From: Alphaproteobacteria bacterium | GTDB lineage: Bacteria > Pseudomonadota > Alphaproteobacteria > CALKHQ01 | Direction of reading: 5' to 3' | Assembly: GCA_965227515.1 (NCBI GenBank) | Contig: CBDDFZ010000001.1 | Coordinates: forward strand, 160,001 to 224,000 | Length of the DNA stretch: 64,000 bases | Shown here: piece by piece, positions 1 through 64,000 of the stretch | How the letters are laid out: each line of letters begins with the position of its first letter | How positions within the stretch are numbered: the first letter of the stretch is position 1 | Program-made: the position numbers and the translations under genes | Notes under the pieces: model-generated | The model's input: the letters and a program-made list of their open reading frames with translations, nothing else | Database searches by the model: none | Told to the model about the DNA's origin: nothing

Positions 1-151
1 TGTATAGCCAGTCACGAAACCTTAAAAATGGGAAAGTTGAACTTGCCGTACTCTAAACGCCACGGATTACGCCCGGCGCAGAGGTGTTTGTGTCGCGGCG
101 GCCGCCCGGCCCGTGCTATGGCCTTCGGCCTGTCAAACTGGAGGATGGCCG

Positions 152-922
152 ATGAGCCGCGACCACGTTGCCATCAATCGTGACGTGTGGGACGCCGACG
201 CCAAGCATTGGGTGACGGCGGGCGAACACGCCTGGAATTCCGACGAGCCGGCTTGGGGGAATTGGCAAATACCCGAGGCGTCCCTCAAACTTTTTCGTTC
301 CGGACTGGCGAACAAGGACGCGATCGAGCTGGGCTGCGGAACCGGGTACGTTTCTGCCTGGATGGCCCGTCGCGGCGCGCGGGTCACAGCGATCGACGTC
401 TCTGCCAACCAGCTGGCCACCGCCCGCCGGCTGGCACGTCAGCACGGTGCCGACATCACCTTCATCGAAGGCAATGCCGAGGCCACTGGCCTGGACGCCG
501 CCTCATTCGATTTCGCGATCTCCGAATACGGCGCGGCCATCTGGTGCCCGCCCGGCGCGTGGCTGCGCGAGGCCTGGCGCTTGCTCCGCCCCGGCGGCGG
601 GCTGGTGTTCCTGGGTAATCACCCAATGGTGCTTCTGTGCTCACCCGAGGACGGCGCGCCGTGCGACACCACGCTGCATCGCCCTTATCGCGACATGTGG
701 GGGGCGGATTGGACCAAGGTCGAGCTCGACCCAAGCGGCGTTTGCTTCAACCTGACCATATCCGGCTGGATGCGCCTGTTCGCCGAGATCGGCTTCACCG
801 TCCGGGACTATCAGGAGATTTTCGCGCCTGACACCGAAACCGAGACCCGTGGCTTCGTTCCGGCCGAATGGGCCAAGAACTATCCGGTCGAGCAGGTCTG
901 GCACCTTGAGAAGCCCGCGTGA
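152..922 (+). CDS. Class I SAM-dependent methyltransferase
   Basis: SAM-binding motif IELGCGTG, followed by AIDVS and FDFAISEYG; ATG at 152 after a GGAGG RBS. Confidence 0.85.
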   Translation: MSRDHVAINRDVWDADAKHWVTAGEHAWNSDEPAWGNWQIPEASLKLFRSGLANKDAIELGCGTGYVSAWMARRGARVTAIDVSANQLATARRLARQHGADITFIEGNAEATGLDAASFDFAISEYGAAIWCPPGAWLREAWRLLRPGGGLVFLGNHPMVLLCSPEDGAPCDTTLHRPYRDMWGADWTKVELDPSGVCFNLTISGWMRLFAEIGFTVRDYQEIFAPDTETETRGFVPAEWAKNYPVEQVWHLEKPA

Positions 923-1011
923 CCGCGTCAGCCTGGGAGCGCACGCCAAGGTGGGGCTCACGATACCCACGTCTCGCACCCGTGTTGCTCGACCTCTGCA
1001 ACAAACTCTTT

Positions 1012-1042
1012 CGTCGCCCTCGCCCTTGTGGCGAGGGCCCAT
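1012..1042 (+). repeat. CGTC-tagged palindromic REP, left member of inverted pair 1
   Basis: CGTCGCCCTCGCCCTTGTGGCGAGGGCCCAT hairpin; related copies at 1262, 7977, 8125, 61254 and 63275. Confidence 0.85.
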
Positions 1043-1081
1043 GGACATGCACGAGTTCGATCTGTCGGATGTTCGCTGTTA

Positions 1082-1203
1082 GAGCATGATCACTTAAGTC
1101 GGCACCGGCCTTCTCCCCCACCCGGCCACCCACGAGAGTATCCTGCTGGGCGGCCGGGTGGGGGAGAGGGCTGGCGCAGACTCAGCGTAAGCTGACCCTG
1201 ATC
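1082..1203. mobile_element. ~122-bp TA-flanked MITE with a long internal hairpin (copy 1)
   Basis: TA-GAGCATGATC...GATC-TA ends; the whole element is homologous (inverted) to 26669-26792, and its core to 13547-13645. Confidence 0.7.
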
Positions 1204-1261
1204 TAGGCGGTGCCTCGCCACGCGGCGACAACCACGTGACGTGTCGGTGCATGGCCCAGGA

Positions 1262-1292
1262 ATGGGTCCTCGCCACAAGGGCGAGGACGACG
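1262..1292 (-). repeat. CGTC-type REP, right member of inverted pair 1
   Basis: ATGGGTCCTCGCCACAAGGGCGAGGACGACG, near reverse complement of 1012-1042. Confidence 0.85.
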
Positions 1293-1333
1293 AGAGCGGT
1301 TGGCGGAGAACGGTTGGCGGAGAACGGTTGGCG
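1292..1333. repeat. 3 x 14-bp tandem repeat GAGA(A/G)CGGTTGGCG
   Basis: Read directly from the sequence. Confidence 0.85.
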
Positions 1334-1392
1334 AGCGCTGCGCAGAGTTACGCGAACCCGGATGAGCCCCGGAACGAGCCAAGTGATCCCGA

Positions 1393-2229
1393 TCAAGACG
1401 CTTCGTCGGCTGCCTCGAACCAGTCGCGCGCCAGGTCGCCCCAGCCCGTTGTGAGCCCGTGGCCGCCCGGATGCAGGCAGAACTCGACGTCATGGCCGCT
1501 GCCGCACTCGTTCCAGATCCGGCACCAGTACAGGTCGCCCATCTCGATCGCATTCGGGTTGCTGCGGCACTGGTTGGTGGCGCGCAGCAGGGACAGCGAT
1601 TCGCCGACGTCGCCCTGGTGCCAGTCGCGGATGCCACGACCCTCCAGCGGCACCACGCCGTCCTCGAAGCCGTGAATGTGCAGCATGCGGAACGGCCCGC
1701 CGGGGCAGGTCTCCTCCGGTACCGGCCGCCTGAGCGCGCCGGAGATCGACACATAGCCCGCGAACCGGTCGCCAAGCTTGCAGCCCATCAGCCAGGCCAT
1801 CGAACCGCCGGCCGAGAACCCGCTGACCAGGATGTGGCGCTCGTCGACCGGGTAGGAGGCGATCACGCCCGCCATCACCGCCAGCGTGAAGGCGACATCG
1901 TCGCGCCCCACGCCGCCGGTATCGCGCGCCGGCCAGGCGCGGGTGGTGCGGCCCGGCATCATCGCGCCGTTGGGCGCCACCACCAGGTATCCGTGATCGC
2001 TGAACGCGGCGCGAATGCCGCTGCTGTTGACCACGCTGACGCCAGACGAGTTGTGCCCGTGATAGAACACCAGCACCGGCAGGGGCGTCTCGCCGTCCCA
2101 GCCGGCCGGGAACGACAGGTAGTACTCGCCCCCCTCCACCGTGCAGGGCGCATCGGCATTGCACGGCGTTTCCGCGATTGCCTGCAGCGGCCACATCGCC
2201 AGGATCGCGACAACGGTCATCCAGCGCAT
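1393..2229 (-). CDS. Secreted alpha/beta hydrolase, PHB depolymerase/LpqC-like esterase
   Basis: Signal peptide, LVFYHG, nucleophile motif GFSAGG, HIHGFEDGVVP, HPGGH; paralogue of 29687-30547. Confidence 0.8.
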   Translation of the reverse strand: MRWMTVVAILAMWPLQAIAETPCNADAPCTVEGGEYYLSFPAGWDGETPLPVLVFYHGHNSSGVSVVNSSGIRAAFSDHGYLVVAPNGAMMPGRTTRAWPARDTGGVGRDDVAFTLAVMAGVIASYPVDERHILVSGFSAGGSMAWLMGCKLGDRFAGYVSISGALRRPVPEETCPGGPFRMLHIHGFEDGVVPLEGRGIRDWHQGDVGESLSLLRATNQCRSNPNAIEMGDLYWCRIWNECGSGHDVEFCLHPGGHGLTTGWGDLARDWFEAADEAS

Positions 2230-2377
2230 TGGGCGGATCCCCTCGGTTGGGTATAGTCGCCGGACGTTACACCATGGGCGCAGCACCCGGCCGTCCGCGC
2301 CCGCTCACATGGCAGTCACATATGCGCGATGGCCCGCCGGGCCGCCAATCGCTTCGTCGAACCGAGAGAACCCATAC

Positions 2378-3547
2378 ATGACCCAGTCGTCCGATCCCGC
2401 CGTCATTATGCCCGCCGATGCCGACCAGGCCACACTGCTGGTGCGGATATGGCGCCCCGCGCCAGTGGATGGCCCCAGCGTCGTCACGGTCAGGTCCGGG
2501 CAGGTTATCGACATCACGGCGACCTTCCCGACCTGTTCCGACGCGCTGGACGCTGGCGACCCGGCGGCCGCGGTGGCGGCGGCGGATGGCGAGACCGTCG
2601 GCTCGGTGGCGGACGTGCTGTCCGGGTCGGGCGGCCTGCGCCTGCTGGCGCCTTGCGATCTGCAGGCCCTGAAGGCGGCCGGCGTCACCTTCGTGAAGAG
2701 CATGCTGGAGCGCGTGATCGAGGAGCGGGCGGGCGGCGACGCCAATGCGGCCGAGGACATCCGACGCACCATCAACGCGGAGATCGGCACCGACATCGGC
2801 GCCGTGAAGCCCGGTTCGGCACAGGCCGAGAAGCTGAAGCAGAGCCTGATCGAGCGCGGGCTGTGGTCGCAGTACCTCGAGGTCGGCATCGGCCCCGACG
2901 CCGAGGTGTTCACCAAGTCGCCGCCGATGGCCGCGGTCGGCCATGGCGCGGAGGTCGGCCTGCACCCGCGCTCGAGCTGGAACAATCCGGAGCCCGAGAT
3001 CGTGCTGGCCATCAACAGCCGGGGCGAGACGGTGGGCGTCAGCCTGGGCAATGATGTCAACCTGCGCGACTTCGAGGGGCGCAGTGCGCTGTTGCTGGGC
3101 AAGGCGAAGGACAACAACGCAAGCTGCGCCATCGGCCCGTTCATCCGGCTGTTCGACAGCAGCTTCTCCATCGACGACGTGCGCAGCGCCGAGGTCGCGC
3201 TGACGGTCAGCGGCACCGACGGGTTCGAGTTGACCGGGCGCTCGTCGATCAGCGAGATCAGCCGCGACCCGCTGGACCTGGCCGCCCAGACCATCGGCGC
3301 CAACCACCAGTACCCGGACGGGGTGATGCTGTTCACCGGCACCATGTTCGCGCCGACCGAGGATCGTGGCGCGGCCGGCAAGGGCTTCACCCACAAGCTG
3401 GGCGACGTGGTCACCATCTCCAGCCCGCGCCTGGGCGCGCTCACCAACACGGTGACCCACAGCGACAAGGCGGCGCCCTGGACCTTCGGCACCCGCGCGC
3501 TGATGGCCAACCTCGCCCGGCGCGGCCTGCTAGTGTCCCGAATCTGA
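2378..3547 (+). CDS. Fumarylacetoacetate hydrolase family protein (XylX-like sugar-acid dehydratase)
   Basis: KAAGVTF, WNNPEPE, GNDVNLRDFEGRSALLLGKAKD and HQYPDG motifs. Confidence 0.85.
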   Translation: MTQSSDPAVIMPADADQATLLVRIWRPAPVDGPSVVTVRSGQVIDITATFPTCSDALDAGDPAAAVAAADGETVGSVADVLSGSGGLRLLAPCDLQALKAAGVTFVKSMLERVIEERAGGDANAAEDIRRTINAEIGTDIGAVKPGSAQAEKLKQSLIERGLWSQYLEVGIGPDAEVFTKSPPMAAVGHGAEVGLHPRSSWNNPEPEIVLAINSRGETVGVSLGNDVNLRDFEGRSALLLGKAKDNNASCAIGPFIRLFDSSFSIDDVRSAEVALTVSGTDGFELTGRSSISEISRDPLDLAAQTIGANHQYPDGVMLFTGTMFAPTEDRGAAGKGFTHKLGDVVTISSPRLGALTNTVTHSDKAAPWTFGTRALMANLARRGLLVSRI

Positions 3548-3695
3548 AGTTCGTAACAGTGTTTGCTGGCCTCAATCGAACTTCAGATTCGATTGGGACA
3601 CTAGCAAGTTATTGAATCTAGTGTGGTTTCTGGTTTCGAAGTTCGTCAAGATGGCTGCGGCGATAATCGGACGAACTTCGAATCCACCACACTAG
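3530..3695. mobile_element. CTAG-bounded bipartite palindromic MITE/RIME-like repeat
   Basis: Two hairpins (3530-3604 and 3618-3695), each bounded by CTAG and sharing a GAAGTTCG/CGAACTTC core. Confidence 0.75.
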
Positions 3696-3880
3696 CCACG
3701 GATTGAGGCACACCTGACTGTGCCTTGTTCCGGGCCGCGTGACGTGATTTAACGCGCCAACCGTCGCGGGGGGCACGGCCAAGACGGTCTCGCCGCTCCG
3801 ACCTCAACGAAACGCGGTCCAATCGCTGCTGCGCCGGTACGCGGCACAGGCATGGGCGACCGACCGACGAGGGAGATCCC

Positions 3881-4783
3881 ATGCGTATGTTCGCGAAATC
3901 TATATTCGCCGCCACATTGCTGGGCGCGGCCGCCACGTCCGGCGCGTTCGCGCAGGAGGCGGACCAAGTGGTCGCCAGGGTCAACGGCATCGACGTCACG
4001 TTTGGCGATATTCAACTGTTCTATTCAGAGCTTCCCGAACAGTACCGGCAGTTGCCGTTCGAGATGCTGTACGAGAACCTGCTCGACAACGCGATCGACG
4101 GCGTGCTGCTACTGGAAGCCGCCAAGGCCGAGAGCCTGGACGAGGACCCGGACCTGCAGGCCGAGGTCGAGCGGTTCCGCGAGCGCACGATGCAGCGCCT
4201 CTATCTCGACAACGCCATGGACGCGGCGATCACCGACGAGCGCCTGCGCGAGATCTATGACGAGATGCTGGCCGGCATTCCGACGGAAGAGGAGATCAAG
4301 GCCCGTCACATCCTGCTGGAGAGCGAGGAAGACGCCCTGGCCGTGATCGCCGAGCTGGACGGCGGCGCGGACTTCGCCACCCTGGCGCAGGAGCAGTCCA
4401 CCGGCCCGTCCGGCCCGCAGGGCGGCGACCTGGGCTGGTTCACCCGCGGCCGCATGGTGCCGGAATTCGAGGAAGCCGCGTTCGCGCTGGAAACCGGCAG
4501 CTACTCCGCAGCACCGGTGCAGACCCAGTTCGGCTGGCACGTGATCCTGGTCGAGGAGCGCCGCGAGGTGCCGCCGCCGGCCTTCGAGGAAGTGCGCAGC
4601 CAGCTCGTCAACGAACTGAGCCAGGAAGTCGTCAATGACGTGCTGGCCGACCTGCGCGACGGCGTGGAGATCGAGAAGTTCGCCATGGACGGCACCCCGC
4701 TGGGCGAAGACGTGCCCGAGGATGGTGGCGAGGACGGTGGCGATGATGATGGCTCCGACGACGAGTCGGGCCCGGACGAGTAG
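3881..4783 (+). CDS. Periplasmic parvulin-type (PpiC) peptidyl-prolyl isomerase
   Basis: Signal peptide; ARHIL, GGDLGWF, MVPEFEEAAF and TQFGWHVI motifs; usual position upstream of argJ. Confidence 0.9.
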   Translation: MRMFAKSIFAATLLGAAATSGAFAQEADQVVARVNGIDVTFGDIQLFYSELPEQYRQLPFEMLYENLLDNAIDGVLLLEAAKAESLDEDPDLQAEVERFRERTMQRLYLDNAMDAAITDERLREIYDEMLAGIPTEEEIKARHILLESEEDALAVIAELDGGADFATLAQEQSTGPSGPQGGDLGWFTRGRMVPEFEEAAFALETGSYSAAPVQTQFGWHVILVEERREVPPPAFEEVRSQLVNELSQEVVNDVLADLRDGVEIEKFAMDGTPLGEDVPEDGGEDGGDDDGSDDESGPDE

Positions 4784-4804
4784 ACAGACGAGTAGACCAC
4801 GGCT

Positions 4805-6043
4805 ATGGCCAAGCACCTGCCGGTTTCGCCGCTGGCACCGGCCAGCACGCCTGAATTGCCGCCGATCGGTGGCGTCCGCCTGACCGCGGATGCCGCCGGC
4901 CTGCGCTATTCGGGCCGCCCGGACCTGACATTGGTGGCGCTGGACCCCGGCACCTCCGTTGCCGGCGTACTGACACAGTCGACCACCGCCGGGGCACCGG
5001 TGGACTGGTGCCGGCCGCGGATCCGTGGCGGCAGCGGCCGCGCGGTCGTCGTCAACGCCGGCAATGCCAACGTGATGACCGGCGAGACCGGCAAGGTGAC
5101 GGTGGAGCGCACCGCCGAGGCCGCGGCGGACATCGTAGGCTGCGCGCCGGACGAGGTGTTCATCGCGTCCACCGGCGTCATCGGCCAGCCGCTCTATGCC
5201 GACAAGATCGTCGCCGGGCTGCAGAAGATCGCGCCGTCGCTCTCCGATGACGGCTGGTCGCGTGCCTCGAACGCGATCATGACCACCGATACGTTCGCCA
5301 AGTGCGCCACCGCCACCGCCGAGATCGACGGCGTGCCGGTGCGCATCAACGGGTTCGCCAAGGGCAGCGGCATGATCCAGCCCAACATGGCGACCATGCT
5401 GGCGTTCCTGTTCACCGATGCCGCGGTTGCGCCGGGCGCATTGCAAGCGATGCTGAGCCACGCCAACGACCGCTCGTTCAACTGCGTCACGGTCGACAGC
5501 GACACCTCCACCAGCGACACCTGCCTGCTGTTCGCCACCGGCAAGGCCGGGCACAAGCCCATCGACGATGCCGGCGACCGGCGGGCGCGCGGGTTCCGCA
5601 GTGCGCTGGAGAAGGTGATGGTGGAGCTGGCGCAACTGATCGCCCGCGACGGCGAGGGCGCGCAGAAGTTCATCACCGTCAACGTGACCGGCGCCACCTC
5701 GCGCCAGGCGGCACGGCGGATCGCCATGTCGGTGGCGAACTCGCCCCTGGTGAAGACCGCGATTGCCGGCGAGGACGCCAATTGGGGCCGCATCGCGATG
5801 GCGGTCGGCAAGTGCGGCGAGAAGGCCGACCGCGAGACCCTGACCATCGCCATCGGCGGCGTGCCCATCGCCGAGGAGGGCGGCGTGCGCCCCGGCTATG
5901 ACGAGGCGCCGGTGCAGGCGCATATCGAGGGCCGCGAGGTCGACATCGACATCGACATCGGCATCGGCCGCGGCAAGGCCACGGTGTGGACCTGCGACCT
6001 GACACACGGCTACATCGACATCAACGCCGACTACCGGACCTGA
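4805..6043 (+). CDS. argJ: Bifunctional glutamate N-acetyltransferase/amino-acid acetyltransferase ArgJ
   Basis: KGSGMIQPNMATML autocleavage motif, DSDTSTSD, and C-terminal TCDLTHGYIDINADYRT. Confidence 0.97.
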   Translation: MAKHLPVSPLAPASTPELPPIGGVRLTADAAGLRYSGRPDLTLVALDPGTSVAGVLTQSTTAGAPVDWCRPRIRGGSGRAVVVNAGNANVMTGETGKVTVERTAEAAADIVGCAPDEVFIASTGVIGQPLYADKIVAGLQKIAPSLSDDGWSRASNAIMTTDTFAKCATATAEIDGVPVRINGFAKGSGMIQPNMATMLAFLFTDAAVAPGALQAMLSHANDRSFNCVTVDSDTSTSDTCLLFATGKAGHKPIDDAGDRRARGFRSALEKVMVELAQLIARDGEGAQKFITVNVTGATSRQAARRIAMSVANSPLVKTAIAGEDANWGRIAMAVGKCGEKADRETLTIAIGGVPIAEEGGVRPGYDEAPVQAHIEGREVDIDIDIGIGRGKATVWTCDLTHGYIDINADYRT

Positions 6044-6047
6044 GCCG

Positions 6048-7025
6048 ATGACCGCGCCGGTGGACTGGATGCGGGTGGACTGGATCCCGTGGCGGACCGA
6101 GCGCCTGACCCTGCGGCTGCCGACCGAGGCCGACACCGACCTGATCGTCGCCGGGGCCAATGACCCCGAGGTCGCGCTGAAGACCGCCAATATCCCGCTC
6201 CCCTACGAGCGCCAGGACGCCGAGACCTTCATCGAGCTGTCGCGCGCCGGTTTCGAGAAGGGGCGCAGCCTGTCGCTGGTCGCCGCCGGGCGCGAGGACG
6301 ACCGCTTGATCGGCTGCGGCGGCCTGTTCGTCGACTGGCTGCGCAACTCCGGCGTGATCGGCTACTGGCTTGCCAAGCCGCATTGGGGCCAGGGCTATGG
6401 CAGCGAGATCGGCCGCGCCCTGGTCGAGATCGGGTTCGAGCGCCTGGGGCTGGAGCGCATGGAAGCGGCCGCCCTGCCCGACAACCCGGCATCGATCAGG
6501 GTGCAGGAAAAGCTCGGCATGCGCTATTTCATGAGCCGCACCGACGATGCGCCGGCACGCGACAAGCCGCAGCAGGTGGTGGTGCGCCAGGTGTTCCGCC
6601 GGGACTACCTGGCGACCACGGGGCGGGTGCCGACCGTGCTGGTCGCCGCGGTGGCGCTGATCGACCCCGACGGCCGGGTGCTGCTGGCGCAGCGGCCCGA
6701 GGGCAAGACCATGGCCGGCTTGTGGGAGTTCCCCGGCGGCAAGGTGCGGCCCGGCGAGACGCCGGAAGCGGCCCTGATCCGCGAGCTGGACGAGGAGCTG
6801 GATGTCGACACCAAGGAAAGCTGCCTCGCCCCCCTCAGTTTCGCCAGCCATCGCTACGACGACTTCCACCTGCTGATGCCGCTCTATGCCTGCCGCCGCT
6901 GGTGGCGCACGCCGCGCCCGTGCGAGGGCCAGGTCCTGAAATGGGTGCGGCCGCGCGACATGAAGGACTATCCCATGCCGCCGGCCGACAAGCCGCTGGT
7001 CGCGGTGCTGCGGGATTGGCTGTAG
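6048..7025 (+). CDS. mutT: RimJ-type GNAT acetyltransferase fused to a MutT/Nudix 8-oxo-dGTPase
   Basis: N-terminal TERLTLR...GYWL..HWGQGYG...NPAS; C-terminal WEFPGGK...RELDEELD Nudix box; argJ-mutT synteny. Confidence 0.85.
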   Translation: MTAPVDWMRVDWIPWRTERLTLRLPTEADTDLIVAGANDPEVALKTANIPLPYERQDAETFIELSRAGFEKGRSLSLVAAGREDDRLIGCGGLFVDWLRNSGVIGYWLAKPHWGQGYGSEIGRALVEIGFERLGLERMEAAALPDNPASIRVQEKLGMRYFMSRTDDAPARDKPQQVVVRQVFRRDYLATTGRVPTVLVAAVALIDPDGRVLLAQRPEGKTMAGLWEFPGGKVRPGETPEAALIRELDEELDVDTKESCLAPLSFASHRYDDFHLLMPLYACRRWWRTPRPCEGQVLKWVRPRDMKDYPMPPADKPLVAVLRDWL

Positions 7026-7059
7026 TCTCATTGGCCGAACGACACATCGGTTCGCCGTC

Positions 7060-7938
7060 ATGTCCCAGCCCGAATTCCTGACCACGCGCGAAGTCGCCGA
7101 CCTGCTGCGGGTGAAGGAGCGCAAGGTCTATGAGCTGGCGTCGGCGGGCGAGTTGCCGTGCCGGCGGCTGACCGGCAAGCTGCTGTTCCCGCGCGCGGAA
7201 ATCGAGCACATGCTGCGCGGCGGTGACGGGCCGGCGGCACAGACGGCCGGCTCGCGACCGGGCGTACTGGTCGGCAGCCACGACCCGCTGCTGGAATGGG
7301 CCGCGCGGGAGGCCGGCAGCGGGCTCGCCGCGTTCTTCGACGGCAGCCTGGACGGGCTCGACCGGTTCGCCGGCGGCGAGGCGATTGCCTGCGGCATGCA
7401 CGTTTTCGAACAGTCGGACGGGTGGAACGTCAGCCACGTCAGCCGCCAGTGCGCCGATCAGCCGGCGGTGCTGGTGGAGTGGGCACGACGGCGGCAAGGG
7501 CTGATCGTCGGCGGCGGGGCGGCGGGCAGCATCCGCTCGGTCGGCGATCTGGCCGGGCGCACCGTCGCCCTGCGCCAGCCGACCGCCGGCGGGCGCATTC
7601 TGTTCGACCATCTGCTGGGTGCCGCGGGGCTGGCCGCCGATGCCCTGGAGGTACTGCCGGCCCCGGCGCGCACGGAGACCGACATCGCCGCCGCCGTCGC
7701 CAACGGATCGGCCGATGCCGCCCTGGGCCTGGAGGCGATGGCGCGCCAGTTCAGGCTCGACTTCGTGCCGCTGGTGGAGGAGCGCTTCGACCTGCTGGTC
7801 TGGCGCCAGGCCTGGTTCGAGCCGCCGATGCAGCGCCTGCTGGCGTTCTGCCGCACTCCGGCCTTCGCCGAGAAAGCGCGCGACCTGGGCGGCTACGATG
7901 TTTCCGGCCACGGCGCGGTGCACTGGAACGGGCCTTAG
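7060..7938 (+). CDS. Excisionase-type HTH plus periplasmic-binding-like domain regulator (molybdate/tungstate-responsive type)
   Basis: FLTTREVADLLRV HTH; GSHD, GSLDGL and RRRQGL motifs; adjacent to tupABC. Confidence 0.8.
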   Translation: MSQPEFLTTREVADLLRVKERKVYELASAGELPCRRLTGKLLFPRAEIEHMLRGGDGPAAQTAGSRPGVLVGSHDPLLEWAAREAGSGLAAFFDGSLDGLDRFAGGEAIACGMHVFEQSDGWNVSHVSRQCADQPAVLVEWARRRQGLIVGGGAAGSIRSVGDLAGRTVALRQPTAGGRILFDHLLGAAGLAADALEVLPAPARTETDIAAAVANGSADAALGLEAMARQFRLDFVPLVEERFDLLVWRQAWFEPPMQRLLAFCRTPAFAEKARDLGGYDVSGHGAVHWNGP

Positions 7939-7976
7939 GCCCTGATTGTCATAACGTGTCGCCTTCGCCACCCCTT

Positions 7977-8007
7977 CGTCATCCTCGGGCTTGTCCCGAG
8001 GATCCAT
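7977..8007 (+). repeat. CGTC-type REP, left member of pair 2
   Basis: CGTCATCCTCGGGCTTGTCCCGAGGATCCAT. Confidence 0.85.
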
Positions 8008-8124
8008 CCTTGTCCAATGCGCAAGAAATCCGGTCGGTTGGGTAGGCCGATGTGGCAGCCGCCCTCAACTGGCCTTCTGCGGCAGCAACCCGCCAGAACT
8101 GGACATCGCGAGCCTTGCATCTGA

Positions 8125-8155
8125 ATGGGCCCTCGCCACAAGGGCGAGGGCGACA
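8125..8155 (-). repeat. CGTC-type REP, right member of pair 2
   Basis: ATGGGCCCTCGCCACAAGGGCGAGGGCGACA. Confidence 0.85.
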
Positions 8156-8173
8156 AGTGATTATGATGATCCC

Positions 8174-8998
8174 TCACCCGCCCGCGGCGGCGTTGGGGAA
8201 GAACAGTTGCTCGCCCTCGATGGTGTAGGACGCAATCGCCGCCTGGCCGTCGCCCGACAGCACCCAGTCGACGAAGCGCTGGCCCAAATCGGACTTCACG
8301 TTCGCATGCACCTGCGGATTGACCAGGATGATGCCGTACTGGTTGAACAGCCGCCGGTCGCCCTCCACCGCGATGTGCTGGTCGCCCTTGTTGGCGAAGC
8401 TGATCCACGTCGCCCGGTCGCTCAGCACGTAGGCCCCCATCTCGGTCGCGATGTTGAGGGTGGCCCCCATGCCGGCACCGACCTCGCGGTACCAGCCGCC
8501 GGACCCGGCGGTGGGATCGATGCCGGCCTCGGCCCACAGCCGCATCTCCGCCTTGTGGGTGCCGCTGTCGTCGCCGCGCGAGGCGAACGGCGCCGCGGCC
8601 GCCGCGATGGCCTGCAACGCCACCACCGCGTCGTCGGAGCCGGCAACCGCCGCCGGGTCGCCAGCCGGGCCGACGATGACGAAGTCGTTGTACATCACGT
8701 CGAAACGCGCCACGCCCAGCCCGGCCGCCACGAACGCCTCCTCGTCGGGCCGCGAGTGCACCAGCAGCACGTCGCCGTCGCCATTGGCCGCGTTCTTGAT
8801 CGCCTGTCCGGTGCCGACCGCGACCACCCGCACCTCGATCCCGGTCTCGTCGGTGAACATCGGCAGGATATGGTCGAACAGGCCCGAATTCTGGGTCGAG
8901 GTGGTCGACTGCACGATGATGAAGTCGTCGTCGGCGTGCGCGGCATGGCCAAGTGCAATCAACGCGGTCGCAGCGATCAGGAATAGTCGGCGTAACAT
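8174..8998 (-). CDS. tupA: Tungstate ABC transporter substrate-binding protein
   Basis: TTS motif (QSTTSTQNSGL), VGTGQA, SRGDDSGTH, YVLSDRATW. Confidence 0.92.
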   Translation of the reverse strand: MLRRLFLIAATALIALGHAAHADDDFIIVQSTTSTQNSGLFDHILPMFTDETGIEVRVVAVGTGQAIKNAANGDGDVLLVHSRPDEEAFVAAGLGVARFDVMYNDFVIVGPAGDPAAVAGSDDAVVALQAIAAAAAPFASRGDDSGTHKAEMRLWAEAGIDPTAGSGGWYREVGAGMGATLNIATEMGAYVLSDRATWISFANKGDQHIAVEGDRRLFNQYGIILVNPQVHANVKSDLGQRFVDWVLSGDGQAAIASYTIEGEQLFFPNAAAGG

Positions 8999-9019
8999 CG
9001 GTGTCCCCCTCGGTTCGGT

Positions 9020-9790
9020 TCAGACGAGCAGGCGCCCGTCGAGATAGGCGCGGCCGGCGGCACTGGCCGGGCGGTCGAAGAATTCTGCGGCCGGCGAATG
9101 CTCGGTCACCCGGCCGCGGTGCAGGAACACCACGTCGCCGGCAATGCGCCGGGCCTGGCCGGCGTCGTGGGTGACCATCACCACCTTGGCGCCACGGGCC
9201 TGCGCGGCGGCGACAATGGCCTCGATGGCGGCGGTGGATTGCGGGTCCAGGTTCGCGGTCGGCTCGTCGAGCAGAAGGAGTTCCGGCTCCGACGCCAGTG
9301 CGCGGACGACAGCAAGCCGCTGCTGCTCGCCGCCGGAGAGTACGCGCGCCGGGCGGCGGCTCATCTCGCCGAGCTGAGCCAGCTCAAGCAGGCGGGCGAT
9401 GCGCCCGGCCCGCGCGGCGGACGGCACCCCGCTGGCCTTGAGCGCGTGGCCCAAATTGCCGGCGACCGACCGGCGCAACAGCACCGGGCGCTGGAACACC
9501 ATCGCCACACGGCGGCGCGCGCTCGACGGGCGCATGCCGCCGCCCCAGGCAATCGACCCCGCCGTCGGCTGGATCAGCCCCATGATCAGCCGCAGCATCA
9601 GGCTCTTGCCGGCGCCGTTCGCGCCCATCACCGCCGTCGGCGCACCGGCCGCAATCGTCAGGTCCAGGCCGTCGATCAGCCGCTTGCCATCGACCGCGTA
9701 GGCCAGCCCGCGCAATGCCACCGGCAGGACCGAGCGGGCATCGGCGGGCGGCGGGACGTGGCTGTCGAACGGCATCGCGCGGTCAGCCAT
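9020..9790 (-). CDS. tupC: Tungstate ABC transporter ATPase
   Basis: Walker A GANGAGKS, signature LSGGEQQR, Walker B LLLLDE; operon context. Confidence 0.88.
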   Translation of the reverse strand: MADRAMPFDSHVPPPADARSVLPVALRGLAYAVDGKRLIDGLDLTIAAGAPTAVMGANGAGKSLMLRLIMGLIQPTAGSIAWGGGMRPSSARRRVAMVFQRPVLLRRSVAGNLGHALKASGVPSAARAGRIARLLELAQLGEMSRRPARVLSGGEQQRLAVVRALASEPELLLLDEPTANLDPQSTAAIEAIVAAAQARGAKVVMVTHDAGQARRIAGDVVFLHRGRVTEHSPAAEFFDRPASAAGRAYLDGRLLV

Positions 9791-10490
9791 AGGCCGGGCG
9801 CGCGGTGCCGCGCCCCAGCGCCATCACCAGGCCGTTCACCGCCAGCGCGATCACGATCAGCACGACGCCAAGTCCGACGGCGAGCCCCAGATTGCCCTTC
9901 GAGGTCTCCAACGCGATGGTGGTGGTCATCACCCGCGTCACATGGTCGATGTTGCCGCCGACGATGATGACCGCCCCGACCTCGGCAATGGCACGGCCGA
10001 ACCCGGCCAGCGCCGCCGTCATCAACGGTGTGCGCGCGTCCCACAACAGGGTCGGCACCTGGCGCAGCGGGCCGATGCCCATGGCGCGGAGCTGCTCGTC
10101 GTACTCGGCGTGCATGGCGGCGATGACCTGGCGCGACAGCGCGACCACGATCGGCGTCACCAGGATCGCCTGGGCCACGATCATCGCGGTCGGCGTGTAG
10201 AGGAGCTGCAGCACGCCCAGCGGGCCGGCATTCGACAGCAAAAGGTAGACGCCGAGCCCGACCACCACTGGCGGCAGGCCCATAAGCGCGTTGAACACCA
10301 CCACAAGCGCGGTGCGGCCCGGGAAGCGCGCCACCGCCAGCAGCGCGCCGACCGGCATGCCGATGACGCACGCCACCGCGACCGCTGTCAACGTCACCCT
10401 GAGCGACAGCGCGACGATCTCCATGAGGTCGGCGTCGCCCGTGAAGATCAGGCTGAAAGCCGTGCCGAATGCCGCTCCGAAGTCCTGCAT
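9783..10490 (-). CDS. tupB: Tungstate ABC transporter permease
   Basis: LMGLPPVVVGL and FGRAIAEVGAVIIVGGNI..TRVMTT motifs. Confidence 0.9.
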   Translation of the reverse strand: MQDFGAAFGTAFSLIFTGDADLMEIVALSLRVTLTAVAVACVIGMPVGALLAVARFPGRTALVVVFNALMGLPPVVVGLGVYLLLSNAGPLGVLQLLYTPTAMIVAQAILVTPIVVALSRQVIAAMHAEYDEQLRAMGIGPLRQVPTLLWDARTPLMTAALAGFGRAIAEVGAVIIVGGNIDHVTRVMTTTIALETSKGNLGLAVGLGVVLIVIALAVNGLVMALGRGTARPAYG

Positions 10491-10679
10491 GGGCGCATTC
10501 TGTGCGCCATGGCTGGAGAAAACAACACAGAACGCATAATTACGACACAGCCTTCCGCTTGGTTGCCACAGGGGTCGGTGAAATGCGGCGAAGCGGCGCG
10601 GTCACCGCCGTCGACGGGCGGCACGCAACGCGAAATAGTTGCCGGCAAGCCACTCAACCAGACTGGAGGCCTGCGGGCG

Positions 10680-11024
10680 ATGCACAAGGACTGGACCGAA
10701 CTGACCGCAACCCTGTCCGCCGCGATGGCGGAGACCCGCAAGGGCATTCCGGAGACCACCAAGGCGTTCGGCGCGCTGGCCCAGGCCGCCACCGCGTCCG
10801 GCGCGCTCGATACCAAGACCAAGGAGCTGATCGCGCTCGCCATCTCCGTCGCGGTCCGCTGCGACGGCTGCGTCGGCTTCCACGCCAAGGCAGCGTGCAA
10901 GCAGAACGCCTCGCGCCAGGAGGTGCTGGAGACGATCGGGATGGCGATCTACATGGGCGGCGGGCCGTCGTTCATCTACGGCGCCCAGGCGCTGGAGGCG
11001 TTCGACCAGTTCAGCGACGGCTGA
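10680..11024 (+). CDS. Carboxymuconolactone decarboxylase/AhpD family protein
   Basis: LDTKTKELIALA..V..RCDGC..FH motif; GGAGG RBS. Confidence 0.85.
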   Translation: MHKDWTELTATLSAAMAETRKGIPETTKAFGALAQAATASGALDTKTKELIALAISVAVRCDGCVGFHAKAACKQNASRQEVLETIGMAIYMGGGPSFIYGAQALEAFDQFSDG

Positions 11025-11031
11025 GGTGGGA

Positions 11032-11158
11032 GTTGGCGTGGCGGCTACTCAGACGGCCGCCAGGAATATGGTGAAGCCGCCCGGACAAGCTCCAAACTAT
11101 TTGAGCGGTCGGCAAAGTAGGGTTGGCGTGGCGGCTACTTTGACGACCGCCGGAAATA

Positions 11159-11168
<10 letters not shown>
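11032..11168. repeat. tRNA-linked direct repeat (~47 bp, period 90) containing a degenerate copy of the tRNA-Ala 3' end
   Basis: GTTGGCGTGGCGGCTACT...AATATGGTG(A/G)AGCC at 11032-11078 and 11122-11168. Confidence 0.75.
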
Positions 11169-11234
<66 letters not shown>

Positions 11235-11356
11235 ATCCAGAATACGGCCGGCGTTTGGGGCACCGGCGCGGGGCATTCGGTTACGGTCTCGCTTCGCCGA
11301 ACGCAAGAAAAAAACGACGTATGGCCGCGCAGCACGCCTGCGCGATCCCGGTCGGA

Positions 11357-11770
11357 TCAGTTGGAATCGTCGTCGTCGTCGCCGATCGGCTCGACAATGT
11401 CGGACACCTCGTCGTCATCGTCGTCGTCCTCGATGGCGAAAATGTCGTCATCGTCGTCGTCGGTGTCGTCTTCAACGTCGTCGGCCACTTCCGGCAGATC
11501 GTCGTCGTCGTCGTCGGGCTTGGGCTTCTTGTCGGCTGGCTTCTTCGCCGTCTTCGACTCCTTCTCGGGCGCCGGCGCGGCGGTCTTCGCGGCCTCCGCC
11601 TCGGTGGCCGAGGTATCCGCGGTCGACCGCGAACGCCGGCCGCGCACCATGGCATCGGGGTCGAACTCGGTTTCGCAGCTTGGGCAAACGATGGGGCTGC
11701 GCTTCAGATCATAAAAACGCGCTCCACAGTTCTGGCACTGCCGTTTCGTACCCCACTCCGGACTTGCCAC
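11357..11770 (-). CDS. TIGR02300 / FYDLN-acid family protein
   Basis: WGTKRQCQNCGARFYDLK..PIVCPSC followed by an acidic tail; typical position divergent from aroA and next to tRNA-Ala. Confidence 0.9.
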   Translation of the reverse strand: MASPEWGTKRQCQNCGARFYDLKRSPIVCPSCETEFDPDAMVRGRRSRSTADTSATEAEAAKTAAPAPEKESKTAKKPADKKPKPDDDDDDLPEVADDVEDDTDDDDDDIFAIEDDDDDDEVSDIVEPIGDDDDDSN

Positions 11771-12164
11771 GCCGCCATCCTTTCCGTTGTGTTCATGTCA
11801 TCGACGGGTTGCCGCCGCTGCGCCGAGGCACCCTGCCTGTAAGGCGGTCACCGTTCCGGCGATTCGGCCTGCCGATCGGGACCGTCAAAACGCCGCCAAA
11901 CCTGGGACTGCCCCAGAGGTTTCCAAAGCGCCGGGCAACGCCGCAAGAAGGTGGCCGCGCCTGTTGCGTGGCCACCGCGTGATTCGGCCCGTGCGTGTGC
12001 CATGATCGCCATGGCCTGTCAAAGCCTAATCGCTCCGTTTCGCACCCGGCGCGACGCAGCCAATTGCCGCCTTGCGCATGGTCGCGACTATGGTATGGGT
12101 CGCCCGCCGCCAAATCGCATGCCTTCCGCGGCACACCCTGCCCGCCCCGTTCGGAGACGACAGC

Positions 12165-13523
12165 TTGTCCGCAGCCCATGCCCCCGACGCTTCTGGCGAC
12201 CGCCTGCGCGCGGCGCAGTCCGGCCCGCTGACCGGCGCCATCGCGGTCCCCGGCGACAAGTCGACATCGCACCGCGCGCTGATGTTCGGCGCGGTTTCGG
12301 TCGGCCGCACCACGGTGACCGGGCTGCTGGAGGGCGAGGACGTGCTGGCGACGGCCGCGGCGATGCGCGCGCTCGGCGCCGACGTCAACCGCACCGGCCC
12401 CGGCGCGTGGACGGTCGATGGCCTGGGTGTCGGCGGCCTGGTCGAGCCGGACCGGGTGCTCGATCTCGGCAACTCGGGCACCGCCGTCCGCCTGATGATC
12501 GGGCTGGTTGCGAGCCACCCGATCACCACCTTCTTCACCGGCGATGCGTCCCTGTGCTCGCGGCCGATGCGCCGGGTGACCGATCCGCTGGCCGCCTGCG
12601 GCGCGCAGTTCATCGGCCGTGCAGGCGGGCTGCTGCCGATGGCGGTGATCGGCGCCGCCGACCCGCTGCCCATCGAATACGAGCTGCCGGTCGCCTCCGC
12701 CCAGGTGAAGTCGGCGGTGCTGCTGGCCGGGCTCAACGCGCCCGGCACCACGACGGTGATCGAGCGGGCGCCAACCCGCGACCACACCGAGCGGATGCTG
12801 CGCCACTTCGGGGCCGAGATCGAGACCACGGTGGAGAACGGCGTGTCGACCGTTCGCCTGACCGGGCAGCCGGAACTGACCGGCCAGACGGTGGAGGTAC
12901 CGGCGGACCCGTCGTCGGCCGCGTTTCCGACCGTTGCCGCCCTGCTGGTCCCGGGCTCGCGGGTGGAGATTGCCGGGGTCGGCCAGAACCCGACCCGCGA
13001 CGGTCTCTACCGCACCCTGGCGGACATGGGCGCCGACATCGTGGCCGCGAACCCGCGCGAGGTGGCGGGCGAGCCGGTCGCCGACCTCGTGGTGTCGCAC
13101 GGCGACCTGAAGGGCGTCGACGTGCCGCCGGACCGCGCGCCCTCGATGATCGACGAATACCCGATCCTGGCGGTGGCGGCCGCGTTCGCCAGTGGCACCA
13201 CCCGCATGCGCGGCCTGGCCGAACTCAGGGTGAAGGAGTCCGACCGGCTGACCGCGACGTTCGAGGGACTGAAGGCCTGCGGCGCCGACGTCCGCATCGA
13301 GGGTGACGACCTGATCGTCACCGGCACCGGACGCCCGCCGGCCGGCGGTGCCGCCATCCACAGCAATTTGGACCACCGGATCGCCATGAGCTTCCTGGTC
13401 ATGGGGCTCGCCAGCGCCGCGCCCATCGAGGTCATCGGGGCGGCCACCATGGACACGAGCTTCCCCGGCTTCGCCGACACCATGCGCGCGGCCGGCGCGA
13501 GCATCAGCGCGGTTGAAGGTTGA
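12165..13523 (+). CDS. aroA: 3-phosphoshikimate 1-carboxyvinyltransferase (EPSP synthase)
   Basis: [48 protein letters not shown]; TTG start inferred from a GGAGA RBS. Confidence 0.96.
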
Positions 13524-13546
13524 TGGCGCGCCATTTTCTTTTTGCC

Positions 13547-13645
13547 GCTTACGCGGAGTCTGCGCCAGCCCTCACCCCCACCCGGCCACCCAGCAATCAT
13601 ACTGTCGTTGGGTGGCCGGGTGGGGGTGAGGGCCGGTGCCGACTT
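13547..13645. repeat. Internal hairpin core of the 122-bp MITE family, without the TA-flanked termini
   Basis: GCTTACGC..AGTCTGCGCCAGCC...GGCCGGTGCCGACTT matches 1096-1192 (inverted) and 26680-26778. Confidence 0.75.
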
Positions 13646-13668
13646 GCCGTCAGGCGACGCAAGTCATA

Positions 13669-14319
13669 ATGCCCGTCATTGCCATCGACGGCCCTGCCGC
13701 CTCCGGCAAGGGCACGCTGGCCCGCCGGCTGGCCGAACATTTCGGCTTCGCGCACCTGGACACCGGCAAGCTCTACCGCGCGGTCGGGCGCGCGGTGCTG
13801 GACCGGGGCGGCGACCCCAGCGACCCGGAGACGGCCTGCGAAGCGGCGCGCGCGCTGGATTTGACCGCCCTGGACGACCCCGCCCTGCTGGGCGAAGGCG
13901 TCGGCGGGGCTGCATCGCAAGTGGCCGCGATTCCGGAGGTACGCGCCATCCTGGTCGACGCCCAACGCCGGTTCGCGCACCAGCCGCCCGGCGGCGCAAA
14001 GGGCGCCGTGCTGGACGGCCGCGACATCGGCACCGTCATCTGCCCGGACGCCGAGGCCAAGCTTTTCGTCACCTGCGATGTCGAGATTCGTGCGAAACGG
14101 CGCTTCGACGAGTTGCGGGGACGCGGCGAAAGCGTTATATACGCAGCCGTTTTGGAGGATCTGCAGATACGTGACGCGCGCGATGCCGGTCGATCGGTGG
14201 CGCCGTTGCACCCCGCTCAGGACGCTGAGCACCTTGATACGACCAATATGACCGCCGATGACGCGTTCGACAGCGCGCTCGGCATCGTCACCGCCAAGCT
14301 GGCTGACAGCCTGGACTGA
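13669..14319 (+). CDS. cmk: Cytidylate kinase
   Basis: IAIDGPAASGKGT, LDTGKLYRA and LDGRDIGTVICPDA motifs. Confidence 0.96.
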   Translation: MPVIAIDGPAASGKGTLARRLAEHFGFAHLDTGKLYRAVGRAVLDRGGDPSDPETACEAARALDLTALDDPALLGEGVGGAASQVAAIPEVRAILVDAQRRFAHQPPGGAKGAVLDGRDIGTVICPDAEAKLFVTCDVEIRAKRRFDELRGRGESVIYAAVLEDLQIRDARDAGRSVAPLHPAQDAEHLDTTNMTADDAFDSALGIVTAKLADSLD

Positions 14320-14461
14320 ACACCCCTCCGAAGCCTGCGAAACGGCGCCACTGGCGTCATGAGCGGACGGTACCGCATGCCGCGGTGCCGGCGATTTGGA
14401 CCATGTGAAGACCGCCGGACACAACCGGCTGGCCGGAACACGAAGATTGAGAAAGGTACTT

Positions 14462-16270
14462 ATGAGCGCACAGGCCGCATCCTCTCCCGATACATCCGTG
14501 GACGACGACACCGACGAGACCGCCGTGGCGGACGCCGGCGCCGCGACCGGACGAACCACCGATGAAGACTTCGCCTCGCTGCTGGCGGAATCGCTGGAAA
14601 CCCAATCCGACTTTGAAGGCACCGTGGTGCACGGCACCGTGGTCAATGTCGACGACGACAGCGTGCTGGTCGACGTCGGCCTGAAGTCCGAAGGCCGGGT
14701 GGCGCTGAAGGAGTTCATGGAGGACGGCGAGGCCGTCGAGCTGAGCGTCGGCGACACCGTCGAGGTCTTCGTCGAGCGCATGGAAGACCGCAACGGCGAG
14801 GCCGTGCTGTCGCGCGAGAAGGCGAAGCGCGAGGAGACCTGGGACAAGCTGGAAGAGCAGTTCAACAATTCCGAGCGGGTCAACGGCCAGATCTTCGGCC
14901 GCGTGAAGGGCGGCTTCACCGTCGACCTGAACGGCGCCGTGGCGTTCCTGCCAGGCAGCCAGGTCGACATTCGCCCGGTCCGCGACGTGACCCCGCTGAT
15001 GCACACCAAGCAGCCGTTCCAGATCCTGAAGATGGACCGGCCGCGCGGCAACATCGTCGTCTCCCGCCGGGCCGTGCTGGAAGAGACCCGCGCCGAGCAG
15101 CGCTCCGAGCTGGTGGCCAACCTGAAGGAAGGCCAGATCCTGCAGGGCGTGGTGAAGAACATCACCGACTACGGCGCGTTCGTCGACCTGGGCGGCGTGG
15201 ACGGCCTGCTTCACGTGACCGACATCGCGTGGCGGCGCATCAATCACCCGACCGAGGCGCTGCAGATCGGCCAGACCGTCAAGGTGCAGGTCATCCGCTT
15301 CAACCCGGAAAACCAGCGCATCTCGCTGGGCATGAAGCAGCTTGAGGCCGACCCCTGGGAGGGCGTGGCCGCCAAGTACCCGATCGGCGCCAAGTACAAT
15401 GGCCGTGTCACCAACATCACCGACTACGGCGCGTTCGTGGAGCTGGAGCCGGGCATCGAGGGCCTGGTCCACGTCTCCGAGATGAGCTGGACCAAGAAGA
15501 ACGTCCACCCCGGCAAGATCGTGTCGACCAGCCAGGAAGTCGAAGTGATGGTGCTGGACGTCGACCCGAACAAGCGGCGGATCAGCCTGGGCCTGAAGCA
15601 GTGCCTGGCCAATCCGTGGGAAACCTTCGCCGAGACCCACCCGATCGGTACCGAGGTCGAGGGCGAGATCAAGAACATCACCGAGTTCGGCCTGTTCGTC
15701 GGCCTGCCCGGCGAGATCGACGGCATGGTGCACATGACCGACATCTCGTGGGAGAAGTCGGGCGAGGAGGCGATTGCCGAGCACGACAAGGGCGACGTGG
15801 TGAAGTGCAAGGTGCTGGACGTCGATGTCGACAAGGAGCGCATCTCGCTCGGCATCAAGCAGCTCGCCGAGGATCCGTTCGAGCGCAGCTCGGGCGAAAT
15901 TCGCAAGGGCGCCATCGTCACCGGCACCGTCTCGGCGATCCTGGACAACGCCATCGAGGTGGAAGTCGCGGAGGGCCTGACTGGCACCATCCGCAAGTCC
16001 GACCTGGCGCGCGAGCGTGCCGAGCAGCGTCCGGACCGCTTCGCCGTCGGCGAGAAGGTGGACGCCAAGGTCACCCAGTTCGACCGTTCCAGCCGCAAGC
16101 TGATGCTCTCCATCAAGGCGCGCGAGGTCGACGAAGACAAGGCGGCGATGGCGCAGTTCGGCTCGTCCGACAGCGGCGCGTCGCTGGGCGACATCCTGGG
16201 CGCCGCGCTGAGCAAGAAGCAGGCGGAGCAGGAAGAAGCCGCCGACGCCGAGAATTCGGACGACAGCTAG
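14462..16270 (+). CDS. rpsA: 30S ribosomal protein S1
   Basis: Repeated S1 domains (VKNITDYGAFVDLGGVDGLLH and similar); cmk-rpsA synteny. Confidence 0.98.
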   Translation: MSAQAASSPDTSVDDDTDETAVADAGAATGRTTDEDFASLLAESLETQSDFEGTVVHGTVVNVDDDSVLVDVGLKSEGRVALKEFMEDGEAVELSVGDTVEVFVERMEDRNGEAVLSREKAKREETWDKLEEQFNNSERVNGQIFGRVKGGFTVDLNGAVAFLPGSQVDIRPVRDVTPLMHTKQPFQILKMDRPRGNIVVSRRAVLEETRAEQRSELVANLKEGQILQGVVKNITDYGAFVDLGGVDGLLHVTDIAWRRINHPTEALQIGQTVKVQVIRFNPENQRISLGMKQLEADPWEGVAAKYPIGAKYNGRVTNITDYGAFVELEPGIEGLVHVSEMSWTKKNVHPGKIVSTSQEVEVMVLDVDPNKRRISLGLKQCLANPWETFAETHPIGTEVEGEIKNITEFGLFVGLPGEIDGMVHMTDISWEKSGEEAIAEHDKGDVVKCKVLDVDVDKERISLGIKQLAEDPFERSSGEIRKGAIVTGTVSAILDNAIEVEVAEGLTGTIRKSDLARERAEQRPDRFAVGEKVDAKVTQFDRSSRKLMLSIKAREVDEDKAAMAQFGSSDSGASLGDILGAALSKKQAEQEEAADAENSDDS

Positions 16271-16510
16271 GATCTGACCACATCCCGGCGGTGGCCTCGC
16301 CTGGGGCCGCCGCTGGGCAATTTCCCCAGCTTTCCATAATGCCGGCCCGGCGCCGTCGCGCCGGTCGCACGGCTTTGTGAACCTTTCGGGTCTCCGCACA
16401 GCGCATGTTGTGCGGACGCGGGCTCTCTTGTATCTAGTGACCACGCGATTCGAGGGTCGCGCTCCGGTGCGACTCCCGGGCCGTTCTGTGGCTAGGGGAG
16501 GCCGCCGGAT

Positions 16511-17068
16511 ATGTCGCCAGCCGACAATCCTGCCTTGGTGCTGAACGCGGACTTTCGTCCGCTGAGCTACTATCCGCTTTCGCTATGGCATTGGCAGGAT
16601 GCCGTGAAGGCCGTGGTGCTGGACCGGGTCAACGTGGTCGCGGAGTATGACCACAAGGTCCACTCGCCCTCCTTCGAAATGGCCCTGCCGAGTGTGATCT
16701 CGCTGAAGGAGTTCGTTGCCACCTCGCGGCGGCCGGCGTTCACCCGGTTCAACGTGTTCCTGCGCGACCACTTCACCTGCCAGTATTGCGGCGAGAACTT
16801 TCCGAGCCCGGACCTGACCTTCGACCACGTGGTGCCGCGGTCTCGCGGCGGCTTGACCACGTGGCAGAACGTCGTCACCGCCTGCGCATCGTGCAACTTG
16901 CGCAAGGGCAGCCGGACGCTGCGCGACAGCGGCATGGACCTGCTCAACCACCCGATCGAGCCGTCGCACTTCCAGCTCCAGGACCACGGGCGCTGCTATC
17001 CACCGAACTTCCTGCACCAGAGCTGGAATGACTTCCTGTACTGGGACAGCGAGCTGGAAACCGACTGA
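16511..17068 (+). CDS. HNH endonuclease (McrA/HNH_5-like, conserved alphaproteobacterial type)
   Basis: LVLNADFRPL, RDHFTCQYCG, TFDHVVPRSRGG and NVVTACASCN motifs. Confidence 0.88.
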   Translation: MSPADNPALVLNADFRPLSYYPLSLWHWQDAVKAVVLDRVNVVAEYDHKVHSPSFEMALPSVISLKEFVATSRRPAFTRFNVFLRDHFTCQYCGENFPSPDLTFDHVVPRSRGGLTTWQNVVTACASCNLRKGSRTLRDSGMDLLNHPIEPSHFQLQDHGRCYPPNFLHQSWNDFLYWDSELETD

Positions 17069-17326
17069 AGCCGGCCCGGCGGCGCGCCCGGATCGGTCGT
17101 CGGCACTGCCATGCCACGCTTGACCCGCTGGCAGGGGGGCCGATCACAGTAATATTTGTGCTAAATGCATATCACTTGCGCAACTTGTTGGTTCAGGTAA
17201 GGAATTGTGCACCTCAATCACGTTGCATGGGCCCGATACCTGTGCGAGGGCGTGCTTGGGGATGCAGCCGGAAGGATCGTGTTGCCGCATTTCGCACCGG
17301 AACGTCTGTTGAGCAAGACTTCTGGC

Positions 17327-19429
17327 ATGACCATCGTTCGAACTGTTTCTTGGGTCGGGTTGGCCGCATTGGGTGCCGTGATCGGTCGCCGCAATGCGCG
17401 GAGCGCCGTCTTTGCCGCGACCTTGTCGGCAGGGGGCCTGATTGAAGCCGGCTACGCCCAGACCAATGAGCCGGCACCCGGCGATGAAATGTCCACGCTC
17501 AGGGTTGGCTACACCGAGTTCCGGCCATATTCCTTCACCGACGGGCTTGGCACCGCGCAGGGCTACTCAATCGACCTGATTCGGCATCTCGCAGAGAGCC
17601 AGGGCTATGCGCTGGAGTTTGTTCCAGGGGGTAATCCGGGCCGGGTCCTCGACCTGCTGGCCCAGGGTGCCATCGACGTCACGACGCTGCTGGCGCAGAC
17701 GCCGGGCCGCCAGGAAATCGGAGCGTACACGGCAGCCGTCGGCACACTCACCGTGGACCTTATGGTCGCGTCCGATTCTCCATATCAGTCCCCGGCCGAC
17801 CTGGCCGGTCGCCAAGTCGCGGTGACCGCCGGTTCCGCCGGTGTGCCTGCGGCCGCCCTTATCGACGGCGCCATCGTGGTTGAGTTCCAGCGCAACGCCG
17901 AGTTGCTTATCGCCTTGCTGTCCGGCGAGGTGGACGGCGTGGTGGCGCCACGCGAGACTTTCCTGGCCAGCGCGCGCGCAGCCGGGGTCGAGGACCGGCT
18001 TCGCGTTCTGGGCGATGCCCTGCTGGAACGGCCCCGCGGCTTCATGGTGCGGTTCGACCGCCCCGAGGTGCTGGCCGACCTGAACCAGGCGATCGACACG
18101 GTGTTGACCGAGGAATTGCTGCAACGGACCCACGAGCGCTGGTTCGGCGCCCCGTACTCGATCTTCAACGACCCGAAACTCGCCTGGTACATTGCCGGCG
18201 CCATGCTGCTTGCCGCATGCGTCGCGTTTGCCGGCGGCTGGGCATGGCTGGCGCGGCAGCGCGGCCGTATCGCGGCTCGGGAAGCCAAGGCGAACGCCGA
18301 GTTGATCGATGCCTTGGACTCTATCGACCTTGCGGTTATCCTGTTCGACCGGGACAAACGCGCCACCCGGTGGAGTAGTGCGATCCAGCGCAACGCGCCG
18401 AAGCTTGTCCCCGTGTTGGAGGCCGGCGCGTCGATGCGCGACGTCATAATCGCTGCGCGCACGAACGGATCGGTCGTTCCGGCGGTGACCATGGAGAAGG
18501 CCACCCAGTACGCAGACGAGGTTGTCGCCACGGTGGACGCAGGCGAGGTCGCCTCGCGAACCGCCCAGTTGGCCGACGGGCGATTCTTCGAAGCCCGCGA
18601 CTTCCGCATAAGCGACGACATCTATGCGTCGGTGCGCACTGACATCACTCAACTTGAACGGCAGGCTGCCGAAATCCGGCTCAAGAACGACCAGCTCACC
18701 CACGCGGTGCAGCAGCTGGAGGGCTTCTGCAGCGTCGCGGCGCACGACATCCGCGCGCCACTGCGGTCGCAGAAGGCGCTGATCGACTGGATCAAGGAGG
18801 AGTTGTCGCCGTTCGAGGGCACGACGCCGAAGCCGGTGTTCGACTGTCTGAGCAATCTGGACATGCTGTCCGACCGGCTGTCGGCCCTGGTTGACGACCT
18901 GCTCACCTACGCACGGGCCGACACCTTGAACGCACAGGTGGAGGCATTCGATCCCGCCACGCGCCTGCCCAACATCCTGGCGATGTCAGGCATTCCGGAC
19001 GCGTTTGACGTCTCGATTGCCGACGACCTGCCGCCGATTGCCGTCAACCCAACCGCTTTCGACATCGTCGTGCGCAATCTGTTGTCCAATGCCGTTCGGC
19101 ATCATGACGAAAAGGCTGGGCGGATCGCATTGCGCGGCCGCATCGAGGATGGGGTCGCAGTGTTCGAGATCGAGGACGATGGCCCCGGTATTCCGGAGGA
19201 ATTCCGCGACCAGGTCTTCGAACCGTTCAAGAAACTGAAGACCCGGCAGGAAGGCGGCGGCTCCGGCCTGGGCCTCGCCTTCGTGCGGCGCACGGTGGAA
19301 GGATGGGGCGGCCGCGTGCTGGTGACGTGCCCGCAGGCGCGCGGCAGTGTGTTCCGGTTCACAGCCCCGGCGCCGTCCGCATCCGAAATTGAGCCTCCGG
19401 CCGCAACAGCGGAAGACCGGGCCGCCTGA
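17327..19429 (+). CDS. Sensor histidine kinase with a periplasmic amino-acid-binding (SBP family 3) domain and a PAS-like domain
   Basis: GYSIDL SBP motif, a TM helix, H-box AHDIRAPL, N-box NLLSNA, DDGPGI, GSGLGL; start uncertain (17207 possible). Confidence 0.85.
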   Translation: MTIVRTVSWVGLAALGAVIGRRNARSAVFAATLSAGGLIEAGYAQTNEPAPGDEMSTLRVGYTEFRPYSFTDGLGTAQGYSIDLIRHLAESQGYALEFVPGGNPGRVLDLLAQGAIDVTTLLAQTPGRQEIGAYTAAVGTLTVDLMVASDSPYQSPADLAGRQVAVTAGSAGVPAAALIDGAIVVEFQRNAELLIALLSGEVDGVVAPRETFLASARAAGVEDRLRVLGDALLERPRGFMVRFDRPEVLADLNQAIDTVLTEELLQRTHERWFGAPYSIFNDPKLAWYIAGAMLLAACVAFAGGWAWLARQRGRIAAREAKANAELIDALDSIDLAVILFDRDKRATRWSSAIQRNAPKLVPVLEAGASMRDVIIAARTNGSVVPAVTMEKATQYADEVVATVDAGEVASRTAQLADGRFFEARDFRISDDIYASVRTDITQLERQAAEIRLKNDQLTHAVQQLEGFCSVAAHDIRAPLRSQKALIDWIKEELSPFEGTTPKPVFDCLSNLDMLSDRLSALVDDLLTYARADTLNAQVEAFDPATRLPNILAMSGIPDAFDVSIADDLPPIAVNPTAFDIVVRNLLSNAVRHHDEKAGRIALRGRIEDGVAVFEIEDDGPGIPEEFRDQVFEPFKKLKTRQEGGGSGLGLAFVRRTVEGWGGRVLVTCPQARGSVFRFTAPAPSASEIEPPAATAEDRAA

Positions 19430-19487
19430 TCGTTAGACCAGGACCACCTGGCGCCAACTCAAGCGACCATACTGTAGCAGGCCGATT

Positions 19488-20543
19488 CTATGCGACCGGC
19501 GTCGGCAGTTCGCCCGCCCGTGCACCGGCCGCCTTGCGCAGGCCCTCGATGATGCCCGGATAGAGCTCCAACCCATCGGCGAGAGCGGCACGCTTTCGCG
19601 CGGCGGCATTCTGCCCCGGCAGGCGCACGGCCTCCACGCCCGGGCGCGGCGGGTTGGTACGACAGGCGTCAGCCAGCCAGCCGGTCTGGCGCAGGAATGC
19701 ATCGCTGCCGGCGAACGCCGACGGGTCCAGCACCTGCACGAACACGTTGGCGCCCCAGCCCTCCGGCGGATCGGCCCGGCCGTGGCCGGCCAGCGCCTGG
19801 GTCATCGCCTCGATCATCAGCGCCAGGCCATAGCCCTTGTGGCCGTGGTCGAGACCGCCGATGGGCAGGATCGAGCCCGGCGGCTCGCTGAACACGACGT
19901 TCGGGTCGTCGGTCGGATTACCGTCGGCATCGAGCAGCCATTCGTGCGGCATCGGCTCGCCGGCGGCGCGCAGGCGCCCGCTCATGCCGTTGGTGGTGAT
20001 CGAGGCGCTGATGTCGATCAGGATCGGATCGCCGGGCGTCGGGATGCCGACGGCGATGGGGTCCGGCGTATAGATCGGCTTGCGCCCGCCATAGGGGGCG
20101 ACCGAGGCGGCGGACGGGTCGGAGGATGACAGGATCAGCATCATGCCGGCATCGGTCGCACGCGGCAGGAAGGCCGCCAGGCAGGCGATATGGTGGGCGC
20201 GGCGAATGGCGATGGTCGCCGTGCCGTGATCGCGGGCGCGCGCGACCGCGGTGTCGATGGCATGCGCCGTCAGCCAGACGCCGGGCAGGCGATGGCCGTC
20301 CCAGGTCGCGACCGCCCCTCGGTCTGAGACGATTTCGGGATCGCCCTCCGCGCGCATCTTGCCCTCGGCCAGCGCGCCCAGATATCCGGGCGCAAGCTGC
20401 AGGCCGTGCGTGGTGTGGCCCATCAGGTCGGCCTCCACCAGCAACTCGGCAATCGTGCGCGCGCGGTCGGGCGCGACGCCGGCATCGGCGAACAGCGCCG
20501 CCGTGAAATCGATCAGGTCGGCGGCACGGTAACGATCGGACAT
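19488..20543 (-). CDS. Ldh_2 family (malate/L-lactate/ureidoglycolate) oxidoreductase
   Basis: EADLMGHTTHGL, HKGYGLA and VRLPG motifs. Confidence 0.88.
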   Translation of the reverse strand: MSDRYRAADLIDFTAALFADAGVAPDRARTIAELLVEADLMGHTTHGLQLAPGYLGALAEGKMRAEGDPEIVSDRGAVATWDGHRLPGVWLTAHAIDTAVARARDHGTATIAIRRAHHIACLAAFLPRATDAGMMLILSSSDPSAASVAPYGGRKPIYTPDPIAVGIPTPGDPILIDISASITTNGMSGRLRAAGEPMPHEWLLDADGNPTDDPNVVFSEPPGSILPIGGLDHGHKGYGLALMIEAMTQALAGHGRADPPEGWGANVFVQVLDPSAFAGSDAFLRQTGWLADACRTNPPRPGVEAVRLPGQNAAARKRAALADGLELYPGIIEGLRKAAGARAGELPTPVA

Positions 20544-20626
20544 GGGTCCTCCCAAAGGCGGTGAATCGAGCCGGAACAGCCAGGGCTCCGCAGCCAGGTA
20601 CTTCTACCGGTGCGGCGGCCGCCAGG

Positions 20627-21346
20627 CTATTGCGACGGCACGGGCTCGGGATCGAGCGGGCAGATGGCAGGGTTGAAAGGGTCGACCATGAAGCGGAACG
20701 CCTCCAGCGCCATCCACAAATGACCGGTGCGGATCTGGCTCGCCCCTTCCTGCAAGGCGATGGTCTGGGCATAGCCGATCATGGCGAACGCGCCGCGCGC
20801 CAGGGTCTCGTCGAACAAGTCCAGGTCCTTGGTCGCCAGCGCCGGGACGTTGCCCTCCAACAGCCCGAACAGCATGAGCTGGCCGCCGGTATCGATGGGC
20901 AGTTCCGCCGCCAGCGTCTCCGGCATGATCGCCCAGGCATCCAGGTCGACCGTGCGCATGTCGTGGCGCGGACCTTCGAACGGGCATTCGATCGGCGACT
21001 GCATGGCCAGAAAGTACGGCTCCAGCTCCGCCTTGTCGGGCAGGTCGGTGCGGCCCTTGTTCCATTCCTCCAGGAACTTGCGCAACGCCTCCATGCGCGC
21101 GTCGGCAAAGGCGGCATTGAGGTTGCGGTAGGTGCCGTCGTCCTGAATGAAGCTGTTGCCCTGGGCAGCCGCGCCGCCGGCATGGGCGCCAAGCCCGGCG
21201 CAGACCGTCACGGCAAGGAGTGCGGCCCGCCCCGACCGTAACCGCCAGGGACGCAAAGCTCGGGGCCGCGCGCGCCCGGCGCCCTCGATCTCGGCATCTC
21301 CCCTGCCTTGGCCCCGATACGGCCAGCTCCCACGCGGATCGGACAT
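20627..21346 (-). CDS. Hypothetical exported protein
   Basis: Coding-like GC3; hydrophobic stretch ending in AAA-Q; start uncertain. Confidence 0.55.
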   Translation of the reverse strand: MSDPRGSWPYRGQGRGDAEIEGAGRARPRALRPWRLRSGRAALLAVTVCAGLGAHAGGAAAQGNSFIQDDGTYRNLNAAFADARMEALRKFLEEWNKGRTDLPDKAELEPYFLAMQSPIECPFEGPRHDMRTVDLDAWAIMPETLAAELPIDTGGQLMLFGLLEGNVPALATKDLDLFDETLARGAFAMIGYAQTIALQEGASQIRTGHLWMALEAFRFMVDPFNPAICPLDPEPVPSQ

Positions 21347-21429
21347 CTCATACTGCCATCGGGCGTTTCGTTGCAATTTTGTCATGCTACGCGAAGAGGC
21401 TGCTGCCGGACAACGCCGGTTATCGCCCG

Positions 21430-22626
21430 TCAGCGCGCTTCCGCCCAGTCCATCAGGCGGCGCATGAAGGCGATACACTGATCGACCTGCGCGATATCGA
21501 TGAACTCGTCCGGCTTGTGCGCCTGTTCGATGTGGCCGGGCCCGCAGATCACCGTCGGCACGCCCGCTTCCTGGAACAGCCCGGCTTCCGCGCCATAGGA
21601 GACCACGAACGTCGTGTTGGCGCCGGCCAAGTGCATGGCCAGGGATTCCGCCGCCGAGCCCTGTTCCGGCCGCAGCGCCGGGATCGACACCCGCCGCTTG
21701 GTCACCACGCCGACATCGGCGTCCAGGTCGATGCCGGGCGCGTCCCCCACCGCCAGCATCTCCGGCACGATCTCGGCATTGACGAAGTCGTCGATGCGCG
21801 CGGCGAGCGGAATGGGGTCCTCGTCCGGCAGGGCGCGGATCTCCCACTCGAAGGCGCATTTCTTCGGGATGATGTTGAGCGCCGTGCCGCCGTGGATGGT
21901 GCCGATGTGGACGGTCGAGTGCGGCGGCACGAACTCATTCGCCGGGTCGCCGGCATCGCGCAGCTCGTCGGCCAGCGCCTGCAGGCGCGCGATGATGCGC
22001 GCGGCGTAGACGATGGCGTTGACCCCGGCATGGGTACGGCTGGAATGGGCCTGGTGGCCGGTGACGGTGGTCTGGAACGCCGCAATGCCCTTGTGCGCGC
22101 TGCACACCTGCATGCCCGTGGGCTCGCCGACGATGACCGCGATCGGCGCGATCTCCGGCTCGTCGAACGCCGGCAGCATGCCGCGCACCCCGATGCAGCC
22201 GACCTCCTCGTCGTAGGAGACCGCCAGATAGACCGGCACCTTCAGCGCACGAGCCTGGAACTCGCCGGCAAGTGCCATCACCACCGCGATGAAACTCTTC
22301 ATGTCCGAGGTGCCGCGCCCGAAAAGCCGCCCGTCGCGGGTGACCATCCGGAACGGGTCGCTGGACCAGTCCTGCCCCTCGACCGGCACCACGTCGCTGT
22401 GGCCGGAGAGCACCACGCCGCCGGGCTTCTCGGGGCCGAAGCGGGCCAGCACGTTGGCCTTGGCGCCGTCCGGGCTCTCGAAGCGCCGGGTCGGCACGCC
22501 GGCCTCGGCAAGCGTGCGCTCGACGAATTCGATCAGGTCCATATTGGAACGATGGGACACCGTGTCGTAGCCGATGAGTGCGCCGATCATGTCGCACGTC
22601 GCGTTCAACATCGGGTCCGTCATCAT
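21430..22626 (-). CDS. argE: Acetylornithine deacetylase (M20 family)
   Basis: SGHSDVVP, GRGTSDMK, YDEEVGC, GEPT and AHKPDEF motifs. Confidence 0.92.
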   Translation of the reverse strand: MMTDPMLNATCDMIGALIGYDTVSHRSNMDLIEFVERTLAEAGVPTRRFESPDGAKANVLARFGPEKPGGVVLSGHSDVVPVEGQDWSSDPFRMVTRDGRLFGRGTSDMKSFIAVVMALAGEFQARALKVPVYLAVSYDEEVGCIGVRGMLPAFDEPEIAPIAVIVGEPTGMQVCSAHKGIAAFQTTVTGHQAHSSRTHAGVNAIVYAARIIARLQALADELRDAGDPANEFVPPHSTVHIGTIHGGTALNIIPKKCAFEWEIRALPDEDPIPLAARIDDFVNAEIVPEMLAVGDAPGIDLDADVGVVTKRRVSIPALRPEQGSAAESLAMHLAGANTTFVVSYGAEAGLFQEAGVPTVICGPGHIEQAHKPDEFIDIAQVDQCIAFMRRLMDWAEAR

Positions 22627-22645
22627 CCCTCCTGCAACAGTGGGC

Positions 22646-24094
22646 CTACGCGCGCCAGAACGCAGGCGTGAACAGAATCAGTATCGTGAACAGTTCCAGC
22701 CGCCCGAGCAACATGCCAAACGACAACAGCCACTTCGCCGCATCGGGCAGCGTGCCGAAGTGGGTCGACGGGCCGATGCGCTCGCCCAGCCCCGGCCCGA
22801 CATTGGCGATCGCGGTCGCCGCCCCCGACACGCTGGTCAGGAAGTCCAGCCCCATGATGCCCAACGCCATCGCCAGGAAGCCGAACGACACCGCGTAGAT
22901 GTAGAAGAACGCCATCACCGAGACCTGCACCTGCTCGGAGATCGGCTTGCCGTTATAGTAGGCGATGAAGACGCCATGGGGCTGCAGCAGGCGGCCGAGC
23001 TGGGCCTTGGCGGTCTCATAGAGCACCTGGTAGCGGAAGATCTTGATGCCGCAGGTGGTCGAGCCGGCGCAGCCGCCGGTGAACATCAGCAGGAAGAACA
23101 CGGTCACCGCGAACGTGCCCCACAGGCCGTAGTCCGCGGTGGAATAGCCGGTGCCGGTGATGATCGACACCACGTTGAACGTCGAGTAGCGGGCGGCCAG
23201 CCCCGGCGTCAGCCCGTTGGCCAGCCACAGCCACAGGAACATGGTGACCGCAGCCAGCGCCACCATCGACAGGAACCACTGCACCTGGCTGTCGCGCAGG
23301 ATGGCCAGCAGGTCGCCGCGCACGAACTTCAGGTAGAGCAGGAACGGCAGGCTGCCCAGCAGCATGAACACGGTCGCCGTGGCGTCGATCAGCCCGCTGT
23401 CGAACTTGCCGATGGAATCGTCGGAAGTGGAGAAGCCGCCGGTCGCGATGGTCGTCATCGCGTGGATGATGGCCTCGAACCCGGTCATGCCGAACGCCCA
23501 GTAGAGCAAGGCGCAGGCCACGGTCATGACGAAATAGACGGTGCCGATGGCGCCGGCGATCTGGGTGGCGCGCGGCAGCGCCTTTTCCGACGTATCGGAG
23601 GATTCCAGCCGGAACAGCTGCATGCCGCCGACCTGCAGCACCGGCAGCACCGCCATCGCCATCACGATGATGCCGATGCCGCCCATCCATTGCAGCAGGC
23701 CGCGCCAGAGCAGAATGCCGGGCGGCGCATCGTCGAGCTCCCACATCACGGTGGAGCCGGTGGTGGTGATGCCCGACATCGCCTCGAAGAAGGCGTCAGT
23801 GAAGCTCATGTCCAGGTCGGCCAGCGCGAACGGGATGCTGGCGAACAGGGTGAGCGCCAGCCAGCTTGTCGCGGTCAGCAGGAACGCCTGGCGCAGATTG
23901 ACCCGGAAGCGCCCGACCTGATTGGTCAGGATCATTGAGACGCCGACAAAAACCGTAATGACGGCGGAAAGCGCAAACGACTGCCAGTCCTCGTTGCCGG
24001 CCGCCAGGTCGGCGATCATCGGCAGCAGCATGGTGACCGACAGTGTGGAGAGAAGCGCGCCGACAACCAGCAGGATGGGACGAATATCGAGCAT
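22646..24094 (-). CDS. trkH: Trk potassium uptake membrane protein
   Basis: P-loop motifs SGITTTG, TIATGGF, GCAGSTTCGIK, ANVGPG and GRLE. Confidence 0.93.
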   Translation of the reverse strand: MLDIRPILLVVGALLSTLSVTMLLPMIADLAAGNEDWQSFALSAVITVFVGVSMILTNQVGRFRVNLRQAFLLTATSWLALTLFASIPFALADLDMSFTDAFFEAMSGITTTGSTVMWELDDAPPGILLWRGLLQWMGGIGIIVMAMAVLPVLQVGGMQLFRLESSDTSEKALPRATQIAGAIGTVYFVMTVACALLYWAFGMTGFEAIIHAMTTIATGGFSTSDDSIGKFDSGLIDATATVFMLLGSLPFLLYLKFVRGDLLAILRDSQVQWFLSMVALAAVTMFLWLWLANGLTPGLAARYSTFNVVSIITGTGYSTADYGLWGTFAVTVFFLLMFTGGCAGSTTCGIKIFRYQVLYETAKAQLGRLLQPHGVFIAYYNGKPISEQVQVSVMAFFYIYAVSFGFLAMALGIMGLDFLTSVSGAATAIANVGPGLGERIGPSTHFGTLPDAAKWLLSFGMLLGRLELFTILILFTPAFWRA

Positions 24095-24161
24095 GAGGCG
24101 TCAGCGGCAGTCGGTCTGGCGTGGCCGAGGCTGGCAGGTCAAGGGAGCCGCGCCAACCTGA

Positions 24162-24554
24162 TCAGTTCAACCGGCCGCGCGCGTCGGGCAGGTCTAGCGG
24201 AAATGCGGGGATGGCGATATCGAGACGCTCTCCCTCGCTGCTGATCATCTCGTAGGTCCCGACCATGAAGCCCGACGGCGTGTCGAGCGGCGCGCCGCTG
24301 GTGTATTCGAACGACTCGCCGGGGCCCAGCACCGGCTGTTCGCCGACCACGCCCTCGCCACGCACCTCGTGCACGCGGCCGAAGGCGTCGGTGATCCGCC
24401 AGTAGCGATTGCGCAACTGCACGGTGTGGGCGCCGTCATTGGCGATGCGCACGTGGTAGGCCCAGACGTAATGATGATCGTCGGGCGACGATTCGTTGGG
24501 CAGGTAGACCGGCTTCACGGTGACCGAAATGGAATGGGTGCACGACGTATACAT
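24162..24554 (-). CDS. apaG: ApaG protein
   Basis: RYWRITD..G....V.GEGVVGEQP.L.PGESFEYTSG motif. Confidence 0.95.
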   Translation of the reverse strand: MYTSCTHSISVTVKPVYLPNESSPDDHHYVWAYHVRIANDGAHTVQLRNRYWRITDAFGRVHEVRGEGVVGEQPVLGPGESFEYTSGAPLDTPSGFMVGTYEMISSEGERLDIAIPAFPLDLPDARGRLN

Positions 24555-24979
24555 GACTGGCCTCGCCTCTCGGGCCGATAGCGCGGGCCGCGCGGCACAT
24601 GGCGCCGACACGGCAGCGGGCAGGGCCCGACACTTCCGCCGCTCGCCATAAGGTCCCAGACCGTTGTCGCGATCGACGGTGCGCAAGCATTCTGCCGCCG
24701 ACGCGGCCACACGCATTGCGCCGGGCCATTTCATACCCATGCGCCGCCGGGCGCAAGCCGCATCGCGTGCCTGGAGGCGATAATTGTACGTAACCGTGCG
24801 ACGTCGAGCCTGTGCGATCAGGCGCACGCGTACGGCAGGCCACCGTTCAGGCGGTCGCGTACACGCGACGTACTCAACGGGCGGCCTGCCATCGACGGCA
24901 GGCGCCCCATGCCGAAGAGCCGCGCGGACCGGGCACGCATGACGCGCGCCCGATCCGCATGGCTATCATTCTCAGCCCA

Positions 24980-25021
24980 GTGAACGCTACTGGGTGAACG
25001 CTACCCGGCAAACGCTACTGG
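24980..25021. repeat. 3 x 14-bp tandem repeat overlapping the stop codon of the minus-strand gene
   Basis: GTGAACGCTACTGG / GTGAACGCTACCCG / GCAAACGCTACTGG. Confidence 0.8.
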
Positions 25022-26589
25022 GCGGGCGCGTCCTCGGTCGGGGCCTCTTCCGCCGGCAGCATCAAGTCCAGCCGGCCGGAGTCCGCCGGTGCCTCGCTGT
25101 CGCCCGGCGCCGGCTCGGTTGGCGTCTCGGGGTCGGGCGCCGGCATGCTGGCGCCATCCGACTCCATCGACACCGAGACCGAGTAGTCGCTCTCGCCGTC
25201 GAACGCGTAGACGTGGATGTAGTACTGGCCCTCGCCGACCGCGGTGGCGATCACCTCGTCGGCGACACCATTGTTGTTGGACATCGCGACGATGGCGCCA
25301 TTGGCATCCAGCAGTTCCACGTCCAGGTCGTTCGACAGGCCGGTGACCTCGACCACGATGTTGCCCGCGCCACCCGACGTGAACGCATAGTAGTCGTCGC
25401 TGTCGGCCAGCCCCAGCCAGTCGCCGGCCTCCAGGCCGTCGGCACCGATCATGCCGAGGTCGTTGGCCGCGTCCATGTTGTTGCCGGCACCGTCAGCCGG
25501 CGGCGGCTCGGACGACGCGGTGGACACCTCCAGCGTGTAGTCGCTCTGGCCCGAGTAGACGAAGGCGTGGACGTAGTAGGTGCCCGGCCCCACGACGACC
25601 GTCACCACCTCTTCGGTGTTGCCGCCATTGTCGGAAATCTGAAGCATGTCGCCATTGTCGTCGACGATCTCCAGGTCCATGTCCGACTGCAGGCCGCTCA
25701 GGATCGCCGTGACCTCGGTGAAGTCCTCGACGGTGATGCTGAACCAGTCCTCATAGTCGGTCACGTCCAACCGCTCGTAGAACACCGCCGAGCCGGTCGA
25801 CAGGTCCAGCGGTTCCGCCGTCTCCATCGTGTTGCCGACGGTGTCCGGCGGCGGCGGGTCGGTGGGCTCCGAATACAGGTAGAGCGTGTAGTCGCTGGTC
25901 GCGCTCTCGAAAGAGTAGATGTGGATGTAGTAGCGGCCGGCCGGGATGATCTGCTGCACGTATTCGGGGCTGGCGCCGGCCACCTCCGATGCGCCCATGA
26001 TCTGCTCGTATTCGTCCAGCAGCAGCAGGTCGATGTCGCCGCTCAGATTCTCCAGCGCCAGGTCGACGAAGGTCCAGTCGGTGACCTCGAAGGTGTAGTA
26101 GTCGTCGATGTCGTTGCCGCTGACCCCGTCTTCCAGCACCAGGTCGGCGATGGAATCGAGCACGCCCAGGTCGTGGGCGTCATAGATGGTGTTGCCGGCG
26201 CCATCGGCACCGCCCGCGCCATTGTCGGGCCCGGCGCCACTGCCGCCGCCGCTCTGGCCGCCGCCGGGACCGACCAGTTGGCCGGACGTCAGGTTGCCCG
26301 CCCACATGTAGCCGATCTGGCCGTCATAGAGCTCGACCCGCAGCCATTCGGTGCCTTCGACGATGCCGGTCACGGTGACCGGGTCGCCGAGCCGGAACAC
26401 GTCGATGATGTAGGACCCCGTGCTCGGCCCTTCGCGCACATTGGCTTCGAACCAGGTGACGTAGTAGATGCCGTCGATCTCCTGCACCGATGGTGCCAGG
26501 TCTTGCGCGGTTGCTACCGAGGTCAGCGCCGTTGCAGCGGTCAATGCGGCCGCCAGGCAGGTGTATTTGATGCGTCGTTGAATGGACAT
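25015..26589 (-). CDS. Secreted protein with a bacterial SH3 domain and three PPC (pre-peptidase C-terminal) domains
   Basis: Signal peptide; ANVREGPST...W..V SH3b motif; three D.DDYY.F...L.GL..D.DL.L.D...G.YYIH..F repeats. Confidence 0.8.
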   Translation of the reverse strand: MSIQRRIKYTCLAAALTAATALTSVATAQDLAPSVQEIDGIYYVTWFEANVREGPSTGSYIIDVFRLGDPVTVTGIVEGTEWLRVELYDGQIGYMWAGNLTSGQLVGPGGGQSGGGSGAGPDNGAGGADGAGNTIYDAHDLGVLDSIADLVLEDGVSGNDIDDYYTFEVTDWTFVDLALENLSGDIDLLLLDEYEQIMGASEVAGASPEYVQQIIPAGRYYIHIYSFESATSDYTLYLYSEPTDPPPPDTVGNTMETAEPLDLSTGSAVFYERLDVTDYEDWFSITVEDFTEVTAILSGLQSDMDLEIVDDNGDMLQISDNGGNTEEVVTVVVGPGTYYVHAFVYSGQSDYTLEVSTASSEPPPADGAGNNMDAANDLGMIGADGLEAGDWLGLADSDDYYAFTSGGAGNIVVEVTGLSNDLDVELLDANGAIVAMSNNNGVADEVIATAVGEGQYYIHVYAFDGESDYSVSVSMESDGASMPAPDPETPTEPAPGDSEAPADSGRLDLMLPAEEAPTEDAPAQ

Positions 26590-26668
26590 GAACTCCGCTC
26601 GCGTCTTCTTGTGACAGGACGGCAGGCCCGCGGGGGCCGCGTTCCGGGGGCATCTGGCCGGTCCGCTA

Positions 26669-26792
26669 GATCAAGATCGGCTCACGCCACAGTCTGCGCC
26701 AGCCTTCTCCCCCTCACGGCCGCCCAACGATTTTATCCTGCTGGGGGACCGGGAGGGGGAGAAGGCCAGTGCCGACTTGAGTGACCAAGCTC
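26669..26792. mobile_element. ~124-bp TA-flanked MITE (inverted homologue of 1082-1203)
   Basis: CTA-GATCAAG...CAAGCTC-TAG ends; same internal hairpin. Confidence 0.7.
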
Positions 26793-27047
26793 TAGCATGG
26801 ACGCCGGCAATCAAGCGACACAATGTGGCGTTTTCAGCGCCGTTGCAAGGCGCACGCGAGGCGATTTCGCGCTGCGATTGCGAACCCCGCCGGCGTGTCG
26901 GGCCAGACCCGACGTTTGTGCGAGACCACCACATGATGGCCGGTTTTGCTGGCATGATGACCGCGATTCGGGTGCCGGCGCGTTGCCGTCGAGCGTAAGC
27001 GTCGGCGCCCGAGACAGGCCCGATACGACACCCAGGAAGGAAGAGAC

Positions 27048-27776
27048 ATGCTCGACCAAATGCGCGCCGCCGTCATCGCACTCTCCGCGGCACTGGCTGC
27101 TCTCGCCACCCTGCCTGCAACCGGGCACGCGCAAAGCGGCCCCATCGAGCTGAACGAGCTGACGGTCCAGCGCCTGGAGACCCCGGTGCTGGAGTGGCTG
27201 GCCGGGCAAGGCGCCGATACGCGGCCCGACGTCGTCTTCAGCCGATCAGACCTGCTTAGCGGGCTGGATTGGTCGAAAGAAACGATGCTGGAGGAGCTGG
27301 GACGCCGATTCGAACTGGAATCGCAAGGCATCGAGGTGTCCGAGGACCGGATGAGTTTCAGCGAGTTCAGCCAGTATGTGGTCGACCTCGGCATGTCGAA
27401 CGAGGTCGATCTCGATGAGATCGAGGACACGCAGAACGACAACGTGATCGATCTGGACAGTATCGAAAGCGACGGCGAGGACTCGGCGGGGGCGACCTGC
27501 AAGGATGTCCGGGTCCTCAGCCTGGCCACCATCCTCACCATGGTGCAGCCCGGCATGGAGGATGCCTTGCGGCCGGCGCTGGGCGAGCGGGCGGCGCGCT
27601 TCGCCGCCATCGGCGAAGAGATCATTCTGGCGGAAGGACCCGACTGCATCGTCCGTTTCGCCAGCCGCGAGGTCACCCTGGGCGAGGCGGTCGCGCGTCT
27701 GCACATGATTGCGGGCACCGGGCTGTCCGCCGACGACGACCAGGACGCGCCGCCGCAGCCCGACGGGCAGAGCTAG
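27048..27776 (+). CDS. Hypothetical acidic secreted protein
   Basis: AGGAAGG RBS; signal peptide ending in GHA-Q; coding-like codon use. Confidence 0.7.
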   Translation: MLDQMRAAVIALSAALAALATLPATGHAQSGPIELNELTVQRLETPVLEWLAGQGADTRPDVVFSRSDLLSGLDWSKETMLEELGRRFELESQGIEVSEDRMSFSEFSQYVVDLGMSNEVDLDEIEDTQNDNVIDLDSIESDGEDSAGATCKDVRVLSLATILTMVQPGMEDALRPALGERAARFAAIGEEIILAEGPDCIVRFASREVTLGEAVARLHMIAGTGLSADDDQDAPPQPDGQS

Positions 27777-27818
27777 AGCCAGAGCTAGAGCTAGAGCTAG
27801 AGCTAGAGCTAGAGCTAG
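27769..27818. repeat. Hexanucleotide microsatellite (AGAGCT)8, one unit AGAGCC
   Basis: Read directly; contains 7 CTAG sites. Confidence 0.95.
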
Positions 27819-27894
27819 CGATGCGTGGCCGAAGCGGCGGCGCCCCCGCAATAGCGGTGATGACGCGCGCGCGCCGGTCGGGCAAGATCACCGG

Positions 27895-29598
27895 ATGTCC
27901 AGCCCCGATCCCTTGAACGCCGCCACCTACTACGTCGCCGACGGGTACGACACCGACAATCGGACGCTGATGGGCCGGCGCGCGGCCGGCGAGGCCTATC
28001 TGCGGGCATTCGTCCGCCACGGCGGTGTGTCCCCGCTCTATTGCCTGACCCCCAGCGAAGCGGCGTTCCAGGCGTTCCGCACCCAGGTCGCCGGGTTCGC
28101 CGATAACCCGCCGGCGGCGGAGCATCTGTCGCTCGGCGATCACAGGGCCATCGCGCGCGCCGGCACCGTGTTCTATCCCGGGCCGGATATCGCACGGCTG
28201 GCCTGGCCGCGCGAGCCGGACCACGCCGCCGCCTACAGCCTGTGCGGGGTCACCCACACCACAGCGTCGCACGGGGTGATGGATGCCATCGGCGCGCTGG
28301 TGCACGCCCCGCTCTATGACTGGGACGCGCTGATCTGCACCAGCCGCGCGGTGCGCCAGACCATCGAATGCGTGCTGGGCACCATGTCGGAGCAGCAGCA
28401 GGCGCGCTACGGCACTCCACTGGCCTGCCGGGTGCAATTGCCGATCATTCCGCTTGGCGTGGAGTGCGCGATCTACGCCCAGGGCCGCGAGGCGCAGCGC
28501 CTGCGCGCCGGCTTCCGCCAGCGGCTCGGCATCGGCGACGGCGACATCGCGGTGCTGTCGCTCAGCCGGCTGAGCTATCACGGCAAGGCGCATCCGCTGC
28601 CGATGTTCGTCGCCCTGGAGGCGGCGGCCAAGTCGCAGCCCCGCCCGGTCCACCTGATCCTGGCCGGCTGGTTCTCCAACGACGCCCTCAAGCGGCATTT
28701 CGCGGCGGCCGCCGCGGCACTCTGCCCGTCGGTGAAGGTCCACATGGTCGACGGCCGCGACCGGACCGTGCGCACCGGCATCTGGTTCGCGGCCGAGATC
28801 TTCTCGCTGATGTCCGACAACATCCAGGAGACCTTCGGCCTGGCACCGCTGGAGGCGATGGCCGCGGGGCTGCCGGTGGTGGCGACGGACTGGAACGGCT
28901 TTCGCGAGACCGTGCGCGATGGCGAGGACGGCATCATGGTGCCGACCTGGATGCCCGGCCCCGGATATGGCGCGGACCTCGCCATGCGCCACGACCTGGG
29001 CGTCGAGAGCTACGACCGCTACATCGGCGCGGCCAGCCAGGCGACCGCCGTCGACATCAGCGCCACGCGCGAGGCGTTCGCCAGCCTGATCGCCAACCCG
29101 GGGCTGCGTACGAGCATGGGCGAGGCCGGGCAGGCCCGGGCGCGCCAGGAGTTCGATTGGCCGGTGATCATCCGCCGCTATCAGGAACTGTGGGCCGAAC
29201 TGGCGGCCCGGCGCGCCGTCGGCGACCGAACGGCAACTTCGGTCGACCTGCCACCGGCACCGCCCGGCGGCCACAACAACCCGGTCCGCGACGACCCGTT
29301 CCGTGCCTTCGCCGGCTATCCGACCCACCTGATCGGGCCGCGCACCATGTTCCAGGCGGCCGACGGCGAACAGGCGCGCGCGACCGCCAAGCTGGTGCGC
29401 CGTCTCGACATGAATGTCTTCTCGCGCGCGGTGCTACCCAGCGACGCCACCCTAGATGCAGTGGTCGAGCGGCTGATCGCCAATGGCGCCACCGCCGCCC
29501 AGGACCTGGTCGAGGCCATCGGTCCCGACCACGAGCCCACCTTCTATCGCGGCCTCGGCTGGCTGGCGAAGATGGGCATCGCCGAGATCGTCTCCTGA
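27895..29598 (+). CDS. Glycosyltransferase family 4 (GT-B)
   Basis: RLSYHGKAHP, SDNIQETFGLAPLEAMAAGLPVVATDWNG motifs. Confidence 0.88.
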   Translation: MSSPDPLNAATYYVADGYDTDNRTLMGRRAAGEAYLRAFVRHGGVSPLYCLTPSEAAFQAFRTQVAGFADNPPAAEHLSLGDHRAIARAGTVFYPGPDIARLAWPREPDHAAAYSLCGVTHTTASHGVMDAIGALVHAPLYDWDALICTSRAVRQTIECVLGTMSEQQQARYGTPLACRVQLPIIPLGVECAIYAQGREAQRLRAGFRQRLGIGDGDIAVLSLSRLSYHGKAHPLPMFVALEAAAKSQPRPVHLILAGWFSNDALKRHFAAAAAALCPSVKVHMVDGRDRTVRTGIWFAAEIFSLMSDNIQETFGLAPLEAMAAGLPVVATDWNGFRETVRDGEDGIMVPTWMPGPGYGADLAMRHDLGVESYDRYIGAASQATAVDISATREAFASLIANPGLRTSMGEAGQARARQEFDWPVIIRRYQELWAELAARRAVGDRTATSVDLPPAPPGGHNNPVRDDPFRAFAGYPTHLIGPRTMFQAADGEQARATAKLVRRLDMNVFSRAVLPSDATLDAVVERLIANGATAAQDLVEAIGPDHEPTFYRGLGWLAKMGIAEIVS

Positions 29599-29686
29599 CT
29601 ATCCGATTCAACGCAGTCGTGATGTGACCGGGAAGCGGCCAGTCGCTTAGCGTGGCCGCCATCCGCTTGGCAGGGGAACCATCGAC

Positions 29687-30547
29687 ATGACGACTGTTCG
29701 GTTGTTTGTGACCGGCGTGGCTTTCGGCGTCCTGGTCTCGGCCAGCGCGCTTGCGCAGGAGGCGATGCCGGACTGCGGCGGCGTCGACGCGCCCTGCACC
29801 GTGCCGCTGGGCGAGTTCTACATCGCTGCGCCGCAAGAACCGGCCGACGAAACGGCCAGCCCCATCGTCATCTACCTGCACGGCGGCGGCTCGTCCGGCG
29901 CCTCCCTGATGCGCAACCGCGGCATCGTCGACGCGATGACCGCGCGCGGCTATGTCGTCATCGCCCCCAACGGCGCGATCCCCGAGGGCCGGGACCGGCC
30001 AAGCTGGTCGTTCGGCAGCTTCCGCCCGCCGACCCGCGACGAGGCCGCCTTCATGGGCGAGTTGATCGGCTATGCCGCCAACGCCTATGGCGGTGATCCC
30101 GACCGCGTGCTGCTGACCGGGTTCTCCATCGGCGGCTCGATGGTGTGGCGGCTGGCCTGCGACGCGCCCGAGATGTTCGCCGCGTTCGCGCCGATCGCCG
30201 GCGGCTTCTGGCGCCCGTTCCCGGAGGATTGCGCCGGCCCGGTCAAGCTGCTGCACACCCATGGCTGGACCGACCAGACTGTGCCGCTGGAAGGCCGCCC
30301 CCTGCGCCCGGAGATCGAGCAGGGCGACATCTGGGAGGGCATGCAGACCTGGCGCCGCGAGAATGGCTGCGCCAAGCTGCGCGCCGACGAGTTCGAGTTC
30401 GTCGGCGATTTCTGGCACCGCATCTGGACCTCGTGCGACGAGGGCACCGCCCTGGAGTTCGTGCTCCATCCCGGCGGCCACAGCATTCCGCCCGGCTGGA
30501 CCGCCATGACGCTCGACTGGTTCGAGGAAGTAACGAAGGCGGAGTAA
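29687..30547 (+). CDS. Secreted alpha/beta hydrolase, PHB depolymerase/LpqC-like esterase
   Basis: YLHGGG, GFSIGG, HTHGWTDQTVPLEGR and HPGGH motifs. Confidence 0.82.
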   Translation: MTTVRLFVTGVAFGVLVSASALAQEAMPDCGGVDAPCTVPLGEFYIAAPQEPADETASPIVIYLHGGGSSGASLMRNRGIVDAMTARGYVVIAPNGAIPEGRDRPSWSFGSFRPPTRDEAAFMGELIGYAANAYGGDPDRVLLTGFSIGGSMVWRLACDAPEMFAAFAPIAGGFWRPFPEDCAGPVKLLHTHGWTDQTVPLEGRPLRPEIEQGDIWEGMQTWRRENGCAKLRADEFEFVGDFWHRIWTSCDEGTALEFVLHPGGHSIPPGWTAMTLDWFEEVTKAE

Positions 30548-30588
30548 GGTTTTACCGGCGTTTAAGCCGGATCGCGGACACTGGGCGC

Positions 30589-32334
30589 ATGTCCGCCGAT
30601 ATCGCCAGCGCCACAACCGAGCCTCGATATACCCGCCGCGACGGGCGCGGCATGCCGTTCGCCGGCGCGCGCCTGTGGCCGGTGGCGATCATCGTCGCCG
30701 CTGCCGTCCTGATGATGGTGCCGGTGCTGATCTACGGCCCGCCGAACGGGCACAGCCTGCCCTTCAACATCAACTGGCATCGCTTCTTCGCCGACCAGTT
30801 CTGGCAGGGCGACCTCTATCCGCGCTGGCTGGCCGACATGAACGGCGGGGCCGGCAGTCCGGTGTTCTTCTTCTACGCCCCGTTGCCGTTCTACCTCTCC
30901 GCCCTGGTGGACGGCGCCTGCGGCGGCTGCACGCCGTTTGCCAGCCTGGGCCTGAGCGGTGTGGCGCTGCTGGCCCTGAGCGGGGTGGCGCTTTACGGCT
31001 TCGCATGCGGCCACGCCGGCAAATGGGCAGCCACCATCGGCGCACTGGTCTACATGGGCCTGCCCTATCACCTGGAGGTCAATTTCTGGACCCGGCAGGC
31101 GATCGGCGAGTTCGCGCTCTATCCGTTGATGCCGCTGGCGCTGTTGTGCCTGGACCGGATGGCCGGCCGGCGCGCACCGGCCTGGGTGATCGGCCTCGCG
31201 CTCGCCTATGCCGCGATGGTGGCGACCCACCTGCCGGGCGCGCTGTTGTTCTCGCCGTTCCTGGCGCTCTACGGCGTCATGCGCCTGCGCCGGGTGCGCG
31301 CGCTGCTGGTCGCCGCCGGTGCCGTCCTGTGCGGCATCGGCATTGCCGGCGTCTACCTGCTGCCGGCGCTGACGCTGCAGGAGGCGATCACGCCCGAGGC
31401 GTGGTGGGCGGAGTATTTCCAGTACCAGAACTGGTTCCTGGCCTCGTTCGGGCCGACCGCCAACCCAGAGCTGACCAACCGGCTGACCTGGATCGCCGTC
31501 GCCGTGTCGCTGGCGGCCCTGATCGCGGTGATGCTGGCGCGCCGCGCCGGGCACGCGCAAGGTTTCGGGGTCTGGATCGTGGCCATCGCCGGCGCCTGGG
31601 TGCTGATGACCCCGGTCAGCCAGCCGCTGTGGGCGCACCTGCCACTGCTGGCCAAGGTGCAGTTCCCGTGGCGGGCGATGATCGTGATCGATCTCGCCGC
31701 CGCGGTGACCATCGCGATGGCGGTCGACCGGGTCTGGACCGGCCGGAAACCTGCCGACCGCAAGCGCTTGCCGATCATCGGCGTGGTGCTGGCCGGCGCC
31801 GTGCTGTCCGGCGCGCCCGCGTTCGGTCGGCTCGACCCGCTGATGGACCCCAACTTCATCGCCTTCCGCGACGAGGCGATCGCGCGCGGCGTCGACACCC
31901 GCGAATACCGCCCGGCTTGGGTGGGGCACGATGTCGAGGAACTGCCGTTGCTGCGCCAGCGGCTGGACGATCTGCCCCAGGGCTGGGCCGACACCGGCGA
32001 GGCCACGGTCGCTATCGACAATTGGGGCCCGCGCGCCATCGACCTGACCGTGACCGCCGAGACCGATACGACGGTCACCGTGAAGCAGTTCTATTGGCTG
32101 GGCTGGCGCGCCCGCGGTGCCCTTGGCGCACCGGTGGAGCTGTCGCCCTCGGCACCCGACGGGCTGGTGACGTTCGACCTGCCGGCCGGCCGCCATGTCA
32201 TCGAACTCCGGCTGCGGCCGATCTGGGCCGAACAGTACGGTTCGGCGATCAGCGTGGTGGCGCTCCTCTGCCTCGCGGCGCTGGCCGCCCAGGTCGGATT
32301 CGGCGGACGCGCGCAACGTCGGCAGCAGGGTTGA
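30589..32334 (+). CDS. Polytopic membrane protein, GT-C/YfhO-like (PTPS-related membrane domain)
   Basis: G.LYPRWL..MN.G.GSP.FFFYAPLP motif, many TM helices, QFPWR. Confidence 0.75.
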   Translation: MSADIASATTEPRYTRRDGRGMPFAGARLWPVAIIVAAAVLMMVPVLIYGPPNGHSLPFNINWHRFFADQFWQGDLYPRWLADMNGGAGSPVFFFYAPLPFYLSALVDGACGGCTPFASLGLSGVALLALSGVALYGFACGHAGKWAATIGALVYMGLPYHLEVNFWTRQAIGEFALYPLMPLALLCLDRMAGRRAPAWVIGLALAYAAMVATHLPGALLFSPFLALYGVMRLRRVRALLVAAGAVLCGIGIAGVYLLPALTLQEAITPEAWWAEYFQYQNWFLASFGPTANPELTNRLTWIAVAVSLAALIAVMLARRAGHAQGFGVWIVAIAGAWVLMTPVSQPLWAHLPLLAKVQFPWRAMIVIDLAAAVTIAMAVDRVWTGRKPADRKRLPIIGVVLAGAVLSGAPAFGRLDPLMDPNFIAFRDEAIARGVDTREYRPAWVGHDVEELPLLRQRLDDLPQGWADTGEATVAIDNWGPRAIDLTVTAETDTTVTVKQFYWLGWRARGALGAPVELSPSAPDGLVTFDLPAGRHVIELRLRPIWAEQYGSAISVVALLCLAALAAQVGFGGRAQRRQQG

Positions 32335-32382
32335 TTTCCCGGCGCCGGATGCCCATTATTGTCGTTTGGCGAATGCCACTGC

Positions 32383-32458
32383 GTCCCCATCGTCTAGTGG
32401 CCTAGGACATCGGCCTCTCACGCCGAAAACAGGGGTTCGACTCCCCTTGGGGACGCCA
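32383..32458 (+). tRNA. tRNA-Glu (CTC)
   Basis: GTCCCCATCGTCTAGTGGCCTAGGACA-TCGGC CTCTCAC GCCGA-...GGTTCGACTCC...CCA, 76 nt. Confidence 0.96.
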
Positions 32459-33971
32459 TCTTGCTACTACCCCCCTTCAGCTGGTCCAAAACCCAGAAGG
32501 GAAGCGACTTTCCGGCGGTTCGAACTCCGCCGTTTCGCGCATAGGCGGGTCTTTCGGCAAAAACCAGTTTCAGGGCCGTCCGCCTGTCCTCGAGCCGCTC
32601 CGAAATCCAGAGTTTCTGCGGGTTTCGCAAAAAGCTCATGGCGGTTCGAAATCTCTCATCAAAGCTTTGCGGCGCTACGCCGCGCTTGCGGGTTTGTCCG
32701 TCCAGCTCGGCCCGGCGTTCCTCCAGCGAGCGGATGCGGTTCTCGTAGGCCGCGATCACGGTCTCGCTGCTCGCCGCCATGATCCGGTCGAGCAAGGCTC
32801 CGACCTTCTGCTCAATTCCGGCCAGCTCTGCCTTGGCATCCCGGACCTGCTCCTCCGCGTCGGCGTTGTGGCTGTCCCACAGCTCCCGGAACAAAGCCAC
32901 GGCCTGGTCCGCCGCCTCCTCCGTGGGACAGAGGGCGCGCATCTCCTCATCGAAATCGCCTTCCAGCTTCTCGCGGCGGATGGACTTGCCGTAGCTGGCG
33001 CAGCCCTTCGTCGGGCAGAGATAATAGGGATACTGCCGAGCGCGCCCGCGCGAGTAGCAGGCGGTTAGCGGTTTTCCGCAATCGCCGCAGAGCACGAAAC
33101 CCCGCAACGGGAAGCTCTCATGCAGGTCCTTGCGGGCGGGCACCCTGGCCCCTTCCTTCAAGCGGCGCTGAATCGCCCGAAACGTGTCGAAACCGATGAG
33201 CGGTTCGTGCTTGGCAGGCTGGAGCCGCACGCTCCAATTCGCCAGGTCGATATATCCGGCGTAGAGCGTGTTGGTCAGGATGTCGGTGACGCGCTGATTG
33301 CGGATTTCGCCCCGGCTGTCGCGCGGGAACTCCGGGTGCGCGGCTAGGAAGCGCTTGACCTCGGCCTGGGTGTCGAAGCGTCCGCAAGCAAATCCCTCCA
33401 GCGCCTCGGCGACGATGGAAGCCAGGGGCTCGTCCCGGACCATCATCTTGCCGTGGCCGGAAACGCGCTCGAAGCGGTAGCCGAAGATCGCGCCAAACAC
33501 CCAGTAGCCGTTCATGGCCCGCGCCCGCATGCGGTTGCGGGTCTGCTCGCCGTTCTTCTGGCGCTGGTGTTGGGAGACTGAGGCCAACATGTTCTCGACC
33601 AACTGGCTGTCGGAGTCCTCGCCGAACTCGATGGACGGGGACTCCAGCCTGCCGCCGACCGACCCAATGGCGCTGCGCAGCTTGAGATGAGCTTCCAGGC
33701 CGCGCGCCAGGCGGCTGATGTCGTCGATGATGACGGCGCAGCTCTGCCCGCCCTGGCGCTTGAGGAATTTGAGCATGGCTTGCATGCCGGGACGGTCGAT
33801 CAGCCCGCCGGATACGTCGTCCCGGAAAACCTCGATCACCCGGTAGCCCTTGTACCTGGCATATTCCCGGCAGCGGGTTTCCTGGGAGGCGAGGCCGTCG
33901 CCCTGGGTGGTCTGCTTGGTGCTGGAGACGCGGCAATAGATCACCGCGCTTTGCTGGGTATGGGTCTTCAT
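32418..33971 (-). CDS. Large serine recombinase (resolvase + recombinase + Zn-ribbon domains)
   Basis: IYCRVSS catalytic motif, DDISRLAR, C.DCG...YY.C....C; 3' end overlaps tRNA-Glu on the antisense strand. Confidence 0.93.
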   Translation of the reverse strand: MKTHTQQSAVIYCRVSSTKQTTQGDGLASQETRCREYARYKGYRVIEVFRDDVSGGLIDRPGMQAMLKFLKRQGGQSCAVIIDDISRLARGLEAHLKLRSAIGSVGGRLESPSIEFGEDSDSQLVENMLASVSQHQRQKNGEQTRNRMRARAMNGYWVFGAIFGYRFERVSGHGKMMVRDEPLASIVAEALEGFACGRFDTQAEVKRFLAAHPEFPRDSRGEIRNQRVTDILTNTLYAGYIDLANWSVRLQPAKHEPLIGFDTFRAIQRRLKEGARVPARKDLHESFPLRGFVLCGDCGKPLTACYSRGRARQYPYYLCPTKGCASYGKSIRREKLEGDFDEEMRALCPTEEAADQAVALFRELWDSHNADAEEQVRDAKAELAGIEQKVGALLDRIMAASSETVIAAYENRIRSLEERRAELDGQTRKRGVAPQSFDERFRTAMSFLRNPQKLWISERLEDRRTALKLVFAERPAYARNGGVRTAGKSLPFWVLDQLKGGSSKMASPRGVEPLFSA

Positions 33972-34035
33972 CGCTTACGTCTTTCCGCCGCCGGATGACC
34001 GGGCGGCCTGTCTCATGTGCTCCTTGTCGATTCTA

Positions 34036-34856
34036 GGGCCTGTTGAGATTCATCGCGAGTTTATGACAGCTGCTGCGAGATGGATGATGGCGTTGAAGCT
34101 TGTGTCGGTTTTGTCTGCACGCATGGCGATTCGCTTGAACTCTTTGAGTTTGCAGAAGAAGTTTTCGATCAGATGACGCCATTTGTACATCTCGGCGTCG
34201 ATTTGCAGCGGGCTGGCGCGGCGCGGATGCTGGGATATGACGATCTTGGCACCGCGCTCGTTGAGGTCAGCAACGATGGCGCTGGTGTCGAACGCTTTGT
34301 CCGCGATCATCGCCTTGAAGGAGAGTCCGTCGATGAGCGGCGGCACGCCAACCGTATCGTAGCGATGGCCGGGCAGGAGCACGAAACGCACCAGATTGCC
34401 AAGCGCATCACACAGCGCGAGGATCTTCGTCGTCATCCCGCCCTTGGAGCGGCCGATGGCCTGGCTTTGAGTCCCCCTTTTGCGCCCTGGCCGTGGCGGT
34501 GCACCTTGACAATGGTGGCATCAACCATGGCGTATTCCATGTCCGGCTCGTCCAAGCAGGCCTCGAACAGCCGCACGAAGACGTCTGCTTTGACCCAGTC
34601 GCGGTATCGCTTAAAGACCGTGTTCCAAGGGCCAAAAGATGTCGGGAGATCACGCCACGGGCTGCCCGTACGCACCACCCACAGCACGGCTTCGACAAAG
34701 CGCCGGTTGTCAGCGCCACTGCGGCCCGGATCGCTCGGCTTGCCCAAGCAATGGGGTTCCATCTTCGCCCATTGGGCGTCACTCAGTACGAATCGTTCCA
34801 TCCGAAGCTTGAATCACAACCAAGCACGGAGAGGAATCCTGAATCTCAACAGGCCT
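34036..34856 (-). mobile_element. IS5-family element (IS427-like, two-ORF frameshifted transposase), 821 bp, copy 1
   Basis: TIR GGCCTGTTGAGATTCA, TA flanks; OrfA 34433-34801 and OrfB ending 34050; AAAAGGGGG slippery site; ADKAFD and YKWRHLIENFF motifs. Confidence 0.92.
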
Positions 34857-34858
34857 TA

Positions 34859-35906
34859 GAGCGGGATCGTTTTATGCGGAAGCGTATCCTGCATTGACGA
34901 TGTAGTTGTTGCATTCGTGTGGCTGGAACGCGTCGAGTAGTTTTCCGATACGCCGCCATGTGTCGTCGATGGTGCGCTCTGCGGCGCGCCTGAGCAGGTG
35001 CTTGAGCTTGGCGAACACCTGCTCGATGGGATTGAGGTCGGGGCTGTAGGGCGGCAGGAAGAGCAGCCTTGCGCCGGCCTGGCGCAGGGCGGCCCGTACG
35101 GCCTTGCCCTTGTGGCTGCCCAGGTTGTCCATGATGACGATGTCGCCGGGTTTGAGCGTCGGCACCAGGATCTGCTCGACATAGGCGAGGAAGGCCTGAC
35201 CGTTAATCGGGCCGTCGAAGACGCACGGTGCGGTGAGCTGGTCGCAGCGCAGGGCGGCGAGGAAGGTCAGGGTGCGCCAGCGGCCGTGCGGTGCCTTGCC
35301 GACGAGGCGACGACCGCGCCGGCTCCAACCGCGCAACGGCGCCATGTTGGTCTTGGCCCAGGTCTCGTCAATGAAGACCAGGCGGGCGGGATCAAGCTTT
35401 GCCTGATGACGCTTCCAGCGCGCGCGCCGCCGCGCCACGTCGGGACGATCCTGCTCGCTGGCCAGCGCGGTTTTTTTTGAAGCTCAATCCCTCGGCATGC
35501 ACAAAGCGCCAGATCGCGCCGTAGCTCACCCGGATGCCGCGATCGGCCAGCTCGCGCTGCAAGGAGCGCAAGGGAAGGTGCGGCTCGGCTGCCAAACGGG
35601 CCTGCACGAAGTCGCGATGCGGCGCCAATATGATCCGCTTGTGGCCACCGACCTTGCCCGGCGCAACACTCCCGGTGCGCCGATACCGCTGCGACCACTT
35701 CACAACCGCAGACACGCTCACATCGAACGCGGATGCCACAGAGCGAACCGTCTCACCGGCCATCACCCGGGCAACAGCACGCTCACGAAGATCATTCGAA
35801 TAGGGTCGACCCATCGCGCCAGCCTCCTCTCAAGACCAACACGTTGAATCAGATTGCCACCCGAGTCGGGAATCCCCTTTCGATTCTTCCAAAAAAGACC
35901 CCGCTC
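34859..35906 (-). mobile_element. IS630-family element, 1048 bp, copy 1
   Basis: GAGCGGG...CCCGCTC ends with TA duplication; HTH OrfA 35392-35814, A8 slippery run, DDE OrfB (FIDET, MDNL..HK, LPPYSPDLNPIE). Confidence 0.93.
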
Positions 35907-36204
35907 TAGGCCAACGGACCAGGTGTTTGAATCGCCGTCCTTACCGGCGGCACGCTCGCCAGTGTGCGAATGTCGCCGACAGCCCTGGCATTGCGGGCCT
36001 TTGCGCCCCACTCTAAATCATGTGGATAAGGGGTGCCTGCACCCCTGCCCTCCGGCGAGGATGGGGGTAGCAAGTGCAAGGAGGCTCCGAACGAGGGGCC
36101 CCGCAAAGCGGGGAGACGTTTGGATGCCTTGCGCGCGCGAGGGGCGAAGCCCCTTAGTGGACAAGAAATACTGACAGGATAGCAAAGCATGCACAGTAGA
36201 AATT

Positions 36205-36222
36205 AATCTTCAATCGAAGATT
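36205..36222. promoter_or_regulatory. Palindrome upstream of the island operon (possible operator)
   Basis: AATCTTC-AATC-GAAGATT, 20 bp before the ATG at 36243. Confidence 0.35.
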
Positions 36223-36242
36223 TTTGATGGTACATTTGAGCT

Positions 36243-36956
36243 ATGGCAATTTCACCGAGGTCAATAAAGATTCTCTGGGCTAATGCTGCGGGACGCTGCT
36301 CATTTGCCGGATGCCTCGAAAAGCTCTGCTTTGGCGAGGCTGCGGACCGCGCGCCGTTCACGCTAGGAGAAATGGCACATATACGCGGAGAACGACCGGG
36401 TTCAAACCGGCATGACCCAGATCAATCACCAGATGAGCGCGATAACTATTCGAACCTGATTCTGTTATGCCCAACTCATCATACGCTCATTGACAAGAAA
36501 GAAAATGAAGCCGAGTACACTGTTGACGTTCTCCACTCCATGAAAGAAAAGCATGAATATTTTGTCCTGGAGCGGCTAGATCGTATGAACGTGAAAGATA
36601 GAGCCGAACTCGTGGCCGAGATACATCGACTTCTTGCAGAAGATCGTGTTGTATGGGAACGATTTGGGCCACTTTCGGACCTCGCGCGGAAAAACCCTCA
36701 TAGCGACGAAGCCCATGCTGTCTGGGTTTCGGAACGCCTTTCTACCATCGTCCCGAACAACCGCCGGATTGTTGAGCTGCTCCGGGAAGGCCATGGATGT
36801 TTTGAGGCGGCCGACCAAGGTGCCATTTCACTATTTTTGATTCACTCCAGGAGCTATGAGAAATGGGTAAATGACGAAATATCCTACGAAGCAGTAGTTC
36901 GTTTCCCGCAGGAGTTCAACGAAATGATCGAGAGGTATGTTAATGCCAGCGTATAG
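36243..36956 (+). CDS. HNH endonuclease (Cap5/SAVED-associated type) with an uncharacterised helical C-terminal domain
   Basis: LW..AAGRCS..GC, GEMAHIRG...G..R and NLILLCPTHHTLIDK motifs. Confidence 0.85.
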   Translation: MAISPRSIKILWANAAGRCSFAGCLEKLCFGEAADRAPFTLGEMAHIRGERPGSNRHDPDQSPDERDNYSNLILLCPTHHTLIDKKENEAEYTVDVLHSMKEKHEYFVLERLDRMNVKDRAELVAEIHRLLAEDRVVWERFGPLSDLARKNPHSDEAHAVWVSERLSTIVPNNRRIVELLREGHGCFEAADQGAISLFLIHSRSYEKWVNDEISYEAVVRFPQEFNEMIERYVNASV

Positions 36957-37353
36957 CGATGAGTTTCCGTGGCCGAGCCATTACGGTCATTTCAATTTTT
37001 TTGAAGAAAGAATGTCTGAACATGGTGAAGTCACATCATATGAATATTTAGGCGATGGCCTATACAATATTGCTAGAGACGATGGGGGTGAGCTAAGGGT
37101 ATTTATTTGCGAGTGCTACAGTTATGGCATGGCTGAATATGAGGAGAGTGTGCAAGCGCATGGAAATATTGACGCAATTATCATCAATTCGAACTGGTGC
37201 GGCTATACGCCGGAACTAAAGAAACATTGCCGAGAACGAGAGGTCGGGGTATTTAACATCAGGGATTTTATGGCTGCACTGAATCGAGAGAAATATTGGC
37301 TCTATTTGAGCGAAGACGAAAAAGACCAGTTCGAACGATTGGGCTGGATTTAG
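36943..37353 (+). CDS. Hypothetical protein, possible restriction-endonuclease-like (Mrr/Card1-like) fold
   Basis: Overlaps the HNH stop; GAGAGG RBS; pattern VFICECY...DAIIINS..GYT.E.K..C.E..VGVF; fold is an inference. Confidence 0.7.
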   Translation: MPAYSDEFPWPSHYGHFNFFEERMSEHGEVTSYEYLGDGLYNIARDDGGELRVFICECYSYGMAEYEESVQAHGNIDAIIINSNWCGYTPELKKHCREREVGVFNIRDFMAALNREKYWLYLSEDEKDQFERLGWI

Positions 37354-37658
37354 TGGAAAATGTAACGGTATACGGATTTGGTTCATATTTTCGGGGCAGT
37401 AAGTTTGCAGAAGATATTGATATTTTGTTGCTTCACGAAACCACGTCTAAGAAGTCAATAAGCTTTGCCTTGCGGTGCAAGTCGCATATTCTATCAATAT
37501 TACAGAACAGTCATATTACAATTCTCTCCATCGCGGAGGAATCTCAAGTCCGCTTCATTGAGGCGTCCAGGGGGCAGTTTCTTGGACAAGTCAGTGAGGG
37601 TAGGTTTGATGAGGACATGCGGGCAATCGGTGAGAAGATTGCCTCCCAAACAACTTGA
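37353..37658 (+). CDS. Minimal nucleotidyltransferase (Pol-beta superfamily, MNT-like), ~101 aa
   Basis: VYGFGSYFRG....EDIDILL (GS + DxD motif); GTG start overlaps the preceding TAG (TAGTG). Confidence 0.75.
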   Translation: MENVTVYGFGSYFRGSKFAEDIDILLLHETTSKKSISFALRCKSHILSILQNSHITILSIAEESQVRFIEASRGQFLGQVSEGRFDEDMRAIGEKIASQTT

Positions 37659-37694
37659 GAACGCAAGGGAGTGATCTCGAATACCGCAACGAGC

Positions 37695-37765
37695 CGGGGG
37701 GATGCAACGGGGGGCGGCACGCCCCCCTTGCCAAGATGGTGTTGTAGTACAACACACATCTTGCG
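37695..37765. other. oriT-like structure (GC hairpin followed by a long palindrome)
   Basis: GCAACGGGGGGCG-GCA-CGCCCCCCTTGC followed by CAAGATG-GTGTTGTA-G-TACAACAC-A-CATCTTG. Confidence 0.5.
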
Positions 37766-37832
37766 GAACGCCTTAATCTCAGCTCCCATGCAGACCCGGC
37801 CCATGTGAACCGGATGTGCGCCTCAGTGTGTC

Positions 37833-37952
37833 TCAGCCGTCGCTCTGGTCATAATCCATAGAATCTGACAGCGCAGTGCCCCCCAGCAGCCTATTCCAGT
37901 CCTCCAGCGTCTGGAACAGGGTGTTCGAACAAAATCCTCTCGGGGACGCCAT
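37833..37952 (-). other. Detached alternative C-terminal coding segment of the serine recombinase (attP form)
   Basis: Reads MASPRGFCSNTLFQTLEDWNRLLGGTALSDSMDYDQSDG*, in register with the recombinase's MASPRG at attL. Confidence 0.7.
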
Positions 37953-38118
37953 TCGACGCCCAAAGTGTTGATGGCGCGTTTTTCCAGACAAGCTGCTGCT
38001 TACTGAGCCTCCTGCTGGTACAGAGTGGTGGTGCCGGCCGGGCGGTCGCGTTAAGACTCAGCCAAGGGGCGCAGGATGCTGCGCCTTGCGCAGACCAACG
38101 CACCTGACCGGACGCGAC

Positions 38119-38808
38119 GTGTCGACTGGACTGACCACCGAAGCCAAGGATGTCCTGCAGAAGACGGCGCTGATGTCCGCCCTCTCGGCGGAAACGGCGG
38201 CGCTCATCGCGTCCACCGCAAACCAGGTCACCTACAGCCGCGGTGCGACGATCTTCCATCGCGGCGATCCGGTAAGCGCGTTTTATGCCGTGGTGGACGG
38301 CTGGGTGAAGATCAGCCGGGTCACGCAGACAGGCAACGAAGCGGTGCTGGCGGTCTACACCCGTGGCCAGAGTTTTGCCGAGGCCGCGGTCTTTCTGTTC
38401 GGCGCCTACCCCGCCAATGCAGAGGCCGCTTGCGACACGACCTTGGTCAAGGTGCCGAGCAACCCACTGAAGGACCTCATCCTCGCCAAGCCGGACATCG
38501 CGCTGGCGATGCTTGGCTCGATGTCGCGGCATCTGCATGAACTAGTCGGCGATATCGAAGCCCTGAAGACCAGGACCGGCGTGCGCCGCGTCGCAGATTT
38601 CCTGTTGTCCCTGTCGCGTATCCCGGAGGGCGGGGAGACCATAATGCTGCCGTTCGAAAAGAGCCTGATCGCCGCCAAGATCGGCATTACGCCGGAAAGC
38701 CTGTCGCGGGCGTTCTCGCGCCTACGCGGCATCGGCATCGAGGCGCGGAACGGGCACGTCGACATCGCCGATGTGTCGGCGTTGCGCGCTTTCGCCAAGG
38801 GCGACTAG
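38119..38808 (+). CDS. Crp/Fnr family regulator (DNR/NnrR-like, no FNR Cys cluster)
   Basis: cNMP-binding fold (G.VKI, FAEAA) and HTH TPESLSR; upstream of nos; start uncertain. Confidence 0.88.
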   Translation: MSTGLTTEAKDVLQKTALMSALSAETAALIASTANQVTYSRGATIFHRGDPVSAFYAVVDGWVKISRVTQTGNEAVLAVYTRGQSFAEAAVFLFGAYPANAEAACDTTLVKVPSNPLKDLILAKPDIALAMLGSMSRHLHELVGDIEALKTRTGVRRVADFLLSLSRIPEGGETIMLPFEKSLIAAKIGITPESLSRAFSRLRGIGIEARNGHVDIADVSALRAFAKGD

Positions 38809-38844
38809 CCAGATCTGGAATCCCGTTATCGTTTTCCTTGCCGC

Positions 38845-38858
38845 TTGACGTTGGTCAA
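38845..38858. promoter_or_regulatory. FNR/DNR-type box
   Basis: Perfect TTGAC-N4-GTCAA palindrome upstream of the cytochrome c-nos operon. Confidence 0.75.
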
Positions 38859-38940
38859 GGCGCGACCCCTCGCGCAGGCAGATCATCCCCCTGGCGCCCA
38901 TGCCGGGCGCAACCGATCACGGTTTTGGGGGATCTTGGCA

Positions 38941-39381
38941 ATGAAAGCGATCCGGCGACTGTCTATCCAATTGTGCGCGCCAGTTTGCGCTGTCGTCGGC
39001 CTGGCCGGCGCGGCGACGGCCCAGGACGGCGATCCGGCCATGGGCGAGCGCGTCTTCACCCGCTGCAGCGCGTGCCATTCGCTGGAAGCGGACACCCATC
39101 TGGTCGGCCCCAGCCTGTCCGACCTTTGGGGGCGGGTGGCCGGCAGCCTGGACGGTTTCGAGAACTACTCCGACGCCATGAAGGCATCCGGCATCGTCTG
39201 GATGCCCGACACGCTGGATCCTTATCTTGAGAACGTCCAGGAGACGGTACCCGGCACCAACATGGCCTTCCCCGGATTGTCCAATCCGGAGCATCGCGCC
39301 CACCTGATCGCCTATTTCATCGAGCTGTTCGGCGCGCCACCGGACGACGCCGAGACCGGTGACGGCGAAAACGGCGGCTAG
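38941..39381 (+). CDS. Class I cytochrome c (c2/c550-like)
   Basis: Signal peptide, CSACH, GPSL, YSDAM and PGTNMAF motifs. Confidence 0.92.
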   Translation: MKAIRRLSIQLCAPVCAVVGLAGAATAQDGDPAMGERVFTRCSACHSLEADTHLVGPSLSDLWGRVAGSLDGFENYSDAMKASGIVWMPDTLDPYLENVQETVPGTNMAFPGLSNPEHRAHLIAYFIELFGAPPDDAETGDGENGG

Positions 39382-39422
39382 GCCCCGACCCGGAGAACGG
39401 CCACCGGCATTCTCAACCCGCC

Positions 39423-41612
39423 ATGAAAGCGCGCGCGACGATCCTGCTGCTGTTGCTGGCGGCCGCGCTCGGCGTATTGCCGCACGCGGCCAGCGGGCAG
39501 GCACCTCCGCTCGCCGGCACCGAGGCGATCTTCCCCGGAGCCGACCGGTTCGGCCCCGCCGAAGGGGATCCCCCTGCCCTGCCCGCCTATCGCGGCGACG
39601 AGCAGGTCGGCTGGGTGTTTCGCAACACCGACCTGGTCGACGCCATCGGCTATTCGGGCAAGCCGATCGTGGTCGATATCGGCATACGCCTTGATGGCAC
39701 GCTGGCCGGCGCGGCGGTTGTCGCCCACAGCGAGCCGATCCTGCTGGTCGGCGTGCCCGAGCAGGCCCTGACCGACTTCGTCGACAAGTACGCCGGCACC
39801 AACGTGCTGGATATCGACGCGTTCGGCGCCGCGCGGATGTCGGAGATCGAGATCATCAGCGGCGCCACGGTCACTGCCATCGTCGTCGACGACAGCATCA
39901 TCAAGGCGGCGCGGCGGTTCGCGGCGGCGCGCGGCATCGGCGGCGACGGTGCACTGGCCGCCGCATCGCAAGCGCCGCAGCGCCACATCGACATGACATT
40001 GGAAGGTACCGCCGACTGGCCAACCCTGGTCGGCGACGGCTCGGTCCGGCGCCTCCAGCTCAGCGTCGGCGACGTCAGCCGCGCGTTCGACGAACAGGGC
40101 TTGGGCGACGCCACGCAGCCGGAATCCGCCAACCCCGACGACGTGTTCATCGATCTCTACGTCGCCCTGGCGACGCCGCCGACCATCGGGCGCAACCTGC
40201 TTGGTGACCGGCAATACGACCGCCTGATCGCGGAGATGGAACCGGGCGAACAGGCGATCATCGTCGCCGGGCGCGGGCTCTATTCCTTCAAGGGCTCGGG
40301 CTATGTGCGCGGCGGCATCTTCGATCGCTTCCAGGTGCTGCAGGGCGAGGTCACGACCCGGTTTCGCGACCACGACCATCAGCGCATCGCCGCGATGGCG
40401 GCCGCCGGCGCACCGGTGTTCGACGAGATCGGGCTGTTCCGCATCCCGCCCGGCGTCGGCTTCGACCCGGCGGCCGACTGGCGGCTGGAGCTGCTGGTCA
40501 ACCGCCCGACCGGACCGATCGACAAGGTGTTCACCGCCTTCGACCTGACTTACCTGCTGCCCGCACACTACCTTGCGGAACCCGCACCGCAACCGGCGGC
40601 GACGCCGGACACCCCGCCACCCACGGACGACATGGCGTCCGACCAGGATCAGCTGTGGCAGGGCATCTGGCGGGCCCGCGCCGTCGACATCGCGATCCTG
40701 GCGCTCGCGCTCGGCTTCCTGACCATCGTGTTCTTCGCCCAGGACTGGCTGGTGCGCCGGCCGCGCCTGCTGCTGGTGGTGCGGGTGGGGTTCCTGATCT
40801 TCACCGTGGTGTGGATCGGCGGCTGGGCGTCGGCGCAGCTTTCCGTCGTCAACATCCTGACCGTGTTCGGCGCGTTCTTCGAAGGCTTCCGGTGGGAGTT
40901 CTTCCTGCTCGAGCCGCTGATCTTCATCCTCTGGTTCTCGCTCGCCGCCTCGTTGCTGTTCTGGGGACGAGGCGCCTATTGCGGCTGGCTGTGCCCGTTC
41001 GGCGCCGCGCAGGAGCTGATCAACCGCGCCGCCAAGGCGCTCAAGGTGCCGCAGATCAAGGTGCCGTTCTGGCTGCACCAGCGGCTGTGGCCGATCAAGT
41101 ACCTGATCTTCCTGGGCCTGTTCGCGGTGTCGCTCTACGGCCTGGGCGAGGCCGAGGTGCTGGCCGAGGTGGAGCCGTTCAAGACCGCGGTCGTGCTGCA
41201 CTTCGACCGCGAGTGGTACTTCGTCGCCTACGCCATCGGCCTGCTCGCCATCGGCGTGTTCATCGAGCGGTTCTTCTGCCGCTACCTGTGCCCGCTGGGC
41301 GCGGCGCTGGCGATCCCGGGGCGGCTGCGCATGTTCGACTGGCTGAAGCGCCGCCACCAGTGCGGCACCGAATGCCAGATCTGCGCCCACGAATGCATGA
41401 TCCAGGCGATCCATCCCGAGGGCCAGATCAACCCCAACGAGTGCCTGTACTGCCTGCACTGCCAGCAGGTCTACCACGACGACCACCACTGCCCGCCGCT
41501 GATCAAGCGCCGCAAACGGCGCGAACAGCGCGCGGCTGCCGCCGGGCCGCCGTCGCTGGTGCCGCACCACGCGCGGCGCAAGCAGGCGGCTGCGACCCCC
41601 CAACCAAGCTGA
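39423..41612 (+). CDS. nosR: NosR (FMN-binding, Fe-S membrane protein)
   Basis: GYSGKPI, ISGATVT, CGWLCPFGA, FCRYLCPLGA and C-terminal ferredoxin Cys motifs. Confidence 0.95.
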   Translation: MKARATILLLLLAAALGVLPHAASGQAPPLAGTEAIFPGADRFGPAEGDPPALPAYRGDEQVGWVFRNTDLVDAIGYSGKPIVVDIGIRLDGTLAGAAVVAHSEPILLVGVPEQALTDFVDKYAGTNVLDIDAFGAARMSEIEIISGATVTAIVVDDSIIKAARRFAAARGIGGDGALAAASQAPQRHIDMTLEGTADWPTLVGDGSVRRLQLSVGDVSRAFDEQGLGDATQPESANPDDVFIDLYVALATPPTIGRNLLGDRQYDRLIAEMEPGEQAIIVAGRGLYSFKGSGYVRGGIFDRFQVLQGEVTTRFRDHDHQRIAAMAAAGAPVFDEIGLFRIPPGVGFDPAADWRLELLVNRPTGPIDKVFTAFDLTYLLPAHYLAEPAPQPAATPDTPPPTDDMASDQDQLWQGIWRARAVDIAILALALGFLTIVFFAQDWLVRRPRLLLVVRVGFLIFTVVWIGGWASAQLSVVNILTVFGAFFEGFRWEFFLLEPLIFILWFSLAASLLFWGRGAYCGWLCPFGAAQELINRAAKALKVPQIKVPFWLHQRLWPIKYLIFLGLFAVSLYGLGEAEVLAEVEPFKTAVVLHFDREWYFVAYAIGLLAIGVFIERFFCRYLCPLGAALAIPGRLRMFDWLKRRHQCGTECQICAHECMIQAIHPEGQINPNECLYCLHCQQVYHDDHHCPPLIKRRKRREQRAAAAGPPSLVPHHARRKQAAATPQPS

Positions 41613-41639
41613 GTTCACGCGAACGAGGAGGACTGGAGA

Positions 41640-43586
41640 ATGTCGAAGAAGAAGATCGATAAGACCGGCGGTTCCGACGGCATCGGCCGACGGGGTTTCA
41701 TTGGCGGCTCGATCAAGACCGCGGGCGTCGCCGGCATGATCGGCGCCGGCGGTGGGGCGGCGGTGACCGGCCTGGGCGGCAACGGGCTGACCCGCGCCGC
41801 CTTTGCCCAGGACAGCGAGAACGGCGCCCATGTCGGGCCGGGGCAGCTCGACGAGTACTATGGCTTCTGGAGCAGCGGCCAGAGTGGCGAGGTGCGGGTG
41901 CTCGGCGTGCCCTCCATGCGCGAGCTGATGCGCATTCCGGTGTTCAACCGTTGCAGCGCGACGGGCTGGGGCCTGACCAACGAGAGCGTCAAGATCCTGA
42001 CCGAGAACCTGGCCACCGATGGCAAGGCGTATCTGGAGGCGCACGGCCACCCGTACATGAACGGCGACGCCCACCACCCGCACATGTCGTTCACCGACGG
42101 CACCTATGACGGGCGCTACCTGTTCATCAACGACAAGGCCAACACCCGCGTCGCCCGCATCCGCATGGACGTGTTCAAGGTCGACAGCATCGTCCAGGTG
42201 CCGAATGCGTCCGACATTCATGGGCTCAGGCCGCAGAAGTTCCCGCGCACCGGCTACGTCTTCGCCAATGGCGAGCACGAGGTGCCGCTGCCGAACGACG
42301 GCAGCGTGTTGGACGACCCGGAGAGCTATGTCGCCATCTTCTCCGCCATCGACGGCGATACCATGAAGGTGGCCTGGCAGGTCATCGTCGACGGCAATCT
42401 CGACAACGTGGATGCCGACTATGGCGGCAAGTACGCGTTCTCGACCTGCTACAACTCCGAAAAGGGCATGACCCTGGACGAGATGACCGCCAACGAGCAG
42501 GACTGGGTGGTCATCTTCGATATCGAGCGGATCGAGCAGGCCGTCGCCGACGGCAATTTCGAGACCTACGACGAGACCGGCGTGCCGGTGGTCGACGGGC
42601 GGCACGGCTCGCCACTCACCCGCTATGTGCCTGTTTCGCGCAGCCCGCACGGCATCAACACCGCGCCGGACGGCCGGCACGTGATGGTCGCCGGCAAGCT
42701 GGCCCCGGTGGTCACCGTGCTCGACGTCACCAGGTTCCCAGCGCTGTTCAACGACGAGATCGAGCCGCGCGACGTGGTGGTGGCCGAACCCGAGCTTGGC
42801 CTCGGCCCGCTGCACACAGCCTTTGACGGCAAGGGCAACGCCTTCACCACGCTGTTCCTCGACAGCCAGGTGGCGAAGTGGAACGTCGAGGACGCGATCA
42901 GGCACTACAACGGCGAGGACGTGAACTACCTGCTGGATAAAGTGGACGTGCAGTACCAGCCCGGCCACAACCACTCCAGCATGGGCGAGACCAAGGAGGC
43001 CGACGGCAAGTGGCTGGTGTCGCTGAACAAGTTCTCCAAGGACCGGTTCATCAATGTCGGCCCGCTGAAGCCGGAGAACGAGCAGCTCATCGACATCGGC
43101 GGCGACGCCATGAAGGTGGTGCATGACGGGCCGACCTTCGCCGAGCCGCATGACTGCATCATCGTGCGCGCCGATATCATGAACCCGAAGCATGTGTGGG
43201 GCCTGGACGACCCCTATTTCGACGACATCCGCGCGATGGCGGAGGCCGACGGGATCGACCTGGAATTCGCCCAGGACGTGATCCGCGACGGCAACAAGGT
43301 GCGCGTCTACATGTACTCCGCCGCGCCGATCTTCAGCCTGCCGAAGTTCGAGGTGAACCAGGGCGACGAGGTGACCGTGGTGATCGCCAACGTCGACGAC
43401 GTCGAGGACCTGACCCACGGCTTCTCGCTGGCCAACTACGGTGTCGCGTTCGAGGTGCCGCCGCGCGGCGCGGCCTCGGCCACCTTCACCGCCAATATGC
43501 CCGGCGTGCACTGGTACTACTGCCAGTGGTTCTGCCACGCGCTGCACATGGAGATGCGCGGGCGCATGCTGGTGAACCCGGCCTGA
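41640..43586 (+). CDS. nosZ: Nitrous oxide reductase, clade I (Tat-exported)
   Basis: GRRGFI Tat motif, DAHHPH, IHG, PHG, PLH, GH, EPH, and CuA motif [12 protein letters not shown]. Confidence 0.98.
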
Positions 43587-43600
43587 CTGGCAAGCGGGCG

Positions 43601-44881
43601 ATGCGGGGCGGGCTGATAGCCAGGATTCTGGGACCGGTGGCGGCACTCGCCGTCGCCGGCCCAGGCGCCCTCGCCGCGACCATCGACGTTCCGGCGGCGC
43701 CGGGCGCGCTGGCCGCGGCGGTCGCTTCAGTGCGCGATGGCGACACGCTGCGGCTGGCCGATGGGGTCCATGATGGCGGCATCGCCTTGGACCGGCCGCT
43801 GATCCTGACCGGATCGCCGGACGCCATCGTCGACGGCCATGGCAGCGGCAGCGTGCTGACGATAACCGCGCCCGACGTGACCGTGCGCGGCCTGACCGTG
43901 CGCAATTCCGGCCGCGACATGTTCGAGATGGATGCCGGCATCTTCGTCACCGAGGACGGCGATCGCGCCTTGATCGACGGCGTCACCCTGACCGGAAACC
44001 TGTTCGGCGTGCTGCTGCAGGGGCCGGAGGATGCCATGGTGCGCGACAGCACCATCGTCGGGCTGGACGGCCCGCGCATCAACGACCGCGGCAATGGCGT
44101 GCAGCTATGGCGCGCGCCCGGCAGCCAGGTGATCGGAAACAGCTTCCGCCTGGGCCGCGACGGCATCTTCGTCACCAACAGCCGCGACAACACGTTCAGC
44201 GGCAACCATTTCAGCGAGCTCAGGTTCGCGATCCACTACATGTACACCCACGACAGCGAGATCAGCGGCAACGTCTCCGAGGGCAACCACATCGGGTTTG
44301 CGCTGATGTTCTCCGACCGGCTGGTGGTGCGCGACAACCAGTCGATTGGTGACCGCGATCAGGGCGTCCAGTTCAACTACACCAACGACACGGTGCTGGC
44401 CGGCAACGACATCATCGGCACCGGCGACCGCTGCCTGTTCATCTACAACGCCCACAAGAACCGGATCGAAAACAATCTCGTCGCCCAGTGCGGCGTCGGC
44501 GTGCACTACACGGCGGGTTCCGAGCGCAACGAGGTCTTCGACAACAGCTTCGTCGGCAACCGCACCCAGGTGAAGTATGTCGGGGCCCAGACCCTGGTCT
44601 GGACGGTCGATGGCATCGGCAACTACTGGAGCGACAATCCGGCGGTCGACCTGAACGCGGATGGCATCGCCGACACCGCCTATCGCCCCAACGACCTGGT
44701 GGACGAGCTGCTGTGGACCAACCCGGCGGCCAAGCTGTTGCTGGCGAGCCCGGCGGTGCAGACGCTGCGCTGGGCGCAGGGCCAGTTCCCGGCGCTGACA
44801 CCTGGCGGCATCGTCGACACAGCCCCATTGATGACGCCGCGCCCGGCACACGCCGAGCCACCGGTGGAGGTTGCGGAATGA
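43601..44881 (+). CDS. nosD: NosD periplasmic maturation protein
   Basis: RGNG, GRDGIF, LRFAIHYMY and GNYWSD motifs. Confidence 0.94.
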   Translation: MRGGLIARILGPVAALAVAGPGALAATIDVPAAPGALAAAVASVRDGDTLRLADGVHDGGIALDRPLILTGSPDAIVDGHGSGSVLTITAPDVTVRGLTVRNSGRDMFEMDAGIFVTEDGDRALIDGVTLTGNLFGVLLQGPEDAMVRDSTIVGLDGPRINDRGNGVQLWRAPGSQVIGNSFRLGRDGIFVTNSRDNTFSGNHFSELRFAIHYMYTHDSEISGNVSEGNHIGFALMFSDRLVVRDNQSIGDRDQGVQFNYTNDTVLAGNDIIGTGDRCLFIYNAHKNRIENNLVAQCGVGVHYTAGSERNEVFDNSFVGNRTQVKYVGAQTLVWTVDGIGNYWSDNPAVDLNADGIADTAYRPNDLVDELLWTNPAAKLLLASPAVQTLRWAQGQFPALTPGGIVDTAPLMTPRPAHAEPPVEVAE

Positions 44882-45783
44882 GCGCCATCGCCATTCGTGG
44901 GGCGACCAAGCGCTATGGCCGCCACACCGCGCTGGAGGACGTCAGCCTCGACATCGGCGCGGGCGAGTGCCTGGCGCTGGTCGGACACAACGGCGCCGGC
45001 AAGACCACGCTGATCAAGCTCCTGCTCGGCCTGGCGCGGCCGAGCGCCGGCAGCATCGAGGTGCTGGGCGCGGCACCGCACGCCGCCCATCGGCGTGGGC
45101 GCGACCGTGGCATCGGCTTCCTGCCCGAGAACGTCGCCCTCTACGACCAGATGACCGGACGGGAGGCACTGCGCTTCTTCGCACGCCTGAAGCGGGTCGG
45201 CACCGAGGCGGCCGACGCGTTGCTGGAGCAGGTCGGCCTGACCGACGCGGCGCGGCGGCGCATCCGCACCTATTCCAAGGGCATGCGCCAGCGGCTGGGC
45301 CTGGCCCAGGCGCTGCTGGGCGAGCCGCGCGTGCTGCTGCTGGACGAGCCGACCAGCGGCCTGGACCCGACCCTGCGCCGTGCGTTCTTCGAGATCATCC
45401 TGGAGCGTCGCCGCCAGGGCGCGACGGTGATCATCTCCTCCCACGTGCTGACCGAGATCGAGGCGCGCACCGACCGGGTGGCCATTCTGAGCCATGGCCG
45501 GCTGGCCGCTGCCGGCACGCTGGAGGACCTGAGCACGGCGATCAGGCTGAGCAGCCGCATCCGGATGGCGTCGACCGGCACCGCAGATGCCCTGGCGGGC
45601 GCCCTGGGCAGCGCGGGCGAGCTGGTCAGCGTCAACGGACGCTGGGTCGAGCTGGTCTGCACGCCCGACCAGCGCGTCGCCCTGCTGCAACGGTTGCAGT
45701 GCGGGGCGCTGCCGGTGGCCGACATGGAGATCAGCCGGCCCTCGCTGGACGACATCTACGCCCATTACGGTGGAGCACGATGA
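44878..45783 (+). CDS. nosF: NosF ABC ATPase
   Basis: GHNGAGKTT, YSKGMRQRLG, LLLLDEPT; ATGA overlap with nosD. Confidence 0.93.
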   Translation: MSAIAIRGATKRYGRHTALEDVSLDIGAGECLALVGHNGAGKTTLIKLLLGLARPSAGSIEVLGAAPHAAHRRGRDRGIGFLPENVALYDQMTGREALRFFARLKRVGTEAADALLEQVGLTDAARRRIRTYSKGMRQRLGLAQALLGEPRVLLLDEPTSGLDPTLRRAFFEIILERRRQGATVIISSHVLTEIEARTDRVAILSHGRLAAAGTLEDLSTAIRLSSRIRMASTGTADALAGALGSAGELVSVNGRWVELVCTPDQRVALLQRLQCGALPVADMEISRPSLDDIYAHYGGAR

Positions 45784-45784
45784 C

Positions 45785-46615
45785 ATGCGCGTGGTCCTGC
45801 TGATCGCCGGCAAGGAAGTGCGCGACGGGCTGCGCAACCGCTGGGTGGCGGCGGCGACCCTGCTGCTGGCCGCGTTGGCGCTGGCGCTCGCCTTCCTGGG
45901 CAGCACGCCGGGCGGCAGCGTCGATGCCGCACCGCTGGCGGTGACCGTGGTCAGCCTGGCCAATCTGTCGATCTTCCTGATGCCGCTGATCGCCCTGCTG
46001 CTGAGCTTCGATTCCATCGTCGGCGAGGCCGAGCGCGGCACGCTGGCCCTGCTGCTCGCCTACCCGCTCGCGCGCTGGCAACTGGTGGTCGGCAAGTTCG
46101 TCGGCCACCTCGGCATCATCGCGTTCGCCACCATCGTCGGCTACGGCATTGCAGGCCTGACGATCTCGTTCGCCACCGGTGACTGGGACTGGGCCGGTTG
46201 GGCCGCGTTCGCCACCCTGATCGGTACGTCGATCCTGCTCGGCGGGTCGTTCGCCGCCATCGCCGGCCTGGTCAGCGCCCTGGTGCGCGAGCGCGCCACC
46301 GCCATCGGCATCGCGGTCGGCCTGTGGCTGGTGCTGGTGATCCTGTTCGACGTGGCGCTGCTGGCGGTGCTCGCCGCCGACAAGGGCGCCATCGTCGACG
46401 AGGGCCTGCTTTCCGCGATCCTGATGCTCAATCCGGCCGACGTATTCCGCCTGATCAACCTCACCGCATTCGACAACGTGGCGACCTTCGGCGGCATGGT
46501 CGGGCTGGCCGATGCGGTCGCCGTCGGCCCGCTGGCGTTGCTCGCGGTGCTGGCGGCCTGGATCGCCGCGCCGCTAGCGCTTGCCGTCGCGGTGTTCAGC
46601 CGAAGGGAGCTTTGA
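45785..46615 (+). CDS. nosY: NosY ABC permease
   Basis: KEVRDGLRNRW, VGEAERGTL.LLLAYP and NPADVFRL motifs. Confidence 0.93.
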   Translation: MRVVLLIAGKEVRDGLRNRWVAAATLLLAALALALAFLGSTPGGSVDAAPLAVTVVSLANLSIFLMPLIALLLSFDSIVGEAERGTLALLLAYPLARWQLVVGKFVGHLGIIAFATIVGYGIAGLTISFATGDWDWAGWAAFATLIGTSILLGGSFAAIAGLVSALVRERATAIGIAVGLWLVLVILFDVALLAVLAADKGAIVDEGLLSAILMLNPADVFRLINLTAFDNVATFGGMVGLADAVAVGPLALLAVLAAWIAAPLALAVAVFSRREL

Positions 46616-46617
46616 CG

Positions 46618-47202
46618 ATGCGCACGATCGCTTTGGCTTTGGCCGCACTGCTGGCGCTTGGCGCCTGCGATGGGGACGATGACAGCCAGACCGCCGCGCT
46701 GCCGGCGCCGCAGCAGCCGGGGCGCGAGGCCATCGGTTATCTCTGCAACATGGTGGTCGCCGACCACCAGGGCCCGCACGCACAGCTCTTCCTGGAAGGG
46801 CGCGACGAGCCATTGTGGTTCTCCACCGTCCGCGACCTGTTCGCCTATCGGACGATGGCGGAGGAGGACCAGCGCGTCGTCGCCGCCTATGTCAGCGACA
46901 TGGGGCAGGACGACTGGGCGCCGCGCGAGAACGGGGCCTGGCTTGAGGCCGAGGGCGCGGTATACGTTATCGGCTCCAGCCGCGAGGGCGGCATGGGCGG
47001 CACCGCCATCGTGCCGTTCGTCGACCGGGACGCGGCCGAGGCCTTCATCGCGGAATACGGCGGCAGCATCGTCGCGTACACGGCGATGCCCGCGGACGTC
47101 ATCGCCGGCACCGACATGCTGCTGGACCATGACAACATGGCGATGGACCCGGACGGGCACGCGCCCGAGATGGACCATGCCGGCCATGGAGCGGACCATT
47201 GA
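46618..47202 (+). CDS. nosL: NosL copper chaperone lipoprotein
   Basis: Lipobox LGAC, CNM...H.GP, YVSDMG and GGMG motifs. Confidence 0.92.
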   Translation: MRTIALALAALLALGACDGDDDSQTAALPAPQQPGREAIGYLCNMVVADHQGPHAQLFLEGRDEPLWFSTVRDLFAYRTMAEEDQRVVAAYVSDMGQDDWAPRENGAWLEAEGAVYVIGSSREGGMGGTAIVPFVDRDAAEAFIAEYGGSIVAYTAMPADVIAGTDMLLDHDNMAMDPDGHAPEMDHAGHGADH

Positions 47203-48203
47203 CCGGCCATCTCACGCCCCGGCTCTCGCGCCGTCGCGCGCTGACACTGCTTGCAGCCGGCGCCGGATGCGCGCTGGTGGGCGCGGCAACGCCGGGCGCC
47301 GCCGAGGCCCAGGTCTGGCGCTGGCGCGGCATCGCTTTGGGCGCGAACGCGGAGATGGTGCTGGCGCACCCGGACCGCGCTTTGGCCCGCCGCGTCACGG
47401 AACTGGCGGTGGCCGAAATCGCGCGGCTGGAAGCGATCTTCAGCCTCTATCGCCCCGACTCCGCGCTCAGCCGCCTCAACGCCGCCGGCCATCTCGACAA
47501 TCCACCGCCGGAACTGGTCGCGATCCTGGCCGCAGCGAAGCGCTATGGCGAACTCAGCGGCGGCGCCTTCGACGTCACTATTCAGCCGCTGTGGCGCGTC
47601 TTTGCCGATCACTTCGCGGTCCGGGGCGCCGACCCCGCCGGCCCGCCTCAAGACGTGCTCGCCCGCGCCCGTGCCCTGGTGGACTACCGCGCGATATCGG
47701 TGGAAAGCGGTCGCATAACTTTCGCCCGGGCTGGCATGGCGGTCACCCTCAACGGCATCGCCCAAGGGGTGGTCACCGACCGGATCGCTGACCTGCTGGC
47801 CGACCACGGCTTCGACCGGGTGCTGGTGGATATCGGCGAGCTGCGCGCCGGCCTGCCGCCCGAGGGCCGTAGCGGCTGGCCGCTGCAATTGGCCGGGACT
47901 GCGGGCGATGGCGTGGCCGACCTCTCGATATCCGGCATGGCGGTGGCCACGTCGGCGCCGGCCGGGCTGTCGTTCGGCGCCGGTCGGTTCCATCATCTGA
48001 TCGATCCGCGCGGCGGCGGCGCGGCCAATCGCTGGCGACAGATCAGTGTGATCGCGGCGCGCGCCGCCACCGCCGATGCGCTCTCGACCGCGCTGAGCGT
48101 CAGCGACGACACCGCGGCCGACAACCTGATCGCGGCAACGCGCCCGCATCGCGTCATTCAGGTGACGTCGTCGGGGCAGGTCTGGGATCGCCGGCTCGGT
48201 TAG
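47199..48203 (+). CDS. nosX: NosX FAD:protein FMN transferase (ApbE family)
   Basis: Tat motif SRRR, FSLYRPDS.LSRLN, GAFDVT, LNGIAQG, HLIDP, ADALST. Confidence 0.92.
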   Translation: MTGHLTPRLSRRRALTLLAAGAGCALVGAATPGAAEAQVWRWRGIALGANAEMVLAHPDRALARRVTELAVAEIARLEAIFSLYRPDSALSRLNAAGHLDNPPPELVAILAAAKRYGELSGGAFDVTIQPLWRVFADHFAVRGADPAGPPQDVLARARALVDYRAISVESGRITFARAGMAVTLNGIAQGVVTDRIADLLADHGFDRVLVDIGELRAGLPPEGRSGWPLQLAGTAGDGVADLSISGMAVATSAPAGLSFGAGRFHHLIDPRGGGAANRWRQISVIAARAATADALSTALSVSDDTAADNLIAATRPHRVIQVTSSGQVWDRRLG

Positions 48204-48585
48204 ACCGGGATCGGCCGGCGCAGATCAACTGAACAGCGTGCCGGCCCGGCGTGATATGTGCCAAAGCGCACACAATCACGCAATTGCGATGTCCACTCAG
48301 ACAGCCTCGACCGCCGGCGATTACCTGGGGCTCTATTGTCGATCTGCTTGGCCGCACGGCGCGATATCATGCTGTTATTATGGTTAACGCCCATCACATT
48401 TCTTTTCGGGCGATGTTAGCTTGCCAGAATCTTGAATTAATTTGACGAAAAGGCCCGGCTCTGACATTCCTAACAAAAAGTTAGCATTGCGGCACGGCCC
48501 CGCGGACGCGGGTGATCCGACCCCTTGCGCGGGCGAAATGGTCGATCTTCCCGTCGGCCTAAGACACCAATAAGGGAGTAGAGCC

Positions 48586-51500
48586 ATGGGCCACGCGCGG
48601 CATGAGCGTCCCCAGAGCGGCCACAGCACCATTTTAGCGTGCACCGGGGGAGGCTCACACAAGCACACGCTGGCCAGTCGCTTCTCCTGCGCTAAGAACA
48701 CGCGAAACTGCCGCAGCCGCTCGGTTTCGCTACGCCACAGCACCGCGCTGACGGCTGCCGCTGTCGCGGGCGCCATTGCCGCCCCGTCGATCGCACTTGC
48801 GTTGCCGCAGGACGGCAATGTGGTCGAAGGCCAGGCCGAGATCATCTACGGCTCGAACTCGGTCGAGATCGTCCAGGGTTCCGACCGGGTGATCATCGAG
48901 TGGTCGTCGTTCGACGTCGGCGTCGACGAGAGCGTCAACTTCGTCCAGCCCTCGCAGCTCGCCTCGGCGCTGAACCGGGTGCTGTCGGGCCAGTCCTCGG
49001 CCATCCTCGGCTCGCTGACCGGCAACGGTCAGATCACTATCGTGAACCCGGCCGGCATCCACTTCGGGGCGACGGCGAACGTCGACGTGGCGGCGATCAC
49101 CGCGACGACCATCGACATCATCAACGCCAATTTCATGGCCAACAACCTGGCCTTCGACCAGTTCAACGACGACTTCGCCAACGCCACCGTCACCAACGAC
49201 GGGTCGATCACGGTGCAGGACAGCGGCCTTGCTGCCCTGGTGGCGCCGGGTGTGGCCAACAACGGCATCATCGCCGCGCGCACGGGTGCGGTGGTACTGG
49301 CGTCGGGCACGGCGTTCACGGTCGACCCCTATGGCGATGGGCTGATCCAGTTCGCGGTCAATGCCCCGACGACCGAGGCGCCGGAGGGCATGGACGCCCT
49401 CGTTAGCAACTCGGGCGAGATCTATGCCGATGGCGGCACGGTGATCCTGACGGCCGAGGCCGTGTCGGGCATTGTCGACAACGTCGTCAACATGGACGGC
49501 GTGATCCAGGCGCAGACGATCGAGGGCCGCAACGGCCAGATCGCGCTAGTGGGTGGCGACGGCGCCGGTGCGGTCAATGTGGCCGGCACCCTCGACGCTT
49601 CGGGCAACGACGCCGGCGAGGCTGGCGGCACGGTCCACGTGCTGGGCGACCAGGTGGCGCTGAACGTCGGCGCGAACGTCGACGTCTCCGGTGCGGCCGG
49701 CGGCGGCGAGGCACTGATCGGCGGCGCGTACCAGGGCGGCGCGCAGGCAGCCGGCGCTGCGCTCCAGTATCAGCAGACCGCCTCTGGCCTCAACATCATC
49801 TCCGACACGGCGTTCGAGACCGACGGCTACACACCCACATCCGACATCACGTATTTCGATGCCGATGCCACGGCGAATGCATCGGCCACCGTCGATGGCG
49901 ACGGCGGCAATGTCATCGTATGGGGCGACACCGCGACAGGCTTTTTCGGCGCCGTCAGTGCCCAGGGTGGCGCCAGCGGCGGCGACGGCGGCTTCGTCGA
50001 GGTCTCCGGCGCCTCCTATCTCGACTTCTCGGGCACCGTCGACACCTCGGCGGTCGCCGGCGCGACCGGCGACCTGCTGCTCGACCCGGTCACCATGCTG
50101 ATCATCCTCGGCCGGGGCGACGGCGAAGCCGACGACGACACCTCGAACCTAAGCTGGCTCGACTCCGGCGAGAACGACTTCGACGCGCTTACATCCTCGA
50201 TCACCGAGTCCGAGATCGAGACGCAGAACACCAACTTCACCATTCGCGCCACGCGCTTCGTGCGCGTTGAGGATGGCGGCACCGTCACCGGCTCCTTCGG
50301 TGACGGCGTCGTGCAGCTTCAAAACAACCGCAGCCTGACCATCGAAACGCGCGGCATGGCAGGCGACGGCAACGGCGAAATCGATCTGACCGGCTCCGCC
50401 ACGTTTGGCGCCGACCTGATCTTCCGCACCACCGGCAGCGGGTCGATCACGATACTCGGGTCCGAGGACGGCAGCAGAGTGTCCAACATCGTCCTCAGCA
50501 GGCTCGAGACCGAGAACGGCGATATCTCCGTCACCACCAACATCGGCAACATCACGGCCGAGAACGACCTGACGGTGACCGGGACCGGCGGCATCACGCT
50601 CCAGGCCAACGATGTCCTGACCATCGACCTCGGCGCGCTCGTCACCACGCAGGGCGGCACCGTCTCGTTCACCGCCGGCGACCGGATCGTGGTCGACGCT
50701 CCGCTCACGCTGACCGGCGACACGACGCTGACCAGCACTGGGGCCGGCAACGTCACCTTTAATTCGACAATCGACGGCACCTTCAACCTGACCGTCAACA
50801 CGGCCGGGGTGACATTGTTCGACGGTAATATTGGCGGCACGACGCGGGTTGGCGACATTACCACCGATGCCGCGGGGTCCACGACACTGCAAACACTGAC
50901 CCTGCAAACCCTCGGCAACTTGACGTTCAACGACCCGGTGACCGGCAGCGGCGGCTTGATCATCACCGCCAATCAGAGCGCCGGCACCACCACTTTCGCC
51001 AGCACGGTCGACGGCGGCGACTGGATCATCAACGAGCCGACGGCGCTTACCTTCGGAGGCGCGGTCGGTGCCACCACTGCGCTGACCAACTTGCAGATCA
51101 TCAGCACAGGCGGTGCGGTCAACATCAATGGCGGGTCGGTGCGCGTCAACAACCTGTTGCGCCTGCGCGGCAACCTCGTCTTCGACTCACCCACGAACAC
51201 GACCACGCTGCAGAGCGTGAACAACAATGAGATCCTGCTCGGCCACAGCCCGTTCAACACCATCCGCAGCGCCACCGATGGCGAAGAGTCCCTGATCATC
51301 AACACCACCGGCACGACCAGGATCAATGGTGTGGTCGGCGACAACAACCAGCGGTTCGATGCCATTACCACCAATGACGGCGGCACGACTGTGCTTACCG
51401 GCGGTGCGCTCAACCTCGCCGGCAACACGCTAACCTTCAATGACGCGGTGACGCTGGGCGCGGACACGGTGATCACCGATGCCGGCGCCGTTACGTTCAA

Positions 51501-54500
51501 CAACACCATCGACGGCGCTTTCGGGCTGACGGTGAATGCCGGCGGCAACATCACCTTCGGCAACGATGCGACCGATCTGGTTGGCGGCACGACGGCGTTG
51601 ACCAGCCTGTCGGCCACATCGACCGGCGGCCAGGTCAACGTCAACTCAGCCATAACGACCAACAATGGCGCGATCACCATCAACGCCGATCTGATCGATC
51701 TGGCAGCCGCACTGAATGCCGGCACTGGCATCGCCACCCTGGCGCCCGGTACCGCCGGGCAAACGATCAGCCTCGGCACCACGGTCGCCGGCAGCTTGAG
51801 CTTGCTCGATACCGGCATCGACCTCGTCACCGCCGGCATATTGCGCATCGGGTCGGCTACCGCCGGCTCGATCACCTTCAACAGTGCGATCAGCCCGCTC
51901 AACGCCACCACCCTGTCGCTGATCACCGGCGACGCCATTGTCGACGGCAATGCAGGGCTGGATGTCACGGTATCCAATCTGGCCATGCAGGCCGTGAACG
52001 GCATTGCCGACCGCACCGGCAACCCGATCATCGAGACTAATGTCGACACCGTCGCCGCGCGCAACACCACCGACGGTTCGATAAATATTGTTGAACAGTC
52101 GGGCGGCGGCAATCTTACCATTGGCACCGTCGACGGCGTTGTCGGCATCCGCAACGAGGTCACGGCTGGCGCACGACGGTCGACCCAGATCGAGACCAAC
52201 AACGGCGATCTCATCGTCAACGCCGATATCTTCAACAGTCGCGGTAACACATTCATTGTCGCCCAGCATGTCGGCAATGGCGACCGCCTGTTCGACAACA
52301 ACGCAGCGATCAGCAACTCCGACCGCCAGATCGAAATCCGTGCCAACAACATGTCTCTGGAAGGCGGCACCATCAATGCTGGCAGCAACCGCGTGATCGT
52401 GAGGCCGGAGCTTGCGGGCGTTGCGATCAATCTGGGCGGAGCGGATGCGGCTGGCGTGCTGGGACTGACCGACGCCGAGATCGACACGATCACGACGACG
52501 GGTGTGCTGCAGATCGGCCATGCAAGCTCGGGCGCCATCACTTTCAGTGGCGGTATCACACCTGCCAACGTCGACACCGTAGCGCTTCAGACCGGGGCGC
52601 AGGTCATCAATGACATGGCCGACATCAACATCGCGGTCACCAACCTGGCCATCCGCAGCGGCATGGGCATCGGCGTAACGCCAGGTTCAGTTTCCAACAG
52701 GGCGATGTTCTTCGATGTATCAAATATCGCATTCGAAAACGCCGACGATTTGGTCTCCTTCAACAGCTTCAGCGACCTGACCATCGCGGAGGTGGATGGC
52801 CTGACCGAGTCGACAAACACTTTGTTCAATACGAACATCAATGCACCGAGCATCACGTTCGCCACGGATCTCACCACGGGCCTGACGGGCCGATTCACCG
52901 CGCCCGTGATCAATGTGAACAACGGGGTGGAGGTAAGCTCCACCAGTGGAGCCCTGTCGTTCCAGAATGTCAGCGGCAACCTCACGATCAATCTCGACGG
53001 CAATCTGACGGCCCCCGGCGGCATTTCAGGCAACGGCACCATCATCAATGTCCTCAGCGACACCGGCGGCGCAGAGATTCAGGATGCGGTCGATGTGGCC
53101 AGGTCGAATGCCACGGCCGCCAATCCCGTCACCATCGACGTTGCCGTCGGCACCTACGACAGCTTCGTCGTCGACAAGGAATTCATCACCGTCAGTGGTG
53201 CGGGCAGCGACTTCGACGACACGGTCGGCACCGTGGTGCTGACCGGCACGCCGGCCATCACCATCGTGGCCAGCAACACCACAATCCAGAATATGGCGCT
53301 GACCGCGAGCGGCCTGCCGGACATCGGCATTGCCATCAACGGCGACCCGGCGGTTCAGACCGACCCGACCGACCCGGCCACGACTGGCGTCGCCGATCTG
53401 ACAGGCATCGAGATTATCAATGTCGATTTCTCGAACCTCACATTCGGGGTGCTCACCATCGGCGATATCGGCGACGGGACCGCGGCGGTGGACGTGACCG
53501 TTCGCGGCAATTCCAGCGCCGACAAAGCGGTCTTCGAGGATATGACGCAGGTCGCCATCGCCGTGGGCGACACCGACAGCGACGCTGTCTACTTGATCAA
53601 GGATCTGATCCTCCAGGACGGCAGCGACGCCGACGACCTGTCAGCCGGCATCGATGGCATCGCGCTGGGCGCCATCGCGGCAGCGACGATCCAGGGCGTG
53701 AACATGACCCACGCTGCGGACTTCGACGGCATCTTCGTCGGGCCCACGCTGACCAACGCCACCATCCTGATCGGCGGTCCGACCTCGGAAGACGCCAACA
53801 CGATCCGGGGCCTGAGCGACGGCATCGACACTTCGACCATCAGCGGCGGCAGCTTCATCGTTCAGGGCAACGACCTGATCTTCGGCGACGACGACGCATT
53901 CGACGTCAATGGTCAGATCATCGACAGCGCCAATGTCCAGGTCCTGGACAACACCAGCATCCTCGGCAACGAGGACGGCTTGGACTTCGGGGCGATCCTG
54001 GGCAGCACCGTGACCGTGTCGGGGAATCAATCGATCATGGCGACGGACCCAACAACTGGCAGCGACGCCATCGAGTTCGGGGGCGAGATCGGCCTGGGAT
54101 CGACCGTCAACGTCACCAACAACGTCAACATTGTCGGTTTCGAAGAGGGCCTCGACATCTTCGATCTGACGGGCGGCACGTTCACCGTGGCCAACAATAC
54201 CCTGATCCAGGGCCAGACCCAGAACGGCATCGAGTTCGAAGGGTTCATATTTGGTACGGCACAGGTCGTCGTGCGCGACAACACCGACATTCTGGGCGAC
54301 ATCTTCGGGATCGAGTTTCAAGAGGAAATCCTTGGCGCCACGTCGGTCACCATCGATGGTAACGGTACGGCGCTGCACGTTGGCGCTGCATATGATGGGT
54401 CCCAGCAGGTCGACCTGGCCCAGTTCGTGACAGTGGGCCGGATCCAAAACGGCATTGCATTCACCGCCATTTCCGGGGATGCGGCCGTCACCGTCAGCCG

Positions 54501-55386
54501 CAACATCATCAGTGGCGGCAACGACACCGGGGTCGATTTCGCCGGTTCGATCGACACGACCAGCACAACCGCCATCCACAACAACTTCATCCTGGGCCAT
54601 GGCGGCCACGGCGTGTCGTTCACGTCGAACATCGCCAGCACGGTCGAGGTGTTCCAGAACTTCATCGCCGGCAATGGCGGCAATGGCGTCAATGTCGGGC
54701 GCGGCAGCATCGGCACCGACCTGCTGCTGGTGCAGCAGAACTTCCTGCCCGGCGCCGGGTTCGCCAACGGCAATGGCGGGTTCGCGTTCAGCCACATCGG
54801 CACCGGCACGCCGGATATCGAAGGCAATTGGTGGGGCACGCCGTTCGCGGTGTTCCTGCCCGCCGTGTTCAACGGCGTCTCGATACCGGCGCAAGTCCTG
54901 GCCACGGGCCAGGACACCAATATCGAGGCGACGCTGGGCGTCACGACCTTCGATCCGTTCGCGTTCCAGAACCAGTTCCTCGTGGCGCCACAACCGCTGC
55001 CGCCCGAGCCGCCATTCGATTTCAACGCCATCGCCTTGTCGCTTGAGTTCCCGGAGCAGACCGATCCGGCACTGGCGCCGGGCGACAGGGAATCCGGCCG
55101 CGCGGCGACCGACGCCATCAACGACTTCAACGACGTCTACGGCCTCTCGTTCGGGCTCGCCGAAACCGGCGACCTGGCCGGCCTGACACCTGCGGCCGGC
55201 GGCACCCCATGCGCCTTGTCGGTGGAGAACGGCACGCCGACGATCAGCTGCGGTTCCGGCGGCGGGCTGGAGGGCCTGTCACCGGCGGCTGGCGGGCCGG
55301 GGGGCGGCGATGGCGACTTCGGCCAGTTCCTGCAGGACTTCCTGAACGGCAACACGTTCGGCGGCGGCATCACCTGGCCTGGGTAG
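48586..55386 (+). CDS. Large filamentous-haemagglutinin/TpsA-like beta-helical exoprotein (2266 aa)
   Basis: Signal peptide, TPS secretion domain (WSSFDV, LNRV, NPAGI), G.GGFVEVSG...G.LLLDP, and G/T/N-rich beta-helix repeats. Confidence 0.85.
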   Translation: MGHARHERPQSGHSTILACTGGGSHKHTLASRFSCAKNTRNCRSRSVSLRHSTALTAAAVAGAIAAPSIALALPQDGNVVEGQAEIIYGSNSVEIVQGSDRVIIEWSSFDVGVDESVNFVQPSQLASALNRVLSGQSSAILGSLTGNGQITIVNPAGIHFGATANVDVAAITATTIDIINANFMANNLAFDQFNDDFANATVTNDGSITVQDSGLAALVAPGVANNGIIAARTGAVVLASGTAFTVDPYGDGLIQFAVNAPTTEAPEGMDALVSNSGEIYADGGTVILTAEAVSGIVDNVVNMDGVIQAQTIEGRNGQIALVGGDGAGAVNVAGTLDASGNDAGEAGGTVHVLGDQVALNVGANVDVSGAAGGGEALIGGAYQGGAQAAGAALQYQQTASGLNIISDTAFETDGYTPTSDITYFDADATANASATVDGDGGNVIVWGDTATGFFGAVSAQGGASGGDGGFVEVSGASYLDFSGTVDTSAVAGATGDLLLDPVTMLIILGRGDGEADDDTSNLSWLDSGENDFDALTSSITESEIETQNTNFTIRATRFVRVEDGGTVTGSFGDGVVQLQNNRSLTIETRGMAGDGNGEIDLTGSATFGADLIFRTTGSGSITILGSEDGSRVSNIVLSRLETENGDISVTTNIGNITAENDLTVTGTGGITLQANDVLTIDLGALVTTQGGTVSFTAGDRIVVDAPLTLTGDTTLTSTGAGNVTFNSTIDGTFNLTVNTAGVTLFDGNIGGTTRVGDITTDAAGSTTLQTLTLQTLGNLTFNDPVTGSGGLIITANQSAGTTTFASTVDGGDWIINEPTALTFGGAVGATTALTNLQIISTGGAVNINGGSVRVNNLLRLRGNLVFDSPTNTTTLQSVNNNEILLGHSPFNTIRSATDGEESLIINTTGTTRINGVVGDNNQRFDAITTNDGGTTVLTGGALNLAGNTLTFNDAVTLGADTVITDAGAVTFNNTIDGAFGLTVNAGGNITFGNDATDLVGGTTALTSLSATSTGGQVNVNSAITTNNGAITINADLIDLAAALNAGTGIATLAPGTAGQTISLGTTVAGSLSLLDTGIDLVTAGILRIGSATAGSITFNSAISPLNATTLSLITGDAIVDGNAGLDVTVSNLAMQAVNGIADRTGNPIIETNVDTVAARNTTDGSINIVEQSGGGNLTIGTVDGVVGIRNEVTAGARRSTQIETNNGDLIVNADIFNSRGNTFIVAQHVGNGDRLFDNNAAISNSDRQIEIRANNMSLEGGTINAGSNRVIVRPELAGVAINLGGADAAGVLGLTDAEIDTITTTGVLQIGHASSGAITFSGGITPANVDTVALQTGAQVINDMADINIAVTNLAIRSGMGIGVTPGSVSNRAMFFDVSNIAFENADDLVSFNSFSDLTIAEVDGLTESTNTLFNTNINAPSITFATDLTTGLTGRFTAPVINVNNGVEVSSTSGALSFQNVSGNLTINLDGNLTAPGGISGNGTIINVLSDTGGAEIQDAVDVARSNATAANPVTIDVAVGTYDSFVVDKEFITVSGAGSDFDDTVGTVVLTGTPAITIVASNTTIQNMALTASGLPDIGIAINGDPAVQTDPTDPATTGVADLTGIEIINVDFSNLTFGVLTIGDIGDGTAAVDVTVRGNSSADKAVFEDMTQVAIAVGDTDSDAVYLIKDLILQDGSDADDLSAGIDGIALGAIAAATIQGVNMTHAADFDGIFVGPTLTNATILIGGPTSEDANTIRGLSDGIDTSTISGGSFIVQGNDLIFGDDDAFDVNGQIIDSANVQVLDNTSILGNEDGLDFGAILGSTVTVSGNQSIMATDPTTGSDAIEFGGEIGLGSTVNVTNNVNIVGFEEGLDIFDLTGGTFTVANNTLIQGQTQNGIEFEGFIFGTAQVVVRDNTDILGDIFGIEFQEEILGATSVTIDGNGTALHVGAAYDGSQQVDLAQFVTVGRIQNGIAFTAISGDAAVTVSRNIISGGNDTGVDFAGSIDTTSTTAIHNNFILGHGGHGVSFTSNIASTVEVFQNFIAGNGGNGVNVGRGSIGTDLLLVQQNFLPGAGFANGNGGFAFSHIGTGTPDIEGNWWGTPFAVFLPAVFNGVSIPAQVLATGQDTNIEATLGVTTFDPFAFQNQFLVAPQPLPPEPPFDFNAIALSLEFPEQTDPALAPGDRESGRAATDAINDFNDVYGLSFGLAETGDLAGLTPAAGGTPCALSVENGTPTISCGSGGGLEGLSPAAGGPGGGDGDFGQFLQDFLNGNTFGGGITWPG

Positions 55387-55427
55387 ATCGGACCGCGAAC
55401 ATCCGGCAGCGGTGGCGGCGACCCGTT

Positions 55428-55907
55428 CTACTGCTGCTCCAATAGGGCACACCAGTCGGGCCGTGCACCGCCGTGATCGGGCAGGCCGTGGCCGAGGTCG
55501 ATCATCCAGCCGGCGAGGTCGGTCCACGCACCGTCGCCGCCCATATCCACCATGACTGTGGCAATCGGCCAACCGCGCGGATCGGAGGCGAAGTCGACGC
55601 TTTGCAGCGCCACCACGCCGCCGGCATCCTCCAACAGGGACTCCAACGCCGCGGCGGCAGCCAGGCCGGCGGCCAGTTCGGCCTCGCAGGCATATTGGCC
55701 CGAGGTCATTTCCGGCGTGGCGAGGCCGCGCAGGCGGACCAGGATGTCGCCCGGCCGGTCCAGCCCGTTGAGGTCGACCCGAATGACCGATCCGGAGACG
55801 ACACCGATGGCCGGAACCGCACGCGGCTGCTGCTGCGCGACGGCACCCGCCGCCAGGATGGCGAGCATGCCGAGACCGACGGCAATCGCGGCGACGTATC
55901 GGTTCAT
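55428..55907 (-). CDS. Exported thermonuclease (SNase)-like protein with a degenerate active site
   Basis: VRLRGLATPE, DPRGWPIA and DLAGWMI..G.G......R..WC, matching SNase-family layout. Confidence 0.65.
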   Translation of the reverse strand: MNRYVAAIAVGLGMLAILAAGAVAQQQPRAVPAIGVVSGSVIRVDLNGLDRPGDILVRLRGLATPEMTSGQYACEAELAAGLAAAAALESLLEDAGGVVALQSVDFASDPRGWPIATVMVDMGGDGAWTDLAGWMIDLGHGLPDHGGARPDWCALLEQQ

Positions 55908-56089
55908 CCTTGTCTCCCAAACCCCGGCGCGCCAGCCGGGCGGCGCAGGCAATTGTAGCAGTTGCGGTTGCACGGTTCGCGATTGCGCACGCAATGCGCC
56001 GTGCGGCAATTGGGCGATCACGCCCGCTTGATGCCGCCGCTGCCAGCCCCTAGACTGCCCATTCCTGAGAAGAGAAAGTGTTTCCTGTC

Positions 56090-56872
56090 ATGACGCAATT
56101 GAGTCGACTTGACGGTCGCCGCGCGTTCGTCACCGGCGCCGGCACGGGCATCGGCCGGGCCATCGCCAACGCGCTGGCCGGGGCCGGCGCGCGGGTTGCG
56201 GTGACCGATATGGATGGTGCCGCAGCCGAACAGGCCGCAGCCGAGATCGGCGCCGACGCGCTGGGCCTGGCGGTCGACGTCACCGACCGCGCCAGCCTGG
56301 CCGCCGGCATGGATGCCACGCTCGAGGCCTTTGGCGGCCTCGACATCGTGTGCGCCAACGCCGGCGTTTCGAACATGAAGTGGTTCGTCGACCTGTCGGA
56401 GGACGACTGGGACTTCAACATGGACGTCAACGCCAAGGGCGTTTTCCTGACCAACCAGGAGGCGGTGCGCCGCTTCCTGTCGACCAAGACCGAGGGCGCC
56501 ATCGTCAACACGGCATCGCTGGCCGGCAAGGTCGGCTGCGCGCTGCTGGCGCACTATTCGGCCAGCAAGTTCGCGGTGGTTGGTCTAACCCAGGCGGTCG
56601 CGCGCGAAGTGGCCAGGCACGGCATCAGGGTGAACGCGGTCTGCCCCGGGTTCGTCGCCACCTCGATGCAGACCCGCGAGCTGGCGTGGGAAGCCTCGCT
56701 GCGCGGCACCACCGAGGATGCGGTGCGGCAGGACTATATCGACCAGACGCCGCTCGGCCGGCTGGAAACGCCGGAGGACGTGGCCGACGTCGTGGTGTTC
56801 CTGGCCAGCGACGCCGCGCGCTTCATGACCGGGCAGGCGGTCAACGTGACCGGGGGCGTCTACATGGGATAG
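56090..56872 (+). CDS. SDR family oxidoreductase (sugar/polyol dehydrogenase-like)
   Basis: TGAGTGIG, NAG, YSASK and NAVCPG motifs. Confidence 0.92.
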   Translation: MTQLSRLDGRRAFVTGAGTGIGRAIANALAGAGARVAVTDMDGAAAEQAAAEIGADALGLAVDVTDRASLAAGMDATLEAFGGLDIVCANAGVSNMKWFVDLSEDDWDFNMDVNAKGVFLTNQEAVRRFLSTKTEGAIVNTASLAGKVGCALLAHYSASKFAVVGLTQAVAREVARHGIRVNAVCPGFVATSMQTRELAWEASLRGTTEDAVRQDYIDQTPLGRLETPEDVADVVVFLASDAARFMTGQAVNVTGGVYMG

Positions 56873-56994
56873 CGCAGCGCCGCGGCGCGCCATCCAATGG
56901 GACCACCCGAAATGGCGCGACCCGAAGCGGCGCAACCACGGCCCCCCAATTCACCCGGCGGTTCAAACGCCATTTCAAACGGATCGCGCCGCAT

Positions 56995-57774
56995 GTGGTG
57001 CTGATCACGTTCAGCGCGTCGCTGGTGCTGCCGTTGCTGTGGGTGCTGCGCACCAGCCTGACCAACAAGCTCAACGCCTACAGGCTGCCGCCGGAGTGGA
57101 CGCCGCCGATCTTCGACAACTTCGTCGACATCTTCGTCGAGCACCCGTTCGACAAGTTTTTCCTGAACAGCATCATCATCGCGGTCGGCTCCACCGCCAT
57201 CGCCCTGCCGCTGGCCACCATGCTGGCCTACGCCTTCTGCCGCTTCAATACAGGCGGCGTCGGCCTGCGGATCAGCGTGCTGGCCAGCCAGATGCTGCCG
57301 CCGGTCATCCTGGTGCTGCCGCTGTTCTCGGTCTTCATGACGGTGGAGCTGATCAACAACCATCTCGGCATCATCCTGGCCCATGTCACCATCAACCTGC
57401 CGTTCCTGGCCTGGATGCTGGTCTCGTTCTTCGAGGGCGACGCGCGCCAGGTGGAGGAGGCCGCCCGAGTGGAGGGTGCCAACCGCCTGCAGGCGTTCCT
57501 GTACGTCGCGGTGCCGATGGCGACCCCCGGCATCGTGGCCGCCGGCCTGCTGGGCCTGATCCTGTCGTGGAACGAATTCCTCTACGCGCTGGTGTTGTCC
57601 GGCAAGGCAACGTCGACACTGCCGATCGGATTGTCGGCGCTGGAGACCCACCGCGGCGTGGAAATTGCTCTGCTGGCAGCGGCGACCTTGTTTTCGATCA
57701 CGCCGGTGTTCGTGATGCTGCCGTTCCTGAAAAAGTACCTGATCAAGGGACTGGCCCTGGGAGCGGTGAAGTAG
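56995..57774 (+). CDS. Carbohydrate ABC transporter permease (MalG-like); start uncertain
   Basis: FFLNS, EEAARVEGA (EAA loop), SWNEFL and GL.LGAVK motifs. Confidence 0.88.
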   Translation: MVLITFSASLVLPLLWVLRTSLTNKLNAYRLPPEWTPPIFDNFVDIFVEHPFDKFFLNSIIIAVGSTAIALPLATMLAYAFCRFNTGGVGLRISVLASQMLPPVILVLPLFSVFMTVELINNHLGIILAHVTINLPFLAWMLVSFFEGDARQVEEAARVEGANRLQAFLYVAVPMATPGIVAAGLLGLILSWNEFLYALVLSGKATSTLPIGLSALETHRGVEIALLAAATLFSITPVFVMLPFLKKYLIKGLALGAVK

Positions 57775-57819
57775 GTGCCGGCGCCTGGCCGTAGGCGCAT
57801 CAACAGGAGGAGGACGACA

Positions 57820-59085
57820 ATGCAAGGCAAGACGTTATTGCTCGCCACCGCGGTGGCGGCGCTGCCGAGCGCGGCAATGGCCGAGACCATCAGCATCCTG
57901 ATGGAGAGCGTGCCCGACACCCGCTTCGTGCAGGAGGTGGTGCCGCAGTTCACCGAGGCGACCGGCATCGAAGTCGACATCGAGGTCGTCAACTACGCCG
58001 AGATGCACCCCAAGCTGGTCCCCCAGCTGGTCGCGTCGGAAGGCAGCTACGATGTCATCGTTGTCGACTTCTACTGGGTCGGCGAGTTCATCAAGGCCGG
58101 CTGGCTGCAGCCGCTGGACGACCGGATCGCGGCGTCGGGCATGGACACCAGCGTCTACGTGCCGGTGCTGATGGACCTGGTCGGCCAGGTCGACGGCACG
58201 ACCTACATGCTGCCGTTCTACAACTACGCCATGGGCCTGACCTACCGGCAGGACCTGATCGACGACCCGGACAACCAGGCCGCGTTCGAGGCCGAGTACG
58301 GCATGCCCCTGCAGGTGCCGCAGACCTGGGAGGAGTACAAGGCCCAGGTCGCGTTCTTCACCGACAAGGACGAAGGTTTCTATGGCGTGGTCAACCAGGG
58401 CCTGCGCCCCGACCCGATCGCCATGGAATGGTCGAACTACCTGTTCGCCAATGGCGGCCAGTTCTATGACGAGAACTGGAACCCGACCCTGAACACGCCG
58501 GAGGGCGTGGCGGCGCTGAACGACTACATCGGCATGATCAACGACTATGGCCCGTTGGGCGCGGCCAGCTTCGGCTTCGACGAGGCGTTCAACGTCGCGG
58601 CCCAGGGCGATGCGTACAGCTACCTGACCTACAACATGTTCCGCACCGCCTATGACGACCCCGAGCAGTCGGCGGTTGTCGGCCAGATGGAACTGGCGCC
58701 GGTGCCGAACGGCGGCTTGAACGGCGCCTGGGGGTGGGCGATCCCGGTCTCCAGCCCGGACCCGGACGCGGCGTGGCAGTTCCTGGAGTGGATCGAATCG
58801 CCCGAGATCGCCAAGCAGCGCGCCATGCTGGGCGGTTCGCCGACCCGTTTCGACGTGTTCGACGACGAGGAGCTGAACGCAACCTACCCCTACTACCCGG
58901 CGCTGCGGGCGCTGCTCGACACGTCGCACAACTTCCCGGTGTTCACCTACACGCCGGAGCTGGTCGACATCATGGGCCGCGAACTGTCGCTGGCGGTGAC
59001 CGGCGAGAAGACGCCCGAGGAGGCGCTGGCCGCCATCGAGGTCGACTTCGCCGAACTGCTGCGCGAGGACGGCAAGCTCGAATAG
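57820..59085 (+). CDS. Carbohydrate ABC transporter substrate-binding protein
   Basis: AGGAGG RBS, signal peptide, FTEATGIEV, YDVI, and AAWQFLEW motifs. Confidence 0.92.
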   Translation: MQGKTLLLATAVAALPSAAMAETISILMESVPDTRFVQEVVPQFTEATGIEVDIEVVNYAEMHPKLVPQLVASEGSYDVIVVDFYWVGEFIKAGWLQPLDDRIAASGMDTSVYVPVLMDLVGQVDGTTYMLPFYNYAMGLTYRQDLIDDPDNQAAFEAEYGMPLQVPQTWEEYKAQVAFFTDKDEGFYGVVNQGLRPDPIAMEWSNYLFANGGQFYDENWNPTLNTPEGVAALNDYIGMINDYGPLGAASFGFDEAFNVAAQGDAYSYLTYNMFRTAYDDPEQSAVVGQMELAPVPNGGLNGAWGWAIPVSSPDPDAAWQFLEWIESPEIAKQRAMLGGSPTRFDVFDDEELNATYPYYPALRALLDTSHNFPVFTYTPELVDIMGRELSLAVTGEKTPEEALAAIEVDFAELLREDGKLE

Positions 59086-59164
59086 CCGTCACGGGTTCCA
59101 TCGGGGCGGCGGCCATGGCGCCGTCGCCCCAGCACCGCATCGGTAACCGCAAAGCACACCCGCA

Positions 59165-60052
59165 TTGAGCATCTTCGATTCTACGCTGGCCGCCCGCGAC
59201 CGCAGGTTCGGCGCCCTGATGGCGACACCGGCGCTGATCGTGCTGGTGGCCGTGATCGTGGTGCCGGTGGCCCTGGCGCTCGCCACCAGCCTGTTCGACT
59301 ACACGCTGATCGAGATGAACTTCAACCGGTTCATCTGGTTCGACAATTTCCTGGAATCCCTCAACAATCCGGAATTCCACAACTCCATCATCGTCACCAC
59401 CGCGTTCGTGGCCGCGGTCGTCGCGCTGGAGTTCGCGATCGGCTTCGTCATCGCGCTGATGCTGAACACGGTGAAGCGCGGCAAGTCGGTCTACTACACC
59501 ATCCTGCTCATTCCGCTGCTGATCAACCCGGTGGTCGTCGGGCTGATCTGGCGCATGATGTTGCACCCGACCCTGGGCATCGTGAACTTCCTGATCGGCT
59601 ATGTCGGCATCTCGCCCGTCGACTGGCTGGGCGACCCGACCAACGCGTTCTGGACCATCGTGCTGGTCGACATCTGGCACCAGGTCTCGTTCATGGTGGT
59701 CCTGCTGCTGGCCGGCCTGTCGGCCTTGCCGTCCGAACCGGTGGAGGCGGCCCGGGCCGAGGGTGCGGGCACGCTGCAGGTGTTCTGGCACATCACGCTG
59801 CCGATGATGATGCCGGTGATCGCGGTGACCCTGCTGATCCGGCTGATCTTCGCCATCAAGACCTACGACCTGATCTACATCATGACCCGCGGCGGGCCCG
59901 GCGACGCGACCGACCTGATCAGCTACTACATCTACCGCTCGGCCTTCGCGCGCCTGAATTTGGGCGAGGCCGCGGCGCAGGCCCTGTTGCTGCTGGTCAT
60001 CGTCATCGTGCTGACCCTGATCCTCTATCGCGTCATGCGCACACAACGCTAA
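59165..60052 (+). CDS. Carbohydrate ABC transporter permease (MalF-like)
   Basis: DIWHQVSF, EAARAEGA, ITLPMM and MTRGGPG motifs. Confidence 0.92.
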   Translation: MSIFDSTLAARDRRFGALMATPALIVLVAVIVVPVALALATSLFDYTLIEMNFNRFIWFDNFLESLNNPEFHNSIIVTTAFVAAVVALEFAIGFVIALMLNTVKRGKSVYYTILLIPLLINPVVVGLIWRMMLHPTLGIVNFLIGYVGISPVDWLGDPTNAFWTIVLVDIWHQVSFMVVLLLAGLSALPSEPVEAARAEGAGTLQVFWHITLPMMMPVIAVTLLIRLIFAIKTYDLIYIMTRGGPGDATDLISYYIYRSAFARLNLGEAAAQALLLLVIVIVLTLILYRVMRTQR

Positions 60053-60070
60053 GCCGGGACCACCACAGGC

Positions 60071-61189
60071 ATGGCCGACATAAGTCTACGCAACATCACC
60101 AAGCGCTTCGCCGACGGCGTCGTCGCGGTGGACGGCATCGACCTCGACATCGCCGACGGCGAGTTCATGGTGCTGCTCGGCCCGTCCGGCTGCGGCAAGT
60201 CGACGACGCTGCGGATGATCGCCGGGCTGGAGACCATCACCGACGGCGACCTCTATATCGACGGCGACCGGGTCAACGAGATGGACCCGCGCGAGCGCGA
60301 CCTGGCGATCGTGTTCCAGAACTATGCGCTCTATCCGCACATGAACGTGGCGCGGAACTTGAGCTTCGGGCTCAGGCTGCGCGGCACGCCGAAGCCGGAG
60401 ATCGAGCGCCGGGTGGCGCAAACGGCGGAGATGCTGGAGATCGACCACCTGCTGGGCCGCCGGCCGAGCCAGATCTCCGGCGGCCAGCGCCAGCGCGTGG
60501 CCCTGGGCCGGGCGCTGATCCGCGAACCGCGCGCCTTCATGCTCGACGAGCCGCTGTCCAACCTGGACGCGCAGTTGCGCACAAGCATGCGCACCGAGCT
60601 GATCAAGCTGCACCGTCAGCTCGGCGCAACCATCGTGCACGTCACCCACGACCAGGTCGAAGCCATGACCATGGGCGCACGCATCTGCATCATGAACGAG
60701 GGGCGAATTGAGCAGGTCGGGCCGCCGCGCGACGTCTACCGCAATCCGGCGAACCTGTTCGTTGCCGGCTTCCTGGCCAGCCCGCCGATGAACCTGCTGC
60801 CCGCGCGCCTGGTGGGCGACGGCCACGGCCTGGCGGTCGTTGTCGGCGATGCCGCGCTGCCGGTGCCGGCGGCCTTCGCCGATGCGTATGGCGCGTACAG
60901 GGATCGCGAGGTCATTCTCGGCGTGCGGCCCGAGGACCTGTCGGCCGCCGCGCCGGACGTCGCCGGCCCCACCTTGCCGGTAACCGTCAGCACCATCGAG
61001 CTGATCGGGCCGGAGGTGATCATGATCGCCCAGTTCGCAGGCCCGCCGGAACGCGAGATCGCCGCCCGCCTGCACCGCTCGTTCGATGCCGATCCGGGCG
61101 CCGAGGTGCGGCTGAGCGTCGACATGACCCAGGCGCACCTGTTCGACTCCCAGACCACGGCGCTTATCCCACGACCGGATGGCGCTTGA
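60071..61189 (+). CDS. Carbohydrate ABC transporter ATPase (MalK/UgpC-like)
   Basis: GPSGCGKST, FQNYALYPHM, SGGQRQR, DEPLSNLD and VTHDQVEA motifs. Confidence 0.95.
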   Translation: MADISLRNITKRFADGVVAVDGIDLDIADGEFMVLLGPSGCGKSTTLRMIAGLETITDGDLYIDGDRVNEMDPRERDLAIVFQNYALYPHMNVARNLSFGLRLRGTPKPEIERRVAQTAEMLEIDHLLGRRPSQISGGQRQRVALGRALIREPRAFMLDEPLSNLDAQLRTSMRTELIKLHRQLGATIVHVTHDQVEAMTMGARICIMNEGRIEQVGPPRDVYRNPANLFVAGFLASPPMNLLPARLVGDGHGLAVVVGDAALPVPAAFADAYGAYRDREVILGVRPEDLSAAAPDVAGPTLPVTVSTIELIGPEVIMIAQFAGPPEREIAARLHRSFDADPGAEVRLSVDMTQAHLFDSQTTALIPRPDGA

Positions 61190-61253
61190 GTCCGGCGGCT
61201 CAATCCCCTCACTCAGCCTCTGTCTGAATATGCTCTTCTCACCAAAAGAAAAC

Positions 61254-61284
61254 TGTCATCCTCGCCCTTGTGGCGAGGATCCAT
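61254..61284 (+). repeat. CGTC-type REP, left member of pair 3
   Basis: TGTCATCCTCGCCCTTGTGGCGAGGATCCAT. Confidence 0.85.
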
Positions 61285-61356
61285 ATTTGTCCAGCACTTC
61301 AACACGTTAAAGCGTAGCGCCATGTGAGGTGGCAGATACCATATCTCGATAGTCTA

Positions 61357-62177
61357 GGGCCTGTTGAGATTCATCGCGAGTTTATGACAGCTGCTGCGAG
61401 ATGGATGATGGCGTTGAAGCTTGTGTCGGTTTTGTCTGCACGCATGGCGATTCGCTTGAACTCTTTGAGTTTGCAGAAGAAGTTTTCGATCAGATGACGC
61501 CATTTGTACATCTCGGCGTCGATTTGCAGCGGGCTGGCGCGGCGCGGATGCTGGGATATGACGATCTTGGCACCGCGCTCGTTGAGGTCAGCAACGATGG
61601 CGCTGGTGTCGAACGCTTTGTCCGCGATCATCGCCTTGAAGGAGAGTCCGTCGATGAGCGGCGGCACGCCAACCGTATCGTAGCGATGGCCGGGCAGGAG
61701 CACGAAACGCACCAGATTGCCAAGCGCATCACACAGCGCGAGGATCTTCGTCGTCATCCCGCCCTTGGAGCGGCCGATGGCCTGGCTTTGAGTCCCCCTT
61801 TTGCGCCCTGGCCGTGGCGGTGCACCTTGACAATGGTGGCATCAACCATGGCGTATTCCATGTCCGGCTCGTCCAAGCAGGCCTCGAACAGCCGCACGAA
61901 GACGTCTGCTTTGACCCAGTCGCGGTATCGCTTAAAGACCGTGTTCCAAGGGCCAAAAGATGTCGGGAGATCACGCCACGGGCTGCCCGTACGCACCACC
62001 CACAGCACGGCTTCGACAAAGCGCCGGTTGTCAGCGCCACTGCGGCCCGGATCGCTCGGCTTGCCCAAGCAATGGGGTTCCATCTTCGCCCATTGGGCGT
62101 CACTCAGTACGAATCGTTCCATCCGAAGCTTGAATCACAACCAAGCACGGAGAGGAATCCTGAATCTCAACAGGCCT
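61357..62177 (-). mobile_element. IS5-family element, copy 2 (apparently identical to 34036-34856)
   Basis: Same TIRs, same translated ORFs, TA flanks. Confidence 0.93.
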
Positions 62178-62179
62178 TA

Positions 62180-63227
62180 GAGCGGGGTCTTTTTTGGAAG
62201 AATCGAAAGGGGATTCCCGACTCGGGTGGCAATCTGATTCAACGTGTTGGTCTTGAGAGGAGGCTGGCGCGATGGGTCGACCCTATTCGAATGATCTTCG
62301 TGAGCGTGCTGTTGCCCGGGTGATGGCCGGTGAGACGGTTCGCTCTGTGGCATCCGCGTTCGATGTGAGCGTGTCTGCGGTTGTGAAGTGGTCGCAGCGA
62401 TATCGGCGCACCGGGAGCGTTGCGCCGGGCAAGGTCGGTGGCCACAAGCGGATCATATTGGCGCCGCATCGCGACTTCGTGCAGGCTCGTTTGGCTGCCG
62501 AGCCGCACCTTCCCTTGCGCTCCTTGCAGCGCGAGTTGGCCGATCGCGGCATCCGGGTGAGCTACGGCGCGATCTGGCGCTTTGTGCATGCCGAGGGATT
62601 GAGCTTCAAAAAAAACCGCGTTCGCCAGCGAGCAGGATCGTCCCGACGTGGCGCGGCGCCGCGCGCGCTGGAAGCGTCATCAGGCGAAACTTGATCCCGC
62701 CCGCCTGGTCTTCATTGACGAGACCTGGGCCAAGACCAACATGGCGCCGTTGCGGGGCTGGAGCCGGCGCGGCCGGCGCCTCGTCGGCAAGGCACCGCAC
62801 GGCCGCTGGCGCACCCTGACCTTCCTCGCTGCTCTGCGCTGCGACCAGCTCACCGCACCGTGCGTCTTCGACGGCCCGATTAACGGTCAGGCCTTCCTCG
62901 CCTATGTCGAGCAAATCCTGGTGCCGACGCTCAAACCCGGCGACATCGTCATCATGGACAACCTGGGCAGCCACAAGGGCAAGGCCGTACGGGCCGCCCT
63001 GCGCCAAGCCGGCGCAAGGCTGCTCTTCCTGCCGCCCTACAGCCCCGACCTCAATCCCATCGAGCAGGTGTTCGCCAAGCTCAAGCACCTGCTCAGGCGC
63101 GCCGCAGAGCGCACCATCGACGACACATGGCGGCGTATCGGAAAACTACTCGACGCGTTCCAGCCACACGAATGCAACAACTACATCGTCAATGCAGGAT
63201 ACGCTTCCGCATAAAACGATCCCGCTC
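62180..63227 (+). mobile_element. IS630-family element, copy 2 (inverted relative to copy 1, a few SNPs)
   Basis: Same ends; OrfA 62272-62694, OrfB ending 63214; A8 run near 62608. Confidence 0.93.
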
Positions 63228-63274
63228 TAGATCGGGATCAGCTTCCTCCCGGACCAACCCGAACCGCCACACAA

Positions 63275-63305
63275 ATGGGCCCTCGCGACAAGCGCGAGGG
63301 CGACG
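63275..63305 (-). repeat. CGTC-type REP, right member of pair 3
   Basis: ATGGGCCCTCGCGACAAGCGCGAGGGCGACG. Confidence 0.8.
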
Positions 63306-63341
63306 ATGTGATGTGTCTTCGAGATGTTTGAGAGCGGTAGC

Positions 63342-63674
63342 TCAGTCCTTCCGGCGGCCCGCGCTCGATCCGGCGCGGATGCCGGCGGCAAACGCGCTCA
63401 TCACGTTTTCCCAGGCGCCGCCCGGCGGCGGGTGGGGCGCGTCGCGATGGCGCTTGCGGCCGCGGGTGATCATCACCAGCACAATCGCCGCACCGATGGC
63501 GGTGCCGAGGAACAACAGGCCGATGTAGAGGGACGCGAAGATCGGCCCGACCCATTCGAAGAGGGCGAGCCAACCGGCGGCGAGCAGAAACAGCCCGCCA
63601 AGGCATAGGCAGAAGCAGATGAAGACGGCGAGCACGGCGCCCGCCGCTGCCTTGCGGATCCAACGTCCCATCAC
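63342..63674 (-). CDS. Small two-TM membrane protein (YqjE/phage-holin-like, DUF883 operon partner)
   Basis: Two hydrophobic helices; lies directly downstream of the DUF883 gene. Confidence 0.6.
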   Translation of the reverse strand: MMGRWIRKAAAGAVLAVFICFCLCLGGLFLLAAGWLALFEWVGPIFASLYIGLLFLGTAIGAAIVLVMITRGRKRHRDAPHPPPGGAWENVMSAFAAGIRAGSSAGRRKD

Positions 63675-63702
63675 GTTTCGCGCGCTCCGCCGCGTGGGTC
63701 GA

Positions 63703-64000
63703 TCAGCGGCGCGCCAGCAGCAGGCCGATGATGAAGCCGATGGCCGCCGCGATGCCGGCCGCCATGTAGGGCTTCTGATGCACCATCTCGTCGGCCTGGT
63801 GGGTCAGCCGCTCGGCGGCCTTGCGGACCTCTTCCGCCTTCTCCTTGCCCATGTTGAAGGCCTGGCGGGCCTTGCCGTTGGCCGCGTCGGCCGCATCCTT
63901 GCCGGCGTTCTTGGCCAGGTCGCCAATCAGCGAGGCAAGGCCGGAGATGTCGCCCTTCAACTGGTCGATCTGCTCGGACAGATCCTTGACCGTCTCGTCG
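63703..64000 (-). CDS. DUF883 / ElaB-YqjD family protein (5' end outside the window)
   Basis: C-terminal V.QKPY.A.GIAAAIGFIIGLLLARR motif. Confidence 0.85.
   Translation of the reverse strand, partial: DETVKDLSEQIDQLKGDISGLASLIGDLAKNAGKDAADAANGKARQAFNMGKEKAEEVRKAAERLTHQADEMVHQKPYMAAGIAAAIGFIIGLLLARR

Follow-up and report, generated by a model that had tools for sequence, protein, structure and literature searches.

Three coupled genes for an HNH nuclease, an Mrr-like protein and a minimal nucleotidyltransferase on a tRNA-Glu island probably form a so far undescribed module for phage defence or addiction

HNH nuclease domains of the Cap5/SPARHA clade cut DNA only once they are assembled into tetramers or filaments. 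In CBASS, the Cap5 effector joins such an HNH domain to a SAVED domain and is accompanied by a CD-NTase of ~300-400 aa. HEPN-MNT modules are small, mobile and tightly coupled pairs of a HepT toxin, which is an RNase with a helical domain, and the MntA antitoxin, a GS/DxD nucleotidyltransferase of about 100 aa. SPARHA combines a short pAgo with an HNH-APAZ immune effector that is described as being activated by HNH tetramer or filament assembly (PMC12738770). In Hailong, which consists of the HalA channel and the HalB nucleotidyltransferase, a tyrosine-primed oligo-dA is reported to keep the effector inactive until it is taken away by a phage protein (PMC13434031). In addition, the candidate system PDC-M68 of PADLOC contains a protein A with an N-terminal HNH domain.

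The locus considered here lies within a window of 64,000 nucleotides (the whole stretch of DNA that was analysed) from an alphaproteobacterial genome, and consists of three genes, g1, g2 and g3, carried by a tRNA-Glu island. The features of the island, in window coordinates, are the following.

32383-32458, plus strand: tRNA-Glu (CTC), the island integration site (ARAGORN)
32442-32459, no strand: left direct repeat, the tRNA 3' end (last 17 nt plus one base; repeat search, family D8)
32418-33971, minus strand: large serine recombinase (Resolvase N-terminal PF00239, 2.6e-27; recombinase zinc ribbon PF13408, 4.6e-9)
34032-34860, minus strand: insertion sequence of the IS4/5 family, bounded by inverted repeats of 21 nt and with its transposase in two frames (DUF4096 and DDE_Tnp_1)
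34857-35908, minus strand: DDE_3 (IS630-type) insertion sequence, bounded by inverted repeats of 28 nt that are imperfect; its HTH and DDE_3 ORFs lie in two frames
36243-36956, plus strand: g1, 237 aa, with a Cap5/SPARHA-type HNH nuclease domain (~1-115) and a conserved four-helix bundle (~115-237)
36943-37353, plus strand: g2, 136 aa, the same length as its homologues, with an Mrr-like restriction-endonuclease fold that lacks the catalytic motif
37353-37658, plus strand: g3, 101 aa, a minimal Pol-beta-fold nucleotidyltransferase
37935-37952, no strand: right direct repeat and right end of the island (16 of 18 positions identical to the tRNA 3' end)

The ATG of g2 is located 14 nt inside g1, and the GTG start of g3 has one base in common with the TAG stop of g2 ('TAGTG'). 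The GC content is 0.43-0.50 across 36200-37800 as opposed to 0.62-0.72 in the flanks, which places the trio 15-25 points under the host value. The island measures 5.5 kb, and its recombinase, the listed ORF of which extends into the tRNA 3' end, is followed by the IS4/5-family element, the DDE_3 element and then the trio. Because everything else between the repeats is the recombinase and the two insertion sequences, the trio is the sole non-mobility cargo. The preliminary description of this locus, made from the sequence alone, had proposed three tightly coupled, overlapping genes at 36243-37658 that are AT-richer than the host and form the only cargo of the island, and all of this was borne out.

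The HNH domain of g1 matches Pfam HNH_2 (3.2e-6) and is of the Cap5-type or SPARHA clade, far nearer to that clade than to McrA-type enzymes. Its best sequence match is a SPARHA chain of 435 aa (9om4_A, E 1e-25), which covers residues 1 to ~115-117 of g1 and has in common with it a GE-x-AH stretch containing the bridge glutamate and the catalytic histidine. The family has more than 1,000 database homologues, and C19, C24, H46, N71, C76, H79, H80 and D84 are invariant across 120 of them, in agreement with the previously noted Zn/HNH motif set. The Cap5 and SAVED_HNH matches are all confined to residues 1 to ~117, and residues 115-237 are predicted to form a four-helix bundle with the conserved motifs GPxS, PNN, H201 and Y205, of which H201 and Y205 are invariant. 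A Foldseek search of the PDB with g1 matched the HNH domain only, and the ESM Atlas gave no lead on the bundle (best score 0.77), so its earlier characterisation as a helical domain of no known family holds in the sense that no informative relative was found in these searches. Among 70 matches to the bundle (proteins of 130-415 aa) it was never joined to another effector; all were HNH plus bundle proteins or fragments thereof.

The fold of g2 is that of the Mrr-type PD-(D/E)xK nucleases (Mrr_cat, and the nuclease domains of Can2, Card1 and Cdn1), but their catalytic D...(D/E/Q)xK motif is missing. In hhalign alignments the Mrr Q/E-x-K corresponds to I55-C56-E57 of g2, the g2 alignment contains no conserved Asp on the preceding strand, and distant g2 clades have T-N-x-Y or L-N-E-Y in this place, which means that the motif is absent there as well. 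Since the catalytic residues of the fold are missing, g2 is probably not a second nuclease, and of the Mrr/Card1-like nuclease fold that had been suggested for it, the fold can be retained, whereas nuclease activity is improbable. The family, which is marked by the motifs FICECY and WCGY..K and by the invariant tyrosines Y59 and Y88, has 263 database homologues, forms no fewer than 324 clusters when grouped at 50% identity, and has no model in Pfam, PADLOC or NCBIfam; g2 gave no PADLOC match at E <= 1. Foldseek against the PDB returned nothing at E <= 0.001 (the top matches were RPB5, Cap4 and Bax1 at 2e-3 to 5e-2), and the ESM Atlas returned only the unnamed family of g2 itself. Two ideas about individual g2 residues were dropped. 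A metal or Fe-S cluster held by C56, C58, C86 and C96 is contradicted by the replacement of these cysteines both in a variant from a Klebsiella plasmid and in the fused clade described below. The other idea, that Y59 stands in for the catalytic lysine, was given up since hhalign places E57 opposite the lysine and Y59 opposite an aromatic residue that is found in Mrr too.

In g3, G10, S11, D21 and D23 show no variation across 55 sequences, in agreement with the intact GS-x-DxD motif reported earlier for a protein of ~101 aa, and H28 and K43 are further motif residues. Its Pfam matches are to minimal Pol-beta families only, the best being the palm of DNA polymerase beta (PolX) at 24.7 bits, where the cut-off is 25, and the same palm is its best PDB sequence match (E about 0.05). 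The MntA, Polbeta and NTP_transf_2 models match it as well, though weakly, and by Pfam scores g3 appears nearer to the PolX palm model than to MntA. Where the third catalytic carboxylate should lie, the residue varies between H, D, S, N and E, and the activity of g3 is therefore not assured. It is also the fastest evolving of the three proteins, with a mean column identity of 31% compared to 57-61% for g1 and g2.

The three genes are inherited as a set. The preliminary description asked whether homologues keep the three-gene order, and they do: it is complete and colinear in 52 of 56 species-genome loci from at least four classes, several of them proteobacterial, with g1 overlapping g2 in 32 of the 52 loci and a one-base overlap of the g2 stop and the g3 start likewise in 32. 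A fourth conserved gene was not found among the neighbours. Environmental homologues include those of Vogesella and Novosphingobium. Furthermore, the proteins occur as natural fusions. One of 465 aa (P0416) contains the HNH domain, the four-helix bundle, a g2-like domain and the nucleotidyltransferase in a single chain, while g2 is fused to g3 in P0307, P0362, P0406 and P0425, and the bundle to g2 in P0370 and P0399. A sister clade encodes a protein of ~465 aa with all four domains, the frame of which is free of stops in 29 of the 31 metagenome loci examined, and the HNH and nucleotidyltransferase motif sets that are invariant in the trio are retained in it. This single-chain form with all four domains is new in the present analysis, and together with the g2-g3 fusions it indicates that the three proteins act as one unit. 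In structure prediction, the complex of g1, g3 and g2, with g2 as partner, reached a score of 0.31 where the mark is 0.32 (0.28, 0.59 and 0.31 in the single runs), which speaks neither for nor against binding.

The set is also mobile. It was found in none of 40 related genomes, its GC content lies under that of the flanks in 45 of 47 loci, a tRNA is located within 650 nt of it in six loci, four plasmid records carry it, and one copy lies at a prophage border next to a DUF4365-TPR gene. The sole E. coli genome holding the trio has it in a thrW tRNA island, adjoining an integrase and a restriction-endonuclease gene, and g3 is unannotated in the RefSeq record of this genome, which could hamper neighbourhood screens. 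As raw counts, the defence or toxin-antitoxin genes comprise one GajB and one HerA among 101 neighbours, and two GajA, two SIR2_2, one GmrSD_N and one KAP among 95, while 91 neighbours of the fused form include two TIR_2, three BrnA, two PIN and two PemK. The proximity to defence genes that had been put forward for checking is thus present, although modest, as the immediate neighbours are mostly housekeeping genes.

Judged by sequence comparison, the trio is distinct from CBASS, HEPN-MNT, SPARHA and PADLOC PDC-M68. The HNH domain type is common to g1 and Cap5, but in g1 the similarity ends at ~117 and the four-helix bundle takes the place of SAVED. Moreover, g3 is too short for a CD-NTase and is matched by none of the cyclase models of PADLOC at E <= 1, CBASS has no counterpart of the dead Mrr-like protein, and the effector gene comes first, unlike in CBASS Cap5. 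Unlike the SPARHA effector, g1 lacks APAZ, ends at residue 237 and has g2 and g3 as partners in place of a short pAgo; an Argonaute or Piwi gene is not among the 25 commonest neighbour families. HEPN-MNT resembles the trio in its small nucleotidyltransferase and its nuclease partner with a helical domain, but g3 does not qualify as an MntA equivalog (14.7 bits on NCBIfam NF047752 MntA_antitoxin, cut-off 60), and the alignment of g1 with nine HepT sequences reached an hhalign probability of 1.4%. Neither g1 nor g2 matches a HEPN family of Pfam at E <= 1, g1 has no arginine 4-6 residues ahead of the invariant H201 that would give Rx4-6H, the predicted toxin of the trio would be a DNase (HNH), and g2 is a third protein. 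The earlier judgement that the locus fits neither canonical CBASS nor HEPN-MNT is accordingly upheld, with cyclase, SAVED, MntA and HepT all missing. Elsewhere in the host genome there are three ordinary HepT loci.

Protein A of PDC-M68 is similar to g1 in length (profile 253) and in its N-terminal HNH domain (6.6e-29), but g1 matches only positions 6-114 of the profile and the C-terminal halves therefore differ. Of the other two proteins, g2 is without a PADLOC match and g3 matches PDC-M05A only (E 0.028). Hailong, compared by its published description alone, offers a possible precedent for the logic of g3 and is set apart by a membrane channel as effector and the lack of an Mrr-like partner, where the trio has the HNH protein and g2. 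No published description of the trio was found in the literature text; supplementary tables of candidate systems could still list the trio.

The recurrence of the trio in many bacteria, sometimes in fused form, suggests that it probably serves as an anti-phage or addiction module of a kind that has yet to be described. Direct support exists for the domain identities, the conserved HNH and nucleotidyltransferase catalytic residues, the strict conservation of the operon, the natural fusions and the mobility. We give slightly better than even chances to a conflict module that is self-contained and moves horizontally, in all likelihood an anti-phage system of the abortive-infection type, in which g2, g3 and the bundle would gate an oligomerisation-activated HNH effector through nucleotidyl transfer by g3. 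In such a module g1 would be the effector, its HNH domain being active only as tetramers or filaments, and its four-helix bundle would replace the SAVED or APAZ regulatory domain. Together with g2 and g3, the bundle would act as the sensor and regulator that decides on HNH assembly. As the switch, g3 might NMPylate a partner or add a tyrosine-primed tail to it or, alternatively, make a short nucleotide product that is read by the bundle. We infer the defence role, the oligomerisation-dependent activation and the nature of the g3 reaction from these features, and g3 may either activate or restrain the nuclease. Several observations count against this explanation, namely the variable third carboxylate of g3, the mostly housekeeping neighbours, the lack of g2 matches in 50,697 phage records, the finding of the trio on only one viral contig, and a plasmid copy with a disrupted g3 that is described below.

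A type VII-like toxin-antitoxin, which would stabilise islands and plasmids and have no dedicated phage role, is an unlikely reading that nevertheless accounts for part of the data. To our knowledge, the only role established for minimal nucleotidyltransferases of ~100 aa is that of antitoxins which AMPylate proteins (HepT-MntA), and g3 could similarly nucleotidylate g1 or g2 continuously, as MntA does HepT, with the HNH protein becoming toxic when g3 is lost. The weak MntA, Polbeta and NTP_transf_2 matches, the rapid evolution of g3, the carriage by plasmids and islands, and the removal of the HNH domain by IS insertions in two loci would all suit an antitoxin and its toxin. Fusions of HEPN with MNT have been reported (PMC12839542), and on this account the fusion of the trio is compatible with such a pair as well. 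Against it stand the MntA and HepT comparisons given above, a gene order with the toxin first and the nucleotidyltransferase last, and g2, which would be left without an obvious role. In addition, an IS66 element on the Acinetobacter plasmid pMsp22 cuts g3 at residue 70 and leaves g1 and g2 intact, which, although a single case, is a poor fit with g3 as an indispensable brake.

The PolX palm matches of g3, the Mrr-like g2 and the restriction-endonuclease gene beside the E. coli copy would rather suit a direct-acting set for restriction or DNA-end processing that needs no signalling, in which the dead Mrr would bind DNA that is foreign or modified, the HNH protein would cut it, and the PolX-like palm would tail or cap the 3' ends. 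We regard this as somewhat less probable still than a toxin-antitoxin, as g1 is much nearer to the oligomerisation-gated Cap5/SPARHA proteins than to McrA-type enzymes, Pfam revealed no DNA-binding or modification-reader domain, no methyltransferase partner is conserved among the 25 commonest neighbour families, and a palm of 101 aa that has neither fingers nor thumb would probably not work as a DNA polymerase by itself. That the genes are decaying cargo, or three unrelated small genes travelling together, is scarcely credible; IS-disrupted copies do exist, but the conservation of complete, colinear loci with overlapping frames, the invariant catalytic residues and the fusions that join all three already contradict it.

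A further and tentative proposal, which we hold to be rather doubtful as it stands, is that the trio represents a third, undescribed regulatory platform for the Cap5/SPARHA HNH domain. The PolX-like g3 and the dead Mrr would write a mark (NMPylation or a Hailong-like tyrosine-primed oligonucleotide), and the bundle would read it and permit or block tetramerisation, also as a single polypeptide of ~465 aa. If true, the trio would amount to a suicide nuclease gated by nucleotides, minimal and self-contained, that is unrelated to CD-NTase/SAVED signalling. The platform is unusually small, since a dead nuclease of 136 aa, a minimal nucleotidyltransferase of 101 aa and a four-helix bundle make it up. 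Its occurrence in both split and fused forms makes it tractable for structural and biochemical work. The Cap5/SPARHA HNH module is a widely re-used immune effector, and each new platform reveals another route by which infection is sensed. If g3 marks a protein or makes a signal, nucleotide-based immune control would extend past CD-NTases, cyclases and HalB.

Three overlapping genes on the same strand form the trio, namely g1 (HNH nuclease plus four-helix bundle), g2 (Mrr-like fold) and g3 (minimal Pol-beta nucleotidyltransferase), and the tight coupling noted in the preliminary description is borne out by both the ORF listing and the raw sequence.

32383-32458, + strand: tRNA-Glu gene
32442-32459 and 37935-37952, no strand: direct repeat of the tRNA-Glu 3' end, 16/18 identities
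36243-36956, + strand: g1, 237 aa
36943-37353, + strand: g2, 136 aa; ATG start 14 nt inside g1
37353-37658, + strand: g3, 101 aa; GTG start shares its G with the g2 stop TAG

Nearly all g2 homologues are 136 aa long, as is g2 when read from the ATG at 36943. The recurrence of the tRNA-Glu 3' end bounds a 5.5-kb island that contains a large serine recombinase, an IS4/5-family element, a DDE_3 (IS630-type) element and, as the sole remaining cargo, the trio, whose GC content is 0.43-0.50 versus 0.62-0.72 on both sides; the AT-richness and the island cargo described earlier both hold. The recombinase ORF (32418-33971, - strand) runs 41 nt into the tRNA-Glu 3' end, so the attachment site seems to lie within the recombinase frame, or the true stop is earlier. 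The two insertion sequences abut (34032-34860 and 34857-35908), and in both the transposase is split over two frames, which may reflect programmed frameshifts or decay. A G+C-rich inverted repeat (GGGGGGCG...CGCCCCCC, 37700-37727) lies 45 nt past the g3 stop and has no T run; the terminator scan made no call on it, and it could mark where a transcript ends or belong to the attachment region. Just beyond the island, 38086-41612 encodes a Crp/Fnr-type regulator (cNMP_binding and HTH_Crp_2), an ORF of 178 aa that bears a CSACH haem-c motif and matches nothing in Pfam, and a membrane protein of 729 aa that contains Fer4_5 domains and is NosR-like in appearance. Together they suggest a denitrification (nos) neighbourhood.

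With one genome scanned per species, 56 loci encode g2, and tblastn finds g1, g2 and g3 complete and in order in 52 of them, which answers the earlier question of whether homologues keep the gene order. The others are a trio that stops at a contig edge (L025), two that have lost the HNH domain next to a transposase gene (L041 and L055, the latter with a transposase-encoding insertion in g2) and a decayed copy (L056). In 32/52 of the complete loci the g1 and g2 frames overlap, and in the others no more than 7 nt separates them; the one-base overlap of g2 stop and g3 start is likewise present in 32/52. Among the hosts are Alpha-, Beta- and Gammaproteobacteria, together with a Planctomycetia MAG and two organisms of Desulfobacterota type. 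No conserved fourth gene was found; in both of two scans, the 196 nearest neighbour ORFs fell into over 90 different Pfam families. In E. coli O169:H41 (chromosome NZ_CP062824.1; locus L117, 10114-10419), the g3 homologue has a TTG start, 101 aa and GFGS...DVDLL; the RefSeq record annotates the HNH and g2 genes only, so the trio could escape gene-neighbourhood screens.

In 45 of the 47 loci that have sufficient flanking sequence, GC is lower in the trio than around it (by a median of 8 points), and g2 is present in 0/40 related genomes. A tRNA or tmRNA gene lies inside the roughly 6-kb flanks in 16/56 loci, six times within 650 nt. Of 5,426 complete E. coli genomes, a single one carries the trio; there it immediately follows the integrase gene of a thrW (tRNA-Thr) island and adjoins a restriction-endonuclease gene. 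Furthermore, g2 occurs in four plasmid records, and on one IMG/VR contig the trio has a DUF4365-TPR gene on one side and prophage terminase, capsid and portal genes on the other; the phage record collection gave no match. Defence or toxin-antitoxin neighbours include GajB (1), HerA (1) and DUF4365 (2) at n=101, GajA (2), SIR2_2 (2), GmrSD_N (1), KAP (1) and SNaCT11 (1) at n=95, and TIR_2 (2), BrnA (3), PIN (2), PemK (2) and HerA (1) for the fused form (n=91). Most other neighbours are housekeeping genes, and on these raw counts the association with known defence genes is no more than modest.

Natural fusions, drawn from the longer matches of the exhaustive g2 search, join the three proteins and are strong evidence that they act together physically. 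P0416 (465 aa) holds the HNH domain, four-helix bundle, g2-like domain and nucleotidyltransferase in a single chain, P0370 lacks only the HNH part of this series, and P0307, P0362, P0406 and P0425 are g2-nucleotidyltransferase fusions. P0399 (392 aa) has an HTH-like N-terminus before the bundle and g2; this region, in the HNH place, gives a weak HTH_31 match (E 0.0011), and this single example may represent the exchange of an effector or a regulator. Scanning metagenomes for the fused clade yielded 35 loci; four partial ones (L091-L094), mostly at contig ends, were excluded, and in 29 of the 31 near-full loci the ~465-aa frame is stop-free (L075 has one stop, and L090 matches residues 1-412 only). 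A distant trio of separate genes, whose g2 shows 23% identity, sits on Klebsiella IncFIB/HI1B plasmids amid conjugation genes, and both clades keep GS/DxD, the HNH motifs and the GPxS and PNN of the bundle. In the conjugative K. pneumoniae plasmid pS141.1 (IncFIB/IncHI1B; locus L057, 4325-5643), none of the four cysteines of g2 is kept, the flanks hold the integrating-conjugative-element transfer genes TIGR03752 and TIGR03757, and the third gene is annotated merely as a 61-aa hypothetical.

Sequence comparison places the effector nuclease carried by g1 in the Cap5/SPARHA HNH clade, in agreement with the Cap5-type assignment made earlier. g1 matches Pfam HNH_2 (3.2e-6), the PADLOC Cap5-type SAVED_HNH and endonuclease-effector models (3.8e-31) and PDC-M68A (6.6e-29), every PADLOC match being confined to residues 1 to about 115. 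Built from 120 homologues, a profile matches the SPARHA HNH-APAZ effector 9om4_A (E 1e-25) as well as structures of Cap5 (1e-14 to 7e-17), over residues 1-117 only. The zinc and catalytic residues of the motif set recognized previously (C19, C24, H46, N71, C76, H79, H80 and D84) are invariant in these homologues. The GE-x-AH stretch aligns with that of 9om4_A and is spaced as are the bridge glutamate E50 and catalytic H53 of MllaSPARHA, whose mutation inactivates that system according to PMC12738770. A search with the four-helix bundle among proteins of 130-415 aa returned 70, all with the HNH-bundle architecture or its fragments.

g2 has no match at E <= 1 in Pfam, PADLOC or NCBIfam. It has 263 close homologues (about 51-63% identity among the 120 listed), and the exhaustive profile search recovers 324 representative clusters at E <= 0.001, of which 136 reach E <= 1e-10. 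Its AF2 model (pLDDT 88.6) is an alpha/beta restriction-endonuclease fold, with best VIA-align matches to the Cdn1 nuclease domain (7.0), AF1548 (6.8), VC1899 (6.5), Can2 (6.3), Bax1 (5.7), NucS (5.7), a type ISP Mrr domain (5.6) and Card1 (5.3), and hhalign against ten Mrr_cat sequences gives a probability of 75% (E 2.5e-5). The Mrr/Card1-like fold proposed earlier therefore stands, but its catalytic residues do not: because the Mrr Q-x-K pairs with I55-C56-E57, no invariant aspartate precedes this position in the homologue alignment and distant members differ there, g2 is most likely a non-catalytic Mrr-like domain. Seven proteins of about 198-237 aa match the profile in two stretches (P0366, P0326, P0375, P0388, P0400, P0423 and P0424); in the sequences of P0366 and P0326, two g2-like domains stand in tandem, an arrangement that suggests a dimeric mode of action for g2. 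P0331 (1779 aa), with nine short stretches and HMG14_17 as its sole Pfam match, is probably a low-complexity artefact.

g3 falls just below the cut-off of Pfam DNA_pol_B_palm (24.7 bits versus 25), with further sub-threshold matches to Polbeta and NTP_transf_2, and a PDB search with its profile gives only a weak match, to the DNA polymerase beta palm (E about 0.05). The GS-x-DxD motif is intact, as first read: all of 55 sequences share G10, S11, F13, D21, D23, H28, K43, L58 and F68, and the place where a third carboxylate would be expected is taken by H, D, S, N or E.

Among known systems, CBASS Cap5 and SPARHA share the effector domain, but the trio has neither the CD-NTase and SAVED of the former nor the APAZ/pAgo of the latter, and PDC-M68A shares only the HNH half of g1. 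HEPN-MNT has a minimal nucleotidyltransferase in common with the trio; however, g3 scores 14.7 bits against an MntA equivalog cut-off of 60, and g1 reaches an hhalign probability of only 1.4% when compared with HepT-type HEPN sequences. The earlier exclusion of canonical CBASS and HEPN-MNT is upheld. The source genome also holds three ordinary HepT-like (HEPN toxin) loci (C2:303443-303730, C1:1050633-1050923 and C1:1951024-1951332), so canonical type VII-type modules coexist with the trio.

The trio combines an intact-GS/DxD nucleotidyltransferase with a probably dead Mrr-like domain in obligatory linkage, fused in some clades. The Cap5/SPARHA HNH clade is activated through tetramer or filament formation, as excerpts of PMC12738770 describe. 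In the trio, the four-helix bundle, g2 and g3 would replace SAVED or APAZ-pAgo as the regulatory platform. Nucleotidyl transfer by g3 would be the switch; for an enzyme as small as g3, nucleotidylation of a protein or primer is likelier than the making of cyclic oligonucleotides. Such a switch could be a trigger, as with CD-NTase signals to Cap5, or a brake, as when HepT is AMPylated by MntA. Another precedent for a brake is HalB, whose tyrosine-primed oligo-dA product holds HalA closed (PMC13434031). The copy on the Acinetobacter plasmid pMsp22, where g1 and g2 are intact beside a g3 cut at residue 70, argues mildly against g3 as an indispensable brake.

PADLOC v2.0.0, the check suggested for the three proteins, does not contain this architecture, nor does the literature text searched (figures and supplements lay outside the search). 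From its sequences, the trio is predicted to be a conflict module in which a nuclease is associated with a nucleotidyltransferase; both its regulatory platform and the protein family that g2 represents would be new.
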